In this document: positions 1 through 64,000 of the stretch, piece by piece
Position numbering within the stretch: the stretch's first letter is position 1
Layout: each line of letters begins with the position of its first letter
Source: Escherichia phage vB_EcoM-E33
Sequence record: OL780484.1
Length of the DNA stretch: 64,000 nt
Direction: 5' to 3' (one strand)
Made by a program: the position numbers and the translations under genes
The notes under the pieces: generated by a model
What the model was told of the DNA's origin: nothing
Databases searched by the model: none
What the model saw: only the letters and a program-made list of their open reading frames with translations

Positions 1-115
1 CGGTTGGCGCTGGTTTGGTCGTGTGTCTCGTAATACAGACCGTGTTAAAAAGATTACAAATGAAATCCGCGTTAATGCTCAAGTATATCTGGAATTCCCT
101 ATGGAGGGCTGGTAA
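1..115 (+). CDS. 3' end of an upstream gene (partial, hypothetical)
   Basis: Open frame from window edge to TAA at 113-115, overlapping the next ATG (TAATG). Confidence 0.3.
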   Translation, partial: GWRWFGRVSRNTDRVKKITNEIRVNAQVYLEFPMEGW

Positions 116-708
116 TGGCCCTTTATGAACCTGGTTGTATGGGTATTGATACAAACTTCATCCGTCGGTCGGAAAATGCTGGAATTATTATCCCAAGTGG
201 TGAGAATATGATTATTAAAAAGTCCTGGCGAAATATCGATGACTGTGATGAAGGAATTTCAGCCAGTACAATAGATTGGTCAGGTTGTACTGCCGAAATG
301 AAACAGCTTTTAATTGAGGAATATAAAATGGGCTATATTGTAAACGGCTGGCAACCAGTAAAGAAAATCACTCGCACTGACGATAAGTATATTTGTCTCC
401 AAGATGGAAAGGCCAGGCTCATTGATACTGAATGGCTTACGTTCGGACGATATGTTGTAGCGTATTTTATTACTTTACTTCCAATGTTAGTGCTGAGTTC
501 ATTTTTAATCGATGCCAACTGGAATGATGCGCTAGAACGAACTATTATTGGCGCTGGATTAATGAACCTTGCCGCCGCTGGCGCTGCTTTAAGTATTTGG
601 TGCTTGGCTATTGAAATGCCATGGCGTTTACGTCGTCAACAACGTCTTTACGACGAAGGTAAAATCAAACAGAATTTAAATGAGTTTATTGAGGAATGCC
701 GTAAATGA
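115..708 (+). CDS. hypothetical protein with C-terminal hydrophobic segments
   Basis: 197-aa ORF; stop overlaps next start (ATGA); T4 e.x-region position. Confidence 0.5.
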   Translation: MALYEPGCMGIDTNFIRRSENAGIIIPSGENMIIKKSWRNIDDCDEGISASTIDWSGCTAEMKQLLIEEYKMGYIVNGWQPVKKITRTDDKYICLQDGKARLIDTEWLTFGRYVVAYFITLLPMLVLSSFLIDANWNDALERTIIGAGLMNLAAAGAALSIWCLAIEMPWRLRRQQRLYDEGKIKQNLNEFIEECRK

Positions 709-941
709 GTATTGCAATTTATATTAAATCTGAGTCATGTGATTCTTACCTGTATTCCTATGATACCGGAACATCAGAAGAGAAAATTAAAGAAGACTTA
801 GAAAGCGATATGGATATGTTCTGTCCTATTGGTGACTATATGCTTCAAGTGTCTGATAGTGAAAGTCCATCATCAGAAAATAGACTTCAAATTATTATGC
901 AAGATATTTTTAAACAATCATGGGAACGAGACGATGAGTAA
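705..941 (+). CDS. hypothetical acidic protein
   Basis: 78-aa ORF, start and stop both overlap neighbours. Confidence 0.45.
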   Translation: MSIAIYIKSESCDSYLYSYDTGTSEEKIKEDLESDMDMFCPIGDYMLQVSDSESPSSENRLQIIMQDIFKQSWERDDE

Positions 942-1383
942 GAAAGCTAAGGAATTATCGGCAGGTATTTTGTTCATGACCGTTGATAAAGAACTAGTTA
1001 TGGGTCGTGTAACAGGCTCTCGTAATCCAGAGAATATGCGTCATAAATGGGACATTCCTAAGGGTCATGTCGAACCAGGCGAAGAGCCTATTCAAGCGGC
1101 AATGCGCGAAACCGAAGAAGAGATTGGATTCACAGCATACGATCCTGCGTTCCTGAAAGACCTAGGTGAGTTCAAATATTCAAGCAATAAGAATCTACAT
1201 CTGTTCTTATATACAGTGCCTGTGGAACACGAGCAGTTCAAGGATTGCAAATGTACGGCTTACCATACGTTCCCTGATGGTCGTACTATTCCTGAATTCG
1301 ATGCTTTTGCCTTGATTAAACGGCCACAATGGGAATATGTCATGGGCCCGTCGATGTTTAAGGTTTTGGATTCACTCTTTTGA
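934..1383 (+). CDS. nudE: Nudix hydrolase
   Basis: Nudix box GHVEPGEEPIQAAMRETEEEIGF; start taken at internal ATG 934 (MSKKAKEL) overlapping upstream stop; immediately upstream of lysozyme as in T4. Confidence 0.8.
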   Translation: MSKKAKELSAGILFMTVDKELVMGRVTGSRNPENMRHKWDIPKGHVEPGEEPIQAAMRETEEEIGFTAYDPAFLKDLGEFKYSSNKNLHLFLYTVPVEHEQFKDCKCTAYHTFPDGRTIPEFDAFALIKRPQWEYVMGPSMFKVLDSLF

Positions 1384-1411
1384 TATAAATACCTCCTATA
1401 CTCAGGAGGTA
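1384..1411 (+). promoter_or_regulatory. T4-type late promoter TATAAATA (1384-1391) followed by hairpin TACCTCCT/AGGAGGTA that contains the lysozyme SD
   Basis: TATAAATA 23 nt upstream of e ATG; 8-bp inverted repeat 1390-1397/1404-1411 around SD GGAGG. Confidence 0.55.
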
Positions 1412-1413
1412 TT

Positions 1414-1908
1414 ATGGATATTTTTGATATGTTACGTCAAGACGAAGGTCTTGATTTAAATCTTTATAAAGACACTGAAGGTTATTGGACTATTGGCATT
1501 GGCCAATTGATTACTAAGAACCCTTCTAAAGATGTTGCTCGTGCTGAACTTGATAAGCTTATGGGTCGAGTTTGTAATGGTCGTATTACTATGGCTGAAG
1601 CTGAACAACTCTTTAACCGATCGGTTGAAAATGCTCGTAGAGCTATTCTGCGTAATCCTAAATTGAAACCTGTTTATGATGTACTGGACGAAGTTCGTCG
1701 TTGTGCTTTAATTAACATGGTCTTCCAAATGGGTGAAGCAGGCGTAGCAGGGTTCACTAACTCTTTACGTATGCTCCAACAGAAACGTTGGAACGATGCG
1801 GCAGTTAACCTGGCTCAATCCCGTTGGTATAAACAAACTCCTAATCGTGCTAAGCGCGTGATTTCAACATTTAAAACAGGTACTTGGAAAGCATATGAAA
1901 ACTTATAA
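1414..1908 (+). CDS. e: endolysin (T4 lysozyme)
   Basis: 164 aa; near-identical to remembered T4 lysozyme over its length (MxIFxMLRxDEGL...YKDTEGYxTIGIG...RTGTWxAYxNL). Confidence 0.95.
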
Positions 1909-2293
1909 TGAATTTATCGCAGAGAATGTAATTCCTGCATCTAAAGAACTTTTGGCGATGTTTGAATCTGAAGAGTTCACTGAAGAACTGAATGAGAACC
2001 TGACCCAGGCCACTCCTCAGGTTATTCGCGTTCGTAATGCCCTTCAGACAGGCATGCAGGCTCGTGTATCTAAGACTATGAAGCTGGCATTCACCACTTC
2101 TAAAAATGAAGACTATGGTGATGGTATTGCAATGAACACTGGGCAGTATTATGTTGAGTGGAATGGTGAAACCGGTACTGCTAAGATTCGCCAAACGAGA
2201 GCAGCGGGTGGCAAAATGTTGGACCTTAAACTGAACGTTAAAGAGAAAGACGTCGCGGCTTTGTTCAAGAATTGGATGAAGACTTACAAATAA
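1895..2293 (+). CDS. internal head protein (Ip) with capsid targeting sequence
   Basis: N-terminus [10 protein letters not shown] matches the T4 internal-protein capsid targeting sequence; 132 aa. Confidence 0.65.
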
Positions 2294-2343
2294 GTTTACA
2301 TCTCCTGTAGTCATGATACTATAGACCTATCAACTACAGGAGA
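2294..2343 (+). promoter_or_regulatory. early promoter (GTTTAC 2294-2299, TACTAT 2317-2322) with 10-bp inverted repeat TCTCCTGTAG/CTACAGGAGA covering the denV SD
   Basis: -35/-10 spacing 17 with TG extended -10; arms at 2301-2310 and 2334-2343. Confidence 0.6.
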
Positions 2344-2349
2344 TTAAAA

Positions 2350-2766
2350 ATGACTCGTATCAACCTTACCTTAGTATCTGAATTGGCTGACCAACACTTA
2401 ATGGCTGAATATCGTGAATTACCACGTGTTTTCGGTGCAGTTCGTAAGCATGTTGCTAATGGTAAACGTGTCCGTGATTTCAAAATCAGTCCTACTTTTA
2501 TCCTTGGCACAGGCCATGTTACATTCTTTTACGATAAGCTTGAATTTTTACGTAAGCGACAAATTGAGCTTATAGCCGAATGTTTAAAACGTGGTTTTAA
2601 TATCAAGGATACTACTGTCCAGGACATTAGTGACATTCCTCAGGAATTCCGTGGTGACTATACTCCACACGAAGCTTCTATTGCTATATCTCAGGCCCGT
2701 TTGGACGAAAAAATTGCACAACGCTCTACCTGGTACAAACATTACGGCAAGGCTATTTACGCTTAA
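2350..2766 (+). CDS. denV: endonuclease V (pyrimidine dimer DNA glycosylase)
   Basis: 138 aa; near-identical to remembered T4 endonuclease V ([28 protein letters not shown]...). Confidence 0.95.
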
Positions 2767-2808
2767 TTAAATCCGTGATAGAATACTTCTATCAACTTAA
2801 GGAATAAT

Positions 2809-3168
2809 ATGAAAACTTACCAACAATTTATTACTGAATCTACTCAGCGCATTAACGAAGCTATGTCTCCTGAACAATTGGCTAAGGCCAAAGAAGGGCT
2901 GAACCCATCTGAAGTTTTTAAAGTTACAGGTAAAGACTTTGCTTCCATGGCCACTAACCAGAGCTTGGCTAAAGAACTTAAATCTAAATCTAACTTCATT
3001 CATGCTACATGGAATGGTGATTCTCTTACTTCAATAAGTGTGTACAATAAAAAAGGTCTCCTTAAGAGTTCTTATGGCGCGGATGCCATCCGTGTTTCTA
3101 AATCAGATTGGCATAAAAACACTACTAAAGCAGAAAAACCTCATAACCCGGCACTAGACCATCTTTAA
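2809..3168 (+). CDS. internal head protein (Ip) with capsid targeting sequence
   Basis: N-terminus MKTYQQFITEST; 119 aa; first ~36 nt shared with the next gene. Confidence 0.65.
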   Translation: MKTYQQFITESTQRINEAMSPEQLAKAKEGLNPSEVFKVTGKDFASMATNQSLAKELKSKSNFIHATWNGDSLTSISVYNKKGLLKSSYGADAIRVSKSDWHKNTTKAEKPHNPALDHL

Positions 3169-3176
3169 GGCTTAAT

Positions 3177-3434
3177 ATGAAAACTTACCAAGAATTTATT
3201 ACAGAATCCACTTTAGTTTCTAAACGTTGGAATATGATTGTAAACGTTAAACCTTCCGGCACTGAAGTTTCTATGGCCGACCCTAATGATGACGAACTTG
3301 AGCACGCTTTTAGCTCTAAAGAAACTGACGAGAAAGTGGTTAAGCAACTGGTTGCTGATGCAGATCAACTTCGTAAAGTAGCAGATGTTGTTAAGCTGTT
3401 TACTAAGAAAGGTTTTAAACACGAAGAACGTTAA
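3177..3434 (+). CDS. internal head protein (Ip) with capsid targeting sequence
   Basis: N-terminus MKTYQEFITEST; 85 aa. Confidence 0.65.
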   Translation: MKTYQEFITESTLVSKRWNMIVNVKPSGTEVSMADPNDDELEHAFSSKETDEKVVKQLVADADQLRKVADVVKLFTKKGFKHEER

Positions 3435-3584
3435 TTAGCATTTTTAAATGGGAGCAACCTGGACCTCACAATTCTGTGAGGGACTCCCGCCAACCTGTAA
3501 TAAGGTCGAGCCCAAGTGCGGTAATGGGTAAATGCAGAAAGGGACGAATTAATGTGCCAAGGAACGGCCCTCAAAGGAAATACT
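3435..3584 (+). other. structured non-coding spacer (nested hairpins GGGAG..CCTCAC..GTGAGG..CTCCC)
   Basis: About 150 nt without a convincing ORF; nested inverted repeats; no cloverleaf recognised. Confidence 0.3.
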
Positions 3585-4112
3585 ATGAAATTTTTAACTC
3601 CCATTTATCTAACCTTAATGCACGCCTTCGCTGAACGCGCCATTGAACGTTTAGACTCAGACCAATATACCTGGTATGAACCTGCTTCAAGAATGCAAGA
3701 GTTTGGTACTCTTCGACTTGATGGCGGACGCCAAACAGGTAAAACAAGTGCCCTTGCTCAGTTCGCCGCTGATTGGGTTTCCAAGGGTAATGATGTGATT
3801 GTTATGTCGAGTTCTTCGCATCGCTCGCGAGAAATTTGTAATGTAATAAAACAGGTTTCTAAGGCACACCCACATCTCCAAGTCGAAGGTCCTGGTTTTG
3901 TTGTCTATGATACTGTGCGCAGTTTCCTTGATGAAGACAATTTCCATAAGTATCGTGGACTATCTGTTACTCGATTATTGATTATTATCGAAGAGCCAAT
4001 GCGCCTTCCAGCGATGGATAAGTTCTATGAAGCTTACCAGGTAATGATTAATAAATTTATGTGCCAAGGCGACAAGCCTTTGCCTCTGTTCTTTGTGATA
4101 GGAATGCAATGA
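3585..4112 (+). CDS. hypothetical protein with P-loop-like motif (GGRQTGKTSA)
   Basis: ORF 3552-4112; start placed at ATG 3585 after AAGGAAA SD. Confidence 0.45.
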   Translation: MKFLTPIYLTLMHAFAERAIERLDSDQYTWYEPASRMQEFGTLRLDGGRQTGKTSALAQFAADWVSKGNDVIVMSSSSHRSREICNVIKQVSKAHPHLQVEGPGFVVYDTVRSFLDEDNFHKYRGLSVTRLLIIIEEPMRLPAMDKFYEAYQVMINKFMCQGDKPLPLFFVIGMQ

Positions 4113-4405
4113 TGACTGATGAAGAACTTTTTGAGTTCTGTTATTTCTCACGTAAGGTTCGAAGAGAGGACCTTACTGCAAATTTCGAATATGCTTATTT
4201 CTACCCATTGGAATATGTATTCATGTCAGGGCCCTTTAAGGGCTCTCGTTTTAGATGTCATGCTCCTAGTATCCGATTAATGAAACAGGTTCCTTACTTC
4301 ACTCTCGAGTTCATCTCAGGGCCTTGTAAGGGTATTATTACTCGTAGTCTCTTGACTTATGACCAAGAGATTCATATGATTTCTGACTGGAAAAAATATG
4401 TCTAA
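4109..4405 (+). CDS. hypothetical protein with internal duplicated SGP(F/C)KG motif
   Basis: ATG overlaps upstream stop (ATGA); 98 aa. Confidence 0.4.
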   Translation: MMTDEELFEFCYFSRKVRREDLTANFEYAYFYPLEYVFMSGPFKGSRFRCHAPSIRLMKQVPYFTLEFISGPCKGIITRSLLTYDQEIHMISDWKKYV

Positions 4406-4616
4406 ATTGACAATTGAAGGTTCTGAAGAAGCTCTGAAAAGATTTGTTGAATGGCTTAATGGACCAGGTGAACAAGACTTTCTGGAAGTCTGGGATGGCG
4501 GTCGGTGGAATGGTAAAGAAATGATTTACCCGACTACCTATATCTCCGTGCAAGGTTGGACTGAAGGCCTTCGTTTGGTAGAATATGATATCGCAACTGG
4601 CGAGGAAGTGAAATGA
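4398..4616 (+). CDS. hypothetical protein
   Basis: 72-aa ORF in coupled gene chain. Confidence 0.4.
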   Translation: MSKLTIEGSEEALKRFVEWLNGPGEQDFLEVWDGGRWNGKEMIYPTTYISVQGWTEGLRLVEYDIATGEEVK

Positions 4617-4891
4617 TTGAAGATATCAAGGGTTATAAGCCGCATACCGACGATAAAATCGGTAAAGTAAACGCTATCAAAGATGCTGAAGTTCGTCTTG
4701 GGTTAATGTTTAAAGCTCTGGAAGAAGAACATGTTACTCATTATATGAACTTAGATACCGAAGAGGTTTCTGAACAAGAACTAGACCAGGCTCATGAACG
4801 CATCACCCAGATTCGTAATGCAATTGACCGTCTGAAAGAAGCAAGCATGTGGGCGTGTCGTTCCGTTTTCCAACCCGAGGAAAAATACTGA
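4613..4891 (+). CDS. hypothetical protein
   Basis: 92-aa ORF, start overlaps upstream stop. Confidence 0.45.
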   Translation: MIEDIKGYKPHTDDKIGKVNAIKDAEVRLGLMFKALEEEHVTHYMNLDTEEVSEQELDQAHERITQIRNAIDRLKEASMWACRSVFQPEEKY

Positions 4892-5100
4892 TGAAAATTG
4901 AAAGTTTACAAGATTTCCAGCGTATCATCGGTGAAGCCTGTACTGGCTACCACAAATACTTGCTTGACGACCAAATGGCTTGTCTCGAAGAAGGTGAAGT
5001 ACAGTATGCAGCCCAACGCCTTGAACAAGTGAAAGAGTTTTACCCTGTACTGGTAGAAATTTGTTCAGCTGCTGGAAAACTTACCCCATTCCAAGAATAA
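4891..5100 (+). CDS. hypothetical protein
   Basis: 69 aa from ATG overlapping upstream TGA. Confidence 0.4.
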   Translation: MKIESLQDFQRIIGEACTGYHKYLLDDQMACLEEGEVQYAAQRLEQVKEFYPVLVEICSAAGKLTPFQE

Positions 5101-5104
5101 AGCA

Positions 5105-5154
5105 GTTTACATCTCCTGTAGACGTGGTACTATAGACCTATCAACTACAGGAGA
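5105..5154 (+). promoter_or_regulatory. early promoter (GTTTAC 5105-5110, TG-n-TACTAT 5128-5133) with inverted repeat TCTCCTGTAG/CTACAGGAGA covering the regB SD
   Basis: Same architecture and arms as 2294-2343. Confidence 0.6.
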
Positions 5155-5161
5155 TTACAAA

Positions 5162-5620
5162 ATGTCAGAAATTAATTCAGAAGTATTCATCCGCCGCAAT
5201 AAATTACGTCGTCAGTTCGAAACCGAATTCCGTGAACTGAATACGTCCATCAAAAAAGCCGCCATCAAGAGCGGAGTCCCAGCCTTCTTTATTAAGTACT
5301 CTAATCACTTGTTGGACCGTGCTATCCAACGTGAAATCGACGAAAAATACGTTTTTGCTTTATTCAAGCAACTCCATAACCATGTTAAAGAAATTCATGA
5401 ATTTTTAATCCAGGAACCTCTACCTGATGTAGAATCCGAAATTGTCCCTGGTAAAGTGTATCGTCCATTGCGTCTCGAAATTACCGATAAAACCTTATGG
5501 CTAGGTATGACAGTAGACCGTAAACATCCTGATAAAGGATATTCCCTTAAATGTCGTATGGCATTTGTTAACTCTAAACGTTTAGAAGGTAAAACCAGCA
5601 CGAAAGTAATCTATCTTTAA
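5162..5620 (+). CDS. regB: RegB site-specific endoribonuclease
   Basis: 152 aa; EVFIRRNKLRR...HLLDRAIQREIDE...RLEITD matches remembered T4 RegB; T4-like position. Confidence 0.75.
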   Translation: MSEINSEVFIRRNKLRRQFETEFRELNTSIKKAAIKSGVPAFFIKYSNHLLDRAIQREIDEKYVFALFKQLHNHVKEIHEFLIQEPLPDVESEIVPGKVYRPLRLEITDKTLWLGMTVDRKHPDKGYSLKCRMAFVNSKRLEGKTSTKVIYL

Positions 5621-5632
5621 TAATGAGGTCTC

Positions 5633-6172
5633 ATGAAAAAAGTATTAGCCACTTTACTATTGACAGTTAGTATGTCTGCCCATAGCGTAGAGCCTACTTT
5701 CAGTAATGAACAACTCGATAATTTACATTATGCGTATGCTTTCGGTGAACAATACCAAAAGTCGGGAAAGTTCAAAGAAAACCCTAATCAAAAAGGATTA
5801 GGATATATTATGGCCGGATTACTATGGCAGGAATCATCTGCCGGAATTAATCAGGGTTTAAATAAAGATAAGCACCATGCTTATGGCATGTTCCAAAATT
5901 ACTTGCCTACGTTAAGAAGTCGTGTTCAACAGGTAGGTTGGAAGATGTCTGACAAAGAAATAATTCGTATGGTCCAAAAACGACAGAACAGTGCCTCTTG
6001 GGCCTACATTGAACTGTCTTATTGGATTGATGTTCACAAAGGTGACCTGAGAAAAGCGATTGCTTCTTATAATGCGGGCTGGAACGCCAAAGCAGGCAGT
6101 AAATATGCTTCTGAAGTTCTAGAAAAGGCCAATTACCTAAAATCTAAAAAGATGTTTGAGGCGGTGTATTAA
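5633..6172 (+). CDS. secreted lytic-transglycosylase-like protein (SLT domain)
   Basis: Signal peptide; SLT-like motifs WQESSAG, AYGMFQ, ASYNAGW. Confidence 0.5.
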   Translation: MKKVLATLLLTVSMSAHSVEPTFSNEQLDNLHYAYAFGEQYQKSGKFKENPNQKGLGYIMAGLLWQESSAGINQGLNKDKHHAYGMFQNYLPTLRSRVQQVGWKMSDKEIIRMVQKRQNSASWAYIELSYWIDVHKGDLRKAIASYNAGWNAKAGSKYASEVLEKANYLKSKKMFEAVY

Positions 6173-6529
6173 ATGATTAAGCAGATGACTATAGCGCTTA
6201 TGTTGATTGCTCCGGGAGTATTAGCGTCACAAGTTGGTGATAGTAATAATTCAATTGTCGAGTATGCTACCCGTACAGCAAAAGATTATTGTCATCCGAG
6301 TAATACTGAATGCATTATCGAATTCAGTTCAAAAATCACAGCTGCTTTTAAAGATGGGCAGAACGACGTAGAGCATCGTCGAATGAAAGAGAAAACTCTT
6401 TCTAAAAGATACGAGCAACGTCTAAACGTTACTGAATGTATTCCATCTGATAAAAAGTACAAAGAAATGTGCGCGTCTATGGTAGACAGACTCGTTGACT
6501 CTTACAACCGAGGATTAAACTCTAAATGA
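6173..6529 (+). CDS. secreted hypothetical protein
   Basis: N-terminal signal peptide MIKQMTIALMLIAPGVLASQ; 118 aa. Confidence 0.45.
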   Translation: MIKQMTIALMLIAPGVLASQVGDSNNSIVEYATRTAKDYCHPSNTECIIEFSSKITAAFKDGQNDVEHRRMKEKTLSKRYEQRLNVTECIPSDKKYKEMCASMVDRLVDSYNRGLNSK

Positions 6530-6993
6530 TTATTGATTATATTAAGGGCGATATTGTCGCCCTATTTCTTCAAGGTAATAATGTTGCACACGGGTGCAAC
6601 TGTTTCCACACAATGGGTTCAGGTGTAGCTGGACAATTAGCTAAGGCTTATCCGCCTATTCTCGCTATCGATAAAACTACTTATTTAGGTAATTTGGCAA
6701 AACTTGGCACGTTTACTCAAGCCACAGGTAATAATGGCCAAATTTGCTATAATTTATATACCCAATACGAACCAGGCCCTAATCTTGATTATGGTGCTTT
6801 AGTAAACTGTATGATAGAATTAAATCAACAAGCAAAAGGTCTTTTGTTTAAACCAAGAATTTATATCCCTCGCATTGGTTGTGGTATTGCTGGTGGTGAT
6901 TGGGACAAGGTTTATCAATTGATTAATTTGTTTACTCCTGATATTAATTTAGTGGTGGTAGATTATGAAAGCCCATTACCCGCATCCGTTTGA
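6526..6993 (+). CDS. macro-domain protein (putative ADP-ribose binding/processing)
   Basis: GDIV...NVAHGCNC...MGSGVAGQL and PRIGCGIAGG resemble macro-domain signature motifs. Confidence 0.5.
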   Translation: MIIDYIKGDIVALFLQGNNVAHGCNCFHTMGSGVAGQLAKAYPPILAIDKTTYLGNLAKLGTFTQATGNNGQICYNLYTQYEPGPNLDYGALVNCMIELNQQAKGLLFKPRIYIPRIGCGIAGGDWDKVYQLINLFTPDINLVVVDYESPLPASV

Positions 6994-7177
6994 CCCTAAA
7001 AACAAAGCGGAAATTATTCGACGCTGGACCGAAACACGAGTAACTAAATGCCCTATAAAAAGTCAACACAACACCGATAAATGGTATATTGGTGAATATG
7101 TTGAGTATACTTTTATAGATAAAAATAAACGTAAACAGCATGTAGAAGAATATTGCTTAAAGGTGCAATGGTTATGA
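6965..7177 (+). CDS. hypothetical protein
   Basis: 70-aa ORF overlapping upstream gene end. Confidence 0.35.
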   Translation: MKAHYPHPFDPKNKAEIIRRWTETRVTKCPIKSQHNTDKWYIGEYVEYTFIDKNKRKQHVEEYCLKVQWL

Positions 7178-7347
7178 GTCTGAGTAAAGAACAGAAAGAT
7201 AAATTGTTTGAGCTTATCCATGAGCTTATGGAACTCAACATAGAATGTGAATTTGATAACTCTCTGGATTGGGATTGGAGAGGTGGTGAAGAGGATGAGT
7301 TTTCTAAAAAGGAAAATGAATTAATTGCTTATGTAAATAGTCTTTAA
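7174..7347 (+). CDS. hypothetical acidic protein
   Basis: ATG overlapping upstream TGA; 57 aa. Confidence 0.4.
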   Translation: MSLSKEQKDKLFELIHELMELNIECEFDNSLDWDWRGGEEDEFSKKENELIAYVNSL

Positions 7348-7356
7348 GAAGGTAAT

Positions 7357-7929
7357 ATGGCTCAACTTTATTTTCATTATGCGGCGATGAATTCCGGGAA
7401 AACCGCTTCATTGCTAACGGCAGCTCATAACTACAAAGAACGTGGTATGGGCGTACTCCTTTTAAAGCCTGCGATAGACAATAGAGAATCAAGCCATAGC
7501 ATTTCGTCTCGTATAGGGATTAGTCAAGAGGCTAATGCCGTGACTCCGGATATGGACCTATACGAGTTCTATCGTTGGGCTGAATCTCAAAAAGATATCC
7601 ACTGCGTATTTGTGGATGAAGCACAGTTCTTAGAACCTGCACAGATAAAACAACTGGCAAAGATAGTAGACAATTATAATGTTCCGGTTATGTGCTATGG
7701 GCTAAGAACTGATTTTCAGGGTAAACTGTTTCCTGGCTCTGCTGAATTACTCGCTACGGCAGATAAACTCGTTGAGTACAAAGGTGTGTGCCATTGTGGC
7801 CGTAAAGCTACTATGACTGCTAGGGTCCAGGATGGTATCGCAATTAAGGACGGCGCCCAAGTTTCTATAGGTGGCAACGATTCTTACGTGTCATTGTGCA
7901 GGAAGCACTGGATAGAAATAACGAGTTGA
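7357..7929 (+). CDS. tk: thymidine kinase
   Basis: 190 aa; P-loop AAMNSGKTASLL, VPVMCYGLRTDF, CHCGRKATMTAR zinc motif; close to remembered T4 Tk. Confidence 0.9.
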   Translation: MAQLYFHYAAMNSGKTASLLTAAHNYKERGMGVLLLKPAIDNRESSHSISSRIGISQEANAVTPDMDLYEFYRWAESQKDIHCVFVDEAQFLEPAQIKQLAKIVDNYNVPVMCYGLRTDFQGKLFPGSAELLATADKLVEYKGVCHCGRKATMTARVQDGIAIKDGAQVSIGGNDSYVSLCRKHWIEITS

Positions 7930-7936
7930 GGGTATT

Positions 7937-8215
7937 ATGGACCTAAATTCAAAGATTTTAATTCTAGCGTTCGCTGTGGCTATTTCTTATATTGTTCTTT
8001 CGCCTATCATGGATGATGTGGCTTACAAAAGAGAGATAGAGGTTGTAGCAGCGACGTATAATGCTAATAATAAAGAGTGTCCTAATAAAAACGGGATGGA
8101 TTTAATTAAAGCGCATTATATGCTTTCCATTACCTCGCCTATACAGAGGAATTGGGTTGAATATAATTTTAACGACGTGTTCTATTCTTATTGTCGTAAG
8201 CTTAAAAAGCTATAA
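7937..8215 (+). CDS. hypothetical membrane-anchored protein
   Basis: N-terminal TM segment; 92 aa. Confidence 0.45.
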   Translation: MDLNSKILILAFAVAISYIVLSPIMDDVAYKREIEVVAATYNANNKECPNKNGMDLIKAHYMLSITSPIQRNWVEYNFNDVFYSYCRKLKKL

Positions 8216-8307
8216 ATAATAATACTAACCGTAGAGCTTTAGCTTTTGGTAATCGCTATCGGTTAAGGCCGAAAGGCAAATAGTATAAAACAACAAAGGA
8301 CTTTTGT

Positions 8308-8601
8308 ATGGATATTTTCCGTACAGCGGCTTGTATCCTTATGGCGGGATGTTTAAGCCCTACAGTTTCACTAGCAAATGGTGCCAATGATAAATTGATG
8401 GATGCATTTGCTAGTAGTGCGATGCCTGTTTATGCGCAAATGAGTAGACCCAGCGTAAAGGCCTCCGAAGACTATTGGGCCTATGTTACGGCTTCCTGGA
8501 AGATTTCAAGTTGTCGGACTATAGAAGCGTGCTCAATTGAAGGTCGGGCCATCGGAGAGCGTTATGTAAAACTAATGAAGGTGGAAGATGAAGTTCAATG
8601 A
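8308..8601 (+). CDS. secreted/lipoprotein-like 97-aa protein, possibly rI-like by position and size
   Basis: Signal peptide with LMAGC lipobox; T4 rI lies beside tk and is 97 aa; sequence itself not recognised. Confidence 0.35.
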   Translation: MDIFRTAACILMAGCLSPTVSLANGANDKLMDAFASSAMPVYAQMSRPSVKASEDYWAYVTASWKISSCRTIEACSIEGRAIGERYVKLMKVEDEVQ

Positions 8602-8971
8602 TTTCGTACCCAGTCGAGGGTCTGAAGTGGATTCTTATATTGGTTGGCTACTGGTTTCTTTAGCCTATTTTAAGTCAGCCCATTTAGAAACCAAAAGCTA
8701 TGCAAGACACAAAGCGTATGACTTCTATTATGTAGAAGTTCAAGGACCACTGGACCAATTTAGTGAGCAATATCTTGGATTCAGTGGCAAAGAATATAAA
8801 GCATCATTACCGTCTGCTTCAGACTTGCCTAAGGACCCTGTAGATTTCCTTGACGAGCTTCTTAAAGCATCTGATAAAATCTATGATACCCTTCCCAAGG
8901 CCATCCAGTCGACTTTGGACGATATCACTGGCGTCTTTTACCAGACTAAGTATTTGCTGACGTTAGAATAA
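8588..8971 (+). CDS. hypothetical protein
   Basis: 127-aa ORF followed by terminator. Confidence 0.45.
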   Translation: MKFNDFVPSRGSEVDSYIGWLLVSLAYFKSAHLETKSYARHKAYDFYYVEVQGPLDQFSEQYLGFSGKEYKASLPSASDLPKDPVDFLDELLKASDKIYDTLPKAIQSTLDDITGVFYQTKYLLTLE

Positions 8972-8976
8972 TCAAA

Positions 8977-9002
8977 GGTCTCACTTCGGTGGGACCTTTT
9001 TT
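8977..9002 (+). terminator. rho-independent terminator
   Basis: GGTCTCAC-ttcg-GTGGGACC hairpin followed by T6. Confidence 0.7.
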
Positions 9003-9011
9003 CGTTTAGGT

Positions 9012-9040
9012 GTTTACATCCTCTAGGAACATGATACTAT
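9012..9040 (+). promoter_or_regulatory. early promoter (GTTTAC ... TGATACTAT)
   Basis: -35 GTTTAC 9012-9017, extended -10 9035-9040; conserved block ATGATACTATAGACCTATCAA. Confidence 0.55.
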
Positions 9041-9068
9041 AGACCTATCAACTAATGAGGAGAACAGT

Positions 9069-9305
9069 ATGAAACTTACAAGTACTACGGTTTCATTAGA
9101 ATATGAAATCAACGGTCGTATCCTTGAGATTAAGATATTCGACGACCGAAGTATCTTCGCTGATTATCGAGGATACAGAATTCGTCTAGAAAAGGACGAG
9201 CTCAAGGAACCGTGGCTCCTTAAAGACACATTAAAGGGATGTGGATGTAAACTGAATACAGCCCAGGCCCAGGAATTGATTTCTAACATTAACAAATATT
9301 GGTGA
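9069..9305 (+). CDS. hypothetical protein
   Basis: 78-aa ORF downstream of promoter. Confidence 0.45.
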   Translation: MKLTSTTVSLEYEINGRILEIKIFDDRSIFADYRGYRIRLEKDELKEPWLLKDTLKGCGCKLNTAQAQELISNINKYW

Positions 9306-9309
9306 TATT

Positions 9310-9492
9310 ATGTTAACTACTGAACAGATTGAACAAATCCTTAAACTCGCTACTGCTATTGAACGGGATTCTTATGATATTGCAGTAGAACATTGCGAAG
9401 GCTATTCATATTCCGGAATAGAGCAGTGTAAACGAGATTTGGCTAACTCTAAAGCAGCATTGGTTGAGTATCTTAATGAGTTGAAAGCATAA
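9310..9492 (+). CDS. hypothetical protein
   Basis: 60-aa ORF. Confidence 0.4.
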   Translation: MLTTEQIEQILKLATAIERDSYDIAVEHCEGYSYSGIEQCKRDLANSKAALVEYLNELKA

Positions 9493-9749
9493 TGGCTGTC
9501 GGTTTTGCGAAGGATGGAGCCGAACAGCTCGAAATGGAAGCTGTTGTACAAGCCGCTATCACCCATGCGAGAGCACAAGTGGCTGTTGAACGTGAATCCT
9601 CTGAATTCTGTTTTGACTGCGACGAAAAAATTCCTGAAGCGCGGAGACAAGCGATTAAAGGTGTGATATATTGTGTTGGTTGTCAATCAATGCATGATAA
9701 AATTTTTAAACGTGAGCCACGAAATTGTTGGCACAGGAGCATGAGATGA
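9492..9749 (+). CDS. TraR/DksA-family C4 zinc-finger protein
   Basis: CFDCDEKIPEARRQAIKGVIYCVGCQ matches TraR/DksA zinc-finger signature. Confidence 0.5.
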   Translation: MAVGFAKDGAEQLEMEAVVQAAITHARAQVAVERESSEFCFDCDEKIPEARRQAIKGVIYCVGCQSMHDKIFKREPRNCWHRSMR

Positions 9750-9841
9750 TTTACTATCTTGAACCTTGGGCTTGGTTAACAATGACCGTAGGGCCTGTTT
9801 TAATTGGTTTATTCTTTTCGTGGTTGGCGAGGAAACTGTAA
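9746..9841 (+). CDS. small hydrophobic peptide (31 aa)
   Basis: ATG overlaps upstream TGA and its TAA overlaps next ATG; not in ORF track (too short). Confidence 0.3.
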   Translation: MIYYLEPWAWLTMTVGPVLIGLFFSWLARKL

Positions 9842-10038
9842 TGTTATATGACCCGAGTGGTAATTCTGAAGATGGTATTATTGTCCTCTTGGCAGATGTT
9901 GAAGAATCCGACGATGACATCTTTGTTAAAGATTGGGAAGAAAAAGGTGGAATCACGCTCCAACAAGAAAATGATATGATTTGTCTGAATGCAAGCCAAG
10001 TTGAAGAGCTTTATAGTATTTTAAAACATAACCGTTGA
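9841..10038 (+). CDS. hypothetical acidic protein
   Basis: 65 aa from internal ATG of ORF 9766-10038. Confidence 0.4.
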   Translation: MLYDPSGNSEDGIIVLLADVEESDDDIFVKDWEEKGGITLQQENDMICLNASQVEELYSILKHNR

Positions 10039-10048
10039 GGAATAGAAA

Positions 10049-10609
10049 ATGATTATTGAAACAACTGAATTGTTTGGCGAACTGTCCGCTGAAGTAGTTA
10101 ATAACGCAATTGAGCTTTCACAAGAAGACGATAAAATCGTACTGACTATCGCTGATATTAAACCGCTTTATGATTTAATGGTTTTGGATAGACACGATTA
10201 TCTTAATGGTCGTGCTAGTGCTCCTATTGATATCAATGATGATATGTATGCCTATATCTATAAAAACGAAAACGGGTTTAATCTGGAAAATGGTATTGAA
10301 TGTCTGAGCATCAGCGATTCTGATAAATTCTTTGATTGTATTTTCAAACTGTTCCAGGAAGAATGTAAGCCGGAAGTTGAATGGAAAGTCCCAGGCCAAG
10401 ATGCTGTGATTCGTTCTAGTGAAACGTTTGAAGGCACTGAAGAGGAATTAGATTATAATACTGAACTGACTGTGCTTCAACATAACGGCCGTGATTTGCT
10501 ATCCTTGACCCAAAGACACGACGGTGAAAATGAAGTGGTATTTACTAAGGACGAGCTCAAAGCTTTAGTCTCTTATCTGAACTCTGTTATCCCAACTATG
10601 AACTCTTAA
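10049..10609 (+). CDS. hypothetical acidic protein
   Basis: 186-aa ORF. Confidence 0.5.
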   Translation: MIIETTELFGELSAEVVNNAIELSQEDDKIVLTIADIKPLYDLMVLDRHDYLNGRASAPIDINDDMYAYIYKNENGFNLENGIECLSISDSDKFFDCIFKLFQEECKPEVEWKVPGQDAVIRSSETFEGTEEELDYNTELTVLQHNGRDLLSLTQRHDGENEVVFTKDELKALVSYLNSVIPTMNS

Positions 10610-10619
10610 GGAAAATATT

Positions 10620-11078
10620 ATGATTATCAATGCAAACTCTTGGCATGTTAAACTACATGACCGTTTTTATGCCAGTTATTCACGTCCGCGCTCATTATGC
10701 GCATACTTCTGGAAAATGGTTTGGGCGTGCTTTATATGTTCTGTGCTTGCAGGTAGTACTATTTTCGGCTTAACTGTTGCAGGTGCCGGTATATTGGAGC
10801 AGTTCTTTGTATTGAGTACTCCTGTTGGTTTAAGTTTAGGTTTTATTTTAGGACTGGTTACACTAGCTCTTATTCTAGCGGTAGCCGTTGGTATTGTGTA
10901 TTGTATAATGAATTTATGGTCCTGGTATGATTTACGTAAAGAAGAAAAGGAATGGCTACTAATTAAAGCTAAACGTGAAGGAAAGGAAATTAAAGAAAAT
11001 ATCGTTATTCAATATATCAAAGCTCGTAAATCTAAGGTCTGCCCTGTAATCCACTTCGAGAACAAAACAAACCCATAA
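10620..11078 (+). CDS. hypothetical multi-pass membrane protein
   Basis: 152 aa with several hydrophobic helices. Confidence 0.5.
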   Translation: MIINANSWHVKLHDRFYASYSRPRSLCAYFWKMVWACFICSVLAGSTIFGLTVAGAGILEQFFVLSTPVGLSLGFILGLVTLALILAVAVGIVYCIMNLWSWYDLRKEEKEWLLIKAKREGKEIKENIVIQYIKARKSKVCPVIHFENKTNP

Positions 11079-11842
11079 TGAATTATACCAAGCTTTATGA
11101 TAGTCTAATCCAAAGAGGTAAACTTAGAGGATTAGACAAATCCAAATTAAATTTTTATACAGAGTCCCATCATATACTCCCATCATGTATTGGTGGGAGT
11201 GATGAACCTAATAATTTAGTTCTGTTGACAGCCAGAGAACATTTTATAGCACACTGGCTTCTAGCTAGAATTCATTCTGATTCTTCTGGACTAATTTATG
11301 CTTGGTGGTCGTTTTATAGCTTCGGTGAGGATTCTCTAGGAAGAAATCTTAAACTAACTTCTAGAGGATACCAATTAGTTAGAGAAAAATTTTCAGAAAT
11401 TCATTCAAATGCGATGAAAGAAATATGGAAGACTGAAGAGTATAGAAATAAACGTTCTATAACTATGAGTCTACCGGAAATAAAAGATAAAATGTCTGCC
11501 GCTCAAATAGAAGCTCAAAACCGTCCTGAAGTTAAAGAGAAAATTTCTAAAGCTATTAAAGAAGCATTTAAACGCCCTGATGTTAGAGAAAGGCATTCTA
11601 ATGCTGTTAAGAAATCTCTAAATAATCCGGAAACTAAAAAGAGGCAATCTGATGCTTCTAAAGCAAAGCAAAGAATAGGAAAACATTGGCAAGATTATGA
11701 TTTGCTTTATTCTTTATGGGTTAAATTAAATAGGCCTAAGCGTGGGGCTTTTGGTACTTATATTAGTAAATTAGGATATCCCAAATCTAACTACCAACGT
11801 TTAATTATGCAATTTATTGAAGACTATGAAAGAGGTGAATAA
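11078..11842 (+). CDS. Mob-type HNH homing endonuclease
   Basis: HNH motif ESHHILPSCIGGSDEPNNLVLLTAREH; repeated basic NUMOD-like C-terminal motifs; paralog of 46719-47375; T4 mobD-like position. Confidence 0.7.
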   Translation: MNYTKLYDSLIQRGKLRGLDKSKLNFYTESHHILPSCIGGSDEPNNLVLLTAREHFIAHWLLARIHSDSSGLIYAWWSFYSFGEDSLGRNLKLTSRGYQLVREKFSEIHSNAMKEIWKTEEYRNKRSITMSLPEIKDKMSAAQIEAQNRPEVKEKISKAIKEAFKRPDVRERHSNAVKKSLNNPETKKRQSDASKAKQRIGKHWQDYDLLYSLWVKLNRPKRGAFGTYISKLGYPKSNYQRLIMQFIEDYERGE

Positions 11843-12852
11843 TGAGAACAGTTATGAAGGGATATTTTGGCTCCCACCTTTATGGAACAAGTACTCCGGA
11901 ATCTGATGTCGATTTTAAAGAAATCTTTGTTCCACATCCGCGTGATATTCTGTTAGGTACGGCTATGAACCATACCAACCTGAATACGAATAACACTGCT
12001 TCCAAAAACACTAAAGATGATGTTGACCACGAGCTTTACAGTCTGAAATATTTCTTTAAACTAGCGGCTGATGGCGAAACAGTTGCTTTGGATATGCTCC
12101 ACACTCCACCTGAACTGGTGGTTAAATCTGATTTACCTGATGTATGGAAATTTATCCAGGATAACCGTTCTCGGTTCTATACAACCAACATGAAAGCCTA
12201 TTTAGGGTACGTCCGTAAGCAAGCTTCTAAATATGGTGTTAAGGGTTCTCGTCTGGCTGCTCTGCGTGGTGTACTGGCAATCGTTAACCAGATTCCTGAA
12301 CAGTGGGTTGACTATCAAGAAGGAATCCCTGATAGACTTCGTCGTACTAAGGTAGAAGATATCAAACACAGACTCCCTGAAAATGAGTTCTGTGAATGGG
12401 TATTCCATAACCATGAGAAAACAGGCCCTCAAACGTTCTATACTGTTCTAGGACGTAAGTACCAAACTACTTTGTCTTTAATCGAGCTCAAGCAATCTCT
12501 GAATAAGCTCGATGCTGAATATGGTGAACGTGCCCGTAAAGCTGAAGCTAACGAAGGTATTGACTGGAAAGCTCTGAGCCATGCTTATCGGGCTGGGTAT
12601 CAATTGTTGGAAATCTACCAAACAGGCGACCTGGTATTCCCATTGCGCGAAGCCTCTATCATTAAGCTGATTAAGGCCGGTGAACTTCCATTTAAAGAGG
12701 TCCAAGAACTTCTTGAAGACACTGTTGATTTAGTCGAAGTACTGGCTATCCAGGCTCATAAGAACGGTATGCCTGCTAAGGTAGATATGAAGTTCTGGGA
12801 CAAGTTTGTTGAAGAGGTATACCTTGACAACCACAACTCTTATTATCGATAA
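11842..12852 (+). CDS. Pol-beta-superfamily nucleotidyltransferase-like protein
   Basis: N-terminal GSHLYGTSTPESDVD (GS..YG...SD.D nucleotidyltransferase signature); 336 aa. Confidence 0.45.
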   Translation: MRTVMKGYFGSHLYGTSTPESDVDFKEIFVPHPRDILLGTAMNHTNLNTNNTASKNTKDDVDHELYSLKYFFKLAADGETVALDMLHTPPELVVKSDLPDVWKFIQDNRSRFYTTNMKAYLGYVRKQASKYGVKGSRLAALRGVLAIVNQIPEQWVDYQEGIPDRLRRTKVEDIKHRLPENEFCEWVFHNHEKTGPQTFYTVLGRKYQTTLSLIELKQSLNKLDAEYGERARKAEANEGIDWKALSHAYRAGYQLLEIYQTGDLVFPLREASIIKLIKAGELPFKEVQELLEDTVDLVEVLAIQAHKNGMPAKVDMKFWDKFVEEVYLDNHNSYYR

Positions 12853-12859
12853 CGAAGAA

Positions 12860-13048
12860 ATGAAGGTCTTTTTATCATATGGAAGACCCCATAAAACCCG
12901 ACGTTGGTATCTTGAAGCTGTCTGTAAAGAAACCGGACGTCGAGTCAATATCAAGTACGCATGCAAACCTACGCCTAAACAGACAAGACGATTTGTTAAC
13001 TGGGCTGTAAATGATATCCGCTTCTATAATTTTTGGAGCGCAATTTAG
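12860..13048 (+). CDS. small basic hypothetical protein
   Basis: 62 aa from ATG 12860, just after the nucleotidyltransferase stop. Confidence 0.35.
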   Translation: MKVFLSYGRPHKTRRWYLEAVCKETGRRVNIKYACKPTPKQTRRFVNWAVNDIRFYNFWSAI

Positions 13049-13069
13049 GAACCTTCGGGTTCCTTTTTT
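13048..13069 (+). terminator. rho-independent terminator
   Basis: GGAACC-ttcg-GGTTCC followed by T6. Confidence 0.7.
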
Positions 13070-13088
13070 GGGTTTAGTGCAAAAAGGT

Positions 13089-13117
13089 GTTTACAACCTC
13101 GTAGAGCATGATACTAT
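13089..13117 (+). promoter_or_regulatory. early promoter (GTTTAC ... TGATACTAT)
   Basis: -35 13089-13094, -10 13112-13117, conserved ATGATACTATAGACCTATCAA block. Confidence 0.55.
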
Positions 13118-13165
13118 AGACCTATCAAATAAATGAACTGAAACAACTTAAAACGGAGATACAAA

Positions 13166-13420
13166 ATGAATATTAAAGCACCTTTCGCCGGTAATGTTAT
13201 TCGTGAAGATTCAATCGAAATCAACGGTGTGGTAGTTAAAGCGGTTTTAACTGATATCAAAACCTTGGTTAAAGTTGATTACTTAACCTTTAATTTCGAA
13301 AACATTGAAGGTTATATTAATTTCCCACCAAGCATTAAAATGCATGTACGCCATGAAACTTGGTCTAAAGCAGATCAGCAAAAAGCAGTAGATTTTATTA
13401 TTGAGTTCTTCTCAAAATAA
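13166..13420 (+). CDS. hypothetical protein
   Basis: 84-aa ORF. Confidence 0.45.
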   Translation: MNIKAPFAGNVIREDSIEINGVVVKAVLTDIKTLVKVDYLTFNFENIEGYINFPPSIKMHVRHETWSKADQQKAVDFIIEFFSK

Positions 13421-13488
13421 GTGTGTACATATGCTTTAAACGTGTTATTATAGACCTATCAAATCTACTGAGTGAAATGGAGAATATA

Positions 13489-14469
13489 ATGTTAACTATC
13501 AAAATCAACAAAGGTATCTATCGCGGTAATGAAATCTCTGGTACGTTCATGAGTTCAGGTAAAACCTGGTTCCCTAATAAAATTCATGAATCCGAAGCTC
13601 ACCTCGGTGATGGCAAGGTATTCGTACAGATTGATGGTGTTGAACGTGGTGTATGGGTGTTCAAATGTGACGTTGAAATGGAAGGTGCTGAAGCTCCTGC
13701 AGTTGTTACTGAATCCGCTGAAGAAATGAAACATCGCATTAACAAACGTTTTAAAGTAATGAACATGATGACTAATGGAATCATCGATGGTAAAATTCGT
13801 TCCCTTATCATCTCTGGTGCCGCAGGTATTGGTAAAACGTATTCTTTGGATAAAGCATTACAGAATGCCCACGAAAATGAAACTATCGAATATAAATCAA
13901 TCAACGGAAAGATTAGTGGAATCGGTCTTTACGAGCAGCTTTGGAATAACCGCGGCCCTAATAGTGTTCTTCTTATTGATGATGTTGATGTATTCTCTGA
14001 TATGGATATCCTGAACCTGTTAAAAGCAGCATTGGATACTGGTGAAAAACGTAAGGTGTGCTGGAGCACTTCAAGTTCTTATCTTGATGATAAAAATATC
14101 GATAAAGAATTTGAGTATGAAGGCACCATCGTGTTCATCACCAACGTTGATATTGACCGTGAATTAGAGCGTGGAACTAAACTTGCTCCACACCTCCAGG
14201 CTTTAGTATCGCGTTCAGTTTACTTAGACCTCGGAGTTCACTCGAACGAAGAGATTATGGTTCGTGTTGAAGACGTTATCCTGTCCACTGATATGATGCA
14301 AAACCGTGGTCTGACTGATGCCGAGACTTACCAAGCTTTAGCATGGATGAAGGCTAATGTATCTCGTCTTCGTAACGTATCATTACGTACAGCTCTTTAT
14401 CTGGCGGACTTCATTGCCACCGATAAAAATGACTGGAGCGAAATCGCTGAAGTTACACTTCTGAAATAA
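13489..14469 (+). CDS. AAA-type P-loop ATPase
   Basis: Walker A GAAGIGKT, Walker B VLLIDDVD; start at ATG 13489 after GGAG SD. Confidence 0.55.
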   Translation: MLTIKINKGIYRGNEISGTFMSSGKTWFPNKIHESEAHLGDGKVFVQIDGVERGVWVFKCDVEMEGAEAPAVVTESAEEMKHRINKRFKVMNMMTNGIIDGKIRSLIISGAAGIGKTYSLDKALQNAHENETIEYKSINGKISGIGLYEQLWNNRGPNSVLLIDDVDVFSDMDILNLLKAALDTGEKRKVCWSTSSSYLDDKNIDKEFEYEGTIVFITNVDIDRELERGTKLAPHLQALVSRSVYLDLGVHSNEEIMVRVEDVILSTDMMQNRGLTDAETYQALAWMKANVSRLRNVSLRTALYLADFIATDKNDWSEIAEVTLLK

Positions 14470-14478
14470 GGGTGAATT

Positions 14479-14820
14479 ATGTTTGAACAATTTATTTACA
14501 ATCTTTATAACGCAGGTCAGACTTTTTCCAAAGCTATGAAACAGTCCGTCGAGGACTATGATAAAGAACTTATCGATGGATATACTAATAGAGTTTATAA
14601 AACTGATTGTGAAGAAGGAGACTACAAGAGACTGCTCTTGGCCGCGAAGACCCAGGCCTTAATAAATCTAGACCATAAGCAGGTAAAGTTGGCAGGCGAC
14701 TTCCGAGATGAACTCTGCGCCATCAGGAATGAATATCGCATTCGTATTGAACACCAACGGAAAGAGAACACCCAATCCGCCTGGTTTAGTGGTCAAGCCG
14801 GTGAAAAAAGTTTCTATTAG
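14479..14820 (+). CDS. hypothetical protein
   Basis: 113-aa ORF. Confidence 0.45.
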   Translation: MFEQFIYNLYNAGQTFSKAMKQSVEDYDKELIDGYTNRVYKTDCEEGDYKRLLLAAKTQALINLDHKQVKLAGDFRDELCAIRNEYRIRIEHQRKENTQSAWFSGQAGEKSFY

Positions 14821-14822
14821 TT

Positions 14823-14872
14823 GTTTACATCTCCAGTAGAAATGATACTATAGACCTATCAACTACTGGAGG
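14823..14872 (+). promoter_or_regulatory. early promoter (GTTTAC, TACTAT) with inverted repeat TCTCCAGTAG/CTACTGGAGG covering the SD
   Basis: Arms carry compensatory changes relative to 2301-2343 (CTGTAG/CTACAG -> CAGTAG/CTACTG). Confidence 0.6.
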
Positions 14873-14877
14873 TTAAC

Positions 14878-15402
14878 ATGAACGCTAAAGATATTTTTTC
14901 ACTCATCAATTATAACAATGGTAATTTCAAATCCGAAAAACAAAGCAAGTTCTTTAACGACGTTGCTTGTGGTAATGAGATTACTGTATCTGGAGGAGAG
15001 ATTTACAAAAGCCGTTGGAACTGGATTGTTGTCATCGATTCAGTTGGTATTGTAGAGCTCTATAAAAACACTAACAAAAAACGTACTCTTCACTGGAGTC
15101 GTGAAACCAATCAAGCTTATCAAGCTGAACGTAACAAACGTTTAATGCCTACCGAATCTGACCTGGCAAACGTTAAATCTGATATCGCTTATTTCGATAA
15201 TCTGATTGCTGAACAACAAGCTGTTATTGATAAGTTTGACGAAATCAAAGCTTGTAAAGAGATTCCTGAATTCATGCGGGAATCAGTAAACGAACAGTAC
15301 GCCCTCACTTCAGGTCGTATCGAGCAGTACAAATCACAACGAGCTGAACGCCAAGCTCTGCTTCAGAAATTTGAAGAGCGTTTAAAGACGGTTCTCGCAT
15401 AA
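14878..15402 (+). CDS. hypothetical protein with helical C-terminal tail
   Basis: 174-aa ORF behind early promoter. Confidence 0.5.
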   Translation: MNAKDIFSLINYNNGNFKSEKQSKFFNDVACGNEITVSGGEIYKSRWNWIVVIDSVGIVELYKNTNKKRTLHWSRETNQAYQAERNKRLMPTESDLANVKSDIAYFDNLIAEQQAVIDKFDEIKACKEIPEFMRESVNEQYALTSGRIEQYKSQRAERQALLQKFEERLKTVLA

Positions 15403-15465
15403 ACGCTTTATACCAAGGATGGTATAATGGTTCTAGGTTCTTAATTACTTACTGAGGAAATTATT

Positions 15466-16308
15466 ATGTCACAGGCAATTAATCAAATTCGTTCTGAAGT
15501 TAAAAAAGTTGTTAAATTTGGTCGTATTCCGAGTTCTAAAGAAGTGGTTGAAAAGGTTCTATATATGATGTGGGACAAGTTCAATGTTTGTACTGTTAAA
15601 GATGACTTCACTAAAATCTTTGATAAGACCAGGTCGTTTACCTTAGAAGACCGGGTCATGAAAACTCTTCGTAAAACAGGTATGTTGTCTCGTGCTAATG
15701 CCAAAATTATTCTTAAAAATTATAACAAAGGCTACGACCTCTATGGTCGTTTAATCCCGGCGATGTCATTTGACGAAGTGGTTCAAGACCTTCATGCCAA
15801 CCAACGACGTCTACTAGCACTAGGTGCTCGCCTTGCAAAAGGTCAAGATAAACAAATGACCTTTAAGACTAATGGTTCAGGTGATTGGATTATCTTTAGT
15901 ATTGTTAACCACCCCAGAAATGAAAATGAGTATACCATTTCAACTTTTAGTGGTTGTCAATATGACAACTGGAAGTTCCATCTCCGATTAGCCTTGTCCG
16001 AATTAGAACAGCACGGTGTTCTTAGTTTTGGTGATGCCGAAACTGGGGTGGGTCAGCGTATTAAACTTTATAAAATTAAAGACCTGGCTGAAGAGCATTC
16101 AGAACAAGCTCCTAAACCGGAACCTGTGCCAGTGCGCAGCAATGAGAAGCACCAAGCTCAAATCGAGTATTTTAGCAATTTGCTTACTTGTCTTAATGTT
16201 ACAATTCAACAACAAGATGATGAGATTTTCCGACTCTCTGGTCTGAATGCTAAAGCCAAGGCTGAACGTCAAAAATATATCGATATCCTAAATCTTCTTA
16301 AGGATTAA
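15466..16308 (+). CDS. hypothetical protein with helical C-terminal tail
   Basis: 280-aa ORF; TIR ACTGAGGAAATTATTATGTCACA shared with 23290 gene. Confidence 0.5.
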   Translation: MSQAINQIRSEVKKVVKFGRIPSSKEVVEKVLYMMWDKFNVCTVKDDFTKIFDKTRSFTLEDRVMKTLRKTGMLSRANAKIILKNYNKGYDLYGRLIPAMSFDEVVQDLHANQRRLLALGARLAKGQDKQMTFKTNGSGDWIIFSIVNHPRNENEYTISTFSGCQYDNWKFHLRLALSELEQHGVLSFGDAETGVGQRIKLYKIKDLAEEHSEQAPKPEPVPVRSNEKHQAQIEYFSNLLTCLNVTIQQQDDEIFRLSGLNAKAKAERQKYIDILNLLKD

Positions 16309-16310
16309 TT

Positions 16311-16526
16311 ATGGAAATTATTGGTTTTATTCTTGCTTATCTTGTGATAGGATTTATTACTGCTTTGATTGCGCATAAAACAGGCGCGTGGAACCCGGTT
16401 AAAATTGAATCAAGCTATGATGCGGTATTCATTACATTTGTATGGCCAGTATTTTGCTTTGCCTGGTTATGTATGCTAATTCTGTGGCCTATCGCTAAAC
16501 TCTATGAAAAATTATTTGGACTCTGA
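16311..16526 (+). CDS. small membrane protein
   Basis: 71 aa, two hydrophobic helices. Confidence 0.45.
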   Translation: MEIIGFILAYLVIGFITALIAHKTGAWNPVKIESSYDAVFITFVWPVFCFAWLCMLILWPIAKLYEKLFGL

Positions 16527-16527
16527 T

Positions 16528-17397
16528 ATGAACATTAAAACACGTAAAGAATATTCCATCTATGACCATGACACGACTCGTCGTATCGCTATCGATCGGC
16601 TGGCAGACTTTGGCCATATTTGTAATGGTAATTATACTTATGGTGTAGGTCGTAAAGGGACTTATATTAGTTCTTTGAACGATTATTGCCGTTGCCCTGC
16701 TCATTTATTTGGTGCAACACTGCGAGCTAATATCAAAGACCTCTTGGCTACCGCAGGACGTATTTCTACGGTTCCTGTCAATATCAAGAATATTAATTTT
16801 ACGGCTCGTAACCTAGTCATTAATATTCTGCCTGACGGTATTCAAGTTCGTTTCCGTCCTACCTCAAAAGGTAATAAGGCCCTTCGTGAAGCATTCGAAA
16901 CCTTATTCAGAGAGGCAATGACCCGTATTAAGGCAGTAGAATCATATAAAGTTACAACCGATGAATATGCTGATTGTTTTGAGCGGGCTGATGCAGTGTA
17001 TTTTAATGTTAAACTAACTCGTGAATATCTTTTGTCTTATGCCCCTTATCAATCCCAACAAAAGGACCCACAAATGGAACGTCGTATCTCTGCAGTATCA
17101 TGTGACAGTGTAGGCCAGTATGCGGCCTATGACAAATTCAAAACCACTGCTGTACCAAGCCCATTCAATTCCGAACCGTATCATTGGAAAATTAAACCCG
17201 AGAATTCTTTGGTGGTTACTAACCCTACGATGAAACCTATCGAGAAGTATCATGAGGACCACCTCCAGGAATCAATCCACCGTTTAAACGGCCAGATCGA
17301 AGATGAGAAAAAGAGTATCCAAGACGTATTGATTCGCATCAAGAACATGGAACTCCAGCGTGACAAGCTCCGCGCGGCAGTATTAGCTCTAAAATAA
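16528..17397 (+). CDS. hypothetical protein with helical C-terminal tail
   Basis: Start at ATG 16528 just after upstream TGA (alternative 16504). Confidence 0.45.
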   Translation: MNIKTRKEYSIYDHDTTRRIAIDRLADFGHICNGNYTYGVGRKGTYISSLNDYCRCPAHLFGATLRANIKDLLATAGRISTVPVNIKNINFTARNLVINILPDGIQVRFRPTSKGNKALREAFETLFREAMTRIKAVESYKVTTDEYADCFERADAVYFNVKLTREYLLSYAPYQSQQKDPQMERRISAVSCDSVGQYAAYDKFKTTAVPSPFNSEPYHWKIKPENSLVVTNPTMKPIEKYHEDHLQESIHRLNGQIEDEKKSIQDVLIRIKNMELQRDKLRAAVLALK

Positions 17398-17454
17398 TGT
17401 TTACATCCAAGGATGGATGGAGTATAATCTTTTAAATCTACTGAGGAGAATATC

Positions 17455-18465
17455 ATGACTCGTACTGAATACATCAATGCCTTTACTACGTATATCACTA
17501 CCAACACCCCTCCGTTAACCCCATACGAGGTAATAGTTTCTAATATCAATAAATGGGTCGACCAAATTGATGATGCATTATCGCGCTGTTTCAAAGCTGA
17601 AATCGAAAAGATTGCAGGCCGTTTGTGCATTCATGATATCATTAAAACATTTAAAGGTTCTCGACTGCTTTCGCGCCTGGTCAATAAGGACATCCTTTCT
17701 GAGTTCGGTAAAGAGAAATATCCAGGTTCCAACCGTGTTGTTAGCTACAAATGGTTTGGTGATACCATAAAAGGTTATATCAAAATTAAAGGTATGGACC
17801 CTAATAGTTTATTTCCGCAACGTTGGGTTAGCGAATTCAAGGCTAACTCTGCATTAATTCTCAAAGCGGCCTCTAAAACTATAGTTTCCGGTGATTGTCG
17901 TACTATTCACCCGATGGCTAATTGCATGATTAAAACAAATAGTTATAAAGGAAAAGCTATTATTTCTGTTATTTGGTCACCTAATAGGAAACCTAAAGAT
18001 GATGCGGAAGTTGTAAAGTATCAAGATATTGCTTACGATACCTTGAATACTATCGAACAAGCTTTAGCTCTGATGGATACCGTAGAGAAATATGAGACCC
18101 AAGAAGTTAAACACCACTTAGGCTGGAAAGGATATGAGGTCTTAGTAACAGTCCGTGAAATCAAATGTACCGTTCCAAAAACTGATGCTGAAATTTACAA
18201 AGAAAAATGTGAGGAAATTGTGAACACTGATAAAGAGCCTGCTACATTAGAAGATTTGATTAACGACTTGAACAGCCCTATCATGGCCCCTACACCAATT
18301 ACTAAATCCAAGTTACCGGAAGTCGTTGCCTTGGAAAAAGCGTATAAAGACGCCCTTGCTATCAACAAAAAACTGACTGGCCAATATACTGCTGCCAAGA
18401 AACTTTGGGAAGAGTCTACCAATCGTTTAGACCGTCTTGAACAGGCTCTGGAGCTGCTGAAATGA
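17455..18465 (+). CDS. hypothetical protein with helical C-terminal tail
   Basis: 336-aa ORF. Confidence 0.5.
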   Translation: MTRTEYINAFTTYITTNTPPLTPYEVIVSNINKWVDQIDDALSRCFKAEIEKIAGRLCIHDIIKTFKGSRLLSRLVNKDILSEFGKEKYPGSNRVVSYKWFGDTIKGYIKIKGMDPNSLFPQRWVSEFKANSALILKAASKTIVSGDCRTIHPMANCMIKTNSYKGKAIISVIWSPNRKPKDDAEVVKYQDIAYDTLNTIEQALALMDTVEKYETQEVKHHLGWKGYEVLVTVREIKCTVPKTDAEIYKEKCEEIVNTDKEPATLEDLINDLNSPIMAPTPITKSKLPEVVALEKAYKDALAINKKLTGQYTAAKKLWEESTNRLDRLEQALELLK

Positions 18466-18773
18466 AACAACGTTTAGCTGAAGATATTGCTTCAGCATCT
18501 AATACTGGTTTATTGAAATTTATTAAAGCCGCGGATGTTGAAGTTGAATTGGTTGGTAAAATTCATGGTTGTGATGATTATGATGATGCCGTTAATTGGG
18601 ATGCTGTAATGGCTATGGTCGCACGACGAGAACAAGCTTCTAAGAATGTTCCTAACTGTCCTAAGTGCGGCACAGAACAGGTTCAATTGGTCCATTGGCA
18701 GACTAGTAATCTTCGTTACAAATGCCGCCATTGTAAACATAAATTTGAGCGAGAAGAAAATGGCAAAGCGTAA
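18462..18773 (+). CDS. zinc-ribbon protein
   Basis: CPKCG...17 aa...CRHCKHKF C4 zinc ribbon. Confidence 0.5.
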
Positions 18774-18996
18774 AGAATATGTAGAGGCTGCCGATAAGGC
18801 AGTCCGCGAACTTACTTTAGCTTATTATAAAGAGCATGGTAAATTTCCGGACAGTTATTCAGTATTGAAATCTGCTTTAACTCGCTCGTATAATAATATA
18901 CTATCTGATGTGTATAATTTAAAATATGAGCACATGGAAAAATATGGAACAGAACTTGACCGTTCTGAAGCATTCAAACAAATATTAGGAATTTAA
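18760..18996 (+). CDS. hypothetical protein
   Basis: 78 aa from ATG 18760 ([13 protein letters not shown]). Confidence 0.4.
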
Positions 18997-18997
18997 A

Positions 18998-19261
18998 ATG
19001 TTTAAAGTTTATGGTTATGATTCAAATATTCACCGTTGTGTTTTCTGTGATAATGCCAAACGTCTGCTTGATGTTAAGAAACAACCTTACGAATTCATTA
19101 ACGTGATGCCGGAAAAAGGCGTATTTGATGATGAGAAGATTGCTCAACTCCTGGCTGCGCTTGGTCGCGAATCTCAAATCGGTTTGACCATGCCGCAAGT
19201 ATTTGCCCCTGATGGAAGTCATATTGGTGGCTTTGACCAACTGCGAGCGTATTTCAAATGA
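18998..19261 (+). CDS. nrdC: glutaredoxin-like thioredoxin
   Basis: 87 aa; MFKVYGYDSNIHxCVxCDNAKRLL...GSHIGGFDQLRxYFK matches remembered T4 NrdC. Confidence 0.9.
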   Translation: MFKVYGYDSNIHRCVFCDNAKRLLDVKKQPYEFINVMPEKGVFDDEKIAQLLAALGRESQIGLTMPQVFAPDGSHIGGFDQLRAYFK

Positions 19262-19270
19262 TTGAATTAA
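19253..19270 (+). repeat. 18-bp direct repeat TTCAAATGATTGAATTAA (copy 1)
   Basis: Exact second copy at 19411-19428; each spans a stop/start junction. Confidence 0.7.
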
Positions 19271-19419
19271 TGTTGGTTGTTTTGTATCTTATCATCGGTA
19301 TTGGTTATGCTAAGACCCTAGCTAAATTAGATGATTCAGGTGACTTTTGTTGGTGGTTGACGTCTATGATTTGTTGGCCTTTATTTCTGGTTGGTGCTTC
19401 ATTCTGGAACTTCAAATGA
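19258..19419 (+). CDS. small membrane protein (53 aa)
   Basis: ATG overlaps nrdC stop, own stop overlaps next ATG; hydrophobic; bounded by the 18-bp direct repeats. Confidence 0.4.
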   Translation: MIELMLVVLYLIIGIGYAKTLAKLDDSGDFCWWLTSMICWPLFLVGASFWNFK

Positions 19420-19428
19420 TTGAATTAA
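19411..19428 (+). repeat. 18-bp direct repeat TTCAAATGATTGAATTAA (copy 2)
   Basis: Exact copy of 19253-19270. Confidence 0.7.
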
Positions 19429-19724
19429 ACGAACAAACCATTTTTCTAGGTGATGGTACCGAAGATGACCTGGAATATAAACTATACGAATATATGGTTT
19501 GGTTGGCTAAAGCAGAAGGTATAGACTTTGCTGTAGCCCATCCATATGGCGAGAACACTGTTGTAATCGGCGGCACCGCTTACGAAGTCCAATGGCAATA
19601 CGTTGGCCTTGAATCTGAAGAATTTGAAGAAGATGAACACGGTGATTGGCATCCAGTCGGTCCTTGGTACTGGGAACACGGTGAACCTGATTTTGAAGTA
19701 AGTAGTTGGTGGTGTGACCGTTAA
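19416..19724 (+). CDS. hypothetical acidic protein
   Basis: 102 aa from ATG 19416 (MIELNEQ...). Confidence 0.4.
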   Translation: MIELNEQTIFLGDGTEDDLEYKLYEYMVWLAKAEGIDFAVAHPYGENTVVIGGTAYEVQWQYVGLESEEFEEDEHGDWHPVGPWYWEHGEPDFEVSSWWCDR

Positions 19725-19779
19725 GCCATGGTATGTCGCTCGGTGGGATACGATAGAACCTACCGAGCCAGAGGAACCC

Positions 19780-19809
19780 GTTTACAACGATTCCGAAATA
19801 GAGTATAAT
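19780..19809 (+). promoter_or_regulatory. early promoter GTTTAC-18-TATAAT
   Basis: Consensus -35 and -10 hexamers. Confidence 0.5.
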
Positions 19810-19831
19810 GAACCTTCAAACAATGATTTAA

Positions 19832-20032
19832 TTGATATGGAATATGGGTTTTACTATGAAAACTGAACTGATTTATACTGAAAAGTTAAATGGCGGTAAA
19901 GTCTGGAAACTTCTTATTAAAGGAAGTCCTACTGATCAGTTTATGGCCACTTGTGTAGGGTTATACACCCGTCCTACCAAAAAGATGATTCGTCAATTTA
20001 AACGGTTGCATCGCTCATTTTATAATGTTTAA
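19832..20032 (+). CDS. hypothetical basic protein
   Basis: 66-aa ORF; start uncertain (19832 or 19856). Confidence 0.3.
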   Translation: MIWNMGFTMKTELIYTEKLNGGKVWKLLIKGSPTDQFMATCVGLYTRPTKKMIRQFKRLHRSFYNV

Positions 20033-20070
20033 TAAATACCTATATCTAATTATTATTAAAGGTATAGGTC

Positions 20071-21144
20071 ATGCAAGATTTCGGACATTGGGCGGTATTT
20101 GAAGAAACCGATATTAAAAACCATATTGGATTTGTATACGTAATCACTTTTGAAGATGGCAAAAAATATGTGGGTGCTAAAAAGATTTGGAAACGAATTA
20201 AAGCTGCACCTTGCACATTTAAACGCGGCCCTAAAAAAGGATTTGAAGAATCTGATTGGAAAACCTATACCTCATCATCTAATGAACTAAACGCAATGAT
20301 AGAAAAGGGTATAAGTCCTAAAGAGTACCTTATTGTAGGATGGTATCCTACTTGGGGTAAAACTCTTATGGCAGAAATGGAAATGCAATTAGCCAATGAT
20401 GTTTTACGAGACCCTATGTGGCTTAACAAGCAAATTGGCGGACATTTCAACCCTAACTGCTTTGACGATTTAACCGAAGATGATATTGCAAGATGGATGG
20501 AATTTGATAAAGGGAACGAACATGTTTCCTGGCCTATGATGTACAAAATCGGTCAGAAAACCAAATATGTTAAACCTGACGAAGTTGGCAAGTATATTAA
20601 ATCTGGGTGGCAATTTGGTCGTTCTAAAACAGAAAAACATTCTGTTACCTATAATTGCTCTAAATTTACTATATGGGACTATCAAGAAAATAAAGCAGTG
20701 GAAGTTCTAAATCAAAATGAGTTTGCTCGTAATAATGATTTAAGTAGCAACCATCTAACTAGACTACTTCAAGGAACTCTCGACCTTATTAAAGATCGCT
20801 GGGGACTTCCACCAGATATTGCTCGTCAGCGTTATAAATTTCAGGACGTTTCTTCAGGAACAAAATTTTTATCTAATTCTGAGTTAGAAGAATTTTACGG
20901 TATGACTCGCGGTCAGGCTAACAAAGCCGTTAAAGATGGAAGAGCCGTTAAATTGGTAGTCGAAAGCAAAGAAGACCACATTAAAAAACTTGGCTCTATC
21001 GAATTGGTAAAAACCGAAAAGACAAAAGTTACGTCTCAAGTAATGCTTAACAGTTTTAAAGATATAGTTAATCCTATGACCACTGCCGAAAAATCAGAAA
21101 TGATTGAATGGTTGGAAAGTTATATAACTTATTTGAAATCTTAA
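20071..21144 (+). CDS. GIY-YIG-like (Seg-type) putative homing endonuclease
   Basis: GFVYVITFEDGKKYVGAKK...WKR has GIY-x10-YIG spacing followed by basic residues; 357 aa. Confidence 0.4.
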   Translation: MQDFGHWAVFEETDIKNHIGFVYVITFEDGKKYVGAKKIWKRIKAAPCTFKRGPKKGFEESDWKTYTSSSNELNAMIEKGISPKEYLIVGWYPTWGKTLMAEMEMQLANDVLRDPMWLNKQIGGHFNPNCFDDLTEDDIARWMEFDKGNEHVSWPMMYKIGQKTKYVKPDEVGKYIKSGWQFGRSKTEKHSVTYNCSKFTIWDYQENKAVEVLNQNEFARNNDLSSNHLTRLLQGTLDLIKDRWGLPPDIARQRYKFQDVSSGTKFLSNSELEEFYGMTRGQANKAVKDGRAVKLVVESKEDHIKKLGSIELVKTEKTKVTSQVMLNSFKDIVNPMTTAEKSEMIEWLESYITYLKS

Positions 21145-21160
21145 TGAGGAAATCGCTTAA

Positions 21161-21286
21161 ATGATTAATTTTTATGGCTACACATTTTATGCTTTAGCCG
21201 AATCTCTGAATGATGCGGTGCGTATTATGGGTGTTGAGTATCCTGCTCAATGGTTATTTGTTGTAACTAACATGTGGGTTCTTTAA
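21161..21286 (+). CDS. small hypothetical protein (41 aa)
   Basis: ATG after GAGGAAA SD; stop overlaps next ATG; not in ORF track. Confidence 0.3.
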   Translation: MINFYGYTFYALAESLNDAVRIMGVEYPAQWLFVVTNMWVL

Positions 21287-21501
21287 TGAATAAATTTCGT
21301 AATGCTGTTTCTGATATCCTGGCTAATATAACATTGGTTCTGTTTATCGTATGCCTTTTAATCCTGGCTATTCCGTTTGGATTGCTGTTCATGATTATTG
21401 GTGCTCTGAGTACTGAAAAAGGTCTTGAAGGGTCCGAGTTCGACAAACGAATCCAGGCTGTTCATAGTGTTATTGCAAAAATGATGAAGGTGAAAGAATG
21501 A
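21286..21501 (+). CDS. small membrane protein
   Basis: 71 aa, hydrophobic. Confidence 0.4.
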   Translation: MNKFRNAVSDILANITLVLFIVCLLILAIPFGLLFMIIGALSTEKGLEGSEFDKRIQAVHSVIAKMMKVKE

Positions 21502-21794
21502 AACGTTTTGAAGAATATGTAGCTTTGAATTGGACCGCTTGGGACAAGTTTGGTGATGATTGGTACTTCCATGACTGTGACCTGAACCCTGAATTCTTTA
21601 AAGGTAAGGAAGACGACCTCAAGGACATCTATGCTCTGTCAGAGATTCATGGTATTAAACCTACTGTCTATTTCTCTTTTGATGATACCGGGTTCCTTAT
21701 CCAGATTTACGTCCCATACGGAACTAATGAAGACGAAGTTCTAAAAACTTGGGACTACCAAGGAGTTATTTCCTGTGGACCAAAAGTTAACTAA
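21498..21794 (+). CDS. hypothetical protein
   Basis: 98-aa ORF. Confidence 0.45.
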   Translation: MKRFEEYVALNWTAWDKFGDDWYFHDCDLNPEFFKGKEDDLKDIYALSEIHGIKPTVYFSFDDTGFLIQIYVPYGTNEDEVLKTWDYQGVISCGPKVN

Positions 21795-22092
21795 AATTGA
21801 GATTTACGGTATCCCTGAGACAGTCATGCGCTGTCCAGGGTGCATTGCTGTTCTATCGCTCCTAAATTCCCTTTCTATCCCACATACTTTCTATCCTGTG
21901 ATTAACCAGACGCCGTCAGGCGCAGTATACGACAAGCCTCTTATAGTATCATTGGCCAAACGTGCAGGCTTCAAGAGCTTAGCGATACGCTATCCTGTCA
22001 TATTTGTCGATAATAAGAAAATAGAAAATATTCCTGCCTTCAAATCGCTTTTGATTGAACTTGGTTATGACCAAGATTTAATTGAAGATTAG
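21775..22092 (+). CDS. glutaredoxin/NrdH-like redoxin
   Basis: IYGIP...CPGC CxxC motif and VIFVDNKKIENIP; T4 nrdH-like position upstream of 55. Confidence 0.4.
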   Translation: MDQKLTKIEIYGIPETVMRCPGCIAVLSLLNSLSIPHTFYPVINQTPSGAVYDKPLIVSLAKRAGFKSLAIRYPVIFVDNKKIENIPAFKSLLIELGYDQDLIED

Positions 22093-22093
22093 T

Positions 22094-22145
22094 ATTTACT
22101 TCCTCTCCTCACGTGTTATAGTCTATCCTATCAACACATGAGGAG
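22094..22145 (+). promoter_or_regulatory. early promoter (ATTTAC, TATAGT) with inverted repeat CTCCTCACGTGTT/AACACATGAGGAG covering the SD
   Basis: 13-bp arms with one mismatch flank the -10. Confidence 0.5.
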
Positions 22146-22151
22146 AACATT

Positions 22152-22334
22152 ATGACTATCCAAGATAAAGAAATTAAAGCCGACCAGTATTATTTGGTAA
22201 ATGGCTACCCTGTTCAAGTAACAAAGGTAACAAATCTCGATGTATGGTATCAACCTTTGACTCACCCTGATGCTCCATTGATGGTGTGCGACCGTTCTTT
22301 ATTTTGTTCAGTAGCTAAGGAAATTAAATCATGA
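22152..22334 (+). CDS. hypothetical protein
   Basis: 60-aa ORF. Confidence 0.4.
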   Translation: MTIQDKEIKADQYYLVNGYPVQVTKVTNLDVWYQPLTHPDAPLMVCDRSLFCSVAKEIKS

Positions 22335-22585
22335 GTCTGAAATTACATTCAATGAAAAATATCATTACCCTTAATCTGGATGATGAGCGCCTGATTTTTC
22401 TCACCGTCACTGATAAGAATATTGAAATTGCAAATGGTCCTAAGACTTATTGTTGCCCAGTGAAGAATTGGAAACATGTAACCTTTTTGACCCTGTGCGA
22501 CCGTCTGAAAGATATTAAGTTAGATTTGGATGTCAAAGATGTCCAATACATTAAAAATCTTATTGGATACAAACTGCTGAGGTAA
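22331..22585 (+). CDS. hypothetical protein
   Basis: 84-aa ORF. Confidence 0.4.
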   Translation: MSLKLHSMKNIITLNLDDERLIFLTVTDKNIEIANGPKTYCCPVKNWKHVTFLTLCDRLKDIKLDLDVKDVQYIKNLIGYKLLR

Positions 22586-22587
22586 CT

Positions 22588-22881
22588 ATGGGTAAAACTA
22601 TTCGTCGTAAAGAATTGTCTGTAAAAGATTTTTATTATTCCGGACGTCGTAAAGCACCTGACGGCGTAAGTCAGGAACTGGTTGAAGAAAATATATTCCG
22701 TTCCGACAAGTGGAAACGTATGCGCGGTGTTGATTCTGAAGTTAAGAATGAAATGAATCGCCAACTTCGTAAAGAAGTGAGAAAGCTGAAAAAAGATGTT
22801 TACAACGACGATGAACCTGATTACAATACTTCTCATCGAGTTGCAAAACGTAAATCAAACGAATGTTATCGTTATAGCTGA
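22588..22881 (+). CDS. hypothetical basic protein
   Basis: 97-aa ORF. Confidence 0.4.
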   Translation: MGKTIRRKELSVKDFYYSGRRKAPDGVSQELVEENIFRSDKWKRMRGVDSEVKNEMNRQLRKEVRKLKKDVYNDDEPDYNTSHRVAKRKSNECYRYS

Positions 22882-22888
22882 GGAAAAT

Positions 22889-23020
22889 ATGAATATCAAA
22901 CGAATGCTTTTTAAGCAAGGACTATACACTTTAAATGTTAGTCCAAAGGGCGATACAACCACGTGGTCAGTAAATGACTGGATTAAATTCATTGATAAAC
23001 ACGGAAACTGGAAAATTTAA
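22889..23020 (+). CDS. small hypothetical protein
   Basis: 43 aa from ATG 22889 after GAGGAAA SD. Confidence 0.3.
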   Translation: MNIKRMLFKQGLYTLNVSPKGDTTTWSVNDWIKFIDKHGNWKI

Positions 23021-23221
23021 ATGAATCCTGAATCTAAATTATCACAGCGAATTGCTGAAGCTCGTCGTCAGTTCTTTGAAAATATGATAGCCCAAGGTAT
23101 TGATGACGAAGTTTTTCTGAACTGGTTTTGGAACCACAAATATTCAAGTTGTTCAGGCGCTTTATTAATTTCAGCTGCATCTATGTACGAAGGCTGGAAA
23201 GGTGCAATGAGTCAAAAATAG
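23021..23221 (+). CDS. hypothetical protein
   Basis: 66-aa ORF. Confidence 0.4.
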   Translation: MNPESKLSQRIAEARRQFFENMIAQGIDDEVFLNWFWNHKYSSCSGALLISAASMYEGWKGAMSQK

Positions 23222-23289
23222 TTTACAAACTCTTGGGACCAGAGTATAATGGTCCTACGGATTATAACTTTAAAACTGAGGAAATTATT

Positions 23290-23619
23290 ATGTCACAAGC
23301 TATTAAAAACGTACTGAACTCTTTCGCTTTCGATAAAGTAAACGAACTGATGAAAACAGGTTTTGTAACTCCTCAGGTTCTTGACCAATGGGTTGCTGAA
23401 CTGTTACCAATCATGCACTCTAAAGACCAGAAAATTGGTAAGAACGGTATTCGTGAAATCCTGGTTCAATATATCCTTGATGAATTCGATGTCGCTGCCT
23501 TTGGTGTTGAATCCAAAGCTTGGTGCCCTGGCGAAATCACGGATAAAACTATCCGTCGTATGAAAAACCAACGTAAGAAAAAATTCGTTGACCTGAAAAT
23601 TGTTAAGGCAGCGAAATGA
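23290..23619 (+). CDS. hypothetical protein
   Basis: 109 aa from ATG 23290 (MSQAIKN) after TGAGGAAA SD. Confidence 0.45.
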   Translation: MSQAIKNVLNSFAFDKVNELMKTGFVTPQVLDQWVAELLPIMHSKDQKIGKNGIREILVQYILDEFDVAAFGVESKAWCPGEITDKTIRRMKNQRKKKFVDLKIVKAAK

Positions 23620-23882
23620 TTAAAATAAAACTCTCTAATTACGATAAAAACTTGGAAATGATTGCTATGAAAGAAGAACTCTTGAATGATGTCCGCTTTA
23701 CCGGTTATGCAGTTCAATTTAATGGTGATGGGGCTCTCCAGATTGAGGGTGACCACTTCATCATCGAATACGAATTTAAACAGTACTGGCTTTATGCGAA
23801 GGACGAAGTTGGTGGTGTTGATTACGTCGACGAGTTCGATAACCTGGATGATGCCTTAGAAGGAGCTCGATTCCTACAATGA
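23616..23882 (+). CDS. hypothetical protein
   Basis: 88-aa ORF. Confidence 0.45.
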   Translation: MIKIKLSNYDKNLEMIAMKEELLNDVRFTGYAVQFNGDGALQIEGDHFIIEYEFKQYWLYAKDEVGGVDYVDEFDNLDDALEGARFLQ

Positions 23883-24142
23883 AACCCATATCCACCACCC
23901 TCGCCTACGAAGGTCTCGGATTTTTCTTAATAGATAACTGTATGGATGTTGAGTTTGTTTGTGGTGAGACTTCTTTAGTATGGAAGTCTCATATTTCCAA
24001 ATACAACCATCGCGAATATCCAAGTCTTTTTAAAGAATTTTGTGGATATATGTCTGAACACGGGTGTACTGATACAATTTCTTATTCCGAGTTCACACAA
24101 ATCCTTGAAACAGTATTTCAGGCTTATTGCTTACTCCGTTGA
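23879..24142 (+). CDS. hypothetical protein
   Basis: 87-aa ORF. Confidence 0.45.
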   Translation: MKPISTTLAYEGLGFFLIDNCMDVEFVCGETSLVWKSHISKYNHREYPSLFKEFCGYMSEHGCTDTISYSEFTQILETVFQAYCLLR

Positions 24143-24177
24143 TGCTTTAAAAGGGTCTTCAAATACTATGATATAAT
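24143..24177 (+). promoter_or_regulatory. possible promoter upstream of gene 55 (TGCTTTA box, TACTAT/TATAAT)
   Basis: MotA-like box 24143-24149; -10 candidates at 24164-24169 and 24172-24177; spacing non-ideal. Confidence 0.3.
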
Positions 24178-24208
24178 AGACCTATGATTTGAGTTATCTG
24201 AGGTAACA

Positions 24209-24766
24209 ATGACCGAAATTAAACTGACTAAAAATAACTATGTAAATAATAAGGAGCTTCTGAAAGCTATCACCCAATGGAAAACAGAACTCAGAGAAAA
24301 TACCGATCCTAATAAAATAGTTCGCCAGAACGACGTTATCGGCTTGGCTATTATGCTCATTGCTGAAGGACTAAGTAAACGTTTCAACTTCTCAGGATAT
24401 ACCCAATCTTGGAAGCAAGAAATGATTGCTGATGGAATCGAAGCTTCGATTAAAGGTCTTCACAACTTCGACGAAACAAAATACGACAACCCACATGCAT
24501 ATATCACTATGGCTTGTTTTAATGCCTTCGTTCAGCGTATCAAAAAAGAACGTAAAGAAATGGCAAAGAAATATAGCTACTTCGTCCATAATGTCTATGA
24601 CAGTAATGATGACGACATGGTAGGTATTGCAGATGAAACCTTTATCCAAGATATCTACGACAAAATGACTCAGTATGAAACCTCTTTAACTAAAGCACCA
24701 GGGTCTGATAAGAGTGCCGAACCTAAAGTTGGTGAACTGGATTTTTTATATGGAACATCAGATTAA
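24209..24766 (+). CDS. 55: late-transcription sigma factor gp55
   Basis: 185 aa; YVNNKELL...[55 protein letters not shown] matches remembered T4 gp55. Confidence 0.9.
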
Positions 24767-24980
24767 TATCACTCCACTTTTAGATGGAATGGAAGACTTC
24801 GAAGCACTCCCTTATTTTATTAAATTGATATTACGGGATGTTAAAGGTCTTCCTATTGATATTGACCCACTTAACGTCAGGAATATTGAATTCACTTCTC
24901 CTGACAATAACGTAGATTACCGTTATCATGTTGAGAACGCTAATTTCTACTTCACTATTGAATTGACTCCAAAGGATTAA
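24750..24980 (+). CDS. hypothetical protein
   Basis: 76 aa; start uncertain. Confidence 0.35.
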
Positions 24981-24981
24981 T

Positions 24982-25293
24982 ATGCAAAGCCATGACATTT
25001 CTCAATTGACTGATGAGCAAATTGAAGAAGCCCAGCAACGTTTAGAAGAGCACAATATTAAAGAAGCTAATTCTCAAGCGGCTAAGATTCTTAAGAAGAA
25101 TGCTCGTGAAATCCGTCGTTTAAATCTCCATGCCCAAGGCGCTGTACTTGAAAACAACTTTGAAGCATATAAGTACGCTTTAATTAAATTACGTGGTATT
25201 TACCGTCAACCTGTTACTGATGAACTTGTTCAATTGATGTGGGAATCTACCCGCAAACAAATTTGGGAAATCGTCAATGGCCCTAGTAAATAA
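24982..25293 (+). CDS. hypothetical protein
   Basis: 103-aa ORF. Confidence 0.45.
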   Translation: MQSHDISQLTDEQIEEAQQRLEEHNIKEANSQAAKILKKNAREIRRLNLHAQGAVLENNFEAYKYALIKLRGIYRQPVTDELVQLMWESTRKQIWEIVNGPSK

Positions 25294-25477
25294 ACCCTTT
25301 AAACGGCTTCTTATTGGAGCCGCCTTTAGACTTCGCTCATACGGTAATATCTGTATTAAGCAGTCCGAAACCGAATATAAAATGGTCGGCCAGTATTCCG
25401 ATGGAATTTTTCGGATTGAGCCTGTAGCCAAGGTTTGGGTAGATTCTCATCAACTTAAGAAATGGTGGCAACGATGA
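25277..25477 (+). CDS. hypothetical protein
   Basis: 66-aa ORF. Confidence 0.35.
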   Translation: MALVNKPFKRLLIGAAFRLRSYGNICIKQSETEYKMVGQYSDGIFRIEPVAKVWVDSHQLKKWWQR

Positions 25478-25535
25478 TAACGTGGACAGGCGGCTAATGA
25501 AAGACGAATACGAAAAAGTTTAAGAGGTTGTATGA

Positions 25536-25709
25536 ATGACGAATTCGATGGATTTTGATAAGATTAAATCTGACAAAAATGAGATGATACTTCAATTTGA
25601 AGCCGCTCGTATTAAAGCAGAAAATGAAGGTACTATTACCTATAAGCCTATCAAGTTCAGGTCTAATCACGAACCTCTGTACGGTGTATTAGTTGGTAAA
25701 GGAGCTTAG
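25536..25709 (+). CDS. small hypothetical protein (57 aa)
   Basis: AAGAGG SD then ATG 25536; stop lies inside the terminator hairpin; not in ORF track. Confidence 0.3.
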   Translation: MTNSMDFDKIKSDKNEMILQFEAARIKAENEGTITYKPIKFRSNHEPLYGVLVGKGA

Positions 25710-25720
25710 GCTCCTTTTTT
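25701..25720 (+). terminator. rho-independent terminator
   Basis: GGAGC-ttag-GCTCC followed by T6. Confidence 0.65.
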
Positions 25721-25743
25721 GCTTTCTGAATGGATGATAAAAT
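25720..25743 (+). promoter_or_regulatory. possible MotA-dependent middle promoter for gene 47
   Basis: TGCTTTC box, 11-nt spacer, TAAAAT; T4 46/47 are middle genes. Confidence 0.35.
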
Positions 25744-25774
25744 AAATCTATGAAATACATTATAAAGGTAGATT

Positions 25775-26797
25775 ATGAAAATTTTGAATATAGGTGATTT
25801 GCATATCGGAGTAAAAGCCGATGACCCTTGGATTCAGGAAATCCAGCTTAACGGTATTAAACAGGCTGTAGAATATTCTAAAGCAAACAATATTGATACA
25901 TGGATTCAATATGGTGATTGGTTCGATGTACGCAAGGCTATCACCCATAAATGTATGGAATTTAATCGTGGTCTGGTGGAAATTATCAGCGATGCAGGTA
26001 TTAAAGTCCATGTTATAATTGGTAACCATGATGCAACGTTTAAAAATAGCATAACTCCTAATGCGGTTTCTGAACTTCTTACTCAGTATGAAAATTTTAC
26101 TGTTTACGAGAAACCTACTACGGTTAATTTTGATGGCACCGAAATTGATTTGATTCCATGGATGTGTGAAGAAAACACGACCGATATCATGGACCATATC
26201 AAAAATACTACAGCAGATTTCTGCATTGGCCACTGGGAATTAAATGGTTTCTATTTCTATAAAGGAATGAAATCACATGGTTTAGAACCTGATTTCCTTA
26301 AGAAGTATAAGCAAGTATGGTCTGGTCACTTCCACACCATTTCTGATGCAGCAAACGTCAAGTATATTGGTACGCCATGGACCCTGACTGCAGGTGATGA
26401 GAACGACCCTCGTGGCTTCTGGATTTTCGATACAGAAACCCATAAAATGGATTTCATCATCAATGAAACTTGTTGGCACCGTAAGATTCATTATCCAAAC
26501 GCGACTATCGATTACAAAGATTTTACAAATATCGCAGTTCGTGTTATAGTCGATAAAATTGATGACGGTCTTACTAAGTTCGAATCAGAGCTTGAAAAGG
26601 TTGTCCACTCTTTACGTATCGTGTCTAAGGTAGATAACAGTGTTGATATCGATGATTCTGAAGAGGAAGATGAAGTTAAGTCCCTCTTGGATATAATGTA
26701 TGATTATATCGATGCCCTTCCTGATGGCCACACTGAAGACGATGTTAAAGCCCTTAAGACTATGGCCGCACAACTTTATAATGAGGTTACACGATGA
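25775..26797 (+). CDS. 47: recombination endonuclease subunit gp47 (Mre11-like)
   Basis: 340 aa; calcineurin-like phosphoesterase motifs GDLH, GNHD; followed by gp46 as in T4. Confidence 0.85.
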   Translation: MKILNIGDLHIGVKADDPWIQEIQLNGIKQAVEYSKANNIDTWIQYGDWFDVRKAITHKCMEFNRGLVEIISDAGIKVHVIIGNHDATFKNSITPNAVSELLTQYENFTVYEKPTTVNFDGTEIDLIPWMCEENTTDIMDHIKNTTADFCIGHWELNGFYFYKGMKSHGLEPDFLKKYKQVWSGHFHTISDAANVKYIGTPWTLTAGDENDPRGFWIFDTETHKMDFIINETCWHRKIHYPNATIDYKDFTNIAVRVIVDKIDDGLTKFESELEKVVHSLRIVSKVDNSVDIDDSEEEDEVKSLLDIMYDYIDALPDGHTEDDVKALKTMAAQLYNEVTR

Positions 26798-27057
26798 CTT
26801 TAGATGAATTCAAAAAATCAGGCCTTGAACTAGAACACGACTGCATCGTTATTGATGACGATAACCAAACGAATATCATTAAGTTCTGGTTTGAAGCCGT
26901 GAGCACTCGCGATACCAACGAGCTTATTAAAGTTTATGTTGCTACTGATTGGGCTGTAGAATTTAGCTTTAATGTAATGGTAGATGATACTCCAGAAACA
27001 TTAATTCATATGGCTGAATCATGCATCAAGGATGCTTATAATGACGAAAATGTATAA
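26794..27057 (+). CDS. hypothetical acidic protein
   Basis: 87-aa ORF. Confidence 0.45.
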   Translation: MTLDEFKKSGLELEHDCIVIDDDNQTNIIKFWFEAVSTRDTNELIKVYVATDWAVEFSFNVMVDDTPETLIHMAESCIKDAYNDENV

Positions 27058-27256
27058 ACATGATTTTCATATTGGCGATGGCTGGTTCGGTAATGTAGAA
27101 TGGGACGTGGATGGTTCTTGGTATACCGGAACTATGTATGTCACTTCTGGATATTCTGAAGGTGTTTCATGGGCCATGGAACTTGACGACGTGTTTGCTT
27201 CTTCCGAAGAAATGCTAGAATATGCCGAACAAACAATTCGTGAGAACAATACATGA
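27041..27256 (+). CDS. hypothetical acidic protein
   Basis: 71 aa; start at ATG 27041 after AAGGA. Confidence 0.4.
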   Translation: MTKMYKHDFHIGDGWFGNVEWDVDGSWYTGTMYVTSGYSEGVSWAMELDDVFASSEEMLEYAEQTIRENNT

Positions 27257-28935
27257 AGACTTTTAAGTTAAAGAAAGTAACGTATAAAAATATCATGTCA
27301 GTAGGCCAGCAACCTATTACAATCCAACTTGATAAGGTCCAAAAGACCTTAGTCACCGGTAAAAACGGCGCTGGTAAATCTACGTTCCTTGAAGCCGTTA
27401 CATTTGCTCTGTTCGGTAAGCCTTTTCGTGATGTTAAGAAAGGGCAGTTGATTAACTCAAGTAATAAGAAAGACCTTTTGGTCGAACTGTGGATGGAATA
27501 TGATGGCAAAGAATACTATATCAAGCGCGGGCAAAAACCCAATATTTTTGAAATCTCTTGTGGCGGTGAACGTCTTGATGAATCTGCCAGCAGTAAAGAC
27601 TTCCAAGCAGAATTTGAACAGCTTATCGGAATGTCATATACCAGTTTCAAACAGATTGTCGTACTTGGTACAGCAGGGTATACCCCTTTCATGGGTTTGT
27701 CGACCCCTGCGCGCCGAAAGCTTGTGGAAGACCTCTTAGAGGTTTCTGTATTAGCGGATATGGATAAGTTGAACAAATCTTTGATTCGTGAGACTAATAG
27801 CCAAATCCAAGTAATCGACGTTAAGCAGGATTCTATTACCCAACAGATTAAAATTTATAATGACAACGAAGAACGTCAGCGTAAATTATCCGGCGAGAAC
27901 GCAGCACGTCTACAAGTAATGTATGACGAGCTAGTTAAAGAAGCCAGGACTGCGAAGGGCAATATAGAAAAACTAACTGATGAATTACTCAATGTCATCG
28001 TCGATGATGACCCTAGCAACTCTATGAGTGACCTGAGCAATAAAGGATTTGCAATCAAGAATGATATGGCAACCTTTACTAAGGTCGTGAAATTATACGA
28101 AACTGGCGGTAGCTGTCCTACGTGTATGCAAGGGTTAGAAGAGCATGGGAACATCCTTACTAAAATTAAGGACAAGAACTTTGAACTTCAAAAATCTTTG
28201 GATAAGATTAATGAGCAGTACCAAGAACTCAAGCTCATTAAGGACCAAGTAACCGAACAACGTAATAAAGCGCTGGCTATTAAATCTCAGATAGCTACTC
28301 ATAAGCAACAAGCCATTACTGCCGTAGAGAAAGCTAAAAAAGTTAAAGTATTAATAGACCAAGCCGCTGCTGAGTTCGTAAGTAATGCCGAAGAGATTGC
28401 CACGCTTCAAGCAGAGCTTGATAAAATCGTCTCTACCAAATCGTCCTTAGTAATGGAAAAATATCATCGTGGAATTCTGACAGAAATGTTGAAGGATACC
28501 GGTATTAAAGGTTCCATTATTAAGAAATACATTCCTATCTTTAATAAGCAGATAAATTCTTATTTGAAGATTATGGAAGCCGACTACGTCTTTACCCTAG
28601 ACGAAGAATTCAATGAGACGATTAAATCACGTGGACGTGAAGACTTTAGTTATGCTTCATTTTCACAGGGTGAGAAAGCACGTATTGATATCGCACTACT
28701 TTTTACCTGGCGTGATATTGCTTCAAAGGTATCCGGTGTTAATATCAGCACATTAATTCTTGATGAAGTTTTTGACAGTGCTACTGACGCCGAGGGTGTT
28801 AAGAGCATTGCAACCATCTTGAATAGCCTTGAAGATACGAACGTGTTCATTATCTCTCACCGAGACCATGACCCACAAGCTTATGGCCAACATCTTCAAA
28901 TGAAGAAAGTTGGACGATTCACGGTGATGGAATGA
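27253..28935 (+). CDS. 46: recombination endonuclease subunit gp46 (Rad50/SbcC-like ATPase)
   Basis: 560 aa; Walker A GKNGAGKST, central coiled coil and zinc hook CPTC, C-terminal LILDEVFD. Confidence 0.9.
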   Translation: MKTFKLKKVTYKNIMSVGQQPITIQLDKVQKTLVTGKNGAGKSTFLEAVTFALFGKPFRDVKKGQLINSSNKKDLLVELWMEYDGKEYYIKRGQKPNIFEISCGGERLDESASSKDFQAEFEQLIGMSYTSFKQIVVLGTAGYTPFMGLSTPARRKLVEDLLEVSVLADMDKLNKSLIRETNSQIQVIDVKQDSITQQIKIYNDNEERQRKLSGENAARLQVMYDELVKEARTAKGNIEKLTDELLNVIVDDDPSNSMSDLSNKGFAIKNDMATFTKVVKLYETGGSCPTCMQGLEEHGNILTKIKDKNFELQKSLDKINEQYQELKLIKDQVTEQRNKALAIKSQIATHKQQAITAVEKAKKVKVLIDQAAAEFVSNAEEIATLQAELDKIVSTKSSLVMEKYHRGILTEMLKDTGIKGSIIKKYIPIFNKQINSYLKIMEADYVFTLDEEFNETIKSRGREDFSYASFSQGEKARIDIALLFTWRDIASKVSGVNISTLILDEVFDSATDAEGVKSIATILNSLEDTNVFIISHRDHDPQAYGQHLQMKKVGRFTVME

Positions 28936-29123
28936 GTGATTTTATAACAGGCCAGCATTTGTTGGCCGTTCCTGAACTAAAGCGGTATGTTTTAGTTAAC
29001 AACTTCTCTGGAGACGAACATCTTGTTACTGAAGATTATCTCCGAAATGCTTTTAAGTCAGAGTATGATAGAATCATGTCGAACAGGAACCCTGCCTGGT
29101 TCGTTTATGAATACTTTGATTAA
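28932..29123 (+). CDS. hypothetical protein
   Basis: 63-aa ORF. Confidence 0.45.
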   Translation: MSDFITGQHLLAVPELKRYVLVNNFSGDEHLVTEDYLRNAFKSEYDRIMSNRNPAWFVYEYFD

Positions 29124-29131
29124 ACGTTAAG

Positions 29132-29155
29132 TGCTTTAAAATATTGATTTATAAT
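29132..29155 (+). promoter_or_regulatory. MotA-type middle promoter (TGCTTTA-11-TATAAT)
   Basis: Mot box 29132-29138, -10 29150-29155. Confidence 0.5.
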
Positions 29156-29185
29156 ACATCTACCAACCAAATGAGAGAAAATATT

Positions 29186-29599
29186 ATGTTTGCTAACGCT
29201 ATTACTGTTAAAGATATCCAAGTTAAAACCATTCGTACTGACTCCAACCCACACAATCAAAACCGTATCCGTAAATCATGGGTACTGAATATTGATACCG
29301 ACTCTGCACGTCGTCTGCAGTCTCTTCCACAAGAAACTAAGTTCATGCTCTACGGTATCATTGATAACGACGTATCTGATAAGTGGGTAGAAATTATGCG
29401 TCGCCATTATAATGATTCATTGGCCGCAGGTGCTAAACTGGTTATCGACCGTGATGGTTCTGAACGTCTCGAAGATGATTATTGCGTAGATTTTGACGAA
29501 CAACTGCTTGAAGCCGGTGCTATTGTTGCTTCCCAGATTCCAGAGTATATTGAATCTCTGCCTGAATCCATTCGTAAACAAATGATCGTTATTGCTTAA
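29186..29599 (+). CDS. RpbA-like protein (RNA polymerase binding), by position
   Basis: 137 aa between 46 and 45 as T4 rpbA; start at ATG 29186 downstream of the middle promoter. Confidence 0.4.
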   Translation: MFANAITVKDIQVKTIRTDSNPHNQNRIRKSWVLNIDTDSARRLQSLPQETKFMLYGIIDNDVSDKWVEIMRRHYNDSLAAGAKLVIDRDGSERLEDDYCVDFDEQLLEAGAIVASQIPEYIESLPESIRKQMIVIA

Positions 29600-29623
29600 T
29601 TTTTGACTTGATAAGGAAACATT

Positions 29624-30322
29624 ATGAAATTCTCTAAAGAAACTCTGAACATTCTGAAAAACTTCTCCAGTATTAACCCAGGTATCATGCTTAAGCCTGG
29701 TAACACTATTCTAACTCGTTCAGTAACGGGTGCAAGTTATGGTGAAGCTACTGTAAGTGATACCTTTGATATCGAAGCCGCAATCTATGATTTGAACGGC
29801 TTCTTAAGTATTCTGTCATTGGTATCTGATAGTGCTGAAGTTTCGGTAAGTGAAGACCAAACCACTCTAATTATTAAAGACCAACGTTCAACTATTAAGT
29901 GGCCTATTGCCGACCCAAGTACAATTGCATTCCCAAGCAAAGCTATTCCGTTCCCGGTGGCTGAAGTTATTTTTGACCTTAAAGCCGAAGATTACCAACA
30001 GTTGATGCGTGTGTCCTCTGGACTGAGTATTGACACATTTGCTATTACTGTAGACAATGGTAAAATTGTAATCAATGGCTACAAACAAGTTGATGATAAG
30101 GACCTGGCACGTCCATTGTATTCCTTAGTGGTTGCAGACCATGATGGCCCTGAATTCAAATTCATTATCAACAAAACTAATATGAAAATGATGCCTGCCG
30201 ATTACCATGTACTGTTATGGGCTCGTGGTGAAGGTCAGGACGCTCGTTTCGCAGCCAAGTTTGAAGGTTCACAAGCTTCTTATGTATTGGCTATGGAAGC
30301 AGGCTCAAGCCACTCGTTCTAA
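29624..30322 (+). CDS. 45: sliding clamp gp45
   Basis: 232 aa; colinear match to remembered T4 gp45 (KNFxxINxGIMLKxG..., FNFIINxxNMKMxP). Confidence 0.95.
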   Translation: MKFSKETLNILKNFSSINPGIMLKPGNTILTRSVTGASYGEATVSDTFDIEAAIYDLNGFLSILSLVSDSAEVSVSEDQTTLIIKDQRSTIKWPIADPSTIAFPSKAIPFPVAEVIFDLKAEDYQQLMRVSSGLSIDTFAITVDNGKIVINGYKQVDDKDLARPLYSLVVADHDGPEFKFIINKTNMKMMPADYHVLLWARGEGQDARFAAKFEGSQASYVLAMEAGSSHSF

Positions 30323-30328
30323 AGCATA

Positions 30329-30346
30329 GGGAGGAATATTCCTCCC
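30329..30346 (+). terminator. palindromic hairpin GGGAGGAAT/ATTCCTCCC (terminator-like, weak T-tract) followed by GGAGTATAATG
   Basis: 18-bp perfect palindrome after gp45 stop; TATAAT at 30353-30358. Confidence 0.4.
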
Positions 30347-30384
30347 TTGGAGTATAATGTAAAAACAAACCTGAGGAAATTAAT

Positions 30385-31344
30385 ATGCTTACAGTAAACA
30401 ATAATGAATTCATGTTCGAACAGAAATATCGTCCAGGTACTTTATCTGAGTGTATTCTGCCTGCGCATGATAAAGAAACCCTCCAAGCCATTGTTAATAA
30501 GGGCCTAATCCCTAACATTATCCTAGTCTCTGCTTCACCAGGCACAGGTAAAACTACCGTAGCTAAAGCATTGTGTGCTGATACAAATTCAGACATGTTG
30601 TTTGTTAACGGTTCTGACTGCCGTATTGATTTCGTTCGTAATGAACTTACTCGTTTTGCATCTTCCAAATCTATCGAAGGTAAACGTAAGGTAATTGTTA
30701 TCGACGAATTCGACCGCGCCGGTGTTGCTGAAGCTCAACGTCACCTTCGTTCGTTCTTAGAAGCCTATTCCTCAAACTGTTCTGTAATTATTACAGCAAA
30801 CAATATTGATGGTATTATCGGTCCACTTCAATCCCGTTGTCGTGTTATTAAATTTGGTGAAGCCACTCCGGCCGACCAAACATCCATGATGAAAGAAATG
30901 ATTCATCGTGCTGTAGCAATCTGTAAAAACGAAAATATCGAAGTCGAAGACCTTAAAGTTATTGCTGCCTTAGTTAAACAAAACTTTCCTGACTTCCGTA
31001 AAACAGTTAACCAACTAGACCGTTACTCATCCAGTGGTAAAATCGATACAGGCATTTTGAGTATTGTAATGAATACCAATTCGCCTATTGATGAAGTAGT
31101 GGCTGCACTTAAAGATAAAAACTTTAAAGAACTCCGTGCATTAGCTCCACGCCATGTCAATGACTATTCCAACTTTATTATGTCACTGGCTAACGAACTC
31201 TATGGTAAATTGCCTGGGCCAAGCATTGTTAGAATGTATGAAATTGTCGGTGAAAATAACCAATACCACGGTATTGCGGCTAACCCAGAAATTCACATGA
31301 CTTATCTGTTCATCCAACTTGCTCTGGAGCTCCAATGGCTATAA
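30385..31344 (+). CDS. 44: clamp loader large subunit gp44
   Basis: 319 aa; AAA+ motifs SPGTGKTT, VIVIDEFD. Confidence 0.95.
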   Translation: MLTVNNNEFMFEQKYRPGTLSECILPAHDKETLQAIVNKGLIPNIILVSASPGTGKTTVAKALCADTNSDMLFVNGSDCRIDFVRNELTRFASSKSIEGKRKVIVIDEFDRAGVAEAQRHLRSFLEAYSSNCSVIITANNIDGIIGPLQSRCRVIKFGEATPADQTSMMKEMIHRAVAICKNENIEVEDLKVIAALVKQNFPDFRKTVNQLDRYSSSGKIDTGILSIVMNTNSPIDEVVAALKDKNFKELRALAPRHVNDYSNFIMSLANELYGKLPGPSIVRMYEIVGENNQYHGIAANPEIHMTYLFIQLALELQWL

Positions 31345-31907
31345 GTCTTTTTGATGATGACGTTGAACTGAACGAACATGAAGTTGCTTGGAAATCACGT
31401 AACGACGCTGCAATTCAAGCCTTGGCCGATTCATTTAAAGAAAAGGCTGAAAACGAACTGTTCGCCATTATGAATGATATCACATATGGTAAGAACCAAC
31501 GTAACTTGGCTCAGTCGGAAAACTACAATCAATTTTGGCTCGATAATAGTTTGAGCCAACATGTGGATTGTATTATGCAGGCTGCAATGGTTAACTGTCT
31601 GAAACTTGATGACCAAAGTCATTTCAACTATCTTTTACACGCTGTTCCTAAGGGTAAGAGGTTTGGTAAATGGGCTAAGGCCCATGATGATGAAGTTAGT
31701 GTAGTTTTTATTACTCGTTTATTGATGAAATACCATTCAATTAATAATGATGACGCTTATCGTTATCTCGAGACTTATAAAATTAAAGGCCATCTTCCTG
31801 CAGTGCTTAAGAAGATGAAAGGGTTGGTTACGGACGAATTCCTGAAATCCGTAACTAAAAATGTTAAAGAACAAAAAGACTTGAAAAAGAAAGCATTGGA
31901 ATGGTAA
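31335..31907 (+). CDS. 62: clamp loader small subunit gp62
   Basis: 190 aa; position between 44 and regA. Confidence 0.85.
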   Translation: MAISLFDDDVELNEHEVAWKSRNDAAIQALADSFKEKAENELFAIMNDITYGKNQRNLAQSENYNQFWLDNSLSQHVDCIMQAAMVNCLKLDDQSHFNYLLHAVPKGKRFGKWAKAHDDEVSVVFITRLLMKYHSINNDDAYRYLETYKIKGHLPAVLKKMKGLVTDEFLKSVTKNVKEQKDLKKKALEW

Positions 31908-31913
31908 ATTAAA

Positions 31914-32276
31914 ATGATTGAAATTACTCTGAAACAACCTGAAGACTTCTTGAAAGTGAAAGAGACCCTAACTCGTATGGGTATCGCTAATAATAAAGAA
32001 AAGAAACTATATCAATCCTGCCACATTCTGCAAAAGCAAGGGCTATACTATATCGTCCACTTTAAAGAGATGTTGCGTATGGATGGCCGCCAAGTTGATA
32101 TCGATGGTGAAGACTACCAACGTCGTGATTCAATTGCCCAGCTTCTTAAGGAGTGGGGACTGATTGATATAGTAGACGACTCTGAGCTGTTCGAAATCAC
32201 TAATAATTTCCGTGTCATTTCCTTTAAGCAGAAAAATGACTGGGAACTACTGTCTAAGTATACCATTGGTAATTAA
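31914..32276 (+). CDS. regA: translational repressor RegA
   Basis: 120 aa; MIEITLKxPEDFLKVKETLTRMGIANNK...YYIVHFKEMLRMDGRQV matches remembered T4 RegA. Confidence 0.9.
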   Translation: MIEITLKQPEDFLKVKETLTRMGIANNKEKKLYQSCHILQKQGLYYIVHFKEMLRMDGRQVDIDGEDYQRRDSIAQLLKEWGLIDIVDDSELFEITNNFRVISFKQKNDWELLSKYTIGN

Positions 32277-32277
32277 T

Positions 32278-32493
32278 ATGATTCTTGAAATTGAAACGTG
32301 TGAACGTCTTAAAGAGGTATACGGACTTTCTCCAACTCAAACGATTTTTGACCTTTCCGAAGAGCTCCAAATAGAATTTCAAAAGGACCTCCAAAAGTTA
32401 CTACATCCTGGCCAGCAAGTCTTCCAGGCTATGATTAAAACTAAAGACGAAGATGGTAATTCAACTATTAAACGTCAGACAATAGAAATTTAA
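32278..32493 (+). CDS. hypothetical protein
   Basis: 71 aa from ATG 32278, one nt after regA stop. Confidence 0.35.
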   Translation: MILEIETCERLKEVYGLSPTQTIFDLSEELQIEFQKDLQKLLHPGQQVFQAMIKTKDEDGNSTIKRQTIEI

Positions 32494-32498
32494 GCAAA

Positions 32499-32516
32499 GG
32501 GACTTCGGTCCCTTTT
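32499..32516 (+). terminator. hairpin GGGAC-ttcg-GTCCC + T4 followed by GGAGTATAATG
   Basis: Stem-loop and T-run; same downstream motif as 30347-30359. Confidence 0.5.
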
Positions 32517-32574
32517 GGAGTATAATGATTCATCAACAAACAAAAGACAATCACTCGTCTATAAAGGAAATGAA

Positions 32575-35286
32575 ATGCAAGAATTCTATTTGACAGTCGA
32601 ACAAATCGGTGATAATATTCTCGAACGTTACATCGATAAAAATGGTAACGAACGTAGTCGTGAAGTTCCTTACAAGCCTACAATGTTTATGCATGCTAAT
32701 CCAGAGCAAGCCGTAAAATACATTGATATCTATGGTAAGGGTTGTGTTAAGAAAGAATTCGACTCTATGCGTGATGCATCCCAATGGATGAAACGTATGG
32801 ACGATATGGGTCTCGAAGCCCTGGGTATGGACGACTATAAATTAGCCTATTTGTCTGATACCTATCGTAAAGAAATCAGATATGATTCTTCTAAGATTCG
32901 TATTGCTAACTTCGACATCGAGGTAACATCTCCTGATGGATTCCCTGAACCAGCTCAGGCTAAACATCCTATCGATGCCATTACCCACTACGACTCGATT
33001 GACGATAAATTCTATGTATTCGACCTTTTAGTTTCGCCTTATGGTACTGTCGAAGAGTGGTCGATTAAAATCGCTGAGAAACTCCAAGACGAAGGCGGTG
33101 ACGAAGTTCCACAAGAAATCATTGACAAAATCGTTTATCTTCCGTTTAATTCTGAAGAAGAAATGATGCTTGAGTACTTGAATTTCTGGCAACAGAAAAC
33201 TCCTGTGATTTTGACTGGATGGAACGTTGAGTCGTTTGACGTACCGTACGTTTATAACCGTCTGAAAAATCTGTTCGGTGAGAACACTGCTAAGCGATTA
33301 AGCCCACATCGTAAAACTCGTGTTAAAGTTATTGAGAACATGTACGGGGCTCGTGAAATCATTACATTGTTCGGTATCTCTGTTCTGGATTATATCGACC
33401 TCTATAAAAAATTCAGCTTCACCAACCAGCCTTCTTATTCTCTGGATTATGTTTCTGAATATGAATTGAAAGTAGGTAAGTTGAAATATGATGGCCCAAT
33501 CTCCAAGTTACGTGAGACGAACCACCAACGATATATTTCCTATAACATTATCGACGTATATCGTGTAGTGCAGATTGATATGAAGCGTCAGTTCATTCTT
33601 CTGAGTTTGGACATGGGTTATTATGCCAAGATGCAGATTCAGTCGGTGTTCAGCCCAATTAAGACTTGGGACGCTATTATCTTTAATAGCCTTAAAGAAC
33701 AAGGCAAGGTAATTCCACAAGCTCGCTCACACGTGGTCCAACCTTATCCTGGTGCTTTCGTTAAGGAACCGATTCCTAACGCTTACAAATATGTAATGAG
33801 TTTCGACCTTACATCTCTGTATCCGAGTATCATTCGACAAGTGAATATAAGCCCAGAGACCATCGCAGGGACATTCGCTAACGCACCGATACATGAATAT
33901 ATTGCCGGAACTGCTCAGCGTCCTAGCGACACCTACAGTTGCTCTCCTAACGGCATGATGTACTATAAAGACCGTGAAGGTGTGATTCCGACAGAAATCA
34001 CCAAGGTATTCTTGCAGCGTAAAGAACATAAAGGTTACATGCTTGCAGCTCAACGTAATGGTGAGTTAATTAAAGAAGCATTGGAAAATCCTAATCTCTC
34101 AGTTGATAGTCCACTGGATATCGATTATCGTTTTGACTTCTCTGACGAAATCAAAGCCAAGATTAAAGCACTGTCAGCGCCTTCTTTAAGAGAAATGTTG
34201 AAGAAAGCCGAGCTCACTGAAGTTGCAGGTAACACTGCTCAGATTAACCGTAAGTTGCTTATCAACTCCCTTTATGGTGCACTTGGTAACGTATGGTTCC
34301 GTTACTATGACCTCAGGAACGCAACTGCAATCACATTGTTTGGTCAAATGGCCCTCCAATGGATTGAACGTAAGGTTAACGAATATCTGAATAGCGTGTG
34401 TAAGACTGAAAACCAGAAGTTCGTGCTCTACGGTGATACTGACTCCATTTATGTTAAGGCAGATGCAATCATCAATAAAGTAGGCGAAGATAAATTCCGT
34501 GATACTAACCACTGGGTCGACTTCTTAGATAAATTTGCACGTGAACGTATGGAACCAGCTATTGATGCAGGCTTCCGTGAGATGTGCGAATACATGAACA
34601 ACAAACAACACTTGATGTTCATGGACCGAGAAGCTATCGCAGGTCCTCCACTTGGTTCTAAAGGCCTTGGTGGATTCTGGACAGGCAAGAAACGTTATGC
34701 ACTTAACGTTTGGGACATGGAAGGTACTCGTTATGCTGAACCACACTTGAAAATCATGGGTCTCGAAACTCAGAAATCAAGTACACCTAAAGCAGTTCAG
34801 AAAGCTCTGAAGGAATGTATCCGTCGTATGCTTCAGGAAGGCGAGGCATCTTTGCAAGAATATTTCAAACAGTTTAATAAGGAATTTAACGAACTCGATT
34901 ATGTAAGCATTGCAGCAGTATCCAGTGCTAACAACATCGAGAAATATAATGAAGGTGGATTCCCGGGTTCTAAATGTCCATACCACATCAAAGGTTGCTT
35001 AGCTTACATGCGTGCTTCTGCAGGTGATTTGACTATGCCTCGTATCGTTGATGGTGAAAAGGTATATGTACTGCCACTTAAAGAAGGCAACCCGTTCGGT
35101 GAAGCTTGTATGGCATGGCCGTCAGGTATTGAACTTCCGGTTCAGATTCGTGACCAAGTCCTCCGTTGGATGGACTACAACGTACTGTTCCAAAAGACCT
35201 TTATCAAACCTCTGACCGGTTTTACTGAGTCTGCTAAAATCGACTACGAGAAAAAAGCAACATTATTTGATATGTTCGACTTTTAA
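32575..35286 (+). CDS. 43: DNA polymerase gp43 (family B)
   Basis: Start at MQEFYLTVEQIG; exo motifs FDIE, polymerase motifs DxxSLYPSI and YGDTDS; long colinear match to remembered T4/RB69 gp43. Confidence 0.95.
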   Translation: MQEFYLTVEQIGDNILERYIDKNGNERSREVPYKPTMFMHANPEQAVKYIDIYGKGCVKKEFDSMRDASQWMKRMDDMGLEALGMDDYKLAYLSDTYRKEIRYDSSKIRIANFDIEVTSPDGFPEPAQAKHPIDAITHYDSIDDKFYVFDLLVSPYGTVEEWSIKIAEKLQDEGGDEVPQEIIDKIVYLPFNSEEEMMLEYLNFWQQKTPVILTGWNVESFDVPYVYNRLKNLFGENTAKRLSPHRKTRVKVIENMYGAREIITLFGISVLDYIDLYKKFSFTNQPSYSLDYVSEYELKVGKLKYDGPISKLRETNHQRYISYNIIDVYRVVQIDMKRQFILLSLDMGYYAKMQIQSVFSPIKTWDAIIFNSLKEQGKVIPQARSHVVQPYPGAFVKEPIPNAYKYVMSFDLTSLYPSIIRQVNISPETIAGTFANAPIHEYIAGTAQRPSDTYSCSPNGMMYYKDREGVIPTEITKVFLQRKEHKGYMLAAQRNGELIKEALENPNLSVDSPLDIDYRFDFSDEIKAKIKALSAPSLREMLKKAELTEVAGNTAQINRKLLINSLYGALGNVWFRYYDLRNATAITLFGQMALQWIERKVNEYLNSVCKTENQKFVLYGDTDSIYVKADAIINKVGEDKFRDTNHWVDFLDKFARERMEPAIDAGFREMCEYMNNKQHLMFMDREAIAGPPLGSKGLGGFWTGKKRYALNVWDMEGTRYAEPHLKIMGLETQKSSTPKAVQKALKECIRRMLQEGEASLQEYFKQFNKEFNELDYVSIAAVSSANNIEKYNEGGFPGSKCPYHIKGCLAYMRASAGDLTMPRIVDGEKVYVLPLKEGNPFGEACMAWPSGIELPVQIRDQVLRWMDYNVLFQKTFIKPLTGFTESAKIDYEKKATLFDMFDF

Positions 35287-35288
35287 GT

Positions 35289-35318
35289 GTTTACATACCA
35301 CAAGGAACGTGGTAGTAT
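35289..35318 (+). promoter_or_regulatory. early promoter (GTTTAC ... TG-n-TAGTAT)
   Basis: -35 35289-35294, -10 35313-35318. Confidence 0.5.
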
Positions 35319-35348
35319 CCTTCCTATCAACTACATGAGGAAATTACA

Positions 35349-35585
35349 ATGGAAGCTTTAATCGTTAGTGCTGGTGTTTTAGGATTCGGTTCTCTGGTTA
35401 TTATGTTCATCGGTTACTTTTTACCATGGATTCTGGCTCTTCTGCGAGGCACTCGTAGTAATGTAGGAATTTTCTTCCTTAATCTCCTGTTAGGCTGGAC
35501 GATGATTGGTTGGGTAGTGGCTTTAATCTGGGCTATCGTCGCTGAACGTAAATCAAACGCACAAATCATTATTGTTAAACAATGA
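35349..35585 (+). CDS. small two-helix membrane protein (Imm-like by position)
   Basis: 78 aa, two hydrophobic helices; T4 imm/imm.1 follow gene 43. Confidence 0.4.
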   Translation: MEALIVSAGVLGFGSLVIMFIGYFLPWILALLRGTRSNVGIFFLNLLLGWTMIGWVVALIWAIVAERKSNAQIIIVKQ

Positions 35586-35719
35586 AAATAATTGTTTTAT
35601 TTCTTATAATGGCTGCCTTTACCGTTTATTGGGCAGTGGCAATTCCGCCAATGATTCCGACACTCATCATTGGATGGATTATTCTTATAGCACAAATTAA
35701 GTATAACTGTTTTAATTGA
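35582..35719 (+). CDS. small membrane peptide (45 aa)
   Basis: ATG overlapping upstream TGA; hydrophobic; not in ORF track. Confidence 0.3.
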   Translation: MKIIVLFLIMAAFTVYWAVAIPPMIPTLIIGWIILIAQIKYNCFN

Positions 35720-35726
35720 GGATATT

Positions 35727-36227
35727 ATGAAAAAGTTAATTATCGCAATGAGTATGCTCCTATCAGGTTGCGCGGTCCAATATGGTGATACAGTTTCGGC
35801 CGATGAAGTTGGTAAAGCTCGTATCGCAGCTGAACAGAAACAATTCGATGGCGAAATGAAATTCCGTGCAGGTTCTGGACTTGTGTACACCCGAGCTAAT
35901 AATCAATGCGGTAATAACTGTGCAAAATATGCTCAACAAGAAATCGAATTCCAACGTGAACAAGAGTCCAAGCGTGAAGCGGTACTAGCCAAACACCAGG
36001 CAGAAATGAAGCGTCAAGATGATTTGTACAAAAAGCAGAAACTGTATGCGATGTGCGTAAACCATATCAATCTACAGATTTCCATCCACGAGGCTCGTTA
36101 TTACGAAATGCTCGAAACCGAGAGCTTCGGTAAAGCTCGTGATTATAAGAAACAAATCGATAAGCTCAAGACCAAAGTACCGGCGGCAATAGAACAGTGT
36201 ATTGAAATCGGTAAAGATAAGATTTAA
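35727..36227 (+). CDS. putative lipoprotein
   Basis: Signal peptide with lipobox LLSGC; 166 aa. Confidence 0.5.
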   Translation: MKKLIIAMSMLLSGCAVQYGDTVSADEVGKARIAAEQKQFDGEMKFRAGSGLVYTRANNQCGNNCAKYAQQEIEFQREQESKREAVLAKHQAEMKRQDDLYKKQKLYAMCVNHINLQISIHEARYYEMLETESFGKARDYKKQIDKLKTKVPAAIEQCIEIGKDKI

Positions 36228-36287
36228 GCAATACCAATTTATTAAAAATAGTGTATAATGTACCTACATTCACTTGAGGAACAGATA

Positions 36288-37961
36288 ATGAAAAAGGTTG
36301 TTATTTTAGGCGCGGGTCTTGGCTCACGGTTGTATCCAATTACCAACGAAATCCCGAAGGTACTGGTTAACTACAAACAACATACTGTATTAAAACATTT
36401 GTATGATTTGTATAGTAATCAATCAGATGAAATTATTCTGGTTATTCACAGCAAATTTAACGACCTCGTTAAAGGCTATATTAAATCCATTAACATGATT
36501 AATAGTGATAAGCCTAAATTCACTATTCGTAACGTTGATGTTGCCAATGGTTCGGCTCATGCTATCGATTGCATTGCCGAAGATATCATTGGGCACAATG
36601 TCTTGTTTAACTGGTGTGATATTATTCCTGAAGGTCATAAAGTTGAGTGGGATAACGACTACTGTTATACCTATGGGACTGACTGTCGTTTTACATTTGA
36701 AGAACCGTACTTGCGTGAAATTGGTACCGGTGGTGGCGTAGTTGGCTTGTATCAGGTGGCTAATTGGACAGGTTTCGACCGTTCTAATTATGGTGAAGAC
36801 CTTGCTGACAACCTGGATTCAATGGTCCATTTGACTGAACGTAAGTTAGACTTTGTAGTTGATGTTGGTGACAAACTGAAACTGGCTAAGGCGCATGAAG
36901 ATTCTGAAATTAACCGTGAATTTAATAAATTAGAGTTCACCGAGAATCTAGCTATTAAAGTACCAACTAACGAATTGGGTAAAGAAATCCAATCTAAAGA
37001 AATCAATTGGTATAATTCTATTGATTCCGAATTCGTTCCTAGCATTGTAGACTTTGCTCCAGGCGAATTCATTAAAATGGAACGTATCTTTGGTCGAACC
37101 ATGGCAGATGCCTACCGGTTTATGTCTAAAGAAACTAAAGTCCTAATGGTTTATAAGGTTATTAGTGCATTACGTTCGTTCGGTGGAACTATCGATAATC
37201 CGTCCGATGAGCAATGGTATTCTGATGTTAAGAAAGAAGTATTGGACAAGGTCCTTATTCGTAATGCTTCTATTGCCGGATTGATTGAAGGCTTTGCTCC
37301 ACAGGGTATTACCCATGTTAACGACTTCAAGGTAGGCGACCCAGAAAAACTTCTTCGTCACGCCTTAGAAATTCTGTCTGAACATAAAGAACCGTACCAA
37401 CTTATTCATGGCGACCCGCACTACAGTAATATTATGTTGTCGGACGAAGGTAATATTAAAATCATCGACCCACGTGGTTATTTTGGTAATAGTTCTAAAG
37501 GCCCTGCGATTTATGATGAAGCTAAGGTGCTTTATTCTATCGATGGTTATGACAAATTTAACTCTGACCCTCTATGGGGTGGCTTAACTCGTAACGGAAC
37601 TCGTGTATTCGTTGATATTGAAAAGGTTATGCCTTTAGATGATATTCCGATGTGTACATTTAAGCACAAGCTCTGGATTGCTGTTATCTGGATGGCATTG
37701 GCAGGTTACTTTAAAAATAACCCTCTGAAAGCTCTGGGCGCTTATTACAATGGGCTATATCAACTGAGTGTGCTGCTGAAGCGGCATCCTCGTAAGCGTA
37801 AGCTTATCACAGGTGAATTCGTTGATGAAGTTCGCGACCCTATCACGGCTCAAATTATCACTCGTTGTCCTGATAAGTGGGTTTTGCTTGACCAGGAAAC
37901 TGGTGTAAAATATAAACCTACAGGTTCTACCGAACTCCACAAACAATGGAAGAAAATTTAA
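36288..37961 (+). CDS. bifunctional sugar-phosphate nucleotidyltransferase / kinase-like protein
   Basis: N-term ILGAGLGSRL (G-x-G-x-R nucleotidyltransferase motif); C-term HGDPHYSNIML...IIDPRG (APH/choline-kinase-like catalytic loop); start at ATG 36288 after GAGGA. Confidence 0.55.
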   Translation: MKKVVILGAGLGSRLYPITNEIPKVLVNYKQHTVLKHLYDLYSNQSDEIILVIHSKFNDLVKGYIKSINMINSDKPKFTIRNVDVANGSAHAIDCIAEDIIGHNVLFNWCDIIPEGHKVEWDNDYCYTYGTDCRFTFEEPYLREIGTGGGVVGLYQVANWTGFDRSNYGEDLADNLDSMVHLTERKLDFVVDVGDKLKLAKAHEDSEINREFNKLEFTENLAIKVPTNELGKEIQSKEINWYNSIDSEFVPSIVDFAPGEFIKMERIFGRTMADAYRFMSKETKVLMVYKVISALRSFGGTIDNPSDEQWYSDVKKEVLDKVLIRNASIAGLIEGFAPQGITHVNDFKVGDPEKLLRHALEILSEHKEPYQLIHGDPHYSNIMLSDEGNIKIIDPRGYFGNSSKGPAIYDEAKVLYSIDGYDKFNSDPLWGGLTRNGTRVFVDIEKVMPLDDIPMCTFKHKLWIAVIWMALAGYFKNNPLKALGAYYNGLYQLSVLLKRHPRKRKLITGEFVDEVRDPITAQIITRCPDKWVLLDQETGVKYKPTGSTELHKQWKKI

Positions 37962-38320
37962 TGCATCTGTGTTTTGATATCGATAATACCATTACTCACT
38001 GGCAAGATGACCGTGATTACGAAAACTTTAAACCGGACACCGAAATGGTGTCCATGATTAATAAGCTTTATGATGAAGGGTACGAGATTACCTTGTTCAC
38101 TGCCCGTGGTATGACTTCATGCGGCCCGGGTCGAATCTTGGTTGAAGTAGTTCCTGCATTAGTTAAGAACCTTGAAAAGATTGGATTGAAATATCACAAT
38201 CTGCTTACACATAAGCCGAGTTATACTTTTATCATCGATGACCGAGCAATCCGTCCTGACCACTTTAAAGAAATGGTTCGTGAAGGAACTCTTGAAACCT
38301 ATAAGGCATATCATCCGTGA
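37961..38320 (+). CDS. HAD-superfamily phosphatase-like protein
   Basis: Motif I FDIDNTIT (DxDxT), LFTARG, IIDDR; TAATG overlap with upstream gene. Confidence 0.5.
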   Translation: MHLCFDIDNTITHWQDDRDYENFKPDTEMVSMINKLYDEGYEITLFTARGMTSCGPGRILVEVVPALVKNLEKIGLKYHNLLTHKPSYTFIIDDRAIRPDHFKEMVREGTLETYKAYHP

Positions 38321-38853
38321 AACCAAAAATCATTGTTATCGACGGCCCGGATAATTCCGGGAAGTCTACTTTAATTGAATCACTTTTATCTGATAAGAAA
38401 TATCGTCTTATTGATTTCCCTAAAAAGATTAATGGCAAATGCATTTCATTAGGGACCGATAATGACAAGGCTTTAGTCGAGACGTTGTATAAGTTTTTAG
38501 ACCCTAATTTCGTTTACATCCTTGACCGTGGTTATCCAAGTAATATTGTTTACTCGGGATTCCTTCGCGGTGAAATGGACCCTTATGTAGAACTGGAAGA
38601 TTGGAAAAGGTTTAAATCTGAATTCAATATTATTGAGGTTATTTTAACCCGTAATCCACTGGATAAAGACTTTGAAGATGACCTTATTAAATTAACCAAA
38701 GATGAGTTCAACCTAACTATCCGCCAATACGAAACATGTTTTGAAAACGTGTTTAAAATCTTAAATCACGACGGCCATAATAACTTGCTTAACGTCGATA
38801 TGGTAGAATTAAAACGTCTGAATGAATATATTGAAAATAAGGTGAATAAATGA
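38317..38853 (+). CDS. thymidylate-kinase-like P-loop nucleotide kinase
   Basis: IVIDGPDNSGKSTL Walker A, RLIDFP and LDRGYPSNIVYSGF resemble TMPK motifs. Confidence 0.5.
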   Translation: MKPKIIVIDGPDNSGKSTLIESLLSDKKYRLIDFPKKINGKCISLGTDNDKALVETLYKFLDPNFVYILDRGYPSNIVYSGFLRGEMDPYVELEDWKRFKSEFNIIEVILTRNPLDKDFEDDLIKLTKDEFNLTIRQYETCFENVFKILNHDGHNNLLNVDMVELKRLNEYIENKVNK

Positions 38854-39548
38854 AACACATTACCGCTGTTAGTTTTGAAAACGCGTTTAAGCAAATGAAC
38901 GAAGAAATCCTGGAAGCTCCACAGTTTGCAGTTGATTCTCGTATCGGCCGTTGTTATGAAATTGGTTCTGCTTCGGTAGAAGTACTGGATGCAAGCACCT
39001 ATAAATTCACCGACCCTCGTATTAATCGTATCAACTATGATTATGCCGAATCTTTCTGGAAGTTTATGATTTCTGGTGGTACTGACGCCGCCGAAGCATT
39101 TAAGGAATACCCTAATGTTGCTAAGTTCATTGATAAGCCGAAAAGTGACGTATTGCCTGCAAACTTCAACACTTTCTATGGACCTAGAATTGTGGCCCAA
39201 CTCCCAGCCTTACTTAAAGAGCTTAAAGAGAAGCCTAACTCAAGACGAGTTGTGTTCCAAATTCTCCAAGAACAAGACCAAGCCCTCCTTGATTCTGACG
39301 AATCCTTAGAATATCCATGTACTGATTCAGTGACATATTATATTCGTGATGGACGTCTTTATGCACATACCCATATGCGTTCACAGAACTGTGCTATTGT
39401 TATGCAGCTGGATTTCTATCTGCAGGGTAAACTGATGGCCTTTATTGCTGAACAGTGTGGTGTTGGTCTGGGTACGTATTCCCATACTATGGTTAGTGCA
39501 CACGTATTTGAACGTGATTTTGACTACGTTCGAGGATTCCTGAAATGA
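38850..39548 (+). CDS. thymidylate-synthase-family pyrimidine hydroxymethylase (divergent gp42-like)
   Basis: KPNSRRVVF, catalytic-Cys motif YPCTDSVTYYIRD, MRSQN, SAHVF align to remembered T4 gp42 motifs; low overall identity. Confidence 0.5.
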   Translation: MKHITAVSFENAFKQMNEEILEAPQFAVDSRIGRCYEIGSASVEVLDASTYKFTDPRINRINYDYAESFWKFMISGGTDAAEAFKEYPNVAKFIDKPKSDVLPANFNTFYGPRIVAQLPALLKELKEKPNSRRVVFQILQEQDQALLDSDESLEYPCTDSVTYYIRDGRLYAHTHMRSQNCAIVMQLDFYLQGKLMAFIAEQCGVGLGTYSHTMVSAHVFERDFDYVRGFLK

Positions 39549-40438
39549 GTTTGTTTATCGTTCCTATTTTCAGTATGCGTAGTTACGAAACAGGTGAATA
39601 TGCCGTCCTTAAGGACGGTAATTTTCAACTCCATTTAAACCGTGCTTGCCAAGGTGATTATCTGGCTTATCCTAGAAATTCGAGCGATATCAAAGAATGC
39701 ATTGAATTATTTCCTGAACTGAATTTTGTACCTCTTTGGTATAAAGAAAATGCTTATGAAACTCGTAAACATTTTTGGTCTGAAAATGAGTTCGTTGTTG
39801 ATTCGTTAATCGAATACTATGACTGCTCAGGATTGGTAACCGATATCACAGGTTATGATGGCACTCAGACTGTACAATTCAACTTTAACATTACAATGGA
39901 CCCTGAAGTTCCTCGTTATTATATCGACGAGTTTATTGATACCGACGTGTCCTCAGTTGAACGTTCGATTTATACCACAGTCCTGAATCAATGCCAGAAA
40001 GACGTCCTGGTGTCACGAGGTGCGTCCTCTGATAAGATTTTTGTAGACCAAAAGGTAATTAATCCGGCAGTAATTGAGCGTTACTCTGAAGGCCTAGCGC
40101 CTATTAAAATTGATGGTATTTTCCATCCATTCCGTATCTCTGATAAATGTTATCAATTCGAAAGAGTTGTAGACCAAGCTGCGGCTGAAGGTTCTCGCCT
40201 TTATATCACCGATCCGAATGATTCATTTAAGCGTGAAGACTATCGTCCTGATGTAGAGATTATTAAATTCAAACCGAGTAAGGTTGAATATTATCAGATT
40301 CTGAAATCAAGACCTCATATCATTTATCATGAGAATCCCAGTTTAGTATTTCATCCTGGCCTGGCTGAATTCATTTATTTCGGTGCCCACATCCATTCTG
40401 AGCACGAAATGCCAAGTTATGAGGACGTGGTCCTTTAA
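39545..40438 (+). CDS. hypothetical protein (occupies T4 beta-glucosyltransferase slot)
   Basis: 297-aa ORF coupled to the upstream gene; no motif recognised. Confidence 0.45.
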   Translation: MSLFIVPIFSMRSYETGEYAVLKDGNFQLHLNRACQGDYLAYPRNSSDIKECIELFPELNFVPLWYKENAYETRKHFWSENEFVVDSLIEYYDCSGLVTDITGYDGTQTVQFNFNITMDPEVPRYYIDEFIDTDVSSVERSIYTTVLNQCQKDVLVSRGASSDKIFVDQKVINPAVIERYSEGLAPIKIDGIFHPFRISDKCYQFERVVDQAAAEGSRLYITDPNDSFKREDYRPDVEIIKFKPSKVEYYQILKSRPHIIYHENPSLVFHPGLAEFIYFGAHIHSEHEMPSYEDVVL

Positions 40439-40515
40439 CGCTGTAAATGTGAAGTGATATAATTACCCTATCTTAAAACGTGAGTAAAATATAATGATGC
40501 CTATGGAAAAATATA

Positions 40516-41688
40516 ATGTCTGATTTAAAATCCCGTTTGATTAAAGCTTCTACTTCTAAAATGACCGCCGACCTGACCAAATCTAAATTGTTTAATGGTC
40601 GTGACGAAGTTCCTACTCGTATCCCTATGCTGAATATTGCATTAGGCGGTGCGTTGAATGCAGGCTTACAATCAGGTTTGACAATCTTTGCTGCTCCATC
40701 TAAACACTTTAAAACGTTGTTTGGACTTACCATGGTTGCGGCATATATGAAGAAATATCCAGACGCAATTTGTTTGTTCTATGACTCTGAGTTTGGTGCT
40801 TCAGAATCTTATTTCCGTTCGATGGGTGTTGATTTGGAACGTGTGGTTCATACACCAATCCAGTCAGTCGAACAGCTTAAAGTTGATATGACCAACCAGT
40901 TAGAAGAAATTACTCGTGGCGAAAAGGTTATTATCTTTATCGACTCCATTGGTAACACTGCTTCTAAGAAAGAAACCGAAGATGCTTTGAACGAGAAAGT
41001 TGTAGGTGATATGACTCGTGCTAAATCACTGAAATCTCTGTTCCGTATCGTAACACCTTATCTGACCATCAAAGATATCCCTTGTGTAGCAATTAACCAC
41101 ACGGCTATGGAAATTGGTGGAATGTACCCTAAAGAGATTATGGGTGGTGGTACTGGTATTCTGTACTCTGCTTCTACCGTGTTCTTTATCTCTAAACGTC
41201 AGGTTAAAGATGGTACTGAGCTCACTGGTTATGACTTCACACTGAAGGCCGAGAAATCTCGTACGGTTAAAGAGAAATCAACGTTCCCGATTACAGTGAA
41301 CTTCGAAGGTGGTATCGACCCATTCAGTGGATTGCTTGAAATGGCTACTGATATTGGCTTTGTCGTGAAACCTAAAGCTGGCTGGTATAATCGTGCATTC
41401 CTTGACGAAACCACAGGCGAAATGGTTCAAGAAGAAAAAGCATGGCGTGCTAAAGCTACCGATTGTGTCGAGTTCTGGGGACCGCTGTTTAAACATGCCC
41501 CGTTCCGTGAAGCAATCGAGAATAAGTATAAGCTCGGTGCAATTAATTCTATTAAAGAAGTTGACGATGCAGTGAACGACCTTATTAACTCTCGTGTCTC
41601 TAAGAACGTTGCTGTTAAATTAGGTGGTAATGCCCAAAGCGCCGCTGATATCGAAAACGATTTGGAAGAGATGAATTTAGATGACTGA
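40516..41688 (+). CDS. uvsX: recombinase UvsX (RecA-like)
   Basis: 390 aa; MSDLKSRLIKASTSK..., Walker A GPSKxFKT, colinear with remembered T4 UvsX. Confidence 0.95.
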   Translation: MSDLKSRLIKASTSKMTADLTKSKLFNGRDEVPTRIPMLNIALGGALNAGLQSGLTIFAAPSKHFKTLFGLTMVAAYMKKYPDAICLFYDSEFGASESYFRSMGVDLERVVHTPIQSVEQLKVDMTNQLEEITRGEKVIIFIDSIGNTASKKETEDALNEKVVGDMTRAKSLKSLFRIVTPYLTIKDIPCVAINHTAMEIGGMYPKEIMGGGTGILYSASTVFFISKRQVKDGTELTGYDFTLKAEKSRTVKEKSTFPITVNFEGGIDPFSGLLEMATDIGFVVKPKAGWYNRAFLDETTGEMVQEEKAWRAKATDCVEFWGPLFKHAPFREAIENKYKLGAINSIKEVDDAVNDLINSRVSKNVAVKLGGNAQSAADIENDLEEMNLDD

Positions 41689-42010
41689 TTTATCTGATTT
41701 AGATAATTTCGTTAAAGATACCGAAGAGGGTCCTAGTGACCCTCGTTATTATGAGAAATCATTAGATATAATCCGTAAGTCAATGGGTTCTGTTAAGCAG
41801 GAAATTATGCTTACTTTACCCGATGGCACTGCTCACATCGTTTATGTGATGAATATTGTTATTGAGAAAGATGGAAAAGTGTCGGTTGATTTCGGAACAC
41901 CTTCCGAAGACCGAAAAGAAGAGCTAGCGCTTCATGTAGAAAAATGTGTTACAATGCAAATACAAGAAGAACTGGATAAAATTAAATCTAAGAGGTGGTG
42001 GAAGTGGTAG
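41681..42010 (+). CDS. gp40-like protein (by position between uvsX and 41)
   Basis: 109-aa ORF overlapping both neighbours. Confidence 0.4.
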   Translation: MTDLSDLDNFVKDTEEGPSDPRYYEKSLDIIRKSMGSVKQEIMLTLPDGTAHIVYVMNIVIEKDGKVSVDFGTPSEDRKEELALHVEKCVTMQIQEELDKIKSKRWWKW

Positions 42011-43434
42011 AAACTATTTTGGCTCAACTGCTAGGCAATAGTGATTATTTCACTAAGGTCTGGCCTTATATGAATGATTCTTATTTTGACCAGGGTCCTG
42101 CAAAGACCCTTTTCAAAGAAATTAAAAAACACGTCAATGAATATAATGCAGTGCCTTCTAAGAACGCATTGAGCATTGCATTAGATAACAGTACGCTTTC
42201 AGAAGTTGAACATCAAGGCGCTAAAGAGCTTTTAAGTTCGCTGAACGCCGGGCCTGAAGACCAAGAATGGTTGGTTAAAGAGACGGAGAAATACGTTCAG
42301 AAAGCAGCGATGTATAATGCAACTTCAAAAATCATTGAAATCCAAACTAATGCCGACCTTCCAGTTGAGCAACAAAATAGAAAACTTCCAGGTATTGGTG
42401 CTATTCCAGATATCATGCGTGATGCATTATCGATTTGTTTCGATTCTGAATTAGGTCATGACTGGATGGATGACTATGAAGAACGATTCAAAAGTTATTC
42501 CGATAAAGCACGTAAGGTTCCGTTCCGTCTTAATATTCTGAATAAGATTACCAAAGGTGGTGCTGAGTTTGGTACTGAAAACGTATTGTTGGCAGGAACA
42601 AACGTAGGTAAGTCTCTTGGTCTTTGTTCATTGGCTGCTGATTACCTTCAATCTGGTTACGATGTTCTTTATATCTCCATGGAGATGGCAGAGGAAGTAT
42701 GTGCTAAGCGTATCGATGCCAACCTTCTGGACGTGTCGCTGGATGATATCGATGATGGTCACGTCTCGTGGCCTGAATATAAAGCTAAGATGGATAAATG
42801 GCGTTCAACTGCTACTTTAGGTCGTTTAAAGATTAAACAGTATCCTACTGGCGGTGCTAATGCCGATACATTCCGTGCATTATTAAACGAATACAAGCTC
42901 AAACAAAACTTTGTCCCACAGGTCGTTATCGTTGACTACTTGGCTATCTGTGCATCGTCTCGTACGAAAGTTTTCTCTGAAAACAGTTACGGATTGATTA
43001 AGATGGTTGCTGAAGAACTACGTGGACTTGCAGTAGAGAAGAAATTACTGTTGTGGACTGCAGCCCAGACTACTCGTGGTGCGAACGTTGCAGCCGAAAT
43101 CGATATGGCCGATATTGCTGAATCCTTTGGTATTGCACATACTGCAGACTTCATGTTGGGTGTGGTCGAGACAGAAGAGTTCGCTCAGATGGGTATGCAG
43201 ATGGTTAAGCAGCTTAAATCTCGTTATGGCGATAAGAGCTACTACAACAAATTTAAGATTGGTGTTAAGAAAGGAAATCAACGTTGGTACGAAGTTGAAG
43301 ATGATTCCAACCCAGGCCCAGTGAACACTGTTCGTGAGGCTACAGGTGAGATGAATCGCCAGGCCGAGGTCAATCGACAGACGCGTGTTAATAGAAGTGA
43401 TTTGGACGATTTAGCAGCATCTATCAAATTTTAA
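41995..43434 (+). CDS. 41: replicative DNA helicase gp41
   Basis: 479 aa; Walker A GTNVGKS, YISMEMAEEVCAKRIDAN, colinear with remembered T4 gp41. Confidence 0.95.
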   Translation: MVEVVETILAQLLGNSDYFTKVWPYMNDSYFDQGPAKTLFKEIKKHVNEYNAVPSKNALSIALDNSTLSEVEHQGAKELLSSLNAGPEDQEWLVKETEKYVQKAAMYNATSKIIEIQTNADLPVEQQNRKLPGIGAIPDIMRDALSICFDSELGHDWMDDYEERFKSYSDKARKVPFRLNILNKITKGGAEFGTENVLLAGTNVGKSLGLCSLAADYLQSGYDVLYISMEMAEEVCAKRIDANLLDVSLDDIDDGHVSWPEYKAKMDKWRSTATLGRLKIKQYPTGGANADTFRALLNEYKLKQNFVPQVVIVDYLAICASSRTKVFSENSYGLIKMVAEELRGLAVEKKLLLWTAAQTTRGANVAAEIDMADIAESFGIAHTADFMLGVVETEEFAQMGMQMVKQLKSRYGDKSYYNKFKIGVKKGNQRWYEVEDDSNPGPVNTVREATGEMNRQAEVNRQTRVNRSDLDDLAASIKF

Positions 43435-43454
43435 GGAGCTTCGGCTCCTTTTTT
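43435..43454 (+). terminator. rho-independent terminator
   Basis: GGAGC-ttcg-GCTCC followed by T6. Confidence 0.7.
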
Positions 43455-43463
43455 GTTTTAAGG

Positions 43464-43492
43464 GTTTACATCTCCTGTAGGCGTGATACTAT
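43464..43492 (+). promoter_or_regulatory. early promoter (GTTTAC ... TGATACTAT)
   Basis: -35 43464-43469, -10 43487-43492, conserved block. Confidence 0.55.
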
Positions 43493-43516
43493 AGACCTAT
43501 CAACTTGGAGAACAAA

Positions 43517-43834
43517 ATGAAAACCATCGACTGTAAAGCAGAATATAAAGTGTATTATCATGGAAGTTGTAGTGTTGCTAATATCGGTAATATGCTTTGT
43601 CCTCCTGAGGAAACAGGAGTTCTGTCTGAAACCAGTCGTAAGAAAAACCTGAATCGTGTGTTCTTTACTGAAGATATCGGTTTGGCTAAGATTTATGCTG
43701 GACGTGCAGCCCGTTCAGTGGGAGGAGAACCTCGTCTTTATCGTGTAATTGCTCCGGTAGATGTGGTTTGTTTAAATGATACTAAAGGCGCTACGGTTTA
43801 TCATGCTGAATGGGCCTTCTGTGAGGAAATCTAA
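43517..43834 (+). CDS. hypothetical protein
   Basis: 106 aa from ATG 43517 after GGAGA SD; lies between 41 and dmd. Confidence 0.45.
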   Translation: MKTIDCKAEYKVYYHGSCSVANIGNMLCPPEETGVLSETSRKKNLNRVFFTEDIGLAKIYAGRAARSVGGEPRLYRVIAPVDVVCLNDTKGATVYHAEWAFCEEI

Positions 43835-44038
43835 ATGCCTAAATTAGAGAAAGTAGTGTTTATTGGTTGGTTTGAAAATGGTAATATGTTTACCAAAGAA
43901 ACCGTTCTGGATGTTAGTGACCAAAATATGATTGAATGGGTTACAGTGCAGTATGCAGAAGTGAATAATGCGCTGGTGAAAGCCTTTGTTGATGACAATA
44001 AAGTTTTTGAGTGTGATTACCGTTCTAACGAAAAATAA
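43835..44038 (+). CDS. dmd: Dmd antitoxin (anti-RnlA/LsoA)
   Basis: 67 aa; KVVFxGWFxNxxMFTKE...TQYAEVNxALVKAFxDDxKV matches remembered T4 Dmd; position between 41 and 61. Confidence 0.6.
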   Translation: MPKLEKVVFIGWFENGNMFTKETVLDVSDQNMIEWVTVQYAEVNNALVKAFVDDNKVFECDYRSNEK

Positions 44039-44040
44039 CA

Positions 44041-44070
44041 GTTTACATCAAAGGGATAATGCAGTATATT
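44041..44070 (+). promoter_or_regulatory. early promoter (GTTTAC ... TATATT) with inverted repeat GGGATAAT/ATTATCCC
   Basis: -35 44041-44046, -10 44065-44070. Confidence 0.5.
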
Positions 44071-44098
44071 ATCCCTATCAACTACCGAGGAGAACATT

Positions 44099-44392
44099 AT
44101 GAAAAAGTTATTAATCGCAGCAATTCTTGCCGTAGCATCATGTGGTACAGCCCCAGTTACTGCTGGACTTGATAAAGACCTTTGTGAATGGTCTATGACT
44201 GCAGACCAAGAATCAGTCGAACATCAGATTTATGCTGATATCATGAACATCACTAAACGTGACCGCCCTGATATGGTTAAAGAAGTGTCAGACCAATTGG
44301 CTTCAAGCGGCGTTATGCAGTATAACTATGTTCTGTATTGTGACGCTAATTTCGATAACAAAAACATCGTTAAAGAGGTGACAGGTGAATAA
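44099..44392 (+). CDS. Spackle-like periplasmic protein
   Basis: 97 aa with signal peptide/lipobox VASC; size and position match T4 sp (61.3). Confidence 0.4.
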   Translation: MKKLLIAAILAVASCGTAPVTAGLDKDLCEWSMTADQESVEHQIYADIMNITKRDRPDMVKEVSDQLASSGVMQYNYVLYCDANFDNKNIVKEVTGE

Positions 44393-44825
44393 GATTAACA
44401 GAAATTTAGTTATCAAAAAACTTCGTTGTAAAAATCCAAATGCACAGGCATACAGGATGTTTTGGAGCGACGACCACCAATACCTAGGTTATTTTCTTGT
44501 TGATAGTGATGATAGAATTACAATGGCTCATAAACTTCTTAACAGAGAATTAAACCATTGGCAAGAACTTATTGCGGTGAGGTCTAAATTATTTTCATGC
44601 AATACAATGCACCAATTGGTTTATTTTTTCGCCGATGGTATTCCTGACAAGGTTGAGTTTGATGGGTTTGAATTTAAAGACATCCTCCCGGACAACGAAT
44701 TGAACGACTGTGTTAATATGGATATCCCTAGCAAGTATATCAAAAACAGTCTGTTGAAAATTCTGGAAGCTCCGGTTTATTCAATTGACGACCAGATTTT
44801 TAATGCCTTTATGAATCGAGGTTAA
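44385..44825 (+). CDS. hypothetical protein
   Basis: 146-aa ORF. Confidence 0.45.
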   Translation: MNKINRNLVIKKLRCKNPNAQAYRMFWSDDHQYLGYFLVDSDDRITMAHKLLNRELNHWQELIAVRSKLFSCNTMHQLVYFFADGIPDKVEFDGFEFKDILPDNELNDCVNMDIPSKYIKNSLLKILEAPVYSIDDQIFNAFMNRG

Positions 44826-44826
44826 T

Positions 44827-45048
44827 ATGTTTGTTTTAACTCAATTCTCTAAAGCGGTATATGGTTACTCCTGCCAGTGGGAAGTCTTTATCGATTCTCC
44901 TTCACCTAAGTACGGTGTTTTTGGACGAGTAACTACTCAAGCTTATGTTGCACGGCCGACTAAGCGCCAGCTTCGTAAACTTAAAAAGGCCCATCGCCAA
45001 CTGATTGAAAGAAGGGAACAATATGAGTGCAATGTGTACGGGCTCTAA
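44827..45048 (+). CDS. hypothetical basic protein
   Basis: 73-aa ORF. Confidence 0.4.
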   Translation: MFVLTQFSKAVYGYSCQWEVFIDSPSPKYGVFGRVTTQAYVARPTKRQLRKLKKAHRQLIERREQYECNVYGL

Positions 45049-45214
45049 GATTTCTGTATTCGAGTTATTCGAAGAATATGAAATCATATCAAAAGACCAA
45101 GAAGCTATCCATATTATTGCTGATGATGGTGTGACTTGGATTATTCCACTTTACCACGAAGATACCTATGAAGTCACTGATGCAAATGGTGATAAAGCTA
45201 TTTTCGTAATATAA
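45023..45214 (+). CDS. hypothetical acidic protein
   Basis: 63 aa; start uncertain (45005 or 45023). Confidence 0.3.
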   Translation: MSAMCTGSKISVFELFEEYEIISKDQEAIHIIADDGVTWIIPLYHEDTYEVTDANGDKAIFVI

Positions 45215-45217
45215 ATA
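45210..45217 (+). promoter_or_regulatory. T4-type late promoter TATAAATA
   Basis: TATAAATA followed by GGAG SD and ATG 45231. Confidence 0.4.
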
Positions 45218-45230
45218 AGGCCAGGAGCCT

Positions 45231-45392
45231 ATGAAATCTTTTAAAGAAGTTATGAACGAAGATATGGTCGCAGGCGATGCAGGTGGTAACCCATCTAATA
45301 TTGCCTCCGGAACTACCTCAGGCGCGGTCGTCAACAAAGGGCCTGAACAAATCCCATCTAAAAAGCGTAAAGAAAAATCCGAAAACGAATGA
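45231..45392 (+). CDS. small hypothetical protein (53 aa)
   Basis: Strong SD AGGAG 4 nt upstream; late-promoter motif just upstream; not in ORF track. Confidence 0.35.
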   Translation: MKSFKEVMNEDMVAGDAGGNPSNIASGTTSGAVVNKGPEQIPSKKRKEKSENE

Positions 45393-45430
45393 TATAATGG
45401 CTCTATTAATTTAGAGCCCAAGGAAAAATA

Positions 45431-46459
45431 ATGTCATATGTCGATAGAGAATTTGCTGTACGTGCCTTGAATTACCAACCTAAATTCAGACAAGTAACCG
45501 GTAGTGATTTTAAATTAAACTGCCGTTGTCGTGTATGTGGCGACTCCCTAAAAGATGAGAACAAAGCTCGTTTTTGGGCCTATCCGGCCAATGACGGCTC
45601 CGTAATGCTGCACTGTTTTAACTGTGACTATTCAGCAGGAATTAAGAAGTATCTATACGAATATGAGCCTGATTTATATCGAGAATATATTCTTGAGAAA
45701 CATAAAGAGCAATCGTTCGGGAGACAAGCTGCACCTAAGGTGGAGATATCAGAAAAGATTAAAGCCAAGATGCCTGTCATCGAAAAGCTTAATTTCTGTG
45801 AACGTCTGGATAGAATGCCAAAGGACCATCCTATTATCAAATATGTAACACTACGTTGCATTCCTGAAAACAAATGGAATCGCTTATGGTTTACTAAAGA
45901 ATGGCCGGCATTGGTGAACTCTGTCAATCCAGGGACCTATTCTAAAGAAATGCCTGAGCCTCGTTTGGTTATTCCAATTTTCAATAAGAATAAACAAATT
46001 GAAAGTTTTCAGGGTCGAGCCTTACGTAAAGATGCTCCACAAAAATATATTACAATAAAAGCTCATGACCAAGCTACAAAAATATATGGAATGGATACAG
46101 TTGACGAACGTCAGTTGGTGTGGGTAATGGAAGGCCCTATTGACTCTTTGTTTGTTCCGAATGCAATAGCAATTACTGGCGGGTCGTTGGACTTGGCTAT
46201 GGTTCCATGTAAAGAAACTCGTGCCTGGGTAATGGACAATGAACCCCGCCATCCTGACACAATTAAGCGTATGCAACGATTAGTTGATGCTGGCGAAAGG
46301 GTTCTATTCTGGGACAAGGCTCCATGGCCTTCTAAAGATATAAATGATATGATTATGAAAGATAAAGCTGATATAAATGATGTACTGGCATATATGAAAG
46401 CTAATATAGCCCAAGGTCTAATGGCTAAAATGAGACTTTCAAAATATTCTAAAATTTAG
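45431..46459 (+). CDS. 61: DNA primase gp61
   Basis: 342 aa; zinc-ribbon CRCRVCGDS...CFNCDY and EPDLYREYI match remembered T4 primase. Confidence 0.9.
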   Translation: MSYVDREFAVRALNYQPKFRQVTGSDFKLNCRCRVCGDSLKDENKARFWAYPANDGSVMLHCFNCDYSAGIKKYLYEYEPDLYREYILEKHKEQSFGRQAAPKVEISEKIKAKMPVIEKLNFCERLDRMPKDHPIIKYVTLRCIPENKWNRLWFTKEWPALVNSVNPGTYSKEMPEPRLVIPIFNKNKQIESFQGRALRKDAPQKYITIKAHDQATKIYGMDTVDERQLVWVMEGPIDSLFVPNAIAITGGSLDLAMVPCKETRAWVMDNEPRHPDTIKRMQRLVDAGERVLFWDKAPWPSKDINDMIMKDKADINDVLAYMKANIAQGLMAKMRLSKYSKI

Positions 46460-46656
46460 GCAGGAACTCCGCTAAAGAATCCAATTATGCTTAATACGTG
46501 TTCCATTGTAACCGCTGGTAAAATTATCCCTTGGCTAGCGGCTACAGGGACTACTAGAAGATTCCAAAGGAATACGTCTAGCGCAAGAAAACCTAACATC
46601 ATTTTCTTGTCTTTCTTTTCGGCCAATTTCCAGATTTGGTAAAAAATACTGCCCAT
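46456..46656 (-). CDS. small membrane protein (minus strand)
   Basis: 66 aa; AGGAGG SD 5 nt upstream of ATG on minus strand; hydrophobic; lies in an otherwise intergenic gap. Confidence 0.5.
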   Translation of the reverse strand: MGSIFYQIWKLAEKKDKKMMLGFLALDVFLWNLLVVPVAASQGIILPAVTMEHVLSIIGFFSGVPA

Positions 46657-46677
46657 GTTATCCTCCTGTTAAATTAA

Positions 46678-46685
46678 TATTTATA
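46678..46685 (-). promoter_or_regulatory. T4-type late promoter TATAAATA (minus strand)
   Basis: Reverse complement of TATTTATA, ~10 nt upstream of the SD of the minus-strand gene. Confidence 0.4.
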
Positions 46686-46688
46686 ACT

Positions 46689-46712
46689 TGCTTTACAAAT
46701 TAATGATACAAT
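46689..46712 (+). promoter_or_regulatory. possible MotA-type middle promoter (TGCTTTA-11-TACAAT)
   Basis: Mot box 46689-46695, -10 46707-46712; very short leader before ATG 46719. Confidence 0.3.
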
Positions 46713-46718
46713 TATCCC

Positions 46719-47375
46719 ATGAATTACGAAAAAATATACCAGGAATTAATATCTAAAGGAAAATTAAGAGGTTCTAAGCGGTCTTTATCATATTATACGG
46801 AAGAACACCATGTTATACCTAGATGTATGAATGGTTCTGATGATAAAAACAATTTAGTTGCTTTATTGCCAAGAGAACACTTTGTAGCTCATAGGCTTTT
46901 AACAAAAATATATCCCGAAGTAAAAGGTCTACATTATGCTGTTAATTTAATGAGATATAATAAAGGAGTTAAATTAACTAGTAGAACTATAGCCACGTTA
47001 AGAGAAAATAACGCTAAAGCATTTTCAGGAAAAAATAACCCGATGTTTGGTAAACCTTCCTGGATTAGAGGGATGAAAACTCCTGAAGAAACTAAAGCCA
47101 AAATGCGCCTGGCTCATAAAGATAAAATTATATCTGATGAAGCCAAGGCCAATATGAGTAAAGCTAGAAAAGGAAGATTTAGTGGTAAAGATTCCCCTAG
47201 ATATGGTTTGCCGAATCCTAGGCGTGGAGAAATATGGAATAGTTACGATATGCTTTACGAATTATGGGTTTACAATAATAAACCTAAACGCACCAAATTT
47301 AATAAAATAGCTGTTGATAATGGATATCCTGATATTTGTTATCGACGAATGATAGAAAACTTTAATAGGAAATAA
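46719..47375 (+). CDS. Mob-type HNH homing endonuclease
   Basis: HNH motif EEHHVIPRCMNGSDDKNNLVALLPREH; NUMOD3-like GKNNPMFGK; AT-rich; paralog of 11078-11842. Confidence 0.7.
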   Translation: MNYEKIYQELISKGKLRGSKRSLSYYTEEHHVIPRCMNGSDDKNNLVALLPREHFVAHRLLTKIYPEVKGLHYAVNLMRYNKGVKLTSRTIATLRENNAKAFSGKNNPMFGKPSWIRGMKTPEETKAKMRLAHKDKIISDEAKANMSKARKGRFSGKDSPRYGLPNPRRGEIWNSYDMLYELWVYNNKPKRTKFNKIAVDNGYPDICYRRMIENFNRK

Positions 47376-47379
47376 TATA

Positions 47380-47901
47380 ATGGCATTTTTTAACGAATGT
47401 AGTGGTTTGATTTCTGGTGTTGATAAAGCTGAGGAAGCTTATTTTAATGCTCTGATTCATGAAGATAAAGACCCTCTGCAGGTTATGCTTGATATGCAGA
47501 AATCATTACAGGTCCGTTTGGCTACTGAAAAATCTGAATTTAACTCTAACCCCGATGAACTGGCTACTGCAGGTCAAGTTGTCGATTGGCTTCGCAACCA
47601 GAAAGATTATATTGATGACGAATTCCGTGAACTGTTGACTTCTCTTGGTGGCATGAGTAATGGTGAGAAAGCCGCATCTAGCGTCTGGAAGCCTTGGAAA
47701 GCTCAGCACGGTGAATTCCGTAACCGTCGTATTGACGAACTCTCTCCTGAAGACCAGCTTGAAATTAAATTCGAGATGATTGATATTCTGCACTTTGTTC
47801 TGAATATGTTCCAAGGTCTTGGTCTGTCAGCCGAAGAAATCTTTAAGTTGTATTACCTGAAAAACGCTGAGAACTTTGCTCGTCAAGACCGAGGTTATTA
47901 A
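47380..47901 (+). CDS. 56: dCTP pyrophosphatase gp56 (MazG-like all-alpha NTP-PPase)
   Basis: 173 aa; DDEFRELL and EMIDILHFVL resemble MazG-type motifs; T4-like position next to 61. Confidence 0.6.
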   Translation: MAFFNECSGLISGVDKAEEAYFNALIHEDKDPLQVMLDMQKSLQVRLATEKSEFNSNPDELATAGQVVDWLRNQKDYIDDEFRELLTSLGGMSNGEKAASSVWKPWKAQHGEFRNRRIDELSPEDQLEIKFEMIDILHFVLNMFQGLGLSAEEIFKLYYLKNAENFARQDRGY

Positions 47902-48041
47902 TGCCTCGTTTAAATAAACGTCAACTAAAAAAGTTGAATAAGAAAAGGGCGAAAGCCTTTACTGCCTTATTACGTAATGAAATAACTAAAGAAATAGACC
48001 AAGAGATTATTGAACAACTTTGGAAAGCCGCCAAATTGTAA
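47901..48041 (+). CDS. small basic hypothetical protein (46 aa)
   Basis: TAATG overlap with gp56 stop; not in ORF track. Confidence 0.3.
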   Translation: MPRLNKRQLKKLNKKRAKAFTALLRNEITKEIDQEIIEQLWKAAKL

Positions 48042-48043
48042 GT

Positions 48044-48051
48044 TATAAATA
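48044..48051 (+). promoter_or_regulatory. T4-type late promoter TATAAATA upstream of soc
   Basis: TATAAATA 31 nt upstream of soc ATG; soc is a late gene. Confidence 0.45.
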
Positions 48052-48082
48052 CACCTGTAATTAAACAACAAAGGAGTTAATT

Positions 48083-48316
48083 ATGGGTGGTTTCGTTAAT
48101 ATCAAAACCTTTACACATCCAGCTGGTGAAGGTAAAGAAGTTAAAGGTACTGAGGTTTCGGTTCCGTTTGAGATTTATTCAAACGAGCACCGTATTGCAG
48201 ACTCTCATTATCAGACTTTCCCTTCGGCCGTTGCAGCCTATACTACTGTAGTGACTGATGCAGCCGATTGGCGAACTAAGAACGCAGCAATGTTCACGCC
48301 GACCCCAGTAGTTTAA
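48083..48316 (+). CDS. soc: small outer capsid protein Soc
   Basis: 77 aa; VNIKTF...HYQTFPS...AAY matches remembered T4 Soc. Confidence 0.65.
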   Translation: MGGFVNIKTFTHPAGEGKEVKGTEVSVPFEIYSNEHRIADSHYQTFPSAVAAYTTVVTDAADWRTKNAAMFTPTPVV

Positions 48317-48322
48317 TTATAA

Positions 48323-48345
48323 GGAACCTTCGGGTTCCTTTTTTT
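48323..48345 (+). terminator. rho-independent terminator
   Basis: GGAACC-ttcg-GGTTCC followed by T7. Confidence 0.7.
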
Positions 48346-48411
48346 GGTTTTAAGGGTTTACTTTCTAGGAAGGCCGTGTTAAGATGGTCTTATCTTATAG
48401 AGGAGAACACT

Positions 48412-48621
48412 ATGTTAAATCGTTGGATTAAACCAAATAAAACTTTGGATGAAATTATCGCTAATCATGTATTGAAAAAGTACTTTTATACTCCTTGGTA
48501 TACCGAAGTTATTGTCCATTCATTTATGATGCATGAAGACGGTTCTATCGAATTTAATGCTGAAATCCGTCACGAGACTGATGATAACGATAAAGTTGAA
48601 TTTAAACGAGGTTTCCTATGA
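48412..48621 (+). CDS. hypothetical protein
   Basis: 69 aa from ATG 48412 after GAGGAG SD. Confidence 0.4.
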   Translation: MLNRWIKPNKTLDEIIANHVLKKYFYTPWYTEVIVHSFMMHEDGSIEFNAEIRHETDDNDKVEFKRGFL

Positions 48622-48953
48622 TTCGTTGGCTTAAGAATTTTTTCAAGATTACCCCTGGCGAAGGGCCGGTTCCTATTAGTCCATCAGACGTTAAGTTAAG
48701 GGAATATGTTTATGTGGGCGATGGTATGATGGAAGAAGTTATCCGTCAACCTGAAAAAGCCGGTAATGTAGGCCCGGGTGCCCTTCCTTTGAATTCTAAA
48801 AAGTTTAAAGAGCATCTAGAAGCTCGTCGCACAAGCCATATTGATACTACTCCTATTATGGTTGCGGCTGCTGTCAGTTCTTGGACTGGTGATTCTTCTT
48901 ATTCGTCTTATGACTCAGGAAGCTGTGACTCATCGTCCGGCTCGTGTGATTAA
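48618..48953 (+). CDS. hypothetical protein with Ser/Cys-rich C-terminal tail
   Basis: 111 aa; tail SSWTGDSSYSSYDSGSCDSSSGSCD. Confidence 0.45.
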   Translation: MIRWLKNFFKITPGEGPVPISPSDVKLREYVYVGDGMMEEVIRQPEKAGNVGPGALPLNSKKFKEHLEARRTSHIDTTPIMVAAAVSSWTGDSSYSSYDSGSCDSSSGSCD

Positions 48954-49153
48954 TGAAACCTTTATCATGGCTTAAAGATTGGCTGGACCGTCCTGGTGAT
49001 TATCTTGATGACGGGTGGTTGGACCAAGCTAATGCAGAAATGAAACGCGAGTCCGAAGAATGGATTCTTAAAGGTATCCGTGAAGAACGCGAAAAGAAAT
49101 TAGAACGCGAAGCTCTTAGAATTATGCGTGACATCTATGGGGATAAATCATGA
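48953..49153 (+). CDS. hypothetical protein
   Basis: 66-aa ORF. Confidence 0.4.
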
Positions 49154-49317
49154 CTACTGAAGAGGCCGAAAAACAAGCTAAAGAGGCACTGGATTTGCTT
49201 CTTAAAATTGGTAGTAAAATGATGAAAGAAAACGAGAAATACATCCAAGAAAATAAAATTCCGGATGGTCCTTTAGTAGGTAAACTAAGAAGAGGAAATC
49301 ATAATGAAAGTTTATGA
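49150..49317 (+). CDS. small hypothetical protein (55 aa)
   Basis: ATGA overlap with upstream stop; not in ORF track. Confidence 0.3.
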
Positions 49318-49792
49318 ACTAGAATTCCATGTACGTGATTCATCTGGACAGACACGTCCTTATGATGCTACAGTGTGTCTTATCTTTGTCGACAATGGTA
49401 CGAATTCTATAACCCAGTTAGAAACACGATTAAAAGATATTAAGCTTCCAGAAAATATTATGATGAAGGCTTACCATAACAAAAATGTTGATGTTGCTGA
49501 AGATTGTCCTTTTAGCCTGGCTGAAGCATTACATATCAAGGGTTATCGCCATCCGGACCCGTATGGCGAAGGAACAATGGACATTTTCTATAAAGATACC
49601 GATAGAATGTCCAACGAACGTCTTAAAGGTCGTACTTATCTTATTTCCGCTACCGAAGACCTTATTGAAGTTGAACGTCAGATTTGGAAGCACTTTGATA
49701 TTGGATTGCGCTTTACCATGACTGAAGACGCTATTCGTGATGCTAAGGTACGAGCTCGTATGTACGAGTACGGTCCTATCGGTGGTTACTAA
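49304..49792 (+). CDS. hypothetical protein
   Basis: 162-aa ORF. Confidence 0.45.
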
Positions 49793-49980
49793 TGGACTTA
49801 TTTGATATGTTTGTCATTCCGGACCCTGAGCCTGAAACAACTCAGGAGCCGCCTGTTGACCTTGTCAACGAACTTGATATGATTATACAGAAGCATGGTT
49901 TTAAGTTGCCTAAAGATGTTCTTAGTGACCTAGCTTCTTATTACTTAGACCCTCCACCCTGGGCTCCTTGGGTAAAATAA
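49792..49980 (+). CDS. hypothetical acidic protein
   Basis: 62-aa ORF. Confidence 0.4.
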   Translation: MDLFDMFVIPDPEPETTQEPPVDLVNELDMIIQKHGFKLPKDVLSDLASYYLDPPPWAPWVK

Positions 49981-49982
49981 AG

Positions 49983-50034
49983 TTTTACACCTCCTCCCTT
50001 CATGTTATAATGACCTCTAAATCACTGGAGGTCA
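49983..50034 (+). promoter_or_regulatory. early promoter (TTTTAC ... TATAAT 50006-50011) followed by inverted repeat TGACCTC/GAGGTCA containing the SD
   Basis: 7-bp arms at 50011-50017 and 50028-50034; SD GGAGGT lies in the 3' arm. Confidence 0.5.
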
Positions 50035-50035
50035 T

Positions 50036-50605
50036 ATGAACATCGAACAAAAATGTCTTTATCAAGACCGAATCAATTCCAAATTCTCAAAACACGAACA
50101 GAATCTTTTAGAAAAATGTCTGGATGCTAAAAAAGACCCTAACTTCCATTACGACCTTGACAAACTGGTTCGCAAGCATGTTACTTCAGCGGTTCCAGTA
50201 GAGTTGTATCGTGGGATTACCACCAGAGAACTTGAGCAATTAGAGCTCCTTTCAGTAGGGTGTCAATGGTCTCCTGGTCGAGTTACTTCTTTTAGTACAC
50301 AATACTCTCAGGCTCGTCAGTTCGCAGGGGCGTGGGAATATGGAACCAAAACCATTTTAAGTCTCAGGAATGCACCGTTCATTTTCGACTACTACAACCA
50401 TGCTATAGACCTTGTTCTTGCAGGGAATGTAGACGCCCTTGAAATTGATGAAACTCGTATTGACCTCTATGATATGGTCGAAACTGAATGTGAGTTCATG
50501 GTCTCTAGCCAATCGCGATTTGAGATTGTTGCAATCGAAACCGTCAAAAGAGACCCGTATGATATCGAGTACAAAACAATTCATTTAAAAATGTTGGATT
50601 TTTAG
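50036..50605 (+). CDS. Mod-type ADP-ribosyltransferase (ModA/ModB family)
   Basis: R-S-E motifs: LYRGI, SFS, ECEF; tandem paralog of the next gene; T4 mod-like position. Confidence 0.55.
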   Translation: MNIEQKCLYQDRINSKFSKHEQNLLEKCLDAKKDPNFHYDLDKLVRKHVTSAVPVELYRGITTRELEQLELLSVGCQWSPGRVTSFSTQYSQARQFAGAWEYGTKTILSLRNAPFIFDYYNHAIDLVLAGNVDALEIDETRIDLYDMVETECEFMVSSQSRFEIVAIETVKRDPYDIEYKTIHLKMLDF

Positions 50606-50659
50606 TTTACAGGCAAGGAAGCTTGTGGTACTATCTTTCTACCAACTGAGGAGAATAAT

Positions 50660-51274
50660 ATGTTATACCCTAACCACAGATTATCAGAGTTCTATGACAA
50701 TGTTAAGTGCGATGATTTCCGTGAAAACATTCAGTGTGAAATCGACCAGCAGTATTCTGATTTAGAACAGAGTACCCTCTGGCTGTGTATGGAAAATAAA
50801 CCGGATTGCATCCAAGAAACTCTGAATAAAATTATCCGTAAGAATCTGACTTCTGTAGTGCCTGACAAGCTGTACCGTGGAATTTCTAAGAAAACTTTGA
50901 AATACCTTGAATCGGTAGGATGTGTCGGCGCTACTATTGAATTTGACAGGGTAATGAGCTTCTCTAAAGATTTTAAGATTGCCCGTAATTTTGCTTCATA
51001 TAATTTTTACGGAACTAAAAATATTTTCTGTATTAACGATGCCCCCTTTGCATTTGATTATCAGGAAGCAATCTTTAAAATGATTTGTGGCGCTCCTCCC
51101 GAAGAGTTCAACGGGCCGTATCCTGAAATAACTCGAACTTCAAACTTACAACTAGTGAATGATGAGGATGAGATGATGTTCCCTGCGGGAACTACGCTGC
51201 GCGTAGACTCTATTGAGAAGGTTTATGGATGGCAAGATTATACATTATGGAATCTTTCCGTTCTTTCTTACTGA
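50660..51274 (+). CDS. Mod-type ADP-ribosyltransferase (ModA/ModB family)
   Basis: LYRGIS, SFS, DEDEMMF; paralog of 50036-50605. Confidence 0.55.
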   Translation: MLYPNHRLSEFYDNVKCDDFRENIQCEIDQQYSDLEQSTLWLCMENKPDCIQETLNKIIRKNLTSVVPDKLYRGISKKTLKYLESVGCVGATIEFDRVMSFSKDFKIARNFASYNFYGTKNIFCINDAPFAFDYQEAIFKMICGAPPEEFNGPYPEITRTSNLQLVNDEDEMMFPAGTTLRVDSIEKVYGWQDYTLWNLSVLSY

Positions 51275-51343
51275 ACCACCCGGTTTAATTGAAAGGCAAA
51301 GTCCTTGATTCATTATACCGTCGAAAATTTAAAGCAAAAAAGT

Positions 51344-51372
51344 GTTTACTTTATCAAGCAACATGATACTAT
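51344..51372 (+). promoter_or_regulatory. early promoter (GTTTAC ... TGATACTAT)
   Basis: -35 51344-51349, -10 51367-51372. Confidence 0.55.
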
Positions 51373-51414
51373 AGACACCTATCAACTAATCGTCCGTAAG
51401 ATGAGAAAAATACC

Positions 51415-52149
51415 ATGACCCCTGAATTTGAATTAAAGGTTTACAAACGTCGCGAACACACTAAAGCCTCTGCCAAAAAACGTGGTAAGGACTTCAATCT
51501 GTCTAGTAATTATGTTCGTAGACTTCTCGAACAAAAAGTGTGTGCTTATTCAGGCGAACGTTTTGATGAGAATTCAGTTAGTGATAAGATTTCATTTGAA
51601 CGTTTTAATAATGATATTGGTTATATCGAAGGTAATGTAATCCCAGTTAAAGTCAAGTACAATAGCTTACGTGCTGATTTGTCTTTAGATGAATTGAAAC
51701 GTGCACAGACTCGTTTAGCGTCCCGTATTTCAGGTGGTTCTAAAATGCCTAATAGTTTTAAAGTTACCCCAGATAATTATTATAAAATTCGTAAAATAGT
51801 TAAAAATATTAAAGATACCCAAAGAGGTCTTAAAAAGCGTGAAAAACGTCTTAAGGACCTTATTAAATCAGGAGCTACTGATAAGACCCCTTCTGTCATC
51901 GCGGTTAAGGCCCGTATCCATGGTTCTAACGCTTCAATAGGTACTATGGAAAAGGGTCTTAAATCTTTAATTGGTGGGCCTGATTGGCGTGTCAAGTTTA
52001 AATTGTCTGAAGCAGAAACGCGTTACGATATGTATGATAAAATTATTCAAGGTCTGGAGCGTTTAGAACACCTTTCTTTTATTGACAAAATGAAGTTGAA
52101 AAAAGGTCTTCCGCTGAATGCTTCAATTTTTTCACTGATTAGAGGTTAA
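51415..52149 (+). CDS. hypothetical protein (Srd-position)
   Basis: 244 aa between mod genes and dda, where T4 has srd; sequence not recognised. Confidence 0.4.
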   Translation: MTPEFELKVYKRREHTKASAKKRGKDFNLSSNYVRRLLEQKVCAYSGERFDENSVSDKISFERFNNDIGYIEGNVIPVKVKYNSLRADLSLDELKRAQTRLASRISGGSKMPNSFKVTPDNYYKIRKIVKNIKDTQRGLKKREKRLKDLIKSGATDKTPSVIAVKARIHGSNASIGTMEKGLKSLIGGPDWRVKFKLSEAETRYDMYDKIIQGLERLEHLSFIDKMKLKKGLPLNASIFSLIRG

Positions 52150-52150
52150 C

Positions 52151-52450
52151 GTGATGTACTATGCATACGTATTAGTTCACAAGGACAAAGACGGGTACGA
52201 AATTCCATTAGAAGAGGCCGGTGAGGTGACTTTGTATTCGACAAAGATTGGAGCCGATACCGCTCTATCCGTTTATGAAATGTCAACAAAAAGATATCTT
52301 CGGCTTGGACGCCTTGAAACGGTGTGCACACCTAGAAAATGGTGGTTTGATAAGTGGGAAACTAAAACAGTATATCCTACCGAAGAACGAGCCCGAGAAC
52401 TTAAATTAGTTTTAGACACTTTATATGTTAAGCGAGTAAAATTGGCATGA
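52151..52450 (+). CDS. hypothetical protein
   Basis: 99-aa ORF upstream of dda. Confidence 0.4.
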   Translation: MMYYAYVLVHKDKDGYEIPLEEAGEVTLYSTKIGADTALSVYEMSTKRYLRLGRLETVCTPRKWWFDKWETKTVYPTEERARELKLVLDTLYVKRVKLA

Positions 52451-53778
52451 TTACATTTGAAGACTTGAACATCGGCCAGAGGACGGCCTTTAAAGAAATC
52501 ATTGAAGCTATTAAACGACGTAAGGGCGAATGGATTACATTGAACGGCCCTGCTGGTACGGGTAAAACAACCCTTACCAAATTTATTCTTGACCATCTAG
52601 TCAAGAATGGTGAACTCGGAGTTATTTTGACTGCACCTACCCATGCGGCCAAAAAGGTGTTGTCGAAACTCGCAGGTCAAGAAGCATCAACAATCCATAG
52701 AATCTTAAAGATTAACCCTACTACGTACGAAGACCAGGACATCTTTGAACAACGCGAAGCTCCTGACTTGAGCAAATGTAACGTTCTGGTTGTTGATGAA
52801 GGCTCGATGATTGACGGTAAGCTGTTTAAGATTATCGAATCTTCAGTGCCACCATGGTGTACTGTATTAGGGATTGGCGACAGAGCTCAGCTACAGCCAG
52901 TGGAACCTGGAAGTGATGGTAGTCCACAGTTGTCTCCGTTCTTTACCCATCCAAAAATCAAGCAATTGCATTTGACCGAAGTAATGCGTAGCAATGCTCC
53001 AATCATTGAGGTTGCTACTGAAATCCGTAATGGTGGGTGGTTTAGAGATTGTGTATTCGAAGGACATGGTGTCCATGGTTTTAAATCCCAAACAGCATTA
53101 AAAGATTTTATGATGAATTATTTTTCCATTGTAAAAGATGCTGATGCCCTGTTTGAGAATAGGATGTTTGCTTATACCAATAAATCGGTTGAAAAGCTGA
53201 ATAGCATTATTCGTAAAAAGCTTTATGAAACCGATGCACCTTATATCAAGGGCGAAATCCTAGTGATGCAAGAGCCTTTTATGAAGGAACTTGAATACGA
53301 TGGTAAGAAATTCTCTGAAACCATTTTTAATAATGGACAAATGGTTCGTATTCTGGATGTGAACCATACCTCGTTGTTTTTGTCTGCTAAGGATGTAGGC
53401 ACTCGTCAAATGATTAATTACTGGGACCTGCAAGTAGAATCTGTTGATGAAGACGACGAGTACTATGTAGAGCATTTAAAGGTTATCGATGAGGCTTCAG
53501 TTGAGAAGTTCCATTATTTCTTGGCTAAGGTTGCTACAGAGTACAAAGCCATGCGTGGTAGTGGTAAGAAACCTAAGTGGGCTGATTTCTGGAAAGCCAA
53601 GCGAATGTTCAGTAAGGTTCGAGCTCTTCCTGTGAGCACTGTTCATAAATCCCAAGGACTTACAGTCCAAAACAGTTTCATCTATACTCCATGCATGCAT
53701 ATGGCTGATGCGAATTTAGCTTCACAGCTGGCTTATGTTAGTATTACTCGTGCTCGTACTGACGCCTACTACGTTTGA
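52447..53778 (+). CDS. dda: Dda DNA helicase (SF1B)
   Basis: 443 aa; Walker A GPAGTGKTT, AAPTHAAKK, colinear with remembered T4 Dda. Confidence 0.9.
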   Translation: MITFEDLNIGQRTAFKEIIEAIKRRKGEWITLNGPAGTGKTTLTKFILDHLVKNGELGVILTAPTHAAKKVLSKLAGQEASTIHRILKINPTTYEDQDIFEQREAPDLSKCNVLVVDEGSMIDGKLFKIIESSVPPWCTVLGIGDRAQLQPVEPGSDGSPQLSPFFTHPKIKQLHLTEVMRSNAPIIEVATEIRNGGWFRDCVFEGHGVHGFKSQTALKDFMMNYFSIVKDADALFENRMFAYTNKSVEKLNSIIRKKLYETDAPYIKGEILVMQEPFMKELEYDGKKFSETIFNNGQMVRILDVNHTSLFLSAKDVGTRQMINYWDLQVESVDEDDEYYVEHLKVIDEASVEKFHYFLAKVATEYKAMRGSGKKPKWADFWKAKRMFSKVRALPVSTVHKSQGLTVQNSFIYTPCMHMADANLASQLAYVSITRARTDAYYV

Positions 53779-53785
53779 GGAAAAT

Positions 53786-54025
53786 ATGATTAAAGTAACT
53801 AAAGACCAATTTTATAAGTTGAAATTCGAAACCGAACATATTATTAAAGTCAACCAAAATAATATCAGCATTAGGCAAAAGGCCCATACTGTCCTGAACT
53901 CTCTTAAAGAGATTGAAAGTGATTTTATTGCAGTACAAAATCTGATGGACGACAATATCTCTTCGGTTTATATTGAAGACTACACTGTTGGCCAAATCCG
54001 AGACCTTATGAGGTACGTTAAATGA
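53786..54025 (+). CDS. hypothetical protein
   Basis: 79 aa from ATG 53786 after GAGGAAA SD. Confidence 0.4.
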   Translation: MIKVTKDQFYKLKFETEHIIKVNQNNISIRQKAHTVLNSLKEIESDFIAVQNLMDDNISSVYIEDYTVGQIRDLMRYVK

Positions 54026-54696
54026 AAGATATAATTATTGACTTTGAAACCTTTGCCACTACTCAAAATGCAGCGGTTATCGACCTAGCCGTAATTGCTT
54101 ACGACCCTAATCCAGAGGTTGTAGAAACGTTTGAAGAGCTTACTCAACGAGGCCTTCGTATTAAATTTGACCTCGCTTCTCAACGTGATAAACGACTGTT
54201 TTCTAAAAGCACGTTGCAGTGGTGGAAAGAGCAAGGGCCTGAAGCGCGTAAAAACCTGGCTCCATCTGAAATTGATGTGTCCACTTCTATTGGTCTCGGT
54301 AATTTCCTGGAATACTGCCGTAAAAACGAAGTGGACCAATGGAAATCTCAGATGTGGTGCCGTGGAATGTCCTTTGACTTTCCTATCTTAGTAGACCTAA
54401 TCCGTGATGCTTATCGTTCTGAAGGTGTTCCTGAGAATGAAATTGATACCAGTAAATTAGAACCGGTTAAATTCTGGAACCAACGTGACATCCGTACAGC
54501 TATTGAAGCATATTCACTAACTCGTGGATTGAGCATGTGTCCTCTGCCTAACGGAACATTGAATGGCTTTGTTGCTCATGACTCCATCCATGACTGTGCT
54601 AAGGATATCTTGATGCTTAAATATGCCCAACGATACGCCTTGGGTCTGGAAGATGTCCCTGAGAATCCTGACCCATTAAGTATAAAAAATCGATAA
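54022..54696 (+). CDS. dexA: exonuclease A (DnaQ-like 3'-5' exonuclease)
   Basis: 224 aa; Exo I motif IIIDFET; position next to dda. Confidence 0.75.
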   Translation: MKDIIIDFETFATTQNAAVIDLAVIAYDPNPEVVETFEELTQRGLRIKFDLASQRDKRLFSKSTLQWWKEQGPEARKNLAPSEIDVSTSIGLGNFLEYCRKNEVDQWKSQMWCRGMSFDFPILVDLIRDAYRSEGVPENEIDTSKLEPVKFWNQRDIRTAIEAYSLTRGLSMCPLPNGTLNGFVAHDSIHDCAKDILMLKYAQRYALGLEDVPENPDPLSIKNR

Positions 54697-54700
54697 AAGT

Positions 54701-54751
54701 GTTTACTTCTCCTCATGACATGATATTATCTACCCTATCAACATGAGGAGA
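54701..54751 (+). promoter_or_regulatory. early promoter (GTTTAC, TG-n-TATTAT) with 10-bp inverted repeat TCTCCTCATG/CATGAGGAGA covering the SD
   Basis: Arms at 54708-54717 and 54742-54751; differ in sequence from 2301/2334 but keep complementarity. Confidence 0.6.
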
Positions 54752-54756
54752 ACAAA

Positions 54757-55266
54757 ATGAAAATTTATCGAGTGGAGTCATCGTTCAGTATCTTAGATAA
54801 CAGCGATGTTATAGCAATCACTCACCAACAGTGCCGCCAATTAACACCGTATAGAGGCTCGTTTGATGAATGGAGCGAAGGTTGGTTATTAGAAGTAGGT
54901 TTCGACAAACCTAATTTTAGACACCACCATACCAATAATAAAAATATTCCACTACCAGGTCAAGACAAGTTGTTGGTGGAAAATTCTAATAAAACCATTC
55001 GAACTAAGTGGAACCAGCCTGATTATGAAGGCTGTGATGATTATATTCCAGGTTGGTTTGTTAATCTCTACCATTTTGCTTTTGCCAGTGAGTATGATAT
55101 GATGCGCTGGTTCACTCGTGAAGAGCGTGAAGAATTATCTTCTAAAGGATTCTATCTTGCCGTTTACGAAATCCCTGAAGATGAGGTTGTCATTGGTGGC
55201 CACCAAGTAATGTTCCGCAAATCCCATGCTGAACTCGTAGATTTTATTGAATTGAGAACAATATGA
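54757..55266 (+). CDS. hypothetical protein
   Basis: 169-aa ORF. Confidence 0.45.
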   Translation: MKIYRVESSFSILDNSDVIAITHQQCRQLTPYRGSFDEWSEGWLLEVGFDKPNFRHHHTNNKNIPLPGQDKLLVENSNKTIRTKWNQPDYEGCDDYIPGWFVNLYHFAFASEYDMMRWFTREEREELSSKGFYLAVYEIPEDEVVIGGHQVMFRKSHAELVDFIELRTI

Positions 55267-55811
55267 AATTTAATTACAACCCTAAATACACCCCGAATCC
55301 GGCAGCTAAACTGATTGATTTTGATGTTTTAAGCACTTATGTATGCCCTGTTAAACCACTGGAAATTAAGGAACCTGCTATGAATACTCAGACTATCGAA
55401 ATCGGCAAAACCTACAAACTGGTTGAACCTGAAATTAAAACTAAGGCCTTGATTTCTGGCCATAAAACTCTGACTGAGGTTTTTGGCGAAGGCGAATTTA
55501 TTGTTGAAGAATTTACCAAAAGTGACTGGTTTACTAAATCTTACGTCATCCACGGCCGTCGATTAGATAATAACAAAATAGAGAAAATCTTGGTTTATGA
55601 AGATGAGTTCATCCTGTTCCAAGAAGTTGAAGAACAAGAACCTACCGACCTTCTGTGTGCTGCTGTGTCTATCCGTCGTCCTTTTGATAATCCTATCTGT
55701 GGTTGGGTAACAGACCAGTGGGTTGAAGACGGTGTTGAGCTGCTGAACGTTGTACATGCTGGTGATTTTAGCGTAGTACCTCGTAGTGCAGTGGTTAATG
55801 TATTGAATTAG
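55263..55811 (+). CDS. hypothetical protein (paralog A)
   Basis: C-terminal TDQWVEDGVELLNVVHAGDFSVVP shared with the next gene. Confidence 0.45.
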   Translation: MKFNYNPKYTPNPAAKLIDFDVLSTYVCPVKPLEIKEPAMNTQTIEIGKTYKLVEPEIKTKALISGHKTLTEVFGEGEFIVEEFTKSDWFTKSYVIHGRRLDNNKIEKILVYEDEFILFQEVEEQEPTDLLCAAVSIRRPFDNPICGWVTDQWVEDGVELLNVVHAGDFSVVPRSAVVNVLN

Positions 55812-55813
55812 TA

Positions 55814-55849
55814 GTTTACTTTATCGAGAGCCATGTTATAATGGCTCTC
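55814..55849 (+). promoter_or_regulatory. early promoter (GTTTAC ... TATAAT) inside inverted repeat GAGAGCCAT/ATGGCTCTC
   Basis: -35 55814-55819, -10 55837-55842. Confidence 0.5.
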
Positions 55850-55884
55850 ATGGAGAATAAACTTATTAACCAAGAGAGAAAATT

Positions 55885-56436
55885 ATGATTACTATCGGTG
55901 AAATTGTTCGTGTATCCAAAGAATCTCGCTCAAAAGCCGCGGGTCGTTTTGTTGAAGTTGCTGGTATTCGTACTAATTTAGTAGGTGGAATTAAAGAAGT
56001 TAAAGTGCGTATTATTCCTAAAAATGGCCAGACTGAAACTCAATTCGCTTATGTGCATCCTAAATTCCTGGAATCAACTGAATTCACTGGACACATCGCT
56101 CCTGTAGTTGAAGAAGTTGAATCCCATGATGGGTATGTATGTGAAAGCAATGATATCCGTGGCGTAGTAGCTCAAGACGTTGAAACTATTGACCAATCTC
56201 ATGTTGGTGTTGATTTCAAATGGAAATTAGGTAAAGGTGTCTTTTTCGTTTCACCTAAACCGTTTGAATACAATTGCAAGTATGGTCCGACTTATGAAAC
56301 CACTAGTATGTCCGGTTACATCACAGACCAATGGGTTGAAGAAGGTGTTAAGCTGTATAACATCGTGTTCCTTGGCACCTTTAAAGTAGTTCCTGAAAGT
56401 TTTATTGTTGAGTACGCTGATATTCATTTTGCATAA
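55885..56436 (+). CDS. hypothetical protein (paralog B)
   Basis: C-terminal TDQWVEEGVKLYNIVFLGTFKVVP shared with the previous gene. Confidence 0.45.
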   Translation: MITIGEIVRVSKESRSKAAGRFVEVAGIRTNLVGGIKEVKVRIIPKNGQTETQFAYVHPKFLESTEFTGHIAPVVEEVESHDGYVCESNDIRGVVAQDVETIDQSHVGVDFKWKLGKGVFFVSPKPFEYNCKYGPTYETTSMSGYITDQWVEEGVKLYNIVFLGTFKVVPESFIVEYADIHFA

Positions 56437-56448
56437 AGTTTAAAAACA

Positions 56449-56478
56449 GTATACAACAGGGTAGTAGTGTGATACTAT
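56449..56478 (+). promoter_or_regulatory. early promoter (GTATAC ... TGATACTAT)
   Basis: -10 56473-56478. Confidence 0.45.
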
Positions 56479-56508
56479 TACCCTATCAACAAATGAGAGG
56501 AAAATAAA

Positions 56509-56727
56509 ATGGCTAAAGTTACTGTGAACTCGACTCGTGAAGAATTTGAAGATGTTCTGTTCAACCCTGATTTAATCGTGGTTCAAAAGGAACATTCTGA
56601 TACGTTTTCTCATTTATCGTCGGTTTATGTATACGAAAACCAAGGTGATGAAAACCCTATCTATGCGGTGTTCCGTGAAATCACTGCTGAAGGCACCGAC
56701 TTCTGGAAGGAAACTTATAATGCTTAA
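56509..56727 (+). CDS. hypothetical protein
   Basis: 72-aa ORF. Confidence 0.4.
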   Translation: MAKVTVNSTREEFEDVLFNPDLIVVQKEHSDTFSHLSSVYVYENQGDENPIYAVFREITAEGTDFWKETYNA

Positions 56728-57157
56728 TCAAGAACTTGAATTTGAAAAAGGTAAATGGTACTATTTTAAAGATGATGCGGCAGAAGCTGAATTCCGTAAG
56801 CTGAATTCCCATAATATTAGGAATCCTAATAATTCTTCTATAGCAGATATCATTGTCAATTCTGAAGGTTTTTGCCCTGTTAGATTAGCGGCAGGTTATG
56901 TGATGAACGTGGACTTGGCTTATGGTGATAACACTGATATGGTTTTATATCCAAGCGAGCGTAAATTCTTTACGGAAATGGTTGTAGTTGACAGTGAAGA
57001 CGAATGGGCCGAAGATGGTTTCTCTGAAGACGAAGACACGTCTGAAGATGCAGCTCCATTCGAACCGAGTGATTTTCCTTTAACTAAAATCACTATCTCT
57101 AATAATTCTGAAGCCTGGTCAGTTTTCCAGATGTTGAAAGCTCACTTTAAGGAATAA
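56720..57157 (+). CDS. hypothetical acidic protein
   Basis: 145 aa from ATG 56720. Confidence 0.4.
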   Translation: MLNQELEFEKGKWYYFKDDAAEAEFRKLNSHNIRNPNNSSIADIIVNSEGFCPVRLAAGYVMNVDLAYGDNTDMVLYPSERKFFTEMVVVDSEDEWAEDGFSEDEDTSEDAAPFEPSDFPLTKITISNNSEAWSVFQMLKAHFKE

Positions 57158-57158
57158 T

Positions 57159-57335
57159 ATGCCACTTTATGATTACAAATGCCAATCTGAAGACTGTGCA
57201 AAAGAATACGAAAAAATCAAGAAAATCTCTGAAAGAGATAATGATGTTTGTCCTGATTGCCATCGGCTGGCTGTTCGGTTAGTCTCGGCTCCTAAACATG
57301 TTAATGGCGGTTTTTACGACCTGCTGACTAAGTGA
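57159..57335 (+). CDS. small zinc-ribbon protein (58 aa)
   Basis: YKCQSEDC...CPDCH zinc ribbon; not in ORF track. Confidence 0.4.
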   Translation: MPLYDYKCQSEDCAKEYEKIKKISERDNDVCPDCHRLAVRLVSAPKHVNGGFYDLLTK

Positions 57336-57341
57336 GAAATT

Positions 57342-57602
57342 ATGAAATATATTAATCGTTCTATTGCAGCTCTCGTATTAGCAGTTTCTTTGGTTGGATG
57401 TACTGATGCCGATAATGCTACCCGTGTATTGGATGCAAATGGCTACGAACAAATCCAAATCACAGGATACAACCTATTTGGCTGCTCTGAAGATGATTTC
57501 CAACGTACAGGCTTTATTGCTGTGGGTCCGACAGGTAAAAGGGTTGAAGGAACTGTTTGTTCTGGATTATTCTTTAAAAAGTCGACCATTCGATTTGATT
57601 AA
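57342..57602 (+). CDS. putative lipoprotein
   Basis: Signal peptide with lipobox LVGC; 86 aa. Confidence 0.45.
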   Translation: MKYINRSIAALVLAVSLVGCTDADNATRVLDANGYEQIQITGYNLFGCSEDDFQRTGFIAVGPTGKRVEGTVCSGLFFKKSTIRFD

Positions 57603-57618
57603 GGGCTTCGGCCCTTTT
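57603..57618 (+). terminator. rho-independent terminator
   Basis: GGGC-ttcg-GCCC followed by T4. Confidence 0.55.
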
Positions 57619-57619
57619 A

Positions 57620-57644
57620 TGCTTTAAGTGAAATGGGATAATAT
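57620..57644 (+). promoter_or_regulatory. MotA-type middle promoter (TGCTTTA-12-TAATAT) upstream of gene 39
   Basis: Mot box 57620-57626, -10 57639-57644. Confidence 0.45.
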
Positions 57645-57668
57645 TCTCCTACTACATGAGGAAATAAC

Positions 57669-59486
57669 ATGATTAAGAATGAAATTAAAGTACTGTCCGA
57701 CATTGAACATATCAAAAAACGTAGTGGGATGTATATTGGCTCAAGTGCTAATGAAGCTCACGGTCGATTCCTGTTTGGTAATTTTACACAGGTAAACTAT
57801 GTTCCTGGACTGGTTAAATTAATTGATGAAATCATTGATAACTCTGTCGATGAAGCTATTCGTACCAATTTTAAATTCGCAAATAAAATTGATGTTCAAA
57901 TTAAGAATAACCAGGTTTCAGTTTCTGATAATGGTCGTGGTATTCCACAAGCAATGGTCACCGACCAAAATGGTGAACAGATTCCAGGTCCTGTAGCTGC
58001 ATGGACTATTCCAAAGGCAGGTGGTAACTTTGGAGATGACGCTGAGCGTAAGACAGGCGGCATGAATGGTGTCGGTAGTAGTTTAACTAATATCTTCTCT
58101 GTTTTGTTCACAGGCATCACCTCTGATGGTGAGAATGAGATTACTGTTAACTGTTCAAACGGAATGGAAAACAAAGGTTGGTCTACTAAGAAATCTAAAG
58201 GTAAGGGTACTTCGGTTATATTCACCCCAGACTTTAATCATTTCGAAGAAAATAGCCTGTCACAAATTTATCTGGATATTACATTAGACCGATTGCAAAC
58301 TCTGGCCGTAGTTTATCCTGATATTCAATTTACTTTTAATGGTAAAAAAGTAGATGGCAACTTTAAAAAGTATGCTAAGCAATTTGGTGAAGACTTTGTA
58401 ATCCAAGAAACCGATAATGTTTCGATGGCGTTCACTCCTTCTCCGGATGGATTCCGTCAACTGACTTATGTAAACAATATCCACACCAAGAATGGTGGCC
58501 ACCACGTTGAATGTGTATTCGATGATATTTGTGAACACCTTCTGCCAGGCATTAAAAAGAAATACCGTGGAATTGAAGTAACTAAAGCTCGTGTTAAAGA
58601 ATGCCTTACGATGGTGATGTTCATTCGTGATATGAGCAACATGCGTTTTGATTCACAGACTAAAGAACGTTTGACCTCTCCTTTTGGTGAGATTCGCAAT
58701 CATATCCAAATTGATGCTAAAAAAATTGCTCAAGCCATTCTTAAAGTTGATGGGTTGATTATGCCTATCGTTGAAGCTGCTTTAGCACGTAAATTAGCAG
58801 CTGAAAAGGCTGCCGAAACTAAAGCCGCTAAGAAAGCTTCTAAAGCCAAGGTCCATAAGCATATTAAAGCTAACCTATACGGCAAAGATGCTGATACAAC
58901 CCTGTTCCTAACCGAAGGTGATTCCGCTATGGGTCCTTTCATTGAAGTCCGTAATAAAGACCTTCAAGGTGGCTATCCATTACGTGGTAAGGTTATGAAT
59001 ACCTGGGGAATGACAGCAACAGATATCATGAAGAACAAGGAACTATTTGATATCTGTGCAATCACTGGATTGGTTATTGGTGAACCCGCAGAGAAAACCA
59101 ACTATCGTAATATTGCTATTATGACCGATGCCGATGTGGATGGTACTGGTTCGATTTATCCATCATTGCTAGCCTTCTTTAGTCAATGGCCTGAATTGTT
59201 CGAACAAGGCCGAGTACGTTTCTGTAAAACTCCGGTAATTATTGCCCAGGTTGGTAAAGAACAGGAATGGTTCTATGATGTGCCTAGTTATACCAAAGCT
59301 AAGGATTCTCTACCAAAACATTCTATTCGTTATATCAAAGGACTAGGTTCTCTTGAGAAAGCTGAATACCGTCGAATGATTCAAGACCCTAAATTTGATG
59401 TGGTTCAATTACCTGAAGATTGGAAAGAACAGTTCGAAATGCTCCTTGGTAATGACCCTCAACTCCGTAAGGCCTGGATGTCGTAA
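57669..59486 (+). CDS. 39: DNA topoisomerase II large (ATPase) subunit gp39, fused 39/60 size
   Basis: 605 aa; GHKL ATPase N-terminus MIKNEIKVLSDIEHIKKRSGMYIGS matches remembered T4 gp39; TOPRIM-like C-terminus. Confidence 0.9.
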   Translation: MIKNEIKVLSDIEHIKKRSGMYIGSSANEAHGRFLFGNFTQVNYVPGLVKLIDEIIDNSVDEAIRTNFKFANKIDVQIKNNQVSVSDNGRGIPQAMVTDQNGEQIPGPVAAWTIPKAGGNFGDDAERKTGGMNGVGSSLTNIFSVLFTGITSDGENEITVNCSNGMENKGWSTKKSKGKGTSVIFTPDFNHFEENSLSQIYLDITLDRLQTLAVVYPDIQFTFNGKKVDGNFKKYAKQFGEDFVIQETDNVSMAFTPSPDGFRQLTYVNNIHTKNGGHHVECVFDDICEHLLPGIKKKYRGIEVTKARVKECLTMVMFIRDMSNMRFDSQTKERLTSPFGEIRNHIQIDAKKIAQAILKVDGLIMPIVEAALARKLAAEKAAETKAAKKASKAKVHKHIKANLYGKDADTTLFLTEGDSAMGPFIEVRNKDLQGGYPLRGKVMNTWGMTATDIMKNKELFDICAITGLVIGEPAEKTNYRNIAIMTDADVDGTGSIYPSLLAFFSQWPELFEQGRVRFCKTPVIIAQVGKEQEWFYDVPSYTKAKDSLPKHSIRYIKGLGSLEKAEYRRMIQDPKFDVVQLPEDWKEQFEMLLGNDPQLRKAWMS

Positions 59487-59530
59487 TAAATATGTATGGT
59501 ACTAATTGGTGCCATACAAAAGGAGACTTT

Positions 59531-59692
59531 ATGAGAAAGTACTGGGTTACGCTCGTCACCGGTGAATACGGTTATATCTGGACTGATACTAGACCTCAGT
59601 TTGCAGAATACGTGACTATTACAGTCGAGACATGGGACGGCGAAGTTTACCAAACCCGCGGACAAGTCTATAAGGTCGATTCAAGTAACTAA
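59531..59692 (+). CDS. small hypothetical protein
   Basis: 53 aa from ATG 59531 after AAGGAG SD. Confidence 0.35.
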   Translation: MRKYWVTLVTGEYGYIWTDTRPQFAEYVTITVETWDGEVYQTRGQVYKVDSSN

Positions 59693-59700
59693 ACTAATAA

Positions 59701-59718
59701 GGGCCTTCGGGCCCTTTT
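59701..59718 (+). terminator. rho-independent terminator
   Basis: GGGCC-ttcg-GGCCC followed by T4. Confidence 0.6.
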
Positions 59719-59722
59719 CGGG

Positions 59723-59747
59723 GTTTACAAAGACCTGTGGTTATGAT
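59723..59747 (+). promoter_or_regulatory. early promoter (GTTTAC ... TATGAT)
   Basis: -35 59723-59728, -10 59742-59747. Confidence 0.45.
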
Positions 59748-59769
59748 AGGATTATCTAGAGGTGAGAAT

Positions 59770-60093
59770 ATGATTATGCAAGATAACAGTATAGTGAACA
59801 CTGACAATCTAGCTTTATCCTTTATGGAAACGGCCATTCGTAACTGTAAAGATGAAGGAGTAGTGACTACAAGCGGTAAGGGACTTGAATACCTTAAGGC
59901 TGTAAAATCTATTGCCTTAAAGATTAAAGATAACCAGGCGCTCTCTCCTGTGGTCCAGGAAAAGGTTTTAGAGATAATGTATCGCCACAGAGAGCACAAA
60001 AGTACAATGGGTTCTATGAGAAGAATTCTGGCTGAACTAGGTTCTACCAGAGAATATGTTCAACATGAGGTAGTTAAAAATGACAAACTTTAA
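59770..60093 (+). CDS. hypothetical protein (rIIA.1 position)
   Basis: 107 aa from ATG 59770. Confidence 0.4.
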   Translation: MIMQDNSIVNTDNLALSFMETAIRNCKDEGVVTTSGKGLEYLKAVKSIALKIKDNQALSPVVQEKVLEIMYRHREHKSTMGSMRRILAELGSTREYVQHEVVKNDKL

Positions 60094-60283
60094 AGTGAAT
60101 ATTGATTTGTTCGATAAAGCCGTCCATAAAGAATTCCGGTTAATCCAACGATTTTTTGATATCAATGCGGCTGAGGATTTTAAAGAACGCTTTAAAGAAA
60201 TCAGATATAAAATACTCAACGACATCGCTACTAAGGACGAGCTCCTTGAAGTGGCAGACATTTTTAAACGTAACCTGAATTGA
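60080..60283 (+). CDS. hypothetical protein
   Basis: 67-aa ORF. Confidence 0.35.
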   Translation: MTNFKVNIDLFDKAVHKEFRLIQRFFDINAAEDFKERFKEIRYKILNDIATKDELLEVADIFKRNLN

Positions 60284-60290
60284 GAAAAAT

Positions 60291-62501
60291 ATGATTATTG
60301 AAACCGAAAAAGAACAAATCATTGGTAATGGTGCTAAGTCCACAGGCTTTACTATTCAGGCATCGCCTAAGGTCTTTAAAATTTTGTCATCAGACCTTTA
60401 TAGTAATAAAGTACGTGCCGTAGTTCGTGAACTAATTACCAACATGATTGATGCCCATATTCTAAATGGTAATAAAGAACGTTGGAAAGTACAGGTTCCT
60501 GGTAAACTAGACCCTCGCTTTGTATGTCGTGATTTCGGTCCGGGTATGAGTGATTTCCAAATTCGTGGTGATGAAAACGAAACAGGTTTGTATAACTCTT
60601 ATTTCGCGTCGTCCAAAACCGCTTCTAACGATTTCATCGGCGGCTTTGGCCTTGGTTCAAAATCTCCGTTCAGTTATACCGAAACGTTTAATATTACCTC
60701 ATGGCACAATGGCGAAGTTCGCGGTTATGTAGCATATATGGATGGTGATGGCCCGCAGATTAAACCTACTTTCGTAGAACCTATGCAGCCAGGTGATAAA
60801 ACAGGTATCGAAATCACGGTTCCTGTTGATGAAGAAGATTTCCGTAAGTTTGAAACTGAAGTTCGTTATATCATGCGGCCTTTCATTGGTCTTGGTGATG
60901 TAGACGGTGTTGAAGTTGATTATTTCCCTGAATTTGACGATTACCATCCTGTAACCACTACAAATTATGGCAGCTTCGAACGTTCAGGACTTTATGCAGT
61001 TTATGGTGGTATTGTTTATCCATTGGATTCTGCCTATAATAAAGGCACATGGATGCGTACTCGCCATGATGTAGTTTATATTAAGTTCCCTATGGGTTCA
61101 CTGGATATTGCTCCGTCTCGTGAAGTGTTGTCTCTTGATAAACGTACGATGGAAAATATTGCAACCCGTATCGAAGCACTGGATGCAGTGGTCTTTAAAA
61201 ACGATACACAGGAATGGGTTGAATCTGATAATCCACGCCATGTTTATCGTGACCTTTCTAACCTTGGTTACAGTGCTCGTGACTATCTTACCAAAAAAGG
61301 TGGAACTAGCCTGTTTACTACAGAAAAATTGACATATGAGAAATTATACCAGCGTTATACCCTTCAAAACGACCTTATTAATTTAGGTGTGGTTTACGAA
61401 GTCGTTTCAGACCCACGTTTGAAACGAATTAAGTCAAGTGGTAATACTTCTTCGGTAGCAGGACTTAGTAATTTATTAGGCATTAATAAGAAAGAAATCC
61501 ATGTTGTTTATGATGATGAAAAAGGTCGTGTGCCATTAGTTCGAGGTCTTTGGGCTCTGGCAATGGACAACAGTGCTTCGGCTAAGAAAATTGTTAAAGA
61601 GAACAATATTCCTAAATACGGAACTGACCTTATTTTTGTCGACCCAAATTCAATGTTGCAAATGCAACAACTTGAAAAGGTTAAAGAACTTTTTAAAGGT
61701 GACACAATTCATTTTTATAAAGTCTCTGAACTGAATAAAATTGTTAAGCCATGGATTCCGGTTACTGTCCGTTCATCAGAACCGCGTCCTAAAACACCGA
61801 GTGCTTATCGTTGGTTCATTAAAGACGGGCGCTGGCAACAAGAGACCATGTATTTGACTGCTGCCGAAGCAGAAGAAATTACAGGTTATGTTCTGTTTGG
61901 CAGTCGTTCTGATATTATGGGAATGGATGAAGCTTATGGTATCTTTGACATCAATACCACTACCATGTGTCGTATGGCTAATTTGATTGGTGCTACCGAA
62001 TTCCATATCATTCGCCCTCAGATTGCCAAAAAGATTAAAAAGTTAGGCCAATGCGAATGCTTGATGGAAGCTACATTAGAAGCTTATGCTGAAGCCTTAG
62101 ACGCGGTAGATGTTGATGACTACCTTGGTAGCAATACTCGAGCTCGGTATTACCTTGAAATCATTGCTAAGTTCCCTCAGCTTAATTTCATGACCAAGTA
62201 TTTCAGTGATAAGCCGGTGACTGAAGCATATACTCGTCTGAGTAATTTCTATGATATATTCCGTTATATGAATTTCGGCGGATATATCACTGATGATAAG
62301 CTTTCCGTTATCAAGAAAATTTGTAACAATACTTTTTTTAAGTTGACTGATAATGCTTCAAGCAACAATGATAAAATGACTGTACAGTTTGAATCTGATT
62401 ACCATTTAGTTTCAGACTACATGTATCGTCGTGGAACATCCATTACCGAGGCTTCTGTAGCTCAAATTGTTAAATTCATGAAAGCCGTGGAAGCGGCTTA
62501 A
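60291..62501 (+). CDS. rIIA: rIIA protein
   Basis: 736 aa; HATPase-like N-terminus (RELITNMIDA, GGFGLGSKSPF); size and position before rIIB. Confidence 0.8.
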   Translation: MIIETEKEQIIGNGAKSTGFTIQASPKVFKILSSDLYSNKVRAVVRELITNMIDAHILNGNKERWKVQVPGKLDPRFVCRDFGPGMSDFQIRGDENETGLYNSYFASSKTASNDFIGGFGLGSKSPFSYTETFNITSWHNGEVRGYVAYMDGDGPQIKPTFVEPMQPGDKTGIEITVPVDEEDFRKFETEVRYIMRPFIGLGDVDGVEVDYFPEFDDYHPVTTTNYGSFERSGLYAVYGGIVYPLDSAYNKGTWMRTRHDVVYIKFPMGSLDIAPSREVLSLDKRTMENIATRIEALDAVVFKNDTQEWVESDNPRHVYRDLSNLGYSARDYLTKKGGTSLFTTEKLTYEKLYQRYTLQNDLINLGVVYEVVSDPRLKRIKSSGNTSSVAGLSNLLGINKKEIHVVYDDEKGRVPLVRGLWALAMDNSASAKKIVKENNIPKYGTDLIFVDPNSMLQMQQLEKVKELFKGDTIHFYKVSELNKIVKPWIPVTVRSSEPRPKTPSAYRWFIKDGRWQQETMYLTAAEAEEITGYVLFGSRSDIMGMDEAYGIFDINTTTMCRMANLIGATEFHIIRPQIAKKIKKLGQCECLMEATLEAYAEALDAVDVDDYLGSNTRARYYLEIIAKFPQLNFMTKYFSDKPVTEAYTRLSNFYDIFRYMNFGGYITDDKLSVIKKICNNTFFKLTDNASSNNDKMTVQFESDYHLVSDYMYRRGTSITEASVAQIVKFMKAVEAA

Positions 62502-62515
62502 TCTAAGGAAATATT

Positions 62516-63484
62516 ATGTACAATATTAAGTGTTTGACCTCCGCTGAGCAAGTTGAAATCGCTAAGTTATATATTTCTGGTAATTATACTCAGAATGAGT
62601 TGGCTGACTGGTACAGTGTATCAGTTGATACAATCCGTAAAGTCCTGAAAAATGCTAAAGGAGCTGGACAGGCCCAGGTAGTTATTACCGGAAATATCAA
62701 AGTAACAGTTCCTAACGAGCCTCGTGAAGTTCCCGTTGAAGTTACTATTGGCGGCTCTCGCCCTGAAATTATCTGGAACGCGAGTTCTAAATTCGTATCC
62801 ATCACTGAAGGTCGTACAGTATGGAACACCACTAATAAGAACAAACATTTTGATGCCATCGTACAGGCTCTTAAAGAATCTCGTTTCGATGACGCGATTA
62901 AACTGATTTCCATTAAAGAAGCCGTTAAGGCCTTTGTTAAAGGCAACGTTCGTATTGAAGGTGGACGTCTGGTTTACCAAGGCATTGAATTGCGTTCAGG
63001 GTTGATTGACCGTATTATCACTTCAATGGAAAACGGTGAAGACTTCGAATTCTACCTGCCGTTCCTTGAGAACCTGTTAGAAAACCCAAGCGAAAAAGCT
63101 GTACAACGTTTGTTCGACTTCTTGGTGGCAAACGACATCAAAATTACTGAAGATGGTCACTTTATTACGTGGAAGGTGGTTAACTCCGATTACACCGACT
63201 GCCGTACCGGTACGTTTGATAACTCACCAGGCAAACCGGTTAAAATGCCTCGTTCTCGTGTAAATGACGATGATGAAGTAACCTGTTCAAGTGGTCTGCA
63301 CGTTTGCTCTCGTAGTTATATCAGTCATTTTGGTAACTCAAGCTGTAAAGTGGTTTCATGTAAAGTTAACCCACGTGATGTTGTTAGTATTCCGGTCGAT
63401 TACGGTGATGCTAAAATGCGTGTATGTTATTATGAAGTTCTAGAAGACGTCACCGAACAGTTCGCAAACGAATACAAATACTAA
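62516..63484 (+). CDS. rIIB: rIIB protein
   Basis: 322 aa directly downstream of rIIA. Confidence 0.75.
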   Translation: MYNIKCLTSAEQVEIAKLYISGNYTQNELADWYSVSVDTIRKVLKNAKGAGQAQVVITGNIKVTVPNEPREVPVEVTIGGSRPEIIWNASSKFVSITEGRTVWNTTNKNKHFDAIVQALKESRFDDAIKLISIKEAVKAFVKGNVRIEGGRLVYQGIELRSGLIDRIITSMENGEDFEFYLPFLENLLENPSEKAVQRLFDFLVANDIKITEDGHFITWKVVNSDYTDCRTGTFDNSPGKPVKMPRSRVNDDDEVTCSSGLHVCSRSYISHFGNSSCKVVSCKVNPRDVVSIPVDYGDAKMRVCYYEVLEDVTEQFANEYKY

Positions 63485-63493
63485 ATCAATAAC

Positions 63494-63509
63494 GGAGGCT
63501 TCGGCCTCC
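63494..63509 (+). terminator. stem-loop GGAGGC-ttcg-GCCTCC (terminator-like, no T-tract)
   Basis: 6-bp GC-rich stem immediately after rIIB stop. Confidence 0.35.
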
Positions 63510-63521
63510 TAATGAGGAATT

Positions 63522-63719
63522 ATGTTAGGTTACCAAGCACGTGTAGTTGAAGAATACGACCAGTTGGTTCTTAAAATTAACGCACTAGAAACCTTTATTG
63601 AAGGTGGTGTTTTTGAAACTCTTGATATCCGTCAACAAGGGTTACTGATTGCACAACTGGATGCGATGGGCGCTTATGCTCATTGTTTAGAGGTTCGTAT
63701 TTCTTATTTCGGTGAGTAA
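63522..63719 (+). CDS. hypothetical protein
   Basis: 65-aa ORF. Confidence 0.4.
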   Translation: MLGYQARVVEEYDQLVLKINALETFIEGGVFETLDIRQQGLLIAQLDAMGAYAHCLEVRISYFGE

Positions 63720-63720
63720 A

Positions 63721-64000
63721 ATGATTAATTACCTGAATGTCGGTGAACGTGGTATCAAGATTTCTAATTTGCGTGGATTCCATAAAGCAGGTACTGTTTA
63801 TTGTGCTAAGCTCGTTAAACACCCGGGTGATGTTCATTACGCTTTTCTAGAATGCGATGAGGTGGTCGAAGGCGAATTTCCTTTAGCAGATTCTGATACT
63901 TTAGAACCCGACGACCGAATTTATTACGGTGAACTTCATATTCGAGGCATTTATGGTGAAGACGAACCCGGGACTACTCCGATTGGCAGCGATGCCGACA
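63721..64000 (+). CDS. hypothetical protein (5' part, runs off window end)
   Basis: ATG one nt after upstream stop; frame open to end of window. Confidence 0.35.
   Translation, partial: MINYLNVGERGIKISNLRGFHKAGTVYCAKLVKHPGDVHYAFLECDEVVEGEFPLADSDTLEPDDRIYYGELHIRGIYGEDEPGTTPIGSDAD

Follow-up and report, generated by a model that had tools for sequence, protein, structure and literature searches.

The window, by which we mean the whole 64,000-nt stretch of DNA that was analysed, is of the Dhakavirus genome type (T4-type, JS98/IME08-like phage). Between its primase gene 61 and its gene 56 lie a small minus-strand gene, which we call ORF66, and a plus-strand endonuclease gene, mob, together with the following features.

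45431 to 46459, plus strand: gene 61, DNA primase (ORF list and Pfam DNAG_N match; annotated as primase in IME08, JS98 and others)
46456 to 46656, minus strand: ORF66, a 66-aa small membrane-protein gene (PHROG 2024 and synteny)
46662 to 46667, minus strand: AGGAGG Shine-Dalgarno sequence of ORF66, read from the sequence, 5 nt upstream of its ATG
46678 to 46685, minus strand: T4-type late-promoter box TATAAATA of ORF66 (motif match), with a predicted transcript start at about 46672
46689 to 46712, plus strand: middle-promoter-like site, consisting of the MotA box TGCTTTA (46689-46695), 11 nt and the -10 hexamer TACAAT (46707-46712)
46719 to 47375, plus strand: mob, free-standing Mob-family HNH homing endonuclease gene of 218 aa (Pfam, PHROG 655, similarity to T4 MobE)
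46794 to 46895, plus strand: HNH catalytic motif of mob, residues 26-59, YTEEHHVIPRCMNGSDDKNNLVALLPREHFVAHR (alignment with McrA, PDB 6ghc, and T4 MobE)
47016 to 47054, plus strand: best-scoring NUMOD3 DNA-binding motif of mob, residues 100-112 (Pfam PF07460, 28.6 bits, cut-off 20.4)
47251 to 47276, plus strand: second MotA-box and -10-like site, at the 3' end of mob (pattern match), a candidate gene-56 middle promoter
47367 to 47372, plus strand: AGGAAA, the gene-56 ribosome-binding site (aligned junctions of JS98, C6, T4 and RZ)
47380 to 47901, plus strand: gene 56, dCTPase/dUTPase, the right flank (Pfam dUTPase_2 and annotations)
47385 to 47412, plus strand: variant tract, nt 6-33 of gene 56, that accompanies mob (mismatch positions in the junction alignments)

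Gene 61 forms the left flank; its stop codon and that of ORF66 overlap. ORF66 and mob are separated by a shared 62-bp divergent promoter region. All elements described in the first-pass annotation, among them the minus-strand 66-aa gene with its AGGAGG sequence and its late-promoter motif, were found where it had placed them. At the right junction the AGGAAA site of gene 56 is kept and overlaps the last mob codons, and the insertion point of mob falls between the gene-56 middle promoter, past its -10 hexamer, and the gene-56 ribosome-binding site.

Judged by its sequence, the reading frame at 46719-47375 is free-standing and encodes a Mob-family HNH homing endonuclease. Its product is 100% identical to the "MobE" of IME08 (YP_003734176.1) and 46% identical to T4 MobE over 129 aa (E 2e-30), and it is matched by PHROG 655, 'homing endonuclease' (2.1e-54). 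The Pfam NUMOD3 match lies above its cut-off, and the Pfam HNH match reaches 18.4 bits, under the 21.4-bit cut-off. The segments EEHHVIP…DKNNLV…REHFVAH align with the HNH of McrA and T4 MobE, and the conserved His, Asn and His of the N-terminal HNH (beta-beta-alpha-metal) motif are present. By analogy, we infer that the product has endonuclease activity. The proposed paralogy with the Mob ORF at 11078-11842 was borne out at 36% identity (E 5e-42). Shorter protein entries are also found in the database cluster of the mob product.

The gene is carried by about 8 of about 40 Dhakaviruses. It is present in IME08, ABTNLS3, LQ5, UGJNEcP3/4, VR5 and ESCO10 and absent from JS98, JS10, C6, WG01, QL01 and AnYang, the flanks of which are up to 100% identical to the window. 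At least 80% of the 61-56 query was covered by 11 of the 517 matching records, and the other relatives among the matches listed matched it in two pieces, without mob. The mob-less WG01 is 98-100% identical to the window in most 100-nt windows over about 1.2 kb left of the junction, and in all of those across gene 61, and equals it through ORF66 up to position 46684. The mob-less C6 is 98-100% identical per 100-nt window from about nt 51-61 of gene 56 to the gene end. Differences between genomes with and without mob start past the ORF66 promoter box, at about 46685. Because VR5 carries mob between flanks that are only 88-90% identical to the window, the presence of mob does not track the relatedness of the flanks. 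At the same site, Tequatrovirus IME340, Mosigvirus SSE1 and Klebsiella phage Mexia carry homologues whose proteins are 76-78% identical (the type-A homologues). A scan of IMG/VR for close mob relatives yielded 2 further close loci only, one of which, vB_EcoM_005, was left out because its junction assembly is apparently scrambled.

Because the content of the 61-56 interval is not the same in all close relatives and the presence of mob varies, the insertion part of the earlier reading stands. The mob-less gene-56 leader TAACTTAyTAATGAATTGAAAGGAAAA is common to Dhakaviruses, T4 and RZ, and the empty site is thus the ancestral state. We considered the ATGAATTGA within this leader as a remnant of a deleted mob and rejected it: the sequence is kept in the leaders of T4, RZ, IME340 and SSE1 and stands upstream of the endonuclease gene in type-A genomes, which identifies it as ancestral leader sequence.

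Composition and divergence also support the first-pass view of the HNH gene as a homing-endonuclease-type insertion that is absent from most close relatives. The GC content of mob is 32.1% versus 39.1% for the window, and 200-nt windows of mob and the intergenic spacer have GC fractions of 0.285-0.32. The 'AT-rich block' described earlier therefore comprises mob and the spacer but not ORF66, whose GC content of 40.3% is near the window average. Between the window and IME08, pS is 0.038 for mob and 0.17-0.18 for genes 61 and 56, and all five differences between the two mob copies (5/5) are synonymous. Against more distant copies, dN/dS of mob is 0.1-0.2, as expected under purifying selection, and the reading frame is intact with its HNH residues kept. 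The mob copies of IME340 and SSE1 differ by a pS of 0.037. Because synonymous divergence of mob is about 4.5-fold below that of its flanks, recent spread is favoured over long vertical residence. The comparative data fit a recent gain of mob by homing, and loss from single lineages by recombination with mob-less phages may also have occurred.

The start of gene 56 varies together with mob. Between the window and C6, gene-56 identity is 78% for nt 1-60 and 98.7% for nt 61-522, and the mismatches of the 5' tract all lie within 47385-47412. The window-type 45 nt of the gene-56 start are 100% identical in exactly 8 records, which are those with a Mob that is at least 99% identical; this linkage of the 5' tract to mob (8/8 records) concerns carriers that are all close relatives. 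The TGTAGT at gene-56 codons 7-8 is common to all genomes with mob, in four genera. We consider nt 6-33 of gene 56 a probable co-conversion, target-site or immunity polymorphism. T4 MobE nicks the 5' region of its downstream gene, in a stretch that is polymorphic between phages with and without mobE (PMC2790892), and this target is comparable to nt 6-33 of gene 56 in the window. Because the 5' end of gene 56 is variable among mob-less phages too, part of the variant tract could be ordinary allelic mosaicism that is linked to mob by descent.

As noted in the first-pass annotation, the TGCTTTA-11-TACAAT motif precedes mob with almost no leader: the ATG lies 6 nt past the -10 hexamer, and mob is without a Shine-Dalgarno sequence. 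Translation may thus begin on a leaderless message. By position, the site at 46689-46712 is the homologue of the middle promoter of gene 56 in JS98 and T4, and its T4 counterpart is the oriA primer promoter according to the T4 annotation. Matches to TGCTTNA-N11-13-TANNNT occur 13 times in the window versus 3.6 expected by chance. About 100 nt ahead of gene 56, the embedded MotA-type site (47251-47276) is a possible middle promoter for that gene. It is found in IME08-type mob (codons DMLYELW) and in none of VR5 and the type-A homologues (DALYELW); in the paralogous ORF at 11078-11842, a pattern match lies at the homologous codons, 11703-11727. Free-standing homing endonuclease genes of T4 are often without signals for translation initiation and contain embedded promoters (PMC2988022). 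No hairpin sequestering the mob start, as in I-TevI and Aeh1 mobE, was found, and the 151-nt region folds less stably than shuffled versions of it (z = +1.9). Intrinsic terminators were predicted neither on the plus strand inside mob nor on the minus strand after ORF66; the sole predicted terminator, on the minus strand at 47115-47095, is within chance expectation.

In its protein product and its locus (61/ORF66 to 56), the gene shows no difference from IME08 mobE. VR5 MobE is 89% identical and shares the locus, but the JS98-type upstream promoter sequence is kept and the internal MotA-box match is missing. Our literature search found no experimental characterisation of IME08 or VR5 MobE. T4 mobE and the window mob are both free-standing and without an obvious translation-initiation region, and the N-terminal HNH regions of their products are similar. 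T4 mobE, however, lies between nrdA and nrdB, with nrdB as its target, and not between 61/ORF66 and 56. Its 141-aa product lacks the C-terminal half with NUMOD3 repeats of the window protein. The T4 gene has no promoter of its own, overlaps the stop codon of nrdA and has a terminator inside it, whereas the window mob abuts a middle promoter and has no plus-strand terminator predicted within it. Because of these differences in locus, length and expression, we regard the window mob as a paralog of T4 mobE, and its 'mobE' label as denoting similarity, not orthology.

The type-A homologues lie, as in the window, between the ORF66/dam.1 gene and gene 56, with TGTAGT at gene-56 codons 7-8 downstream. 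They start with GTG and use the gene-56 Shine-Dalgarno sequence (…ATGAATTGAAAGGATATAT followed directly by GTGAATTAC…), and a AAGGAAAA ribosome-binding site is recreated at their 3' end. The Dhakavirus mob, unlike these homologues, has an ATG start and no Shine-Dalgarno sequence, a form that would be expected from a deletion between two TGAATT repeats.

ORF66 is a resident ancestral Tevenvirinae gene and not part of the mob insertion. It is matched by PHROG 2024 over residues 1-64 (E 5.8e-28), as is an ORF of T4 (4.6e-31), and it adjoins the primase gene in 121 phage records, the T4-type version doing so in 693 records. In the mob-less JS98, C6, WG01, QL01 and AnYang it is 95-100% identical and occupies the same place, its stop codon again overlapping the gene 61 stop, and many other Tevenvirinae genera have it in this position too. 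Selection has evidently preserved the protein, with pN/pS of about 0.1-0.15 in 22 pairwise comparisons and 26 invariant columns across 19 homologues. Its late-promoter box TATAAATA is the single occurrence of this sequence on the minus strand of the 64-kb window. The AGGAGG is kept in T4, JS98, RZ and IME340, and the ATAAATA core of the box is kept in homologues, while the first base varies (T, A, G and C in the window, JS98, T4 and RZ, respectively). Position -13 of late promoters is poorly conserved (PMC1524935).

The T4 homologue is called "dam.1" in T4T and is absent from the T4 RefSeq annotation. This gene (T4T HM137666), RB32ORF030w and RB69ORF029w encode PHROG 2024 proteins of 65-66 aa, like ORF66, and have the same convergent position, with stops overlapping the gene 61 stop. 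Common to the dam.1-type genes and ORF66 are an upstream ATAAATATTAATTTAA-AGGAGGATA and the protein core LWN..PVA..G..P.VT. In the window, in T4 and in other genera alike, the PHROG 2024 gene is convergent with the primase gene, overlaps its stop and has its own NATAAATA box and AGGAGG. BLASTP aligned T4 dam.1 with ORF66 at 40% identity, over the central 25 residues only. Because Gapriverviruses have both subtypes in tandem, ORF66 and dam.1 may be paralogs rather than strict orthologs.

We predict that ORF66 is a late-promoter-driven gene for a small inner-membrane protein. The AlphaFold2 model (mean pLDDT 72) has helices at residues 2-11, 14-41 and 51-62, and the predicted topology places a basic N-terminus in the cytoplasm, a single helix across the membrane and the conserved motif 'PVAAsQGxxLPxVTxEH' in the periplasm. 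No homologue of known function was found, and Pfam and NCBIfam gave no matches for ORF66. A profile search of 1.8 billion representatives returned 7 proteins, namely 6 small family members or fragments and 1 tail-fibre repeat protein, and in BFVD, Foldseek retrieved nothing beyond family members and weak matches with a holin label. For a possible holin role, the support consists of the predicted transmembrane helix and one BFVD homologue labelled 'Holin' (Foldseek E 0.05); Pfam and NCBIfam gave no holin match, the gene stands outside any lysis cassette, and T4-type phages have a holin, T, already. Nothing relevant to 'dam.1' or to ribosome profiling of small T4 ORFs was found in the literature. 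Our tentative suggestion, made with low confidence, is an accessory role in the late envelope or in lysis.

We conclude, with a probability of roughly 0.85, that two independent features stand side by side at this locus, a homing mob gene in the gene-56 leader and the ancestral ORF66. On the model of T4 MobE, a mob-less relative infecting the same cell would have its DNA nicked or cut by Mob near the gene-56 5' end, and recombinational repair from the genome with mob would copy in mob and a short flanking tract. The copied tract would consist of the variant promoter segment (about 46685-46716) and gene-56 nt 6-33, and its polymorphisms, together with the split leader, would shield the carrier genome from self-cleavage. 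Because mob has no Shine-Dalgarno sequence and its ATG lies 6 nt past the -10 hexamer, its expression would be weak, from a leaderless message or from read-through transcripts only. Gene 56 would be expressed by read-through, possibly supplemented by the MotA-type promoter embedded at 47251-47276, and ORF66 would be transcribed from its own late promoter, convergent with gene 61.

A more far-reaching version, which we consider doubtful, has two parts: ORF66/dam.1 would be a late membrane protein that is nearly universal in T-even-type phages and has been overlooked, and the invading mob would have rewired both neighbouring genes. The protein may then serve the late envelope programme, for example in lysis timing, lysis inhibition or superinfection exclusion. 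In the IME08 lineage, mob may have turned the ORF66 box into the perfect consensus TATAAATA, captured the gene-56/oriA middle promoter for a leaderless mob mRNA and supplied gene 56 with a new internal MotA promoter.

It is unlikely that mob is ancestral in Dhakaviruses and was repeatedly lost, being perhaps immobile and retained for its position or for a gene-56 promoter. In favour of this view, homing endonuclease genes commonly decay once fixed, shorter entries occur in the database cluster, and the embedded MotA-type site would be a reason to keep the gene, a proposal that has been made for segG, mobB and mobC (PMC2988022). However, the empty-site leader is conserved in Dhakaviruses, T4 and RZ, the synonymous divergence of mob is far below that of its flanks, and copies are near-identical across genera, as IME340 and SSE1 illustrate. 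The intact reading frame, its low dN/dS and the preserved HNH residues also speak against it.

We judge it very improbable that Mob is mainly a phage-versus-phage exclusion nuclease, directed at gene 56/oriA of competitors, with its own spread as a side effect. The mob site does coincide with the region of oriA and the gene-56 promoter in T4, in a heavily mosaic interval. Belle et al. in 2002 reportedly traced the localized exclusion of T2 gene-56 markers to T4 SegF, which is encoded beside gene 56. Exclusion is, however, mechanistically the same event as homing and does not constitute a separate entity.

The suggestion in the first-pass annotation that the homing endonuclease brought ORF66 along as an oppositely oriented passenger in a composite cassette is hardly credible, since, despite the adjacency of the two genes across the shared 62-bp promoter region and the change of the first base of the ORF66 box at the IME08-type junction from AATAAATA (JS98) to TATAAATA (window), ORF66 is nearly or fully identical in mob-less Dhakaviruses, keeps its position in other genera and T4, has native GC content in contrast to mob, and is contained in the stretch over which the mob-less WG01 equals the window.

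The mob gene was already annotated in IME08, and the finding is real but ordinary; its value lies chiefly in annotation, and current understanding of homing endonucleases is unchanged by the locus. To call the gene 'mobE' is misleading, as it is not a T4 mobE ortholog but a Mob paralog specific to its site in the 61-56 interval, and ORF66 is a real and conserved gene, predicted to be late, that is missing from the T4 reference annotation. The locus would be a clean natural case of homing without an intron, with very short co-conversion tracts, and one endonuclease lineage is found there at one site in four genera. Because the tracts are short and the site is the same in four genera, it would offer a convenient system for mapping a Mob target site.

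The 61-56-soc interval is strongly mosaic. In agreement with the first-pass annotation, T4 has no mob between genes 61 and 56; it has dam there and segF after gene 56, RZ has another HNH gene, and AnYang also has segF. T4 dam and SegF, a GIY-YIG/HNH hybrid, belong to protein families other than that of mob, and because such accessory or mobile genes share the interval with mob, we regard it as an insertion hot spot. A 46-aa Tequatrovirus-like ORF is located 3' of gene 56 in the window; a similarity test of this ORF as a segF remnant found none. Their insertion points within the interval differ from that of mob: dam is found between dam.1 and the promoter of gene 56, and both segF and the segF-like gene of AnYang-type Dhakavirus follow gene 56.

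The interval from the primase gene (gene 61) to the dCTPase gene (gene 56) contains four ORFs, all of them where the first-pass annotation had placed them.

45431-46459, plus strand: primase (gene 61), left neighbour
46456-46656, minus strand: ORF66, small membrane-protein gene (66 aa)
46719-47375, plus strand: mob, HNH/NUMOD3 protein (218 aa)
47380-47901, plus strand: dCTPase (gene 56), right neighbour

Across this interval (45431-47901), the Dhakavirus matches ABTNLS3 (a Salmonella phage), LQ5 and IME08 are 98.7, 98.4 and 97.4% identical, respectively. Its description as an AT-rich block holds for mob (GC 32.1%) and the spacer but not for ORF66 (40.3%), the window having 39.1%. T4 indeed lacks a mob gene at this junction and has dam between genes 61 and 56 and segF after gene 56.

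Judged by genome comparison, mob is a polymorphic insertion. At least 80% coverage of the interval was reached by 11 of the 517 matching records, including IME08, ABTNLS3, LQ5, UGJNEcP3/4, VR5 and ESCO10; among the matches listed, the remaining close relatives gave a two-piece match that skipped mob, and the distance from the primase gene to gene 56 is ~290 bp in JS98, C6, WG01 and AnYang. JS98 and JS10 were listed without homing endonuclease genes in a 2010 review (PMC2993671). In a comparison by sliding 100-nt windows with WG01 and C6, which both lack mob, WG01 showed 98-100% identity in each 100-nt window for ~1.2 kb up to the junction and C6 showed 98-100% identity in gene 56 from about nucleotide 51 to the gene end. 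Because WG01 and C6 lack mob yet are near-identical and VR5 carries mob yet has flanks just 88-90% identical to the window, mob presence does not track flank relatedness. The absence of mob from close relatives and the mosaic flanks bear out the proposed homing-endonuclease insertion, whereas the suggestion that ORF66 is its oppositely oriented passenger fails, as ORF66 is also present, 95-100% identical, in Dhakaviruses lacking mob.

At the left junction, homology to genomes without mob runs through …TTAAATTAATATTTAT and ends at 46684; at the right junction, it restarts around AGGAAATAATATAATGGC, at the ribosome-binding site of gene 56. VR5 has the minimal insertion, in which the JS98-type promoter TCGCTTTAAT…TATAATTATC is kept and followed directly by CC-ATG of mob; therefore, mob lies downstream of the -10 hexamer of the ancestral middle promoter of gene 56 and upstream of that gene's Shine-Dalgarno sequence, with most of the leader replaced. 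Because the leader of genomes without mob (TAACTTAyTAATGAATTGAAAGGAAAA) is common to T4, the Gaprivervirus RZ and Dhakaviruses, the empty site is ancestral. In T4, oriA with its primer transcript is annotated at the gene-56 leader/promoter position. IME08-type genomes, including the window, have a different promoter version in the 30 nt upstream of mob, and through this swap the first base of the ORF66 late-promoter box differs (TATAAATA in the window, AATAAATA in JS98).

The middle-promoter-like motif reported before mob, TGCTTTA-11 nt-TACAAT, was found at 46689-46712, with the mob ATG 6 nt past the -10 hexamer; the window holds 13 motifs of this class, versus 3.6 expected. We found no Shine-Dalgarno sequence upstream of the mob ATG, no sequestering hairpin at the mob start (z = +1.9), no plus-strand late promoter near mob and no plus-strand terminator inside it. 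The free-standing endonuclease genes of T4 are known to have embedded promoters and translation signals that are weak or missing (PMC2988022). The type-A homologues, Mob proteins of 76-78% identity encoded at the same site in ~58 records (Tequatrovirus IME340, Mosigvirus SSE1, Klebsiella phage Mexia), have a GTG start behind the gene-56 Shine-Dalgarno sequence (…ATGAATTGAAAGGATATAT|GTGAATTAC…), and loss of the DNA between the two TGAATT repeats would yield precisely the Dhakavirus mob start ATGAATTAC. A second MotA-type match (MotA box plus -10-like element) at 47251-47276 (plus strand), inside mob near its 3′ end, is made by the codons DMLYELW and may be a promoter driving gene 56. The second Mob HNH gene at 11078-11842 (plus strand), confirmed as a paralog of mob (36% identity, E 5e-42), has a MotA-type match at the homologous codons (D-M/L-L-Y-x-L-W; 11703-11727, plus strand), likewise near the 3′ end; VR5 and the type-A homologues (DALYELW) have none there. 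The matches in both paralogs are possible embedded middle promoters for downstream genes.

Compared with the copies in IME08 or UGJNEcP3, mob of the window has five differences, all synonymous (pS 0.038), and pS for genes 61 and 56 is 0.17-0.18. The dN/dS of mob is 0.1-0.2 against VR5 and the type-A homologues, the HNH residues of Mob are intact, and the endonuclease copies of IME340 and SSE1 have a pS of merely 0.037 despite the different genera. Low divergence, purifying dN/dS and cross-genus copies are patterns expected of a horizontally moving, functionally maintained element. Its motif, its similarity and the polymorphic, free-standing nature of its gene make Mob a member of the Mob family, and the protein annotated as ‘MobE’ in IME08 is identical to it. 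T4 mobE, however, lies between nrdA and nrdB and not at the 61-56 junction, and mob is not its ortholog. The finding is real, explained and already in databases; its residual value is modest and consists of annotation corrections and a neat natural case of homing without an intron, in which the conversion tracts are very short.

In T4, the MobE nick falls in the 5′ region of the downstream gene, in a stretch whose sequence differs between phages with and without mobE (PMC2790892). Gene 56 of the window differs from that of the nearest relatives without mob at 47385-47387, 47399-47408 and 47412 (nucleotides 6-33) and past this tract is nearly identical to that of C6. Exactly 8 records match window-type nucleotides 1-45 of gene 56 at 100% identity, the same 8 that have an at least 99% identical Mob, although these carriers are close relatives and the gene-56 5′ end is variable among phages without mob too. 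Codons 7-8 read TGTAGT in all mob-carrying genomes examined (four genera) and TGy-TCn or TGy-GCn in the examined genomes without mob. By analogy with T4 MobE, the probable target, which Mob would recognise, is the leader plus 5′ end of gene 56 in phages lacking mob; the variant tract would be co-converted with mob and protective.

Across the genomes compared, ORF66 is a resident gene. A member of PHROG 2024 annotated as hypothetical in many genomes, it adjoins the primase gene in 121 phage records that span many genera. The signals claimed for it are present, with AGGAGG 5 nt upstream of the ATG and TATAAATA further upstream, the latter being the sole minus-strand occurrence in the entire 64 kb. 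The T4 counterpart, a 66-aa ORF that is likewise convergent with gene 61 and overlaps its stop codon (17738-17938 of the record; plus strand, 2739-2939 of the T4 stretch L005), is unannotated in NC_000866, ‘dam.1’ in T4T and RB32ORF030w or RB69ORF029w elsewhere; it matches PHROG 2024 at 4.6e-31, and T4-type homologues occur in 693 phage records. In the T4 RefSeq record, dam and gene 61 are 310 bp apart; this unannotated gap holds the ORF, with AGGAGG and GATAAATA upstream. ATAAATATTAATTTAA-AGGAGGATA is kept upstream between T4 and the window. The box varies in its first base, as late promoters usually do at position -13 (PMC1524935). pN/pS is ~0.1-0.15, 19 homologues share 26 invariant columns, and the family is restricted to T4-like phages (7 of 1.8 billion representatives). 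In the AlphaFold2 model (pLDDT 72), a short helix at the N-terminus is followed by a long one (14-41) and a C-terminal one (51-62), with a KKDKK cluster towards the N-terminal side. The protein would therefore probably have a cytoplasmic N-terminus and a single transmembrane helix, with the conserved motif PVAAsQGxxLPxVTxEH on the outside. We found no known function for any family member and propose, at low confidence, that the role is a late accessory one related to the envelope. Because no minus-strand terminator was found downstream of ORF66, its late transcript may, speculatively, continue into gene 61 as antisense RNA.

The family profile weakly matches, at ORF66 residues 36-50 (~46507-46551, minus strand), the 1433-aa tail-fibre protein P0034 through PF22337 repeats (‘PLSAsQGxxLQN’ versus ‘PVAASQGIILPAVT’ in ORF66); ORF66 itself has no PF22337 match in Pfam, and the likeness is probably a chance resemblance amplified by repeats. 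Gapriverviruses carry T4-type and Dhaka-type small membrane genes in tandem (VR25, 15497-15894; RZ, 2249-3375 of stretch L007). In RZ, a different 249-aa HNH gene directly follows the primase gene, beside a truncated Dhaka-type copy that keeps only residues corresponding to 28-66.

The second Mob gene (254 aa, GC 32.9%) was found in no Dhakavirus record; the nearest relatives ABTNLS3 and LQ5 gave a two-piece match (72-73% coverage), and elsewhere it occurs only in the Gaprivervirus VR26 (annotated mobD) and in TH40, at ~86% nucleotide identity. The insertion was thus not seen in any other member of the genus in the collection, which suggests cross-genus transfer. In the Shigella phage SSE1, one annotated 1173-nt ‘homing endonuclease’ CDS (2501-3673 of stretch L020) spans the HNH gene and gene 56, the HNH frame reading …IENFIRKENNMPHFNECS and running on into gene 56, which is either a true fusion or a one-base sequencing error. 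A very basic 46-aa ORF (47901-48041, plus strand) starts inside the gene-56 stop codon (TAATG) and matches PHROG 14392; it occupies the segF position of T4 and AnYang and has no similarity to SegF. Among Dhakaviruses only ABTNLS3 shares it, and Tequatroviruses, wV7 and T4_ev151 among them, are 95-96% identical to it in nucleotides. Its position is a further sign that the 56-soc junction is a cross-genus mosaic hot spot.

Follow-up and report, generated by a model that had tools for sequence, protein, structure and literature searches.

Tandem Mod-type ADP-ribosyltransferase genes in the T4 modB/modA arrangement of a Dhakavirus genome

The closest described counterparts of the gene pair studied here are modB and modA of bacteriophage T4, which are placed between modA.2 and srd and code for two early ADP-ribosyltransferases. 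ModA ADP-ribosylates Arg265 of both α subunits of RNA polymerase, and the substrates of ModB include proteins of the translation machinery, for example S1 and trigger factor (PMC2988021). ModB also attaches NAD-capped RNA to S1 and L2, a reaction termed RNAylation (PMC10468400). Within the R-S-E clade of ADP-ribosyltransferases, E-x-E rather than Q-x-E is the established signature of arginine specificity (PMC10468400). ModB is reported to have no crystal structure (bioRxiv 10.1101/2025.07.11.664405). In that preprint, R73 of ModB is described as crucial for substrate binding and E173 for catalysis, and R73 is given as the residue mutated for inactive enzyme in another study (PMC10468400).

Two adjacent Mod-type genes between modA.2 and srd

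We analysed a stretch of 64,000 nucleotides from Escherichia phage vB_EcoM-E33 (OL780484.1), hereafter called the window. The phage belongs to the genus Dhakavirus (Straboviridae/Tevenvirinae), and its 3.15-kb mod block shares 93-96% nucleotide identity with those of LQ5, MX01, Bp7, QL01 and others. An earlier note on this DNA, made from the sequence alone, had described two adjacent proteins of 189 and 204 amino acids as tandem paralogues that share LYRGI, SFS and acidic E-x-E motifs and that match the modB/modA arrangement of T4. Each of these observations was borne out. The two genes, referred to as ORF1 (upstream) and ORF2 (downstream), have exactly the coordinates and sizes reported and lie on the same strand (Table 1), and their products are paralogues with 36% identity over 169 amino acids (BLASTP, E 8e-26). 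Both carry all three motifs, in the form of E-LYRGI-T, T-SFS-T and E-C-E in ORF1 and of K-LYRGI-S, M-SFS-K and E-D-E in ORF2. Shine-Dalgarno-like sequences, GGAGG and GAGGAG, are found 4 bases 5′ of the ATG of ORF1 and 6 bases 5′ of the ATG of ORF2, respectively. Both products also matched PHROG 832, "RNA polymerase ADP-ribosylase", far beyond chance (E 2.5e-37 for ORF1 and E 3.9e-41 for ORF2). Searching the window by tblastn with ORF1, ORF2, T4 ModA and T4 ModB revealed no third Mod paralogue, and no Alt-like gene was found in a search of the window.

Table 1. Coordinates of the mod region and of the macro-domain gene in the window, and catalytic positions of the Mod proteins
Feature	Coordinates	Strand	Description
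macro-domain gene	6526..6993	+	T4 Tk.4 (AdfM) orthologue; Pfam Macro 33.4 bits, cut-off 22
modA.3	49304-49792	+	Mrh-like; Pfam T4_MRH E 4e-45; collinear with Bp7 and T4
modA.2	49792-49980	+	collinear with Bp7 and T4
early-type promoter match	49984..50011	+	5′ of ORF1; sigma-70/T4-early pattern TTTACA-16-TATAAT, TG-extended, 11/12 consensus
ORF1, modB position	50036..50605	+	predicted Mod-family arginine ADP-ribosyltransferase, 189 aa; R59, S85-F86-S87, E151-C152-E153
early-type promoter match	50606..50634	+	in the 54-nt ORF1-ORF2 spacer; GTTTACA-17-TACTAT, TG-extended, 9/12; pattern match only
ORF2, modA position	50660..51274	+	predicted Mod-family arginine ADP-ribosyltransferase, 204 aa; R73, S100-F101-S102, E169-D170-E171
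srd	51415-52149	+	PHROG Srd E 5e-93; order as in T4 and Bp7
dda.1	52151-52450	+	Pfam Phage_Y01A E 1e-26, given jointly for the srd/dda.1/dda anchors; order as in T4 and Bp7
dda	52447-53778	+	helicase; order as in T4 and Bp7
T4 ModB (NP_049636, 207 aa)			R73, S99-F-T101, E171-Q-E173
T4 ModA (NP_049635, 200 aa)			R72, S96-A-S98, E163-Q-E165

The local gene order modA.3-modA.2-modB (ORF1)-modA (ORF2)-srd-dda.1-dda is that of T4 and is also found in Bp7. The same mod arrangement with the same flanking genes occurs in Tequatrovirus, Mosigvirus, Gaprivervirus and Dhakavirus, and only one mod gene occupies this position in Winklervirus, Karamvirus, Krischvirus and two Klebsiella phages. Unlike T4, where a 4-nt overlap of modB and modA leaves no spacer, the window contains a gap between the two genes that holds a second promoter-like site; a spacer is likewise present in Mosigvirus (57 nt) and Gaprivervirus (44 nt). 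ORF1 and ORF2 are thus each preceded by an early-type promoter match of their own, which distinguishes them from the overlapping T4 genes. The match 5′ of ORF1 was the best in a 6-kb promoter scan, as a pattern match only, and the scanned region contained 22 promoter-pattern matches compared to a shuffle mean of 16.2, a modest excess.

Predicted structural models of both proteins adopt with good confidence a C3/VIP2-like ADP-ribosyltransferase fold and match R-S-E ADP-ribosyltransferases; in the ORF1 model, a loop formed by residues 133-135 is of low confidence. The phage proteins share only 13-19% identity with R-S-E toxins of the C3, VIP2 and iota types (e.g. 1ojz, 1qs1, 5gtt, 4xzj), from which they also differ in being small, intracellular, probably early proteins without secretion or translocation domains. 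Searches of the PDB by sequence, carried out with the single proteins and with a 23-sequence profile, returned nothing significant (best match TrmB, E 0.024), so that the fold assignment rests on the predicted models. A PDB match to PARP4 (E 0.09) covered a segment outside the ADP-ribosyltransferase domain and was discarded as not meaningful.

Searching local copies of Pfam-A and NCBIfam gave zero matches for either Mod protein. The precomputed domain PF26816.1 is listed in the database on all homologues, and its model was unmatched in the local Pfam-A. An exhaustive profile search against 1.84 billion proteins, each representing a cluster formed at 50% identity, retrieved 59 clusters at E < 0.001, and the stronger matches (E below about 1e-10) were mostly proteins of roughly 150-230 amino acids. 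Four large multi-domain matches were scanned, two of which contain Pfam ART or ADPrib_exo_Tox domains; this links the Mod family to the R-S-E clade and adds no functional insight. Mod homologues were found in 1069 phage records, mostly from phages of enterobacteria.

Relationship of the two copies to T4 ModB and ModA

The sequences of T4 ModB and ModA were taken from NC_000866 and compared directly with ORF1 and ORF2. ORF1 is 34% identical to ModB (E 3e-24, 82 bits) and 25% identical to ModA (E 7e-07, 34 bits), while ORF2 is 35% identical to ModB (E 4e-26, 87 bits) and 33% identical to ModA (E 4e-21, 74 bits), the latter alignment covering residues 1-199, near full length. These comparisons, which the earlier note had proposed as a check, aligned both proteins significantly with the T4 enzymes, and the catalytic residues proved to be conserved, not absent. 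We extended the alignment to 13 Mod proteins from nine phages (T4, the window, two Klebsiella phages and one phage each of Mosigvirus, Gaprivervirus, Winklervirus, Karamvirus and Krischvirus). Every one of the 13 proteins retains the arginine, the S-x-S/T strand and the two glutamates of the ExE motif. Taken together, the T4 alignments, the catalytic residues, the predicted folds and the gene order common to T4 and Bp7 support the reading of ORF1 and ORF2 as tandem Mod-type R-S-E ADP-ribosyltransferases in the modB/modA arrangement of T4.

Position by position, ORF1 resembles T4 ModB and ORF2 resembles T4 ModA. Both ORF1 and ModB are upstream genes located between modA.2 and modA, their products are of similar size with an acidic pI, and R73/G74 of ModB aligns with R59/G60 of ORF1. 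The N terminus of ORF1 is however 18 amino acids shorter than that of ModB and lacks about 15-20 residues present in ORF2, ModA and ModB. ORF2 and T4 modA are both downstream genes directly 5′ of srd; ORF2 has Y-R-G and S-F-S where T4 ModA has W-R-G and S-A-S. Size, pI and net charge did not separate ModA-like from ModB-like proteins.

The one-to-one correspondence of ORF1 to ModB and of ORF2 to ModA is supported by gene position rather than by the tree. A neighbour-joining tree (300 bootstraps, 186 columns), which constitutes weak evidence either way, contained only two clades with 100% support, one uniting the upstream genes of the window and Mosigvirus and the other uniting the downstream genes of the window, Gaprivervirus and Mosigvirus. 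The deep nodes received 3-42% bootstrap support, and T4 ModA and ModB attach at 3-41%; when the upstream gene of Gaprivervirus and the single-copy genes are counted with T4 ModA and ModB, support for their attachment ranges from 3 to 66%. The positional assignment fits the similarity searches, since T4 ModA finds ORF2 as its sole tblastn match in the window and ORF1 resembles ModB far more than it resembles ModA.

We therefore considered whether the two genes could encode active Mod ADP-ribosyltransferases that are not one-to-one orthologues of ModB and ModA, having arisen by lineage-specific duplication, gene conversion or allele replacement, in which case their targets would differ from those of the T4 enzymes and the gene labels would be purely positional. 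Several observations point in this direction. ORF2 obtains a slightly higher score with T4 ModB than with T4 ModA, ORF1 and ORF2 are as similar to each other as either one is to T4 ModB, and in the tree, the deep nodes of which are weak, the T4 proteins fall outside both the upstream and the downstream clade. At the resolution of this tree, the upstream copy of Gaprivervirus also stands apart from the Dhakavirus/Mosigvirus upstream clade. Furthermore, the single mod gene of several genera shows about 40% identity to each of the two copies, and ORF2 has undergone allele replacement inside Dhakavirus (see below). On the other hand, the order and flanks of the pair are common to four genera, and the best matches are asymmetrical, as ORF2 alone is found by T4 ModA and ORF1 scores far better against ModB. 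Gene order and best-match pattern fit a single old duplication combined with a fast-evolving T4 ModA, and we consider it possible but less likely that the two genes are not one-to-one orthologues of ModB and ModA.

Even if ORF1 and ORF2 are the orthologues of modB and modA, orthology that is positional does not allow the target specificities of the T4 enzymes to be transferred with confidence. We know of no published residues that determine the target specificity of ModA or ModB. Given 25-35% identity to the T4 enzymes and positional orthology, the assignment of targets is the weakest step of the functional reading given below.

Allelic diversity of the downstream gene in Dhakavirus

The Dhakavirus phages Bp7, MX01, QL01 and LQ5 share an identical gene order, and their two genes are annotated as modB/modA, the names used in Bp7, or as "RNA polymerase ADP-ribosylase". 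As relatives in the same genus carry an annotated modB/modA pair, the pair was already known. ORF1 is 99.5% identical to Bp7 ModB, with a single residue that differs, and the two genes share 99.8% nucleotide identity, with a local profile of 99-100% across positions 50001-50600. In contrast, modA of Bp7 is a different allele from ORF2, with 81.3% nucleotide identity and 30 amino acid differences. The divergence forms an island of 69-85% identity at positions 50801-51300 between flanks of 97-100%, and identity exceeds 96% over positions 51301-51400. ORF2 is instead 100% identical to a protein encoded by LQ5. The same difference between the two genes is apparent at a larger scale: proteins at least 90% identical to ORF1 occur in 49 phage records, and proteins at least 95% identical to ORF2 occur in only 7, with 52 further records in the 80-90% range. 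Divergent alleles of the downstream gene thus circulate among otherwise near-identical phages.

Viral ADP-ribosyltransferases have been described as fast-evolving conflict genes (Iyer et al., PMC9503650), and the allelic diversity of ORF2 would fit a gene engaged in a host-specific conflict. It could then be proposed that one or both enzymes are selected chiefly for counter-defence, by ADP-ribosylation of host immunity or toxin proteins, and that the downstream alleles are the product of an arms race. Besides the divergence of ORF2 next to a nearly invariant ORF1 and the scarcity of close relatives of ORF2 in phage records, this proposal is favoured by a preprint in which T4 Alt reportedly contributes to the evasion of Mokosh type I and in which bas37_0131, a ModA orthologue, is labelled in the plot of the same Mokosh screen. 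However, the pairwise dN/dS ratio between ORF2 and the Bp7 allele is 0.10, which indicates purifying rather than diversifying selection on the exchanged alleles. Counter-defence would moreover be compatible with the main explanation and does not exclude it. As the principal role of these enzymes, we regard it as unlikely. A related and equally tentative proposal, to which we likewise give a low probability, is that the Dhakavirus enzymes may divide host targets in a way unlike T4 ModA and ModB, either because both are ModB-like or because the downstream copy acts on defence proteins or in RNAylation; the alleles would then reflect host-specific adaptation of a counter-defence effector.

Proposed function of the pair and of the macro-domain protein

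ORF1 and ORF2 are very probably the Dhakavirus versions of the early T4 genes modB and modA and would code for small NAD+-dependent, arginine-specific R-S-E mono-ADP-ribosyltransferases. Under this reading, host RNA polymerase would transcribe both genes soon after infection. In each product, NAD+ binding is expected to involve the conserved arginine (R59 in ORF1, R73 in ORF2) and the S-x-S strand, and ADP-ribose would be transferred to host-protein arginines by catalysis at the second ExE glutamate (E153 and E171, respectively). If T4 is taken as the model, ORF2, the downstream enzyme, may modify Arg265 of both α subunits of RNA polymerase and the upstream enzyme ORF1 may modify the translation proteins S1, EF-Tu and trigger factor; ORF1 might also attach NAD-capped RNA.

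Intact motifs and purifying selection support the catalytic competence that the two sequences predict. It is very improbable that one copy has lost catalysis and persists as a pseudo-enzyme with a binding or regulatory function, a reading that could draw on the frequent loss of activity in duplicated enzymes and on the short N terminus and low-confidence loop of ORF1, since the arginine, the S-x-S/T strand and the ExE motif are intact in both copies as in every homologue compared, and both predicted models fold confidently as ADP-ribosyltransferases.

The earlier note had further reported a macro domain in the window and had suggested that the phage encodes both writers of ADP-ribosylation and a potential eraser or reader. 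The macro domain was recovered, with a Pfam score above the cut-off (Table 1), and both types of genes are indeed encoded, but their functional pairing is unsupported. The macro-domain protein is 53% identical to T4 Tk.4 (E 8e-63), and the order vs-tk.4-tk.3-tk.2-tk is common to the window and Bp7; to this order T4 adds tk.1. Its sole match in NCBIfam is to the DarG antitoxin macrodomain (E 2e-4), far below the cut-off. Macro homologues were found in 2827 phage records, compared to 1069 for Mod, and include phages of Pseudomonas, Vibrio and Acinetobacter, three genera of which none appears in the ten commonest organism names for the Mod matches.

Macrodomains in general are ADP-ribose binders and hydrolases, and a dedicated writer/eraser pair acting on the same ADP-ribosylation marks could be imagined from the presence of the Mod and macro genes in the same genome. 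To our knowledge, though, macrodomains do not typically remove arginine-linked ADP-ribose. This activity is documented for ARH1 (bioRxiv 10.1101/2025.07.11.664405). The macro gene also lies 43 kb away from the mod genes, in a different gene block. In a preprint, tk.4 was reported to be the only T4 gene needed to resist host DarTG2; its clean knockout is sensitised, and the authors, who renamed it adfM, proposed that its product strips ADP-ribose from DNA (bioRxiv 10.1101/2025.11.20.689424). The anti-DarTG2 role of Tk.4 is consistent with the only NCBIfam similarity of the macro-domain protein being to DarG. Considering its Tk.4 orthology, the DarTG2 phenotype, the DarG similarity and the wide distribution of its homologues, we rejected the writer/eraser pair as unsupported and most improbable; the macro-domain protein is an unlikely eraser of arginine ADP-ribosylation made by the Mod enzymes.

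For the annotation of related phages, these comparisons mean that the labels modA and modB are positional outside Tequatrovirus, and that relatives with 25-35% identity should not be credited by default with the T4 targets or with the RNAylation activity of ModB, which is of biotechnological interest. For the macro-domain gene of this phage, a counter-defence role towards host DarTG2 is a better reading than a partnership with the Mod enzymes. As for the mod pair itself, its recognition is a routine annotation rather than a discovery, and it indicates that the phage keeps the classic T-even kit for the chemical rewiring of host transcription and translation.

Divergence within the modB-modA locus

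Comparison of the window with the Dhakavirus phage Bp7 revealed a mosaic island at positions 50801-51300, inside ORF2 (the modA-position gene), in which nucleotide identity falls to 69-85%. Its flanks are nearly identical between the two phages, with 99-100% nucleotide identity across ORF1 (the modB-position gene) and more than 96% at 51301-51400. For ORF2, dS against Bp7 is about 1.0 and dN/dS about 0.10. Only seven phage records contain an ORF2 match of at least 95% identity and 52 fall at 80-90%, whereas 49 records match ORF1 at 90% identity or more. Together, these observations suggest an allele exchange confined to the modA-position gene.

By pattern matching, modB, modA and srd each have a separate early promoter match in the window (see table). 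In T4, the two mod genes share a 4-nt overlap. As in the window, spacers (44-57 nt) separate them in the Mosigvirus and Gaprivervirus relatives. The N-terminal ~120 residues of Srd also match HNH endonuclease and endonuclease VII PHROGs (E = 1e-16), and in Klebsiella phage Roth21 the Srd homologue carries the annotation HNH endonuclease.

Features of the window discussed in this part
Feature	Coordinates	Strand	Remarks
NudE-type Nudix hydrolase	934-1383	+	Pfam NUDIX, E = 7.6e-15
ORF of 105-109 aa	43505-43834	+	Probable ATG at 43517; immediately abuts dmd
dmd	43835-44038	+	Pfam Dmd, E = 4.7e-22
ORF of 146 aa	44385-44825	+	phrog_8539, a PHROG with unknown function
GTTTAC-type early promoter match	49984-50011		modB
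GTTTAC-type early promoter match	50606-50634		modA
GTTTAC-type early promoter match	~51345-51374		srd
srd	51415-52149	+	PHROG Srd, E = 5e-93

Mod genes among related phages

Of the phages compared, only those of the E. coli-infecting genera Tequatrovirus, Mosigvirus, Gaprivervirus and Dhakavirus showed two mod genes. In Winklervirus X20, Klebsiella kv_tblp8, Karamvirus myPSH1140, Klebsiella Roth21 and Krischvirus GoldenSnicker, the corresponding site ahead of srd holds just one. In kv_tblp8 (locus L005), a dmd gene comes directly after this single mod gene (2456-3318), an adjacency that agrees with the pairing of a Mod-like ADP-ribosyltransferase (ART) with Dmd noted by Iyer et al. (PMC9503650).

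All database homologues of the Mod proteins (P0001-P0024) carry the precomputed Pfam domain PF26816.1, yet a search of our local copy of Pfam-A returned no match for either Mod protein of the window; the precomputed annotation thus seems to be ahead of the local library or its thresholds.

Other candidate ADP-ribose-related genes

The window also encodes a NudE-type Nudix hydrolase, which adjoins the lysozyme gene e as in Bp7 and T4. ADP-ribose is among the reported substrates of T4 NudE (PMC9503650), and this gene is therefore another NAD/ADP-ribose-related gene of the window.

The 146-aa ORF lies upstream of a primase gene and closely follows a 97-aa signal-peptide-like ORF, which sits where Bp7 has sp (spackle). 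A resemblance to the C terminus of Pfam AdfA (anti-DarT factor A) is limited to the final 14 residues of the 146-aa product and falls below the cut-off (E = 0.007), a similarity too weak to call.

The product of the ORF abutting dmd matches phrog_2110 (E = 2e-59), a conserved PHROG of unknown function, contains YYHGS...IYAG...HAE, and shows a weak, sub-threshold match to the Pfam Arr-ms rifampin ADP-ribosyltransferase (E = 0.044). For phages of Escherichia, Shigella and Salmonella, Iyer et al. (PMC9503650) described a p0068-family ART toxin paired with a Dmd antitoxin, and this ORF and dmd may constitute such a pair. If so, the ORF would be a third candidate ADP-ribosyltransferase of the window.

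What the first reader, a model, noticed from the sequence alone, without database searches (positions are those of the whole stretch)
55263..56436. Tandem paralog pair with shared C-terminal module
ORFs 55263-55811 and 55885-56436 share a C-terminal block (TDQWVE[DE]GV[EK]L.N[IV]V..G.F.VVP.S..V) but have different N-termini and are separated by their own promoter. This looks like duplication followed by divergence, a pattern common for host-interaction or anti-defence genes.
Basis: seen in the sequence. Interest (0 to 1): 0.4.

Follow-up and report, generated by a model that had tools for sequence, protein, structure and literature searches.

The report
Known T4-type motB.1/motB gene pair
The two neighbouring genes are motB.1 and motB of a T4-like coliphage, which share one small C-terminal beta-barrel domain joined to unrelated N-terminal domains; this relationship is real but was already published for T4 and its relatives.

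Summary
ORF 55263-55811 and ORF 55885-56436 share a C-terminal block: 19/34 identical residues, BLASTP E 3e-11, 14 SD above shuffles. At profile level the match covers the whole ~55-residue C-terminal domain (hhalign 98.8%, E 7e-17). A conserved early-promoter/stem-loop lies between the two ORFs.

The window is a JS98-like Dhakavirus. The genes are motB.1 (phrog_2333) and motB (Pfam PF17613, E 1e-51), in T4 synteny between dexA and cef/goF/gene 39. Patterson-West et al. 2021 already reported that MotB and MotB.1 share a CTD, differ in the NTD, and probably arose by duplication. Kim et al. 2025 described the MotB.1 NTD as a GoF-like LSm/SH3 barrel. The finding is therefore already known.

- The shared domain looks SH3/Tudor-like and acidic, so it is more likely a protein-contact module than the DNA-binding surface.
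- Klebsiella Marfaviruses carry a single gene at this site, with a MotB-type KOW head and a MotB.1-type CTD. This favours duplication followed by replacement of the N-terminal domain.
- The module occurs only twice in the window, and the family is small (17 clusters at 50% identity).
- The T4 reference motB.1 is truncated inside this module by one extra G that is absent from every resequenced T4.

Interest is low.

The parts
54702..54757 (+). Early-promoter-like site upstream of motB.2 (TTTACT-N16-TATTAT, TG extension). It lies inside an inverted repeat, 54702-54717 / 54742-54757, whose 3' arm covers the motB.2 Shine-Dalgarno sequence GAGGAG. It probably drives the motB.2-motB.1 unit.
54757..55266 (+). 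motB.2 (169 aa, phrog_1106). Its stop overlaps the motB.1 start (ATGA), so the two genes look co-transcribed and translationally coupled.
   Evidence: JS98 annotation
55263..55811 (+). ORF1 = motB.1, JS98/Dhakavirus type, 182 aa. It matches phrog_2333 over its full length (E 1.9e-86). It matches Pfam motB only over residues 141-177.
55263..55388 (+). motB.1 leader, aa 1-42, predicted disordered (pLDDT below 50). It contains the recurrent linker motif LIDFDVLSTYVCPVKPLEIK. Some homologues (141 aa, e.g. PP01 MotB.1) start at the equivalent of Met40 (55380), which is preceded by AAGGAA.
55389..55634 (+). motB.1 N-terminal domain, aa 43-124: a beta-barrel with two helices. It has a weak sequence link to the GoF family (LSm/SH3-like in the literature).
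   Evidence: phrog_622, E 1.8e-6; hhalign E 0.0012, probability 19%; PMC12152347
55650..55805 (+). motB.1 C-terminal barrel, aa 130-181, homologous to the MotB CTD. The BLASTP core block is aa 145-178, 55695-55796.
55815..55849 (+). Intergenic early-promoter/stem-loop (PeSL-like): -35 TTTACT at 55815-55820 and -10 TATAAT at 55837-55842. The -10 starts in the 6-nt loop and runs into the 3' arm of the 9-bp hairpin GAGAGCCAT/ATGGCTCTC (55826-55834 / 55841-55849).
   Evidence: consensus TTTACW-N17-TAYWAT in PMC4122927
55885..56436 (+). ORF2 = motB, 183 aa. Pfam PF17613 at 175.5 bits (cut-off 25); phrog_1671 E 6.5e-70; 49% identical to the T4-type MotB cluster.
55885..56076 (+). MotB N-terminal KOW-type barrel, aa 1-64. 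It is basic (net +5, pI 10.1) and is the likely DNA-binding head.
   Evidence: PMC7827196 section 3.1
56077..56196 (+). MotB acidic linker, aa 65-104, disordered in the model (pLDDT about 30). Its length varies among homologues.
56224..56418 (+). MotB C-terminal barrel, aa 114-178, homologous to the MotB.1 CTD, with an 11-residue insertion between strands 1 and 2. The BLASTP core block is aa 142-175, 56308-56409.
56458..56484 (+). Second intergenic hairpin (AGGGTAGTAGT / ACTATTACCCT) between motB and cef. By eye, -35-like and -10-like elements surround it, but the promoter scan did not list a site here, so it counts only as a hairpin.
56509..57157 (+). cef (56509-56727) and goF (probable start 56720, end 57157). 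goF encodes the barrel family to which the motB.1 N-terminal domain is distantly related.

Best explanation
Identity and origin. The two ORFs are the early genes motB.1 and motB of a JS98-like T4-type phage (Dhakavirus). They are partial paralogues. Both end in the same ~55-residue, five-stranded small beta-barrel. The heads differ: MotB has a basic KOW-type barrel followed by an acidic disordered linker, and MotB.1 has a disordered leader followed by a GoF-like (LSm/SH3-like) barrel. The most likely history starts from a single ancestral gene with a KOW head and this CTD, as still seen in Klebsiella Marfaviruses. That gene was duplicated in the coliphage Tevenvirinae. The motB copy kept the KOW head and diverged in the CTD (loop insertion, charge swaps E->K and R->E). 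The motB.1 copy kept an almost invariant CTD but had its head replaced by one or more GoF-type barrels. motB.2-motB.1 and motB are separate early transcription units. Each is preceded by an early promoter embedded in a stem-loop, the PeSL arrangement known to flank shuffled modules in T4-type genomes.

Function (shown elsewhere). T4 MotB is an abundant, toxic, sequence-nonspecific DNA-binding protein. It spreads on DNA, alters H-NS footprints and de-represses H-NS-silenced genes.

Function (inferred here, about 0.4). The basic KOW head is the nucleic-acid-binding part. The shared acidic CTD is a protein-protein contact module, either for self-association and cooperativity or for docking on a common partner. 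In that reading, the two genes attach different nucleic-acid-binding heads to one shared contact module.

The confidence figure below refers to identity and evolutionary origin, not to the inferred role of the CTD.
For: Identity:
- 97.9% DNA identity to phage PSD2002 and 91.6% to JS98, where the same ORFs are annotated motB.2, motB.1, motB, cef, goF, 39.2, 39.1 and 39.
- Pfam motB at 175.5 bits for ORF2 and 35.9 bits (CTD only) for ORF1. phrog_2333 E 1.9e-86 for ORF1 and phrog_1671 E 6.5e-70 for ORF2.

Shared domain:
- BLASTP E 3e-11, z = 14 against shuffles, hhalign 98.8% / E 6.7e-17 over 52 columns.
- The module occurs exactly twice in the window.

Structure:
- AF2 models give confident all-beta CTDs in both proteins (block pLDDT 79-92, bar the last few residues, in MotB from residue 111, and 80-86 in MotB.1 from residue 131), with the same strand order and a short helix between strands 4 and 5.

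Origin:
- Marfa and Potts1 have one gene between dexA and cef, with a KOW head, the linker motif and a MotB.1-type CTD.
- Other representatives have KOW heads with intermediate CTDs.
- MotB.1 relatives carry one barrel, two barrels or an extra domain on an invariant CTD.
- RB69-like loci have three copies of the module.

Promoter and stem-loop: (93.8% of cells paired against 35-46% when slid; 5 of 9 pairs changed on both sides).

Charge: the shared block is net -4 in MotB.1 and -2 in MotB. The MotB head is +5 with pI 10.1. MotB.1 as a whole has pI 4.8.

Literature: PMC7827196 (shared CTD, duplication proposed); PMC12152347 (MotB.1, GoF and Frd.2 NTD barrels); PMC6070864 (spreading on DNA 'perhaps through protein-protein cooperativity').
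Against: - No experiment assigns DNA binding to either MotB domain. PMC7827196 predicts the CTD to be an OB-fold that could bind DNA.
- The T4 MotB CTD is near neutral (+1), so the charge argument is weaker for T4 than for this phage.
- The direction of evolution rests on one outgroup genus plus unnamed metagenomic representatives. A secondary fusion in Marfavirus is not excluded.
- The sequence link between the motB.1 head and GoF is weak (hhalign probability 19%).
Confidence: 0.85

Rival explanations
1. Plain tandem duplication of a whole gene, followed by sequence divergence along its full length. In this view the N-termini are also homologous but have diverged beyond recognition.
For: The genes are adjacent, on the same strand and of almost the same length (182 and 183 aa). 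Both N-terminal domains are small beta-barrels of the broad SH3-like class.
Against: There is no sequence or profile similarity outside the CTD. The MotB head is a KOW motif conserved from Marfavirus to T4. The MotB.1 head has two helices, matches the GoF phrog instead, and is exchangeable, duplicated or preceded by other domains in close relatives while the CTD stays nearly invariant. KOW-head proteins with a MotB.1-type CTD exist.
Confidence: 0.07
2. The shared CTD is the nucleic-acid-binding (OB-fold-like) domain. Both MotB and MotB.1 would then be DNA- or RNA-binding proteins through it, and the heads would provide specificity or partners.
Confidence: 0.25
3. There was no local duplication. 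The CTD module was brought into one of the two genes by recombination with a copy from another phage, through modular shuffling between promoter/stem-loop cassettes or short homologies, so adjacency is secondary.
For: PeSL-like cassettes flank the genes, and these are proposed to mediate shuffling (PMC2839356, PMC4122927). MotB.1 head type does not follow genus: loci L013-L015 combine a T4-type MotB with the 180-aa MotB.1 type. A 43-aa deletion fusion of the motB.2 start to the CTD tail exists (P0295).
Against: Every one of 19 loci examined has the MotB.1-type block directly upstream of the MotB-type block. The outgroup has a single gene at exactly this site. Local duplication is therefore the simpler account. 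Shuffling explains the heads better than it explains the CTD.
Confidence: 0.1
4. The similarity is a chance or low-complexity match between unrelated ORFs.
For: None beyond the short length of the block.
Against: E 3e-11, z = 14, hhalign E 6.7e-17, and both ORFs pass the Pfam motB gathering threshold.
Confidence: 0.01

Closest known systems
T4 MotB (Pfam PF17613, phrog_1671), a modifier of transcription / phage nucleoid-associated protein
   Same: ORF2 matches over its full length (175.5 bits). It has the same KOW-like head and the same CTD, the same position between motB.1 and cef, and its own early promoter. It is 49% identical to the T4-type MotB cluster.
   Different: ORF2 is 183 aa against 162 aa in T4. 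The extra length is an acidic insertion in the disordered linker (VESHDGYVCESNDIRGVVAQD), also present in other Dhakavirus-type MotB. ORF2 is acidic overall (pI 5.4), whereas T4 MotB has pI 9.2. DNA binding and H-NS effects have been shown only for T4 MotB.
T4 MotB.1 (NP_049627; 'Category 2/4' MotB.1 proteins of Patterson-West et al. 2021; phrog_2333)
   Same: Same position immediately upstream of motB. The CTD is nearly identical (DPTDLLC...GWVTDQW(I/V)EDGVELLNVVHAG...VVPRSAVV), with 66% identity over ORF1 residues 104-182.
   Different: ORF1 has a 42-residue leader and a head only about 45% identical or less to the T4 head. T4 MotB.1 as annotated in the reference genome is 119 aa and lacks strands 3-5 of the CTD because of one extra G. 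Resequenced T4 encodes 143 aa.
GoF / Frd.2 LSm-like barrel family of Tevenvirinae (Kim et al. 2025, PMC12152347)
   Same: The ORF1 head (aa 44-126) hits the GoF phrog (phrog_622, E 1.8e-6) and aligns co-linearly with the goF gene 0.9 kb downstream. The AF2 model is a five-stranded barrel with helices.
   Different: GoF and Frd.2 have other C-terminal domains and lack the MotB CTD. Profile-profile support is weak (probability 19%).
PeSL (promoter-early stem-loop) cassettes of T4-type phages (Arbiol et al. 2010; Comeau et al. 2014)
   Same: The promoter matches the published T4/PST consensus TTTACW-N17-TAYWAT. It is combined with a stem-loop and sits between small early genes in a plastic region (PMC4122927).
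   Different: Here the -10 hexamer lies in the loop and 3' arm of the hairpin. Terminator activity and a role in recombination are not shown.
Eukaryotic and bacterial tandem small-barrel readers (53BP1 tandem Tudor, Spt5/NusG KOW, eIF5A/EF-P)
   Different: Sequence identity is only 9-19%. No aromatic-cage or ribosome/RNAP-binding function is implied. This is a fold resemblance, not family membership.

Membership tests
MotB (Pfam PF17613 / phrog_1671) | Full-length match to the family profile above the curated cut-off | tested here: met
   ORF2 scores 175.5 bits against a cut-off of 25, E 9.7e-52, and phrog_1671 E 6.5e-70 over residues 1-183. ORF1 passes the cut-off (35.9 bits), but only through profile positions 117-153 of 162, so it is not a full-length member.
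MotB (Pfam PF17613 / phrog_1671) | N-terminal KOW-type barrel (motif G.I..VS..SRSKAAG) | tested here: met
MotB (Pfam PF17613 / phrog_1671) | Conserved genome position: dda-dexA-motB.2-motB.1-motB-cef-goF-39.2-39.1-39 | tested here: met
   JS98; T4.
MotB (Pfam PF17613 / phrog_1671) | Nonspecific DNA binding, toxicity, and alteration of H-NS binding | not testable with these tools
   Shown only for T4 MotB (PMC6070864, PMC7827196). Note that ORF2 is acidic overall.
MotB.1 (phrog_2333; Patterson-West 2021 categories 2-4) | MotB.1-type CTD (DPTDLLC...GWVTDQW.EDGVELLNVVH.G) that is closer to MotB.1 than to MotB | tested here: met
   ORF1 residues 126-182. phrog_2333 E 1.9e-86 over the full length. 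Signature residues E159/L161/H165/R174, as in 165 MotB.1-type clusters, against K/Y/F/E in 119 MotB clusters.
MotB.1 (phrog_2333; Patterson-West 2021 categories 2-4) | Gene immediately upstream of motB | tested here: met
   and 57 (19 of 19 loci).
MotB.1 (phrog_2333; Patterson-West 2021 categories 2-4) | N-terminal LSm-like five-stranded barrel related to GoF and Frd.2 | tested here: inconclusive
PeSL promoter-early stem-loop cassette | Early promoter consensus (TTTACW-N17-TAYWAT for T4/PST-type phages) | tested here: met
   TTTACT-N16-TATAAT with TG at 55815-55842 (GTTTAC-N17 if read one base earlier). Conserved in 16 loci. Annotated as a promoter in wV7.
PeSL promoter-early stem-loop cassette | Associated stem-loop conserved as a structure | tested here: met
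   9-bp perfect stem at 55826-55849. On 9 distinct sequences, 93.8% of cells are paired against 35-46% when slid, 5 of 9 pairs change on both sides, and 0 of 500 shuffles reach the covariation score.
PeSL promoter-early stem-loop cassette | Acts as terminator or recombination site | not testable with these tools
   No run of T follows the stem, and the terminator scan did not list it.
SH3-like small barrel (Tudor/KOW/chromo class) for the shared CTD | Five antiparallel strands with a short 3-10 helix between strands 4 and 5, and structural matches to members | tested here: inconclusive
OB-fold (cold-shock DNA-binding), the published prediction for the MotB CTD | Five-stranded barrel with a helix between strands 3 and 4, and OB-fold structural neighbours | tested here: inconclusive

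The most novel reading that the evidence does not exclude
The almost invariant acidic CTD is a dedicated association module. MotB (KOW head on DNA) and MotB.1 (LSm-like head, possibly on RNA) would use it to self-associate, to hetero-associate with each other, or to dock on one common host partner. The pair would then form a two-headed early takeover complex on the nucleoid. The family-wide charge swap (E159/R174 in MotB.1 against K156/E171 in MotB) would mark a complementary interface rather than an internal salt bridge.
Probability: 0.15. Interest if true: 0.45.

Novelty: already known. Interest (0 to 1): 0.15.

Why it matters
On its own this finding matters little. It rediscovers, in a JS98-like phage, the motB.1/motB relationship published in 2021.

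The useful residue is practical.
- The domain that the two proteins share is the one part whose function nobody has assigned. The data here suggest it is not the DNA-binding surface, so domain-dissection experiments on MotB are well defined.
- The MotB.1 protein studied so far appears to be the 119-aa product of the T4 reference sequence. That product lacks three of the five strands of this domain because of a single extra base found in no resequenced T4. Negative results obtained with it may therefore need repeating with the 143-aa protein.
- The single-copy KOW + MotB.1-type-CTD gene of Klebsiella Marfaviruses gives a simple outgroup for how small-barrel modules are recombined in the plastic early regions of T4-type genomes.

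Tried and rejected
1. Gene conversion between the two copies. In the window, 15 of 19 identical residues use identical codons (8 expected from window codon usage, P about 7e-4). T4 has only 10 of 18 and JS98 12 of 18. Over 19 genomes, within-genome codon identity (0.56) barely exceeds between-genome identity (0.52), permutation p = 0.027, and the test is confounded by lineage. This is not enough to claim concerted evolution.

2. Sequence proof that the motB.1 head is a GoF paralogue. hhalign gives E 0.0012 at probability 19%. goF is merely the best non-self hit of a head profile in the window, E 0.66. Left as weak support for the published structure-based claim.

4. Solved structures by sequence: none for either family, even at E up to 1.

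5. Wider distribution. An exhaustive phmmer search of 1.84 billion representatives found only 17 clusters. BFVD Foldseek returned family members plus weak tandem-barrel matches. No link to defence or anti-defence families was seen.

6. Son et al. 2021 (NAR, PMC8450097) could not be read because it is not held. Nothing in this report depends on its content beyond its title, as cited in PMC12152347.

7. A second BLASTP segment (FNYNPKYTPN against FEYNCKYGPT, E 0.092) was dismissed as not significant.
Full report
**1. What is in the sequence**

The window carries two + strand ORFs exactly as described: 55263-55811 (182 aa) and 55885-56436 (183 aa). The first ORF starts at an ATGA overlap with the upstream ORF 54757-55266. 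A 73-nt spacer separates the two ORFs.

BLASTP of the two products gives one significant segment. It has 19/34 identities and 26/34 positives with no gaps, E 3e-11, joining ORF1 145-178 to ORF2 142-175. Nothing else is significant. The local alignment score is 109, against 31.9 +/- 5.4 (maximum 60) for 2000 shuffles. An HMM of the domain also hits only these two (E 2.5e-31 and 2.2e-30).

**2. What the genes are**

The region is 97.9% identical to Escherichia phage PSD2002 and 91.6% identical to JS98, the type Dhakavirus (Straboviridae, Tevenvirinae).

In JS98 the same ORFs are annotated dda, dexA.1, dexA, motB.2, motB.1, motB, cef, goF-like, 39.2, 39.1 and 39. T4 has the same order.

- ORF2 is MotB: Pfam PF17613 at 175.5 bits (cut-off 25) and phrog_1671 E 6.5e-70.
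- ORF1 is MotB.1: phrog_2333 E 1.9e-86 over its full length. It matches Pfam motB only through profile positions 117-153.

**3. This relationship is already published**

Patterson-West et al. 2021 (PMC7827196, section 3.2 and discussion) make four relevant statements:
[quoted passage not shown] - 40 other genomes, including Dhakavirus, carry both genes.
- RB69 has extra copies.

Kim et al. 2025 (PMC12152347) describe the MotB.1 NTD, with GoF and Frd.2, as an LSm/SH3-like barrel. They report no phenotype for a T4 motB.1 deletion. A full-text search finds only these two papers mentioning motB.1. The finding is therefore a rediscovery.

**4. Extent and nature of the shared module**

Profile-profile comparison of a 30-sequence MotB.1 alignment with a 37-sequence MotB alignment extends the homology to 52 columns. 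These cover ORF1 130-181 and ORF2 114-178, with an 11-residue insertion in MotB (probability 98.8%, E 6.7e-17). The whole C-terminal domain is therefore shared, not only the 34-residue core.

The AF2 models are as follows.

| Protein | Mean pLDDT | N-terminal part | Middle | C-terminal domain |
|---|---|---|---|---|
| MotB | 71 | barrel, residues 1-63 | disordered linker 66-104 | confident all-beta domain, residues 105-183 (block pLDDT 79-92 from residue 111) |
| MotB.1 | 73 | disordered 1-42 | barrel with two helices, 43-121 | all-beta CTD, 126-182 |

In both CTDs the last strands run strand, strand, strand, short helix, strand. By my own knowledge this is the SH3-like arrangement rather than that of an OB fold, where the helix lies between strands 3 and 4.

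**5. Distribution and history**

The family is small. An exhaustive phmmer search of 1.84 billion representatives finds 17 clusters at 50% identity.

In 19 loci (this window, T4 and 17 IMG/VR contigs), a MotB.1-type block always lies directly upstream of a MotB-type block. RB69-like loci have a third copy.

Within MotB.1 the CTD is almost invariant (GWVTDQW.EDGVELLNVVH), while the front of the protein varies:
- 141-aa forms start at the equivalent of Met40 of ORF1.
- T4-type heads are about 45% identical to the ORF1 head.
- 251-aa forms have two barrels in tandem.
- 245-250-aa forms have an extra N-terminal domain.
- The short motif (I/V)D(F/M/T)D(V/I/L)xS(T/M/A)Y..P..P sits before the barrel in some forms and after it in others.

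Several representatives combine a MotB-type KOW head with a MotB.1-type or intermediate CTD. In Klebsiella phages Marfa and Potts1 the syntenic interval dexA - small ORF - X - cef - goF contains a single gene X. It has a KOW head, the linker motif and a MotB.1-type CTD.

The simplest reading starts from an ancestral KOW + CTD gene that was duplicated in the coliphage lineage. The motB copy then diverged in its CTD, through a loop insertion and coupled E->K and R->E changes. These signatures are E,L,H,R in 165 clusters and K,Y,F,E in 119 clusters, with no mixed charge combinations. The motB.1 copy replaced its head with GoF-type barrels.

The head of ORF1 hits the GoF phrog (E 1.8e-6) and aligns co-linearly with the goF gene 0.9 kb downstream, but only weakly (hhalign E 0.0012, probability 19%).

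**6. Promoter**

The spacer holds TTTACT-N16-TATAAT with a TG extension (10 of 12 positions). This matches the published T4/PST PeSL consensus TTTACW-N17-TAYWAT (PMC4122927). The -10 starts in the loop of a perfect 9-bp hairpin and runs into its 3' arm.

Across nine distinct spacers from three phage groups the promoter hexamers are conserved and the stem covaries. 93.8% of cells are paired against 35-46% in slid controls, 5 of 9 pairs change on both sides, and 0 of 500 shuffles reach the covariation score. Phage wV7 annotates a promoter at the same place.

A similar promoter and inverted repeat precede motB.2, and another hairpin follows motB. 'Separated by their own promoter' is thus supported bioinformatically but not experimentally.

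**7. How it most likely works**

Shown in the literature for T4 MotB (PMC6070864, PMC7827196):
- It is an abundant early protein that is toxic when expressed alone.
- It binds DNA tightly without sequence specificity and appears to spread, 'perhaps through protein-protein cooperativity'.
- It alters H-NS footprints and de-represses part of the H-NS regulon.

Inferred here: in this phage the KOW head is strongly basic (+5, pI 10.1). The shared block is acidic in both proteins (-4 in MotB.1, -2 in MotB), and MotB.1 is acidic throughout (pI 4.8).

I therefore favour a division of labour, at about 0.4. The heads would bind nucleic acid (KOW on DNA; the LSm-like head perhaps on RNA). The shared CTD would be a protein-contact module, either for self-association and cooperativity or for a common partner. 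The main rival, at about 0.25, is the published suggestion that the CTD itself binds nucleic acid.

**8. Verdict**

No anti-defence evidence was found. Novelty: already known. Interest: low.

The most useful by-product concerns T4 itself. The reference genome NC_000866.4 / AF158101.6 has ATTGGAAGAT where 13 other T4, T4T, RB55 and RB59 records have ATTGAAGAT. This truncates MotB.1 at 119 aa (...DQWIGRWR*) in the middle of the shared module. The intact 143-aa protein is seen on 256 contigs, while the 119-aa cluster is seen on 2.

The 2025 study quotes 13.8 kDa, NC_000866.4 coordinates and synthetic genes. Its heterologous MotB.1 was therefore probably the truncated form. Neither paper mentions a frameshift.

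Noticed in passing
L002 (T4 NC_000866.4) 2292-2651 minus strand; compare L003 (OZ035787.1) 412-843: The T4 reference sequence (NC_000866.4 / AF158101.6) has one extra G (ATTGGAAGAT against ATTGAAGAT) inside motB.1. This ends the protein at 119 aa (...GWVTDQWIGRWR*), and the last 28 residues of the shared CTD lie in the +1 frame. Thirteen other T4, T4T, RB55 and RB59 records lack the G and encode 143 aa. The 143-aa protein is on 256 contigs, while the 119-aa cluster is on 2. The published MotB.1 work (13.8 kDa, synthetic gene from NC_000866.4) probably used the truncated form. Neither paper mentions this.
   Followed up: yes
window 55815-55849: The early promoter between motB.1 and motB has its -10 hexamer in the loop and 3' arm of a 9-bp hairpin. 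The stem differs between Dhakavirus, T4-type and VR-type phages, but stays paired through compensatory changes (PeSL-like cassette).
   Followed up: yes
window 54702-54757: Upstream of motB.2, a 16-nt inverted repeat (88% complementary) has a promoter-like -10 (TATTAT) between its arms, and its 3' arm covers the motB.2 Shine-Dalgarno GAGGAG. Read-through transcripts could fold and mask the ribosome-binding site. Transcripts started at this promoter would lack the 5' arm. This logic is known for some T4 genes (from my own knowledge).
   Followed up: partly
window 56458-56484: An 11-bp hairpin (one G-T pair) lies between motB and cef. By eye, GTTTAA and a TG-extended GATACT surround it, suggesting a third promoter/stem-loop cassette. 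The promoter scan did not list it.
   Followed up: no
window 55311-55370 (ORF1 aa 17-36); also P0256, P0265, P0268, P0290-P0297, L023 2237-2671: A short conserved motif, (I/V)D(F/M/T)D(V/I/L)xS(T/M/A)Y..P..P(L), recurs in this family at different places: before the barrel in ORF1, between barrel and CTD in other MotB.1 types, and between KOW head and CTD in Klebsiella-phage proteins. It lies in predicted disorder, so it could be a linear binding motif or a recombination scar.
   Followed up: partly
L022 2276-2653 (Klebsiella phage Marfa); L023 2237-2671 (Potts1): Marfaviruses have a single gene at the motB.1/motB position. It combines the MotB-type KOW head with a MotB.1-type CTD, which looks like the likely pre-duplication architecture.
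   Followed up: yes
proteins P0029, P0083, P0272, P0277, P0284, P0295: MotB.1 relatives of 245-251 aa carry either an additional N-terminal ~80-aa domain or two GoF-like barrels in tandem. A 43-aa product (P0295) fuses the first 14 residues of MotB.2 to the last 28 residues of the CTD, i.e. a deletion across motB.2-motB.1. This may correspond to the '29-aa peptide' category reported for RB69.
   Followed up: partly
window 55737 and 55782 (ORF1 E159, R174) against 56350 and 56395 (ORF2 K156, E171): Two positions of the shared barrel are charge-swapped between the families: E...R in all 170 MotB.1-type and hybrid clusters except one (which has V in place of R), and K...E in all 119 MotB clusters, with no mixed combination. 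This could be a reversed salt bridge or a complementary interface. It is confounded by the two-clade phylogeny.
   Followed up: partly
window 55695-55796 against 56308-56409: At the 19 residues identical in the two blocks, 15 use the same codon (8 expected, P about 7e-4). This includes a 30-nt stretch with only 3 mismatches. T4 shows no such excess, and the 19-genome test is only marginal (p = 0.027). This may reflect an old short-patch conversion in Dhakaviruses.
   Followed up: partly
window 56627-57157: The mechanical ORF for goF starts at 56627 and overlaps cef by 100 nt. The JS98 annotation and homologues indicate a start at 56720 (ATG overlapping the end of cef), giving a 145-aa protein.
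   Followed up: partly
window 56077-56196 (ORF2 aa 65-104): This phage's MotB carries an acidic ~20-30-residue insertion in the disordered linker (VESHDGYVCESNDIRGVVAQD) that is absent from 163-aa and T4-type MotB. It makes the whole protein acidic (pI 5.4, against 9.2 for T4 MotB).
   Followed up: no
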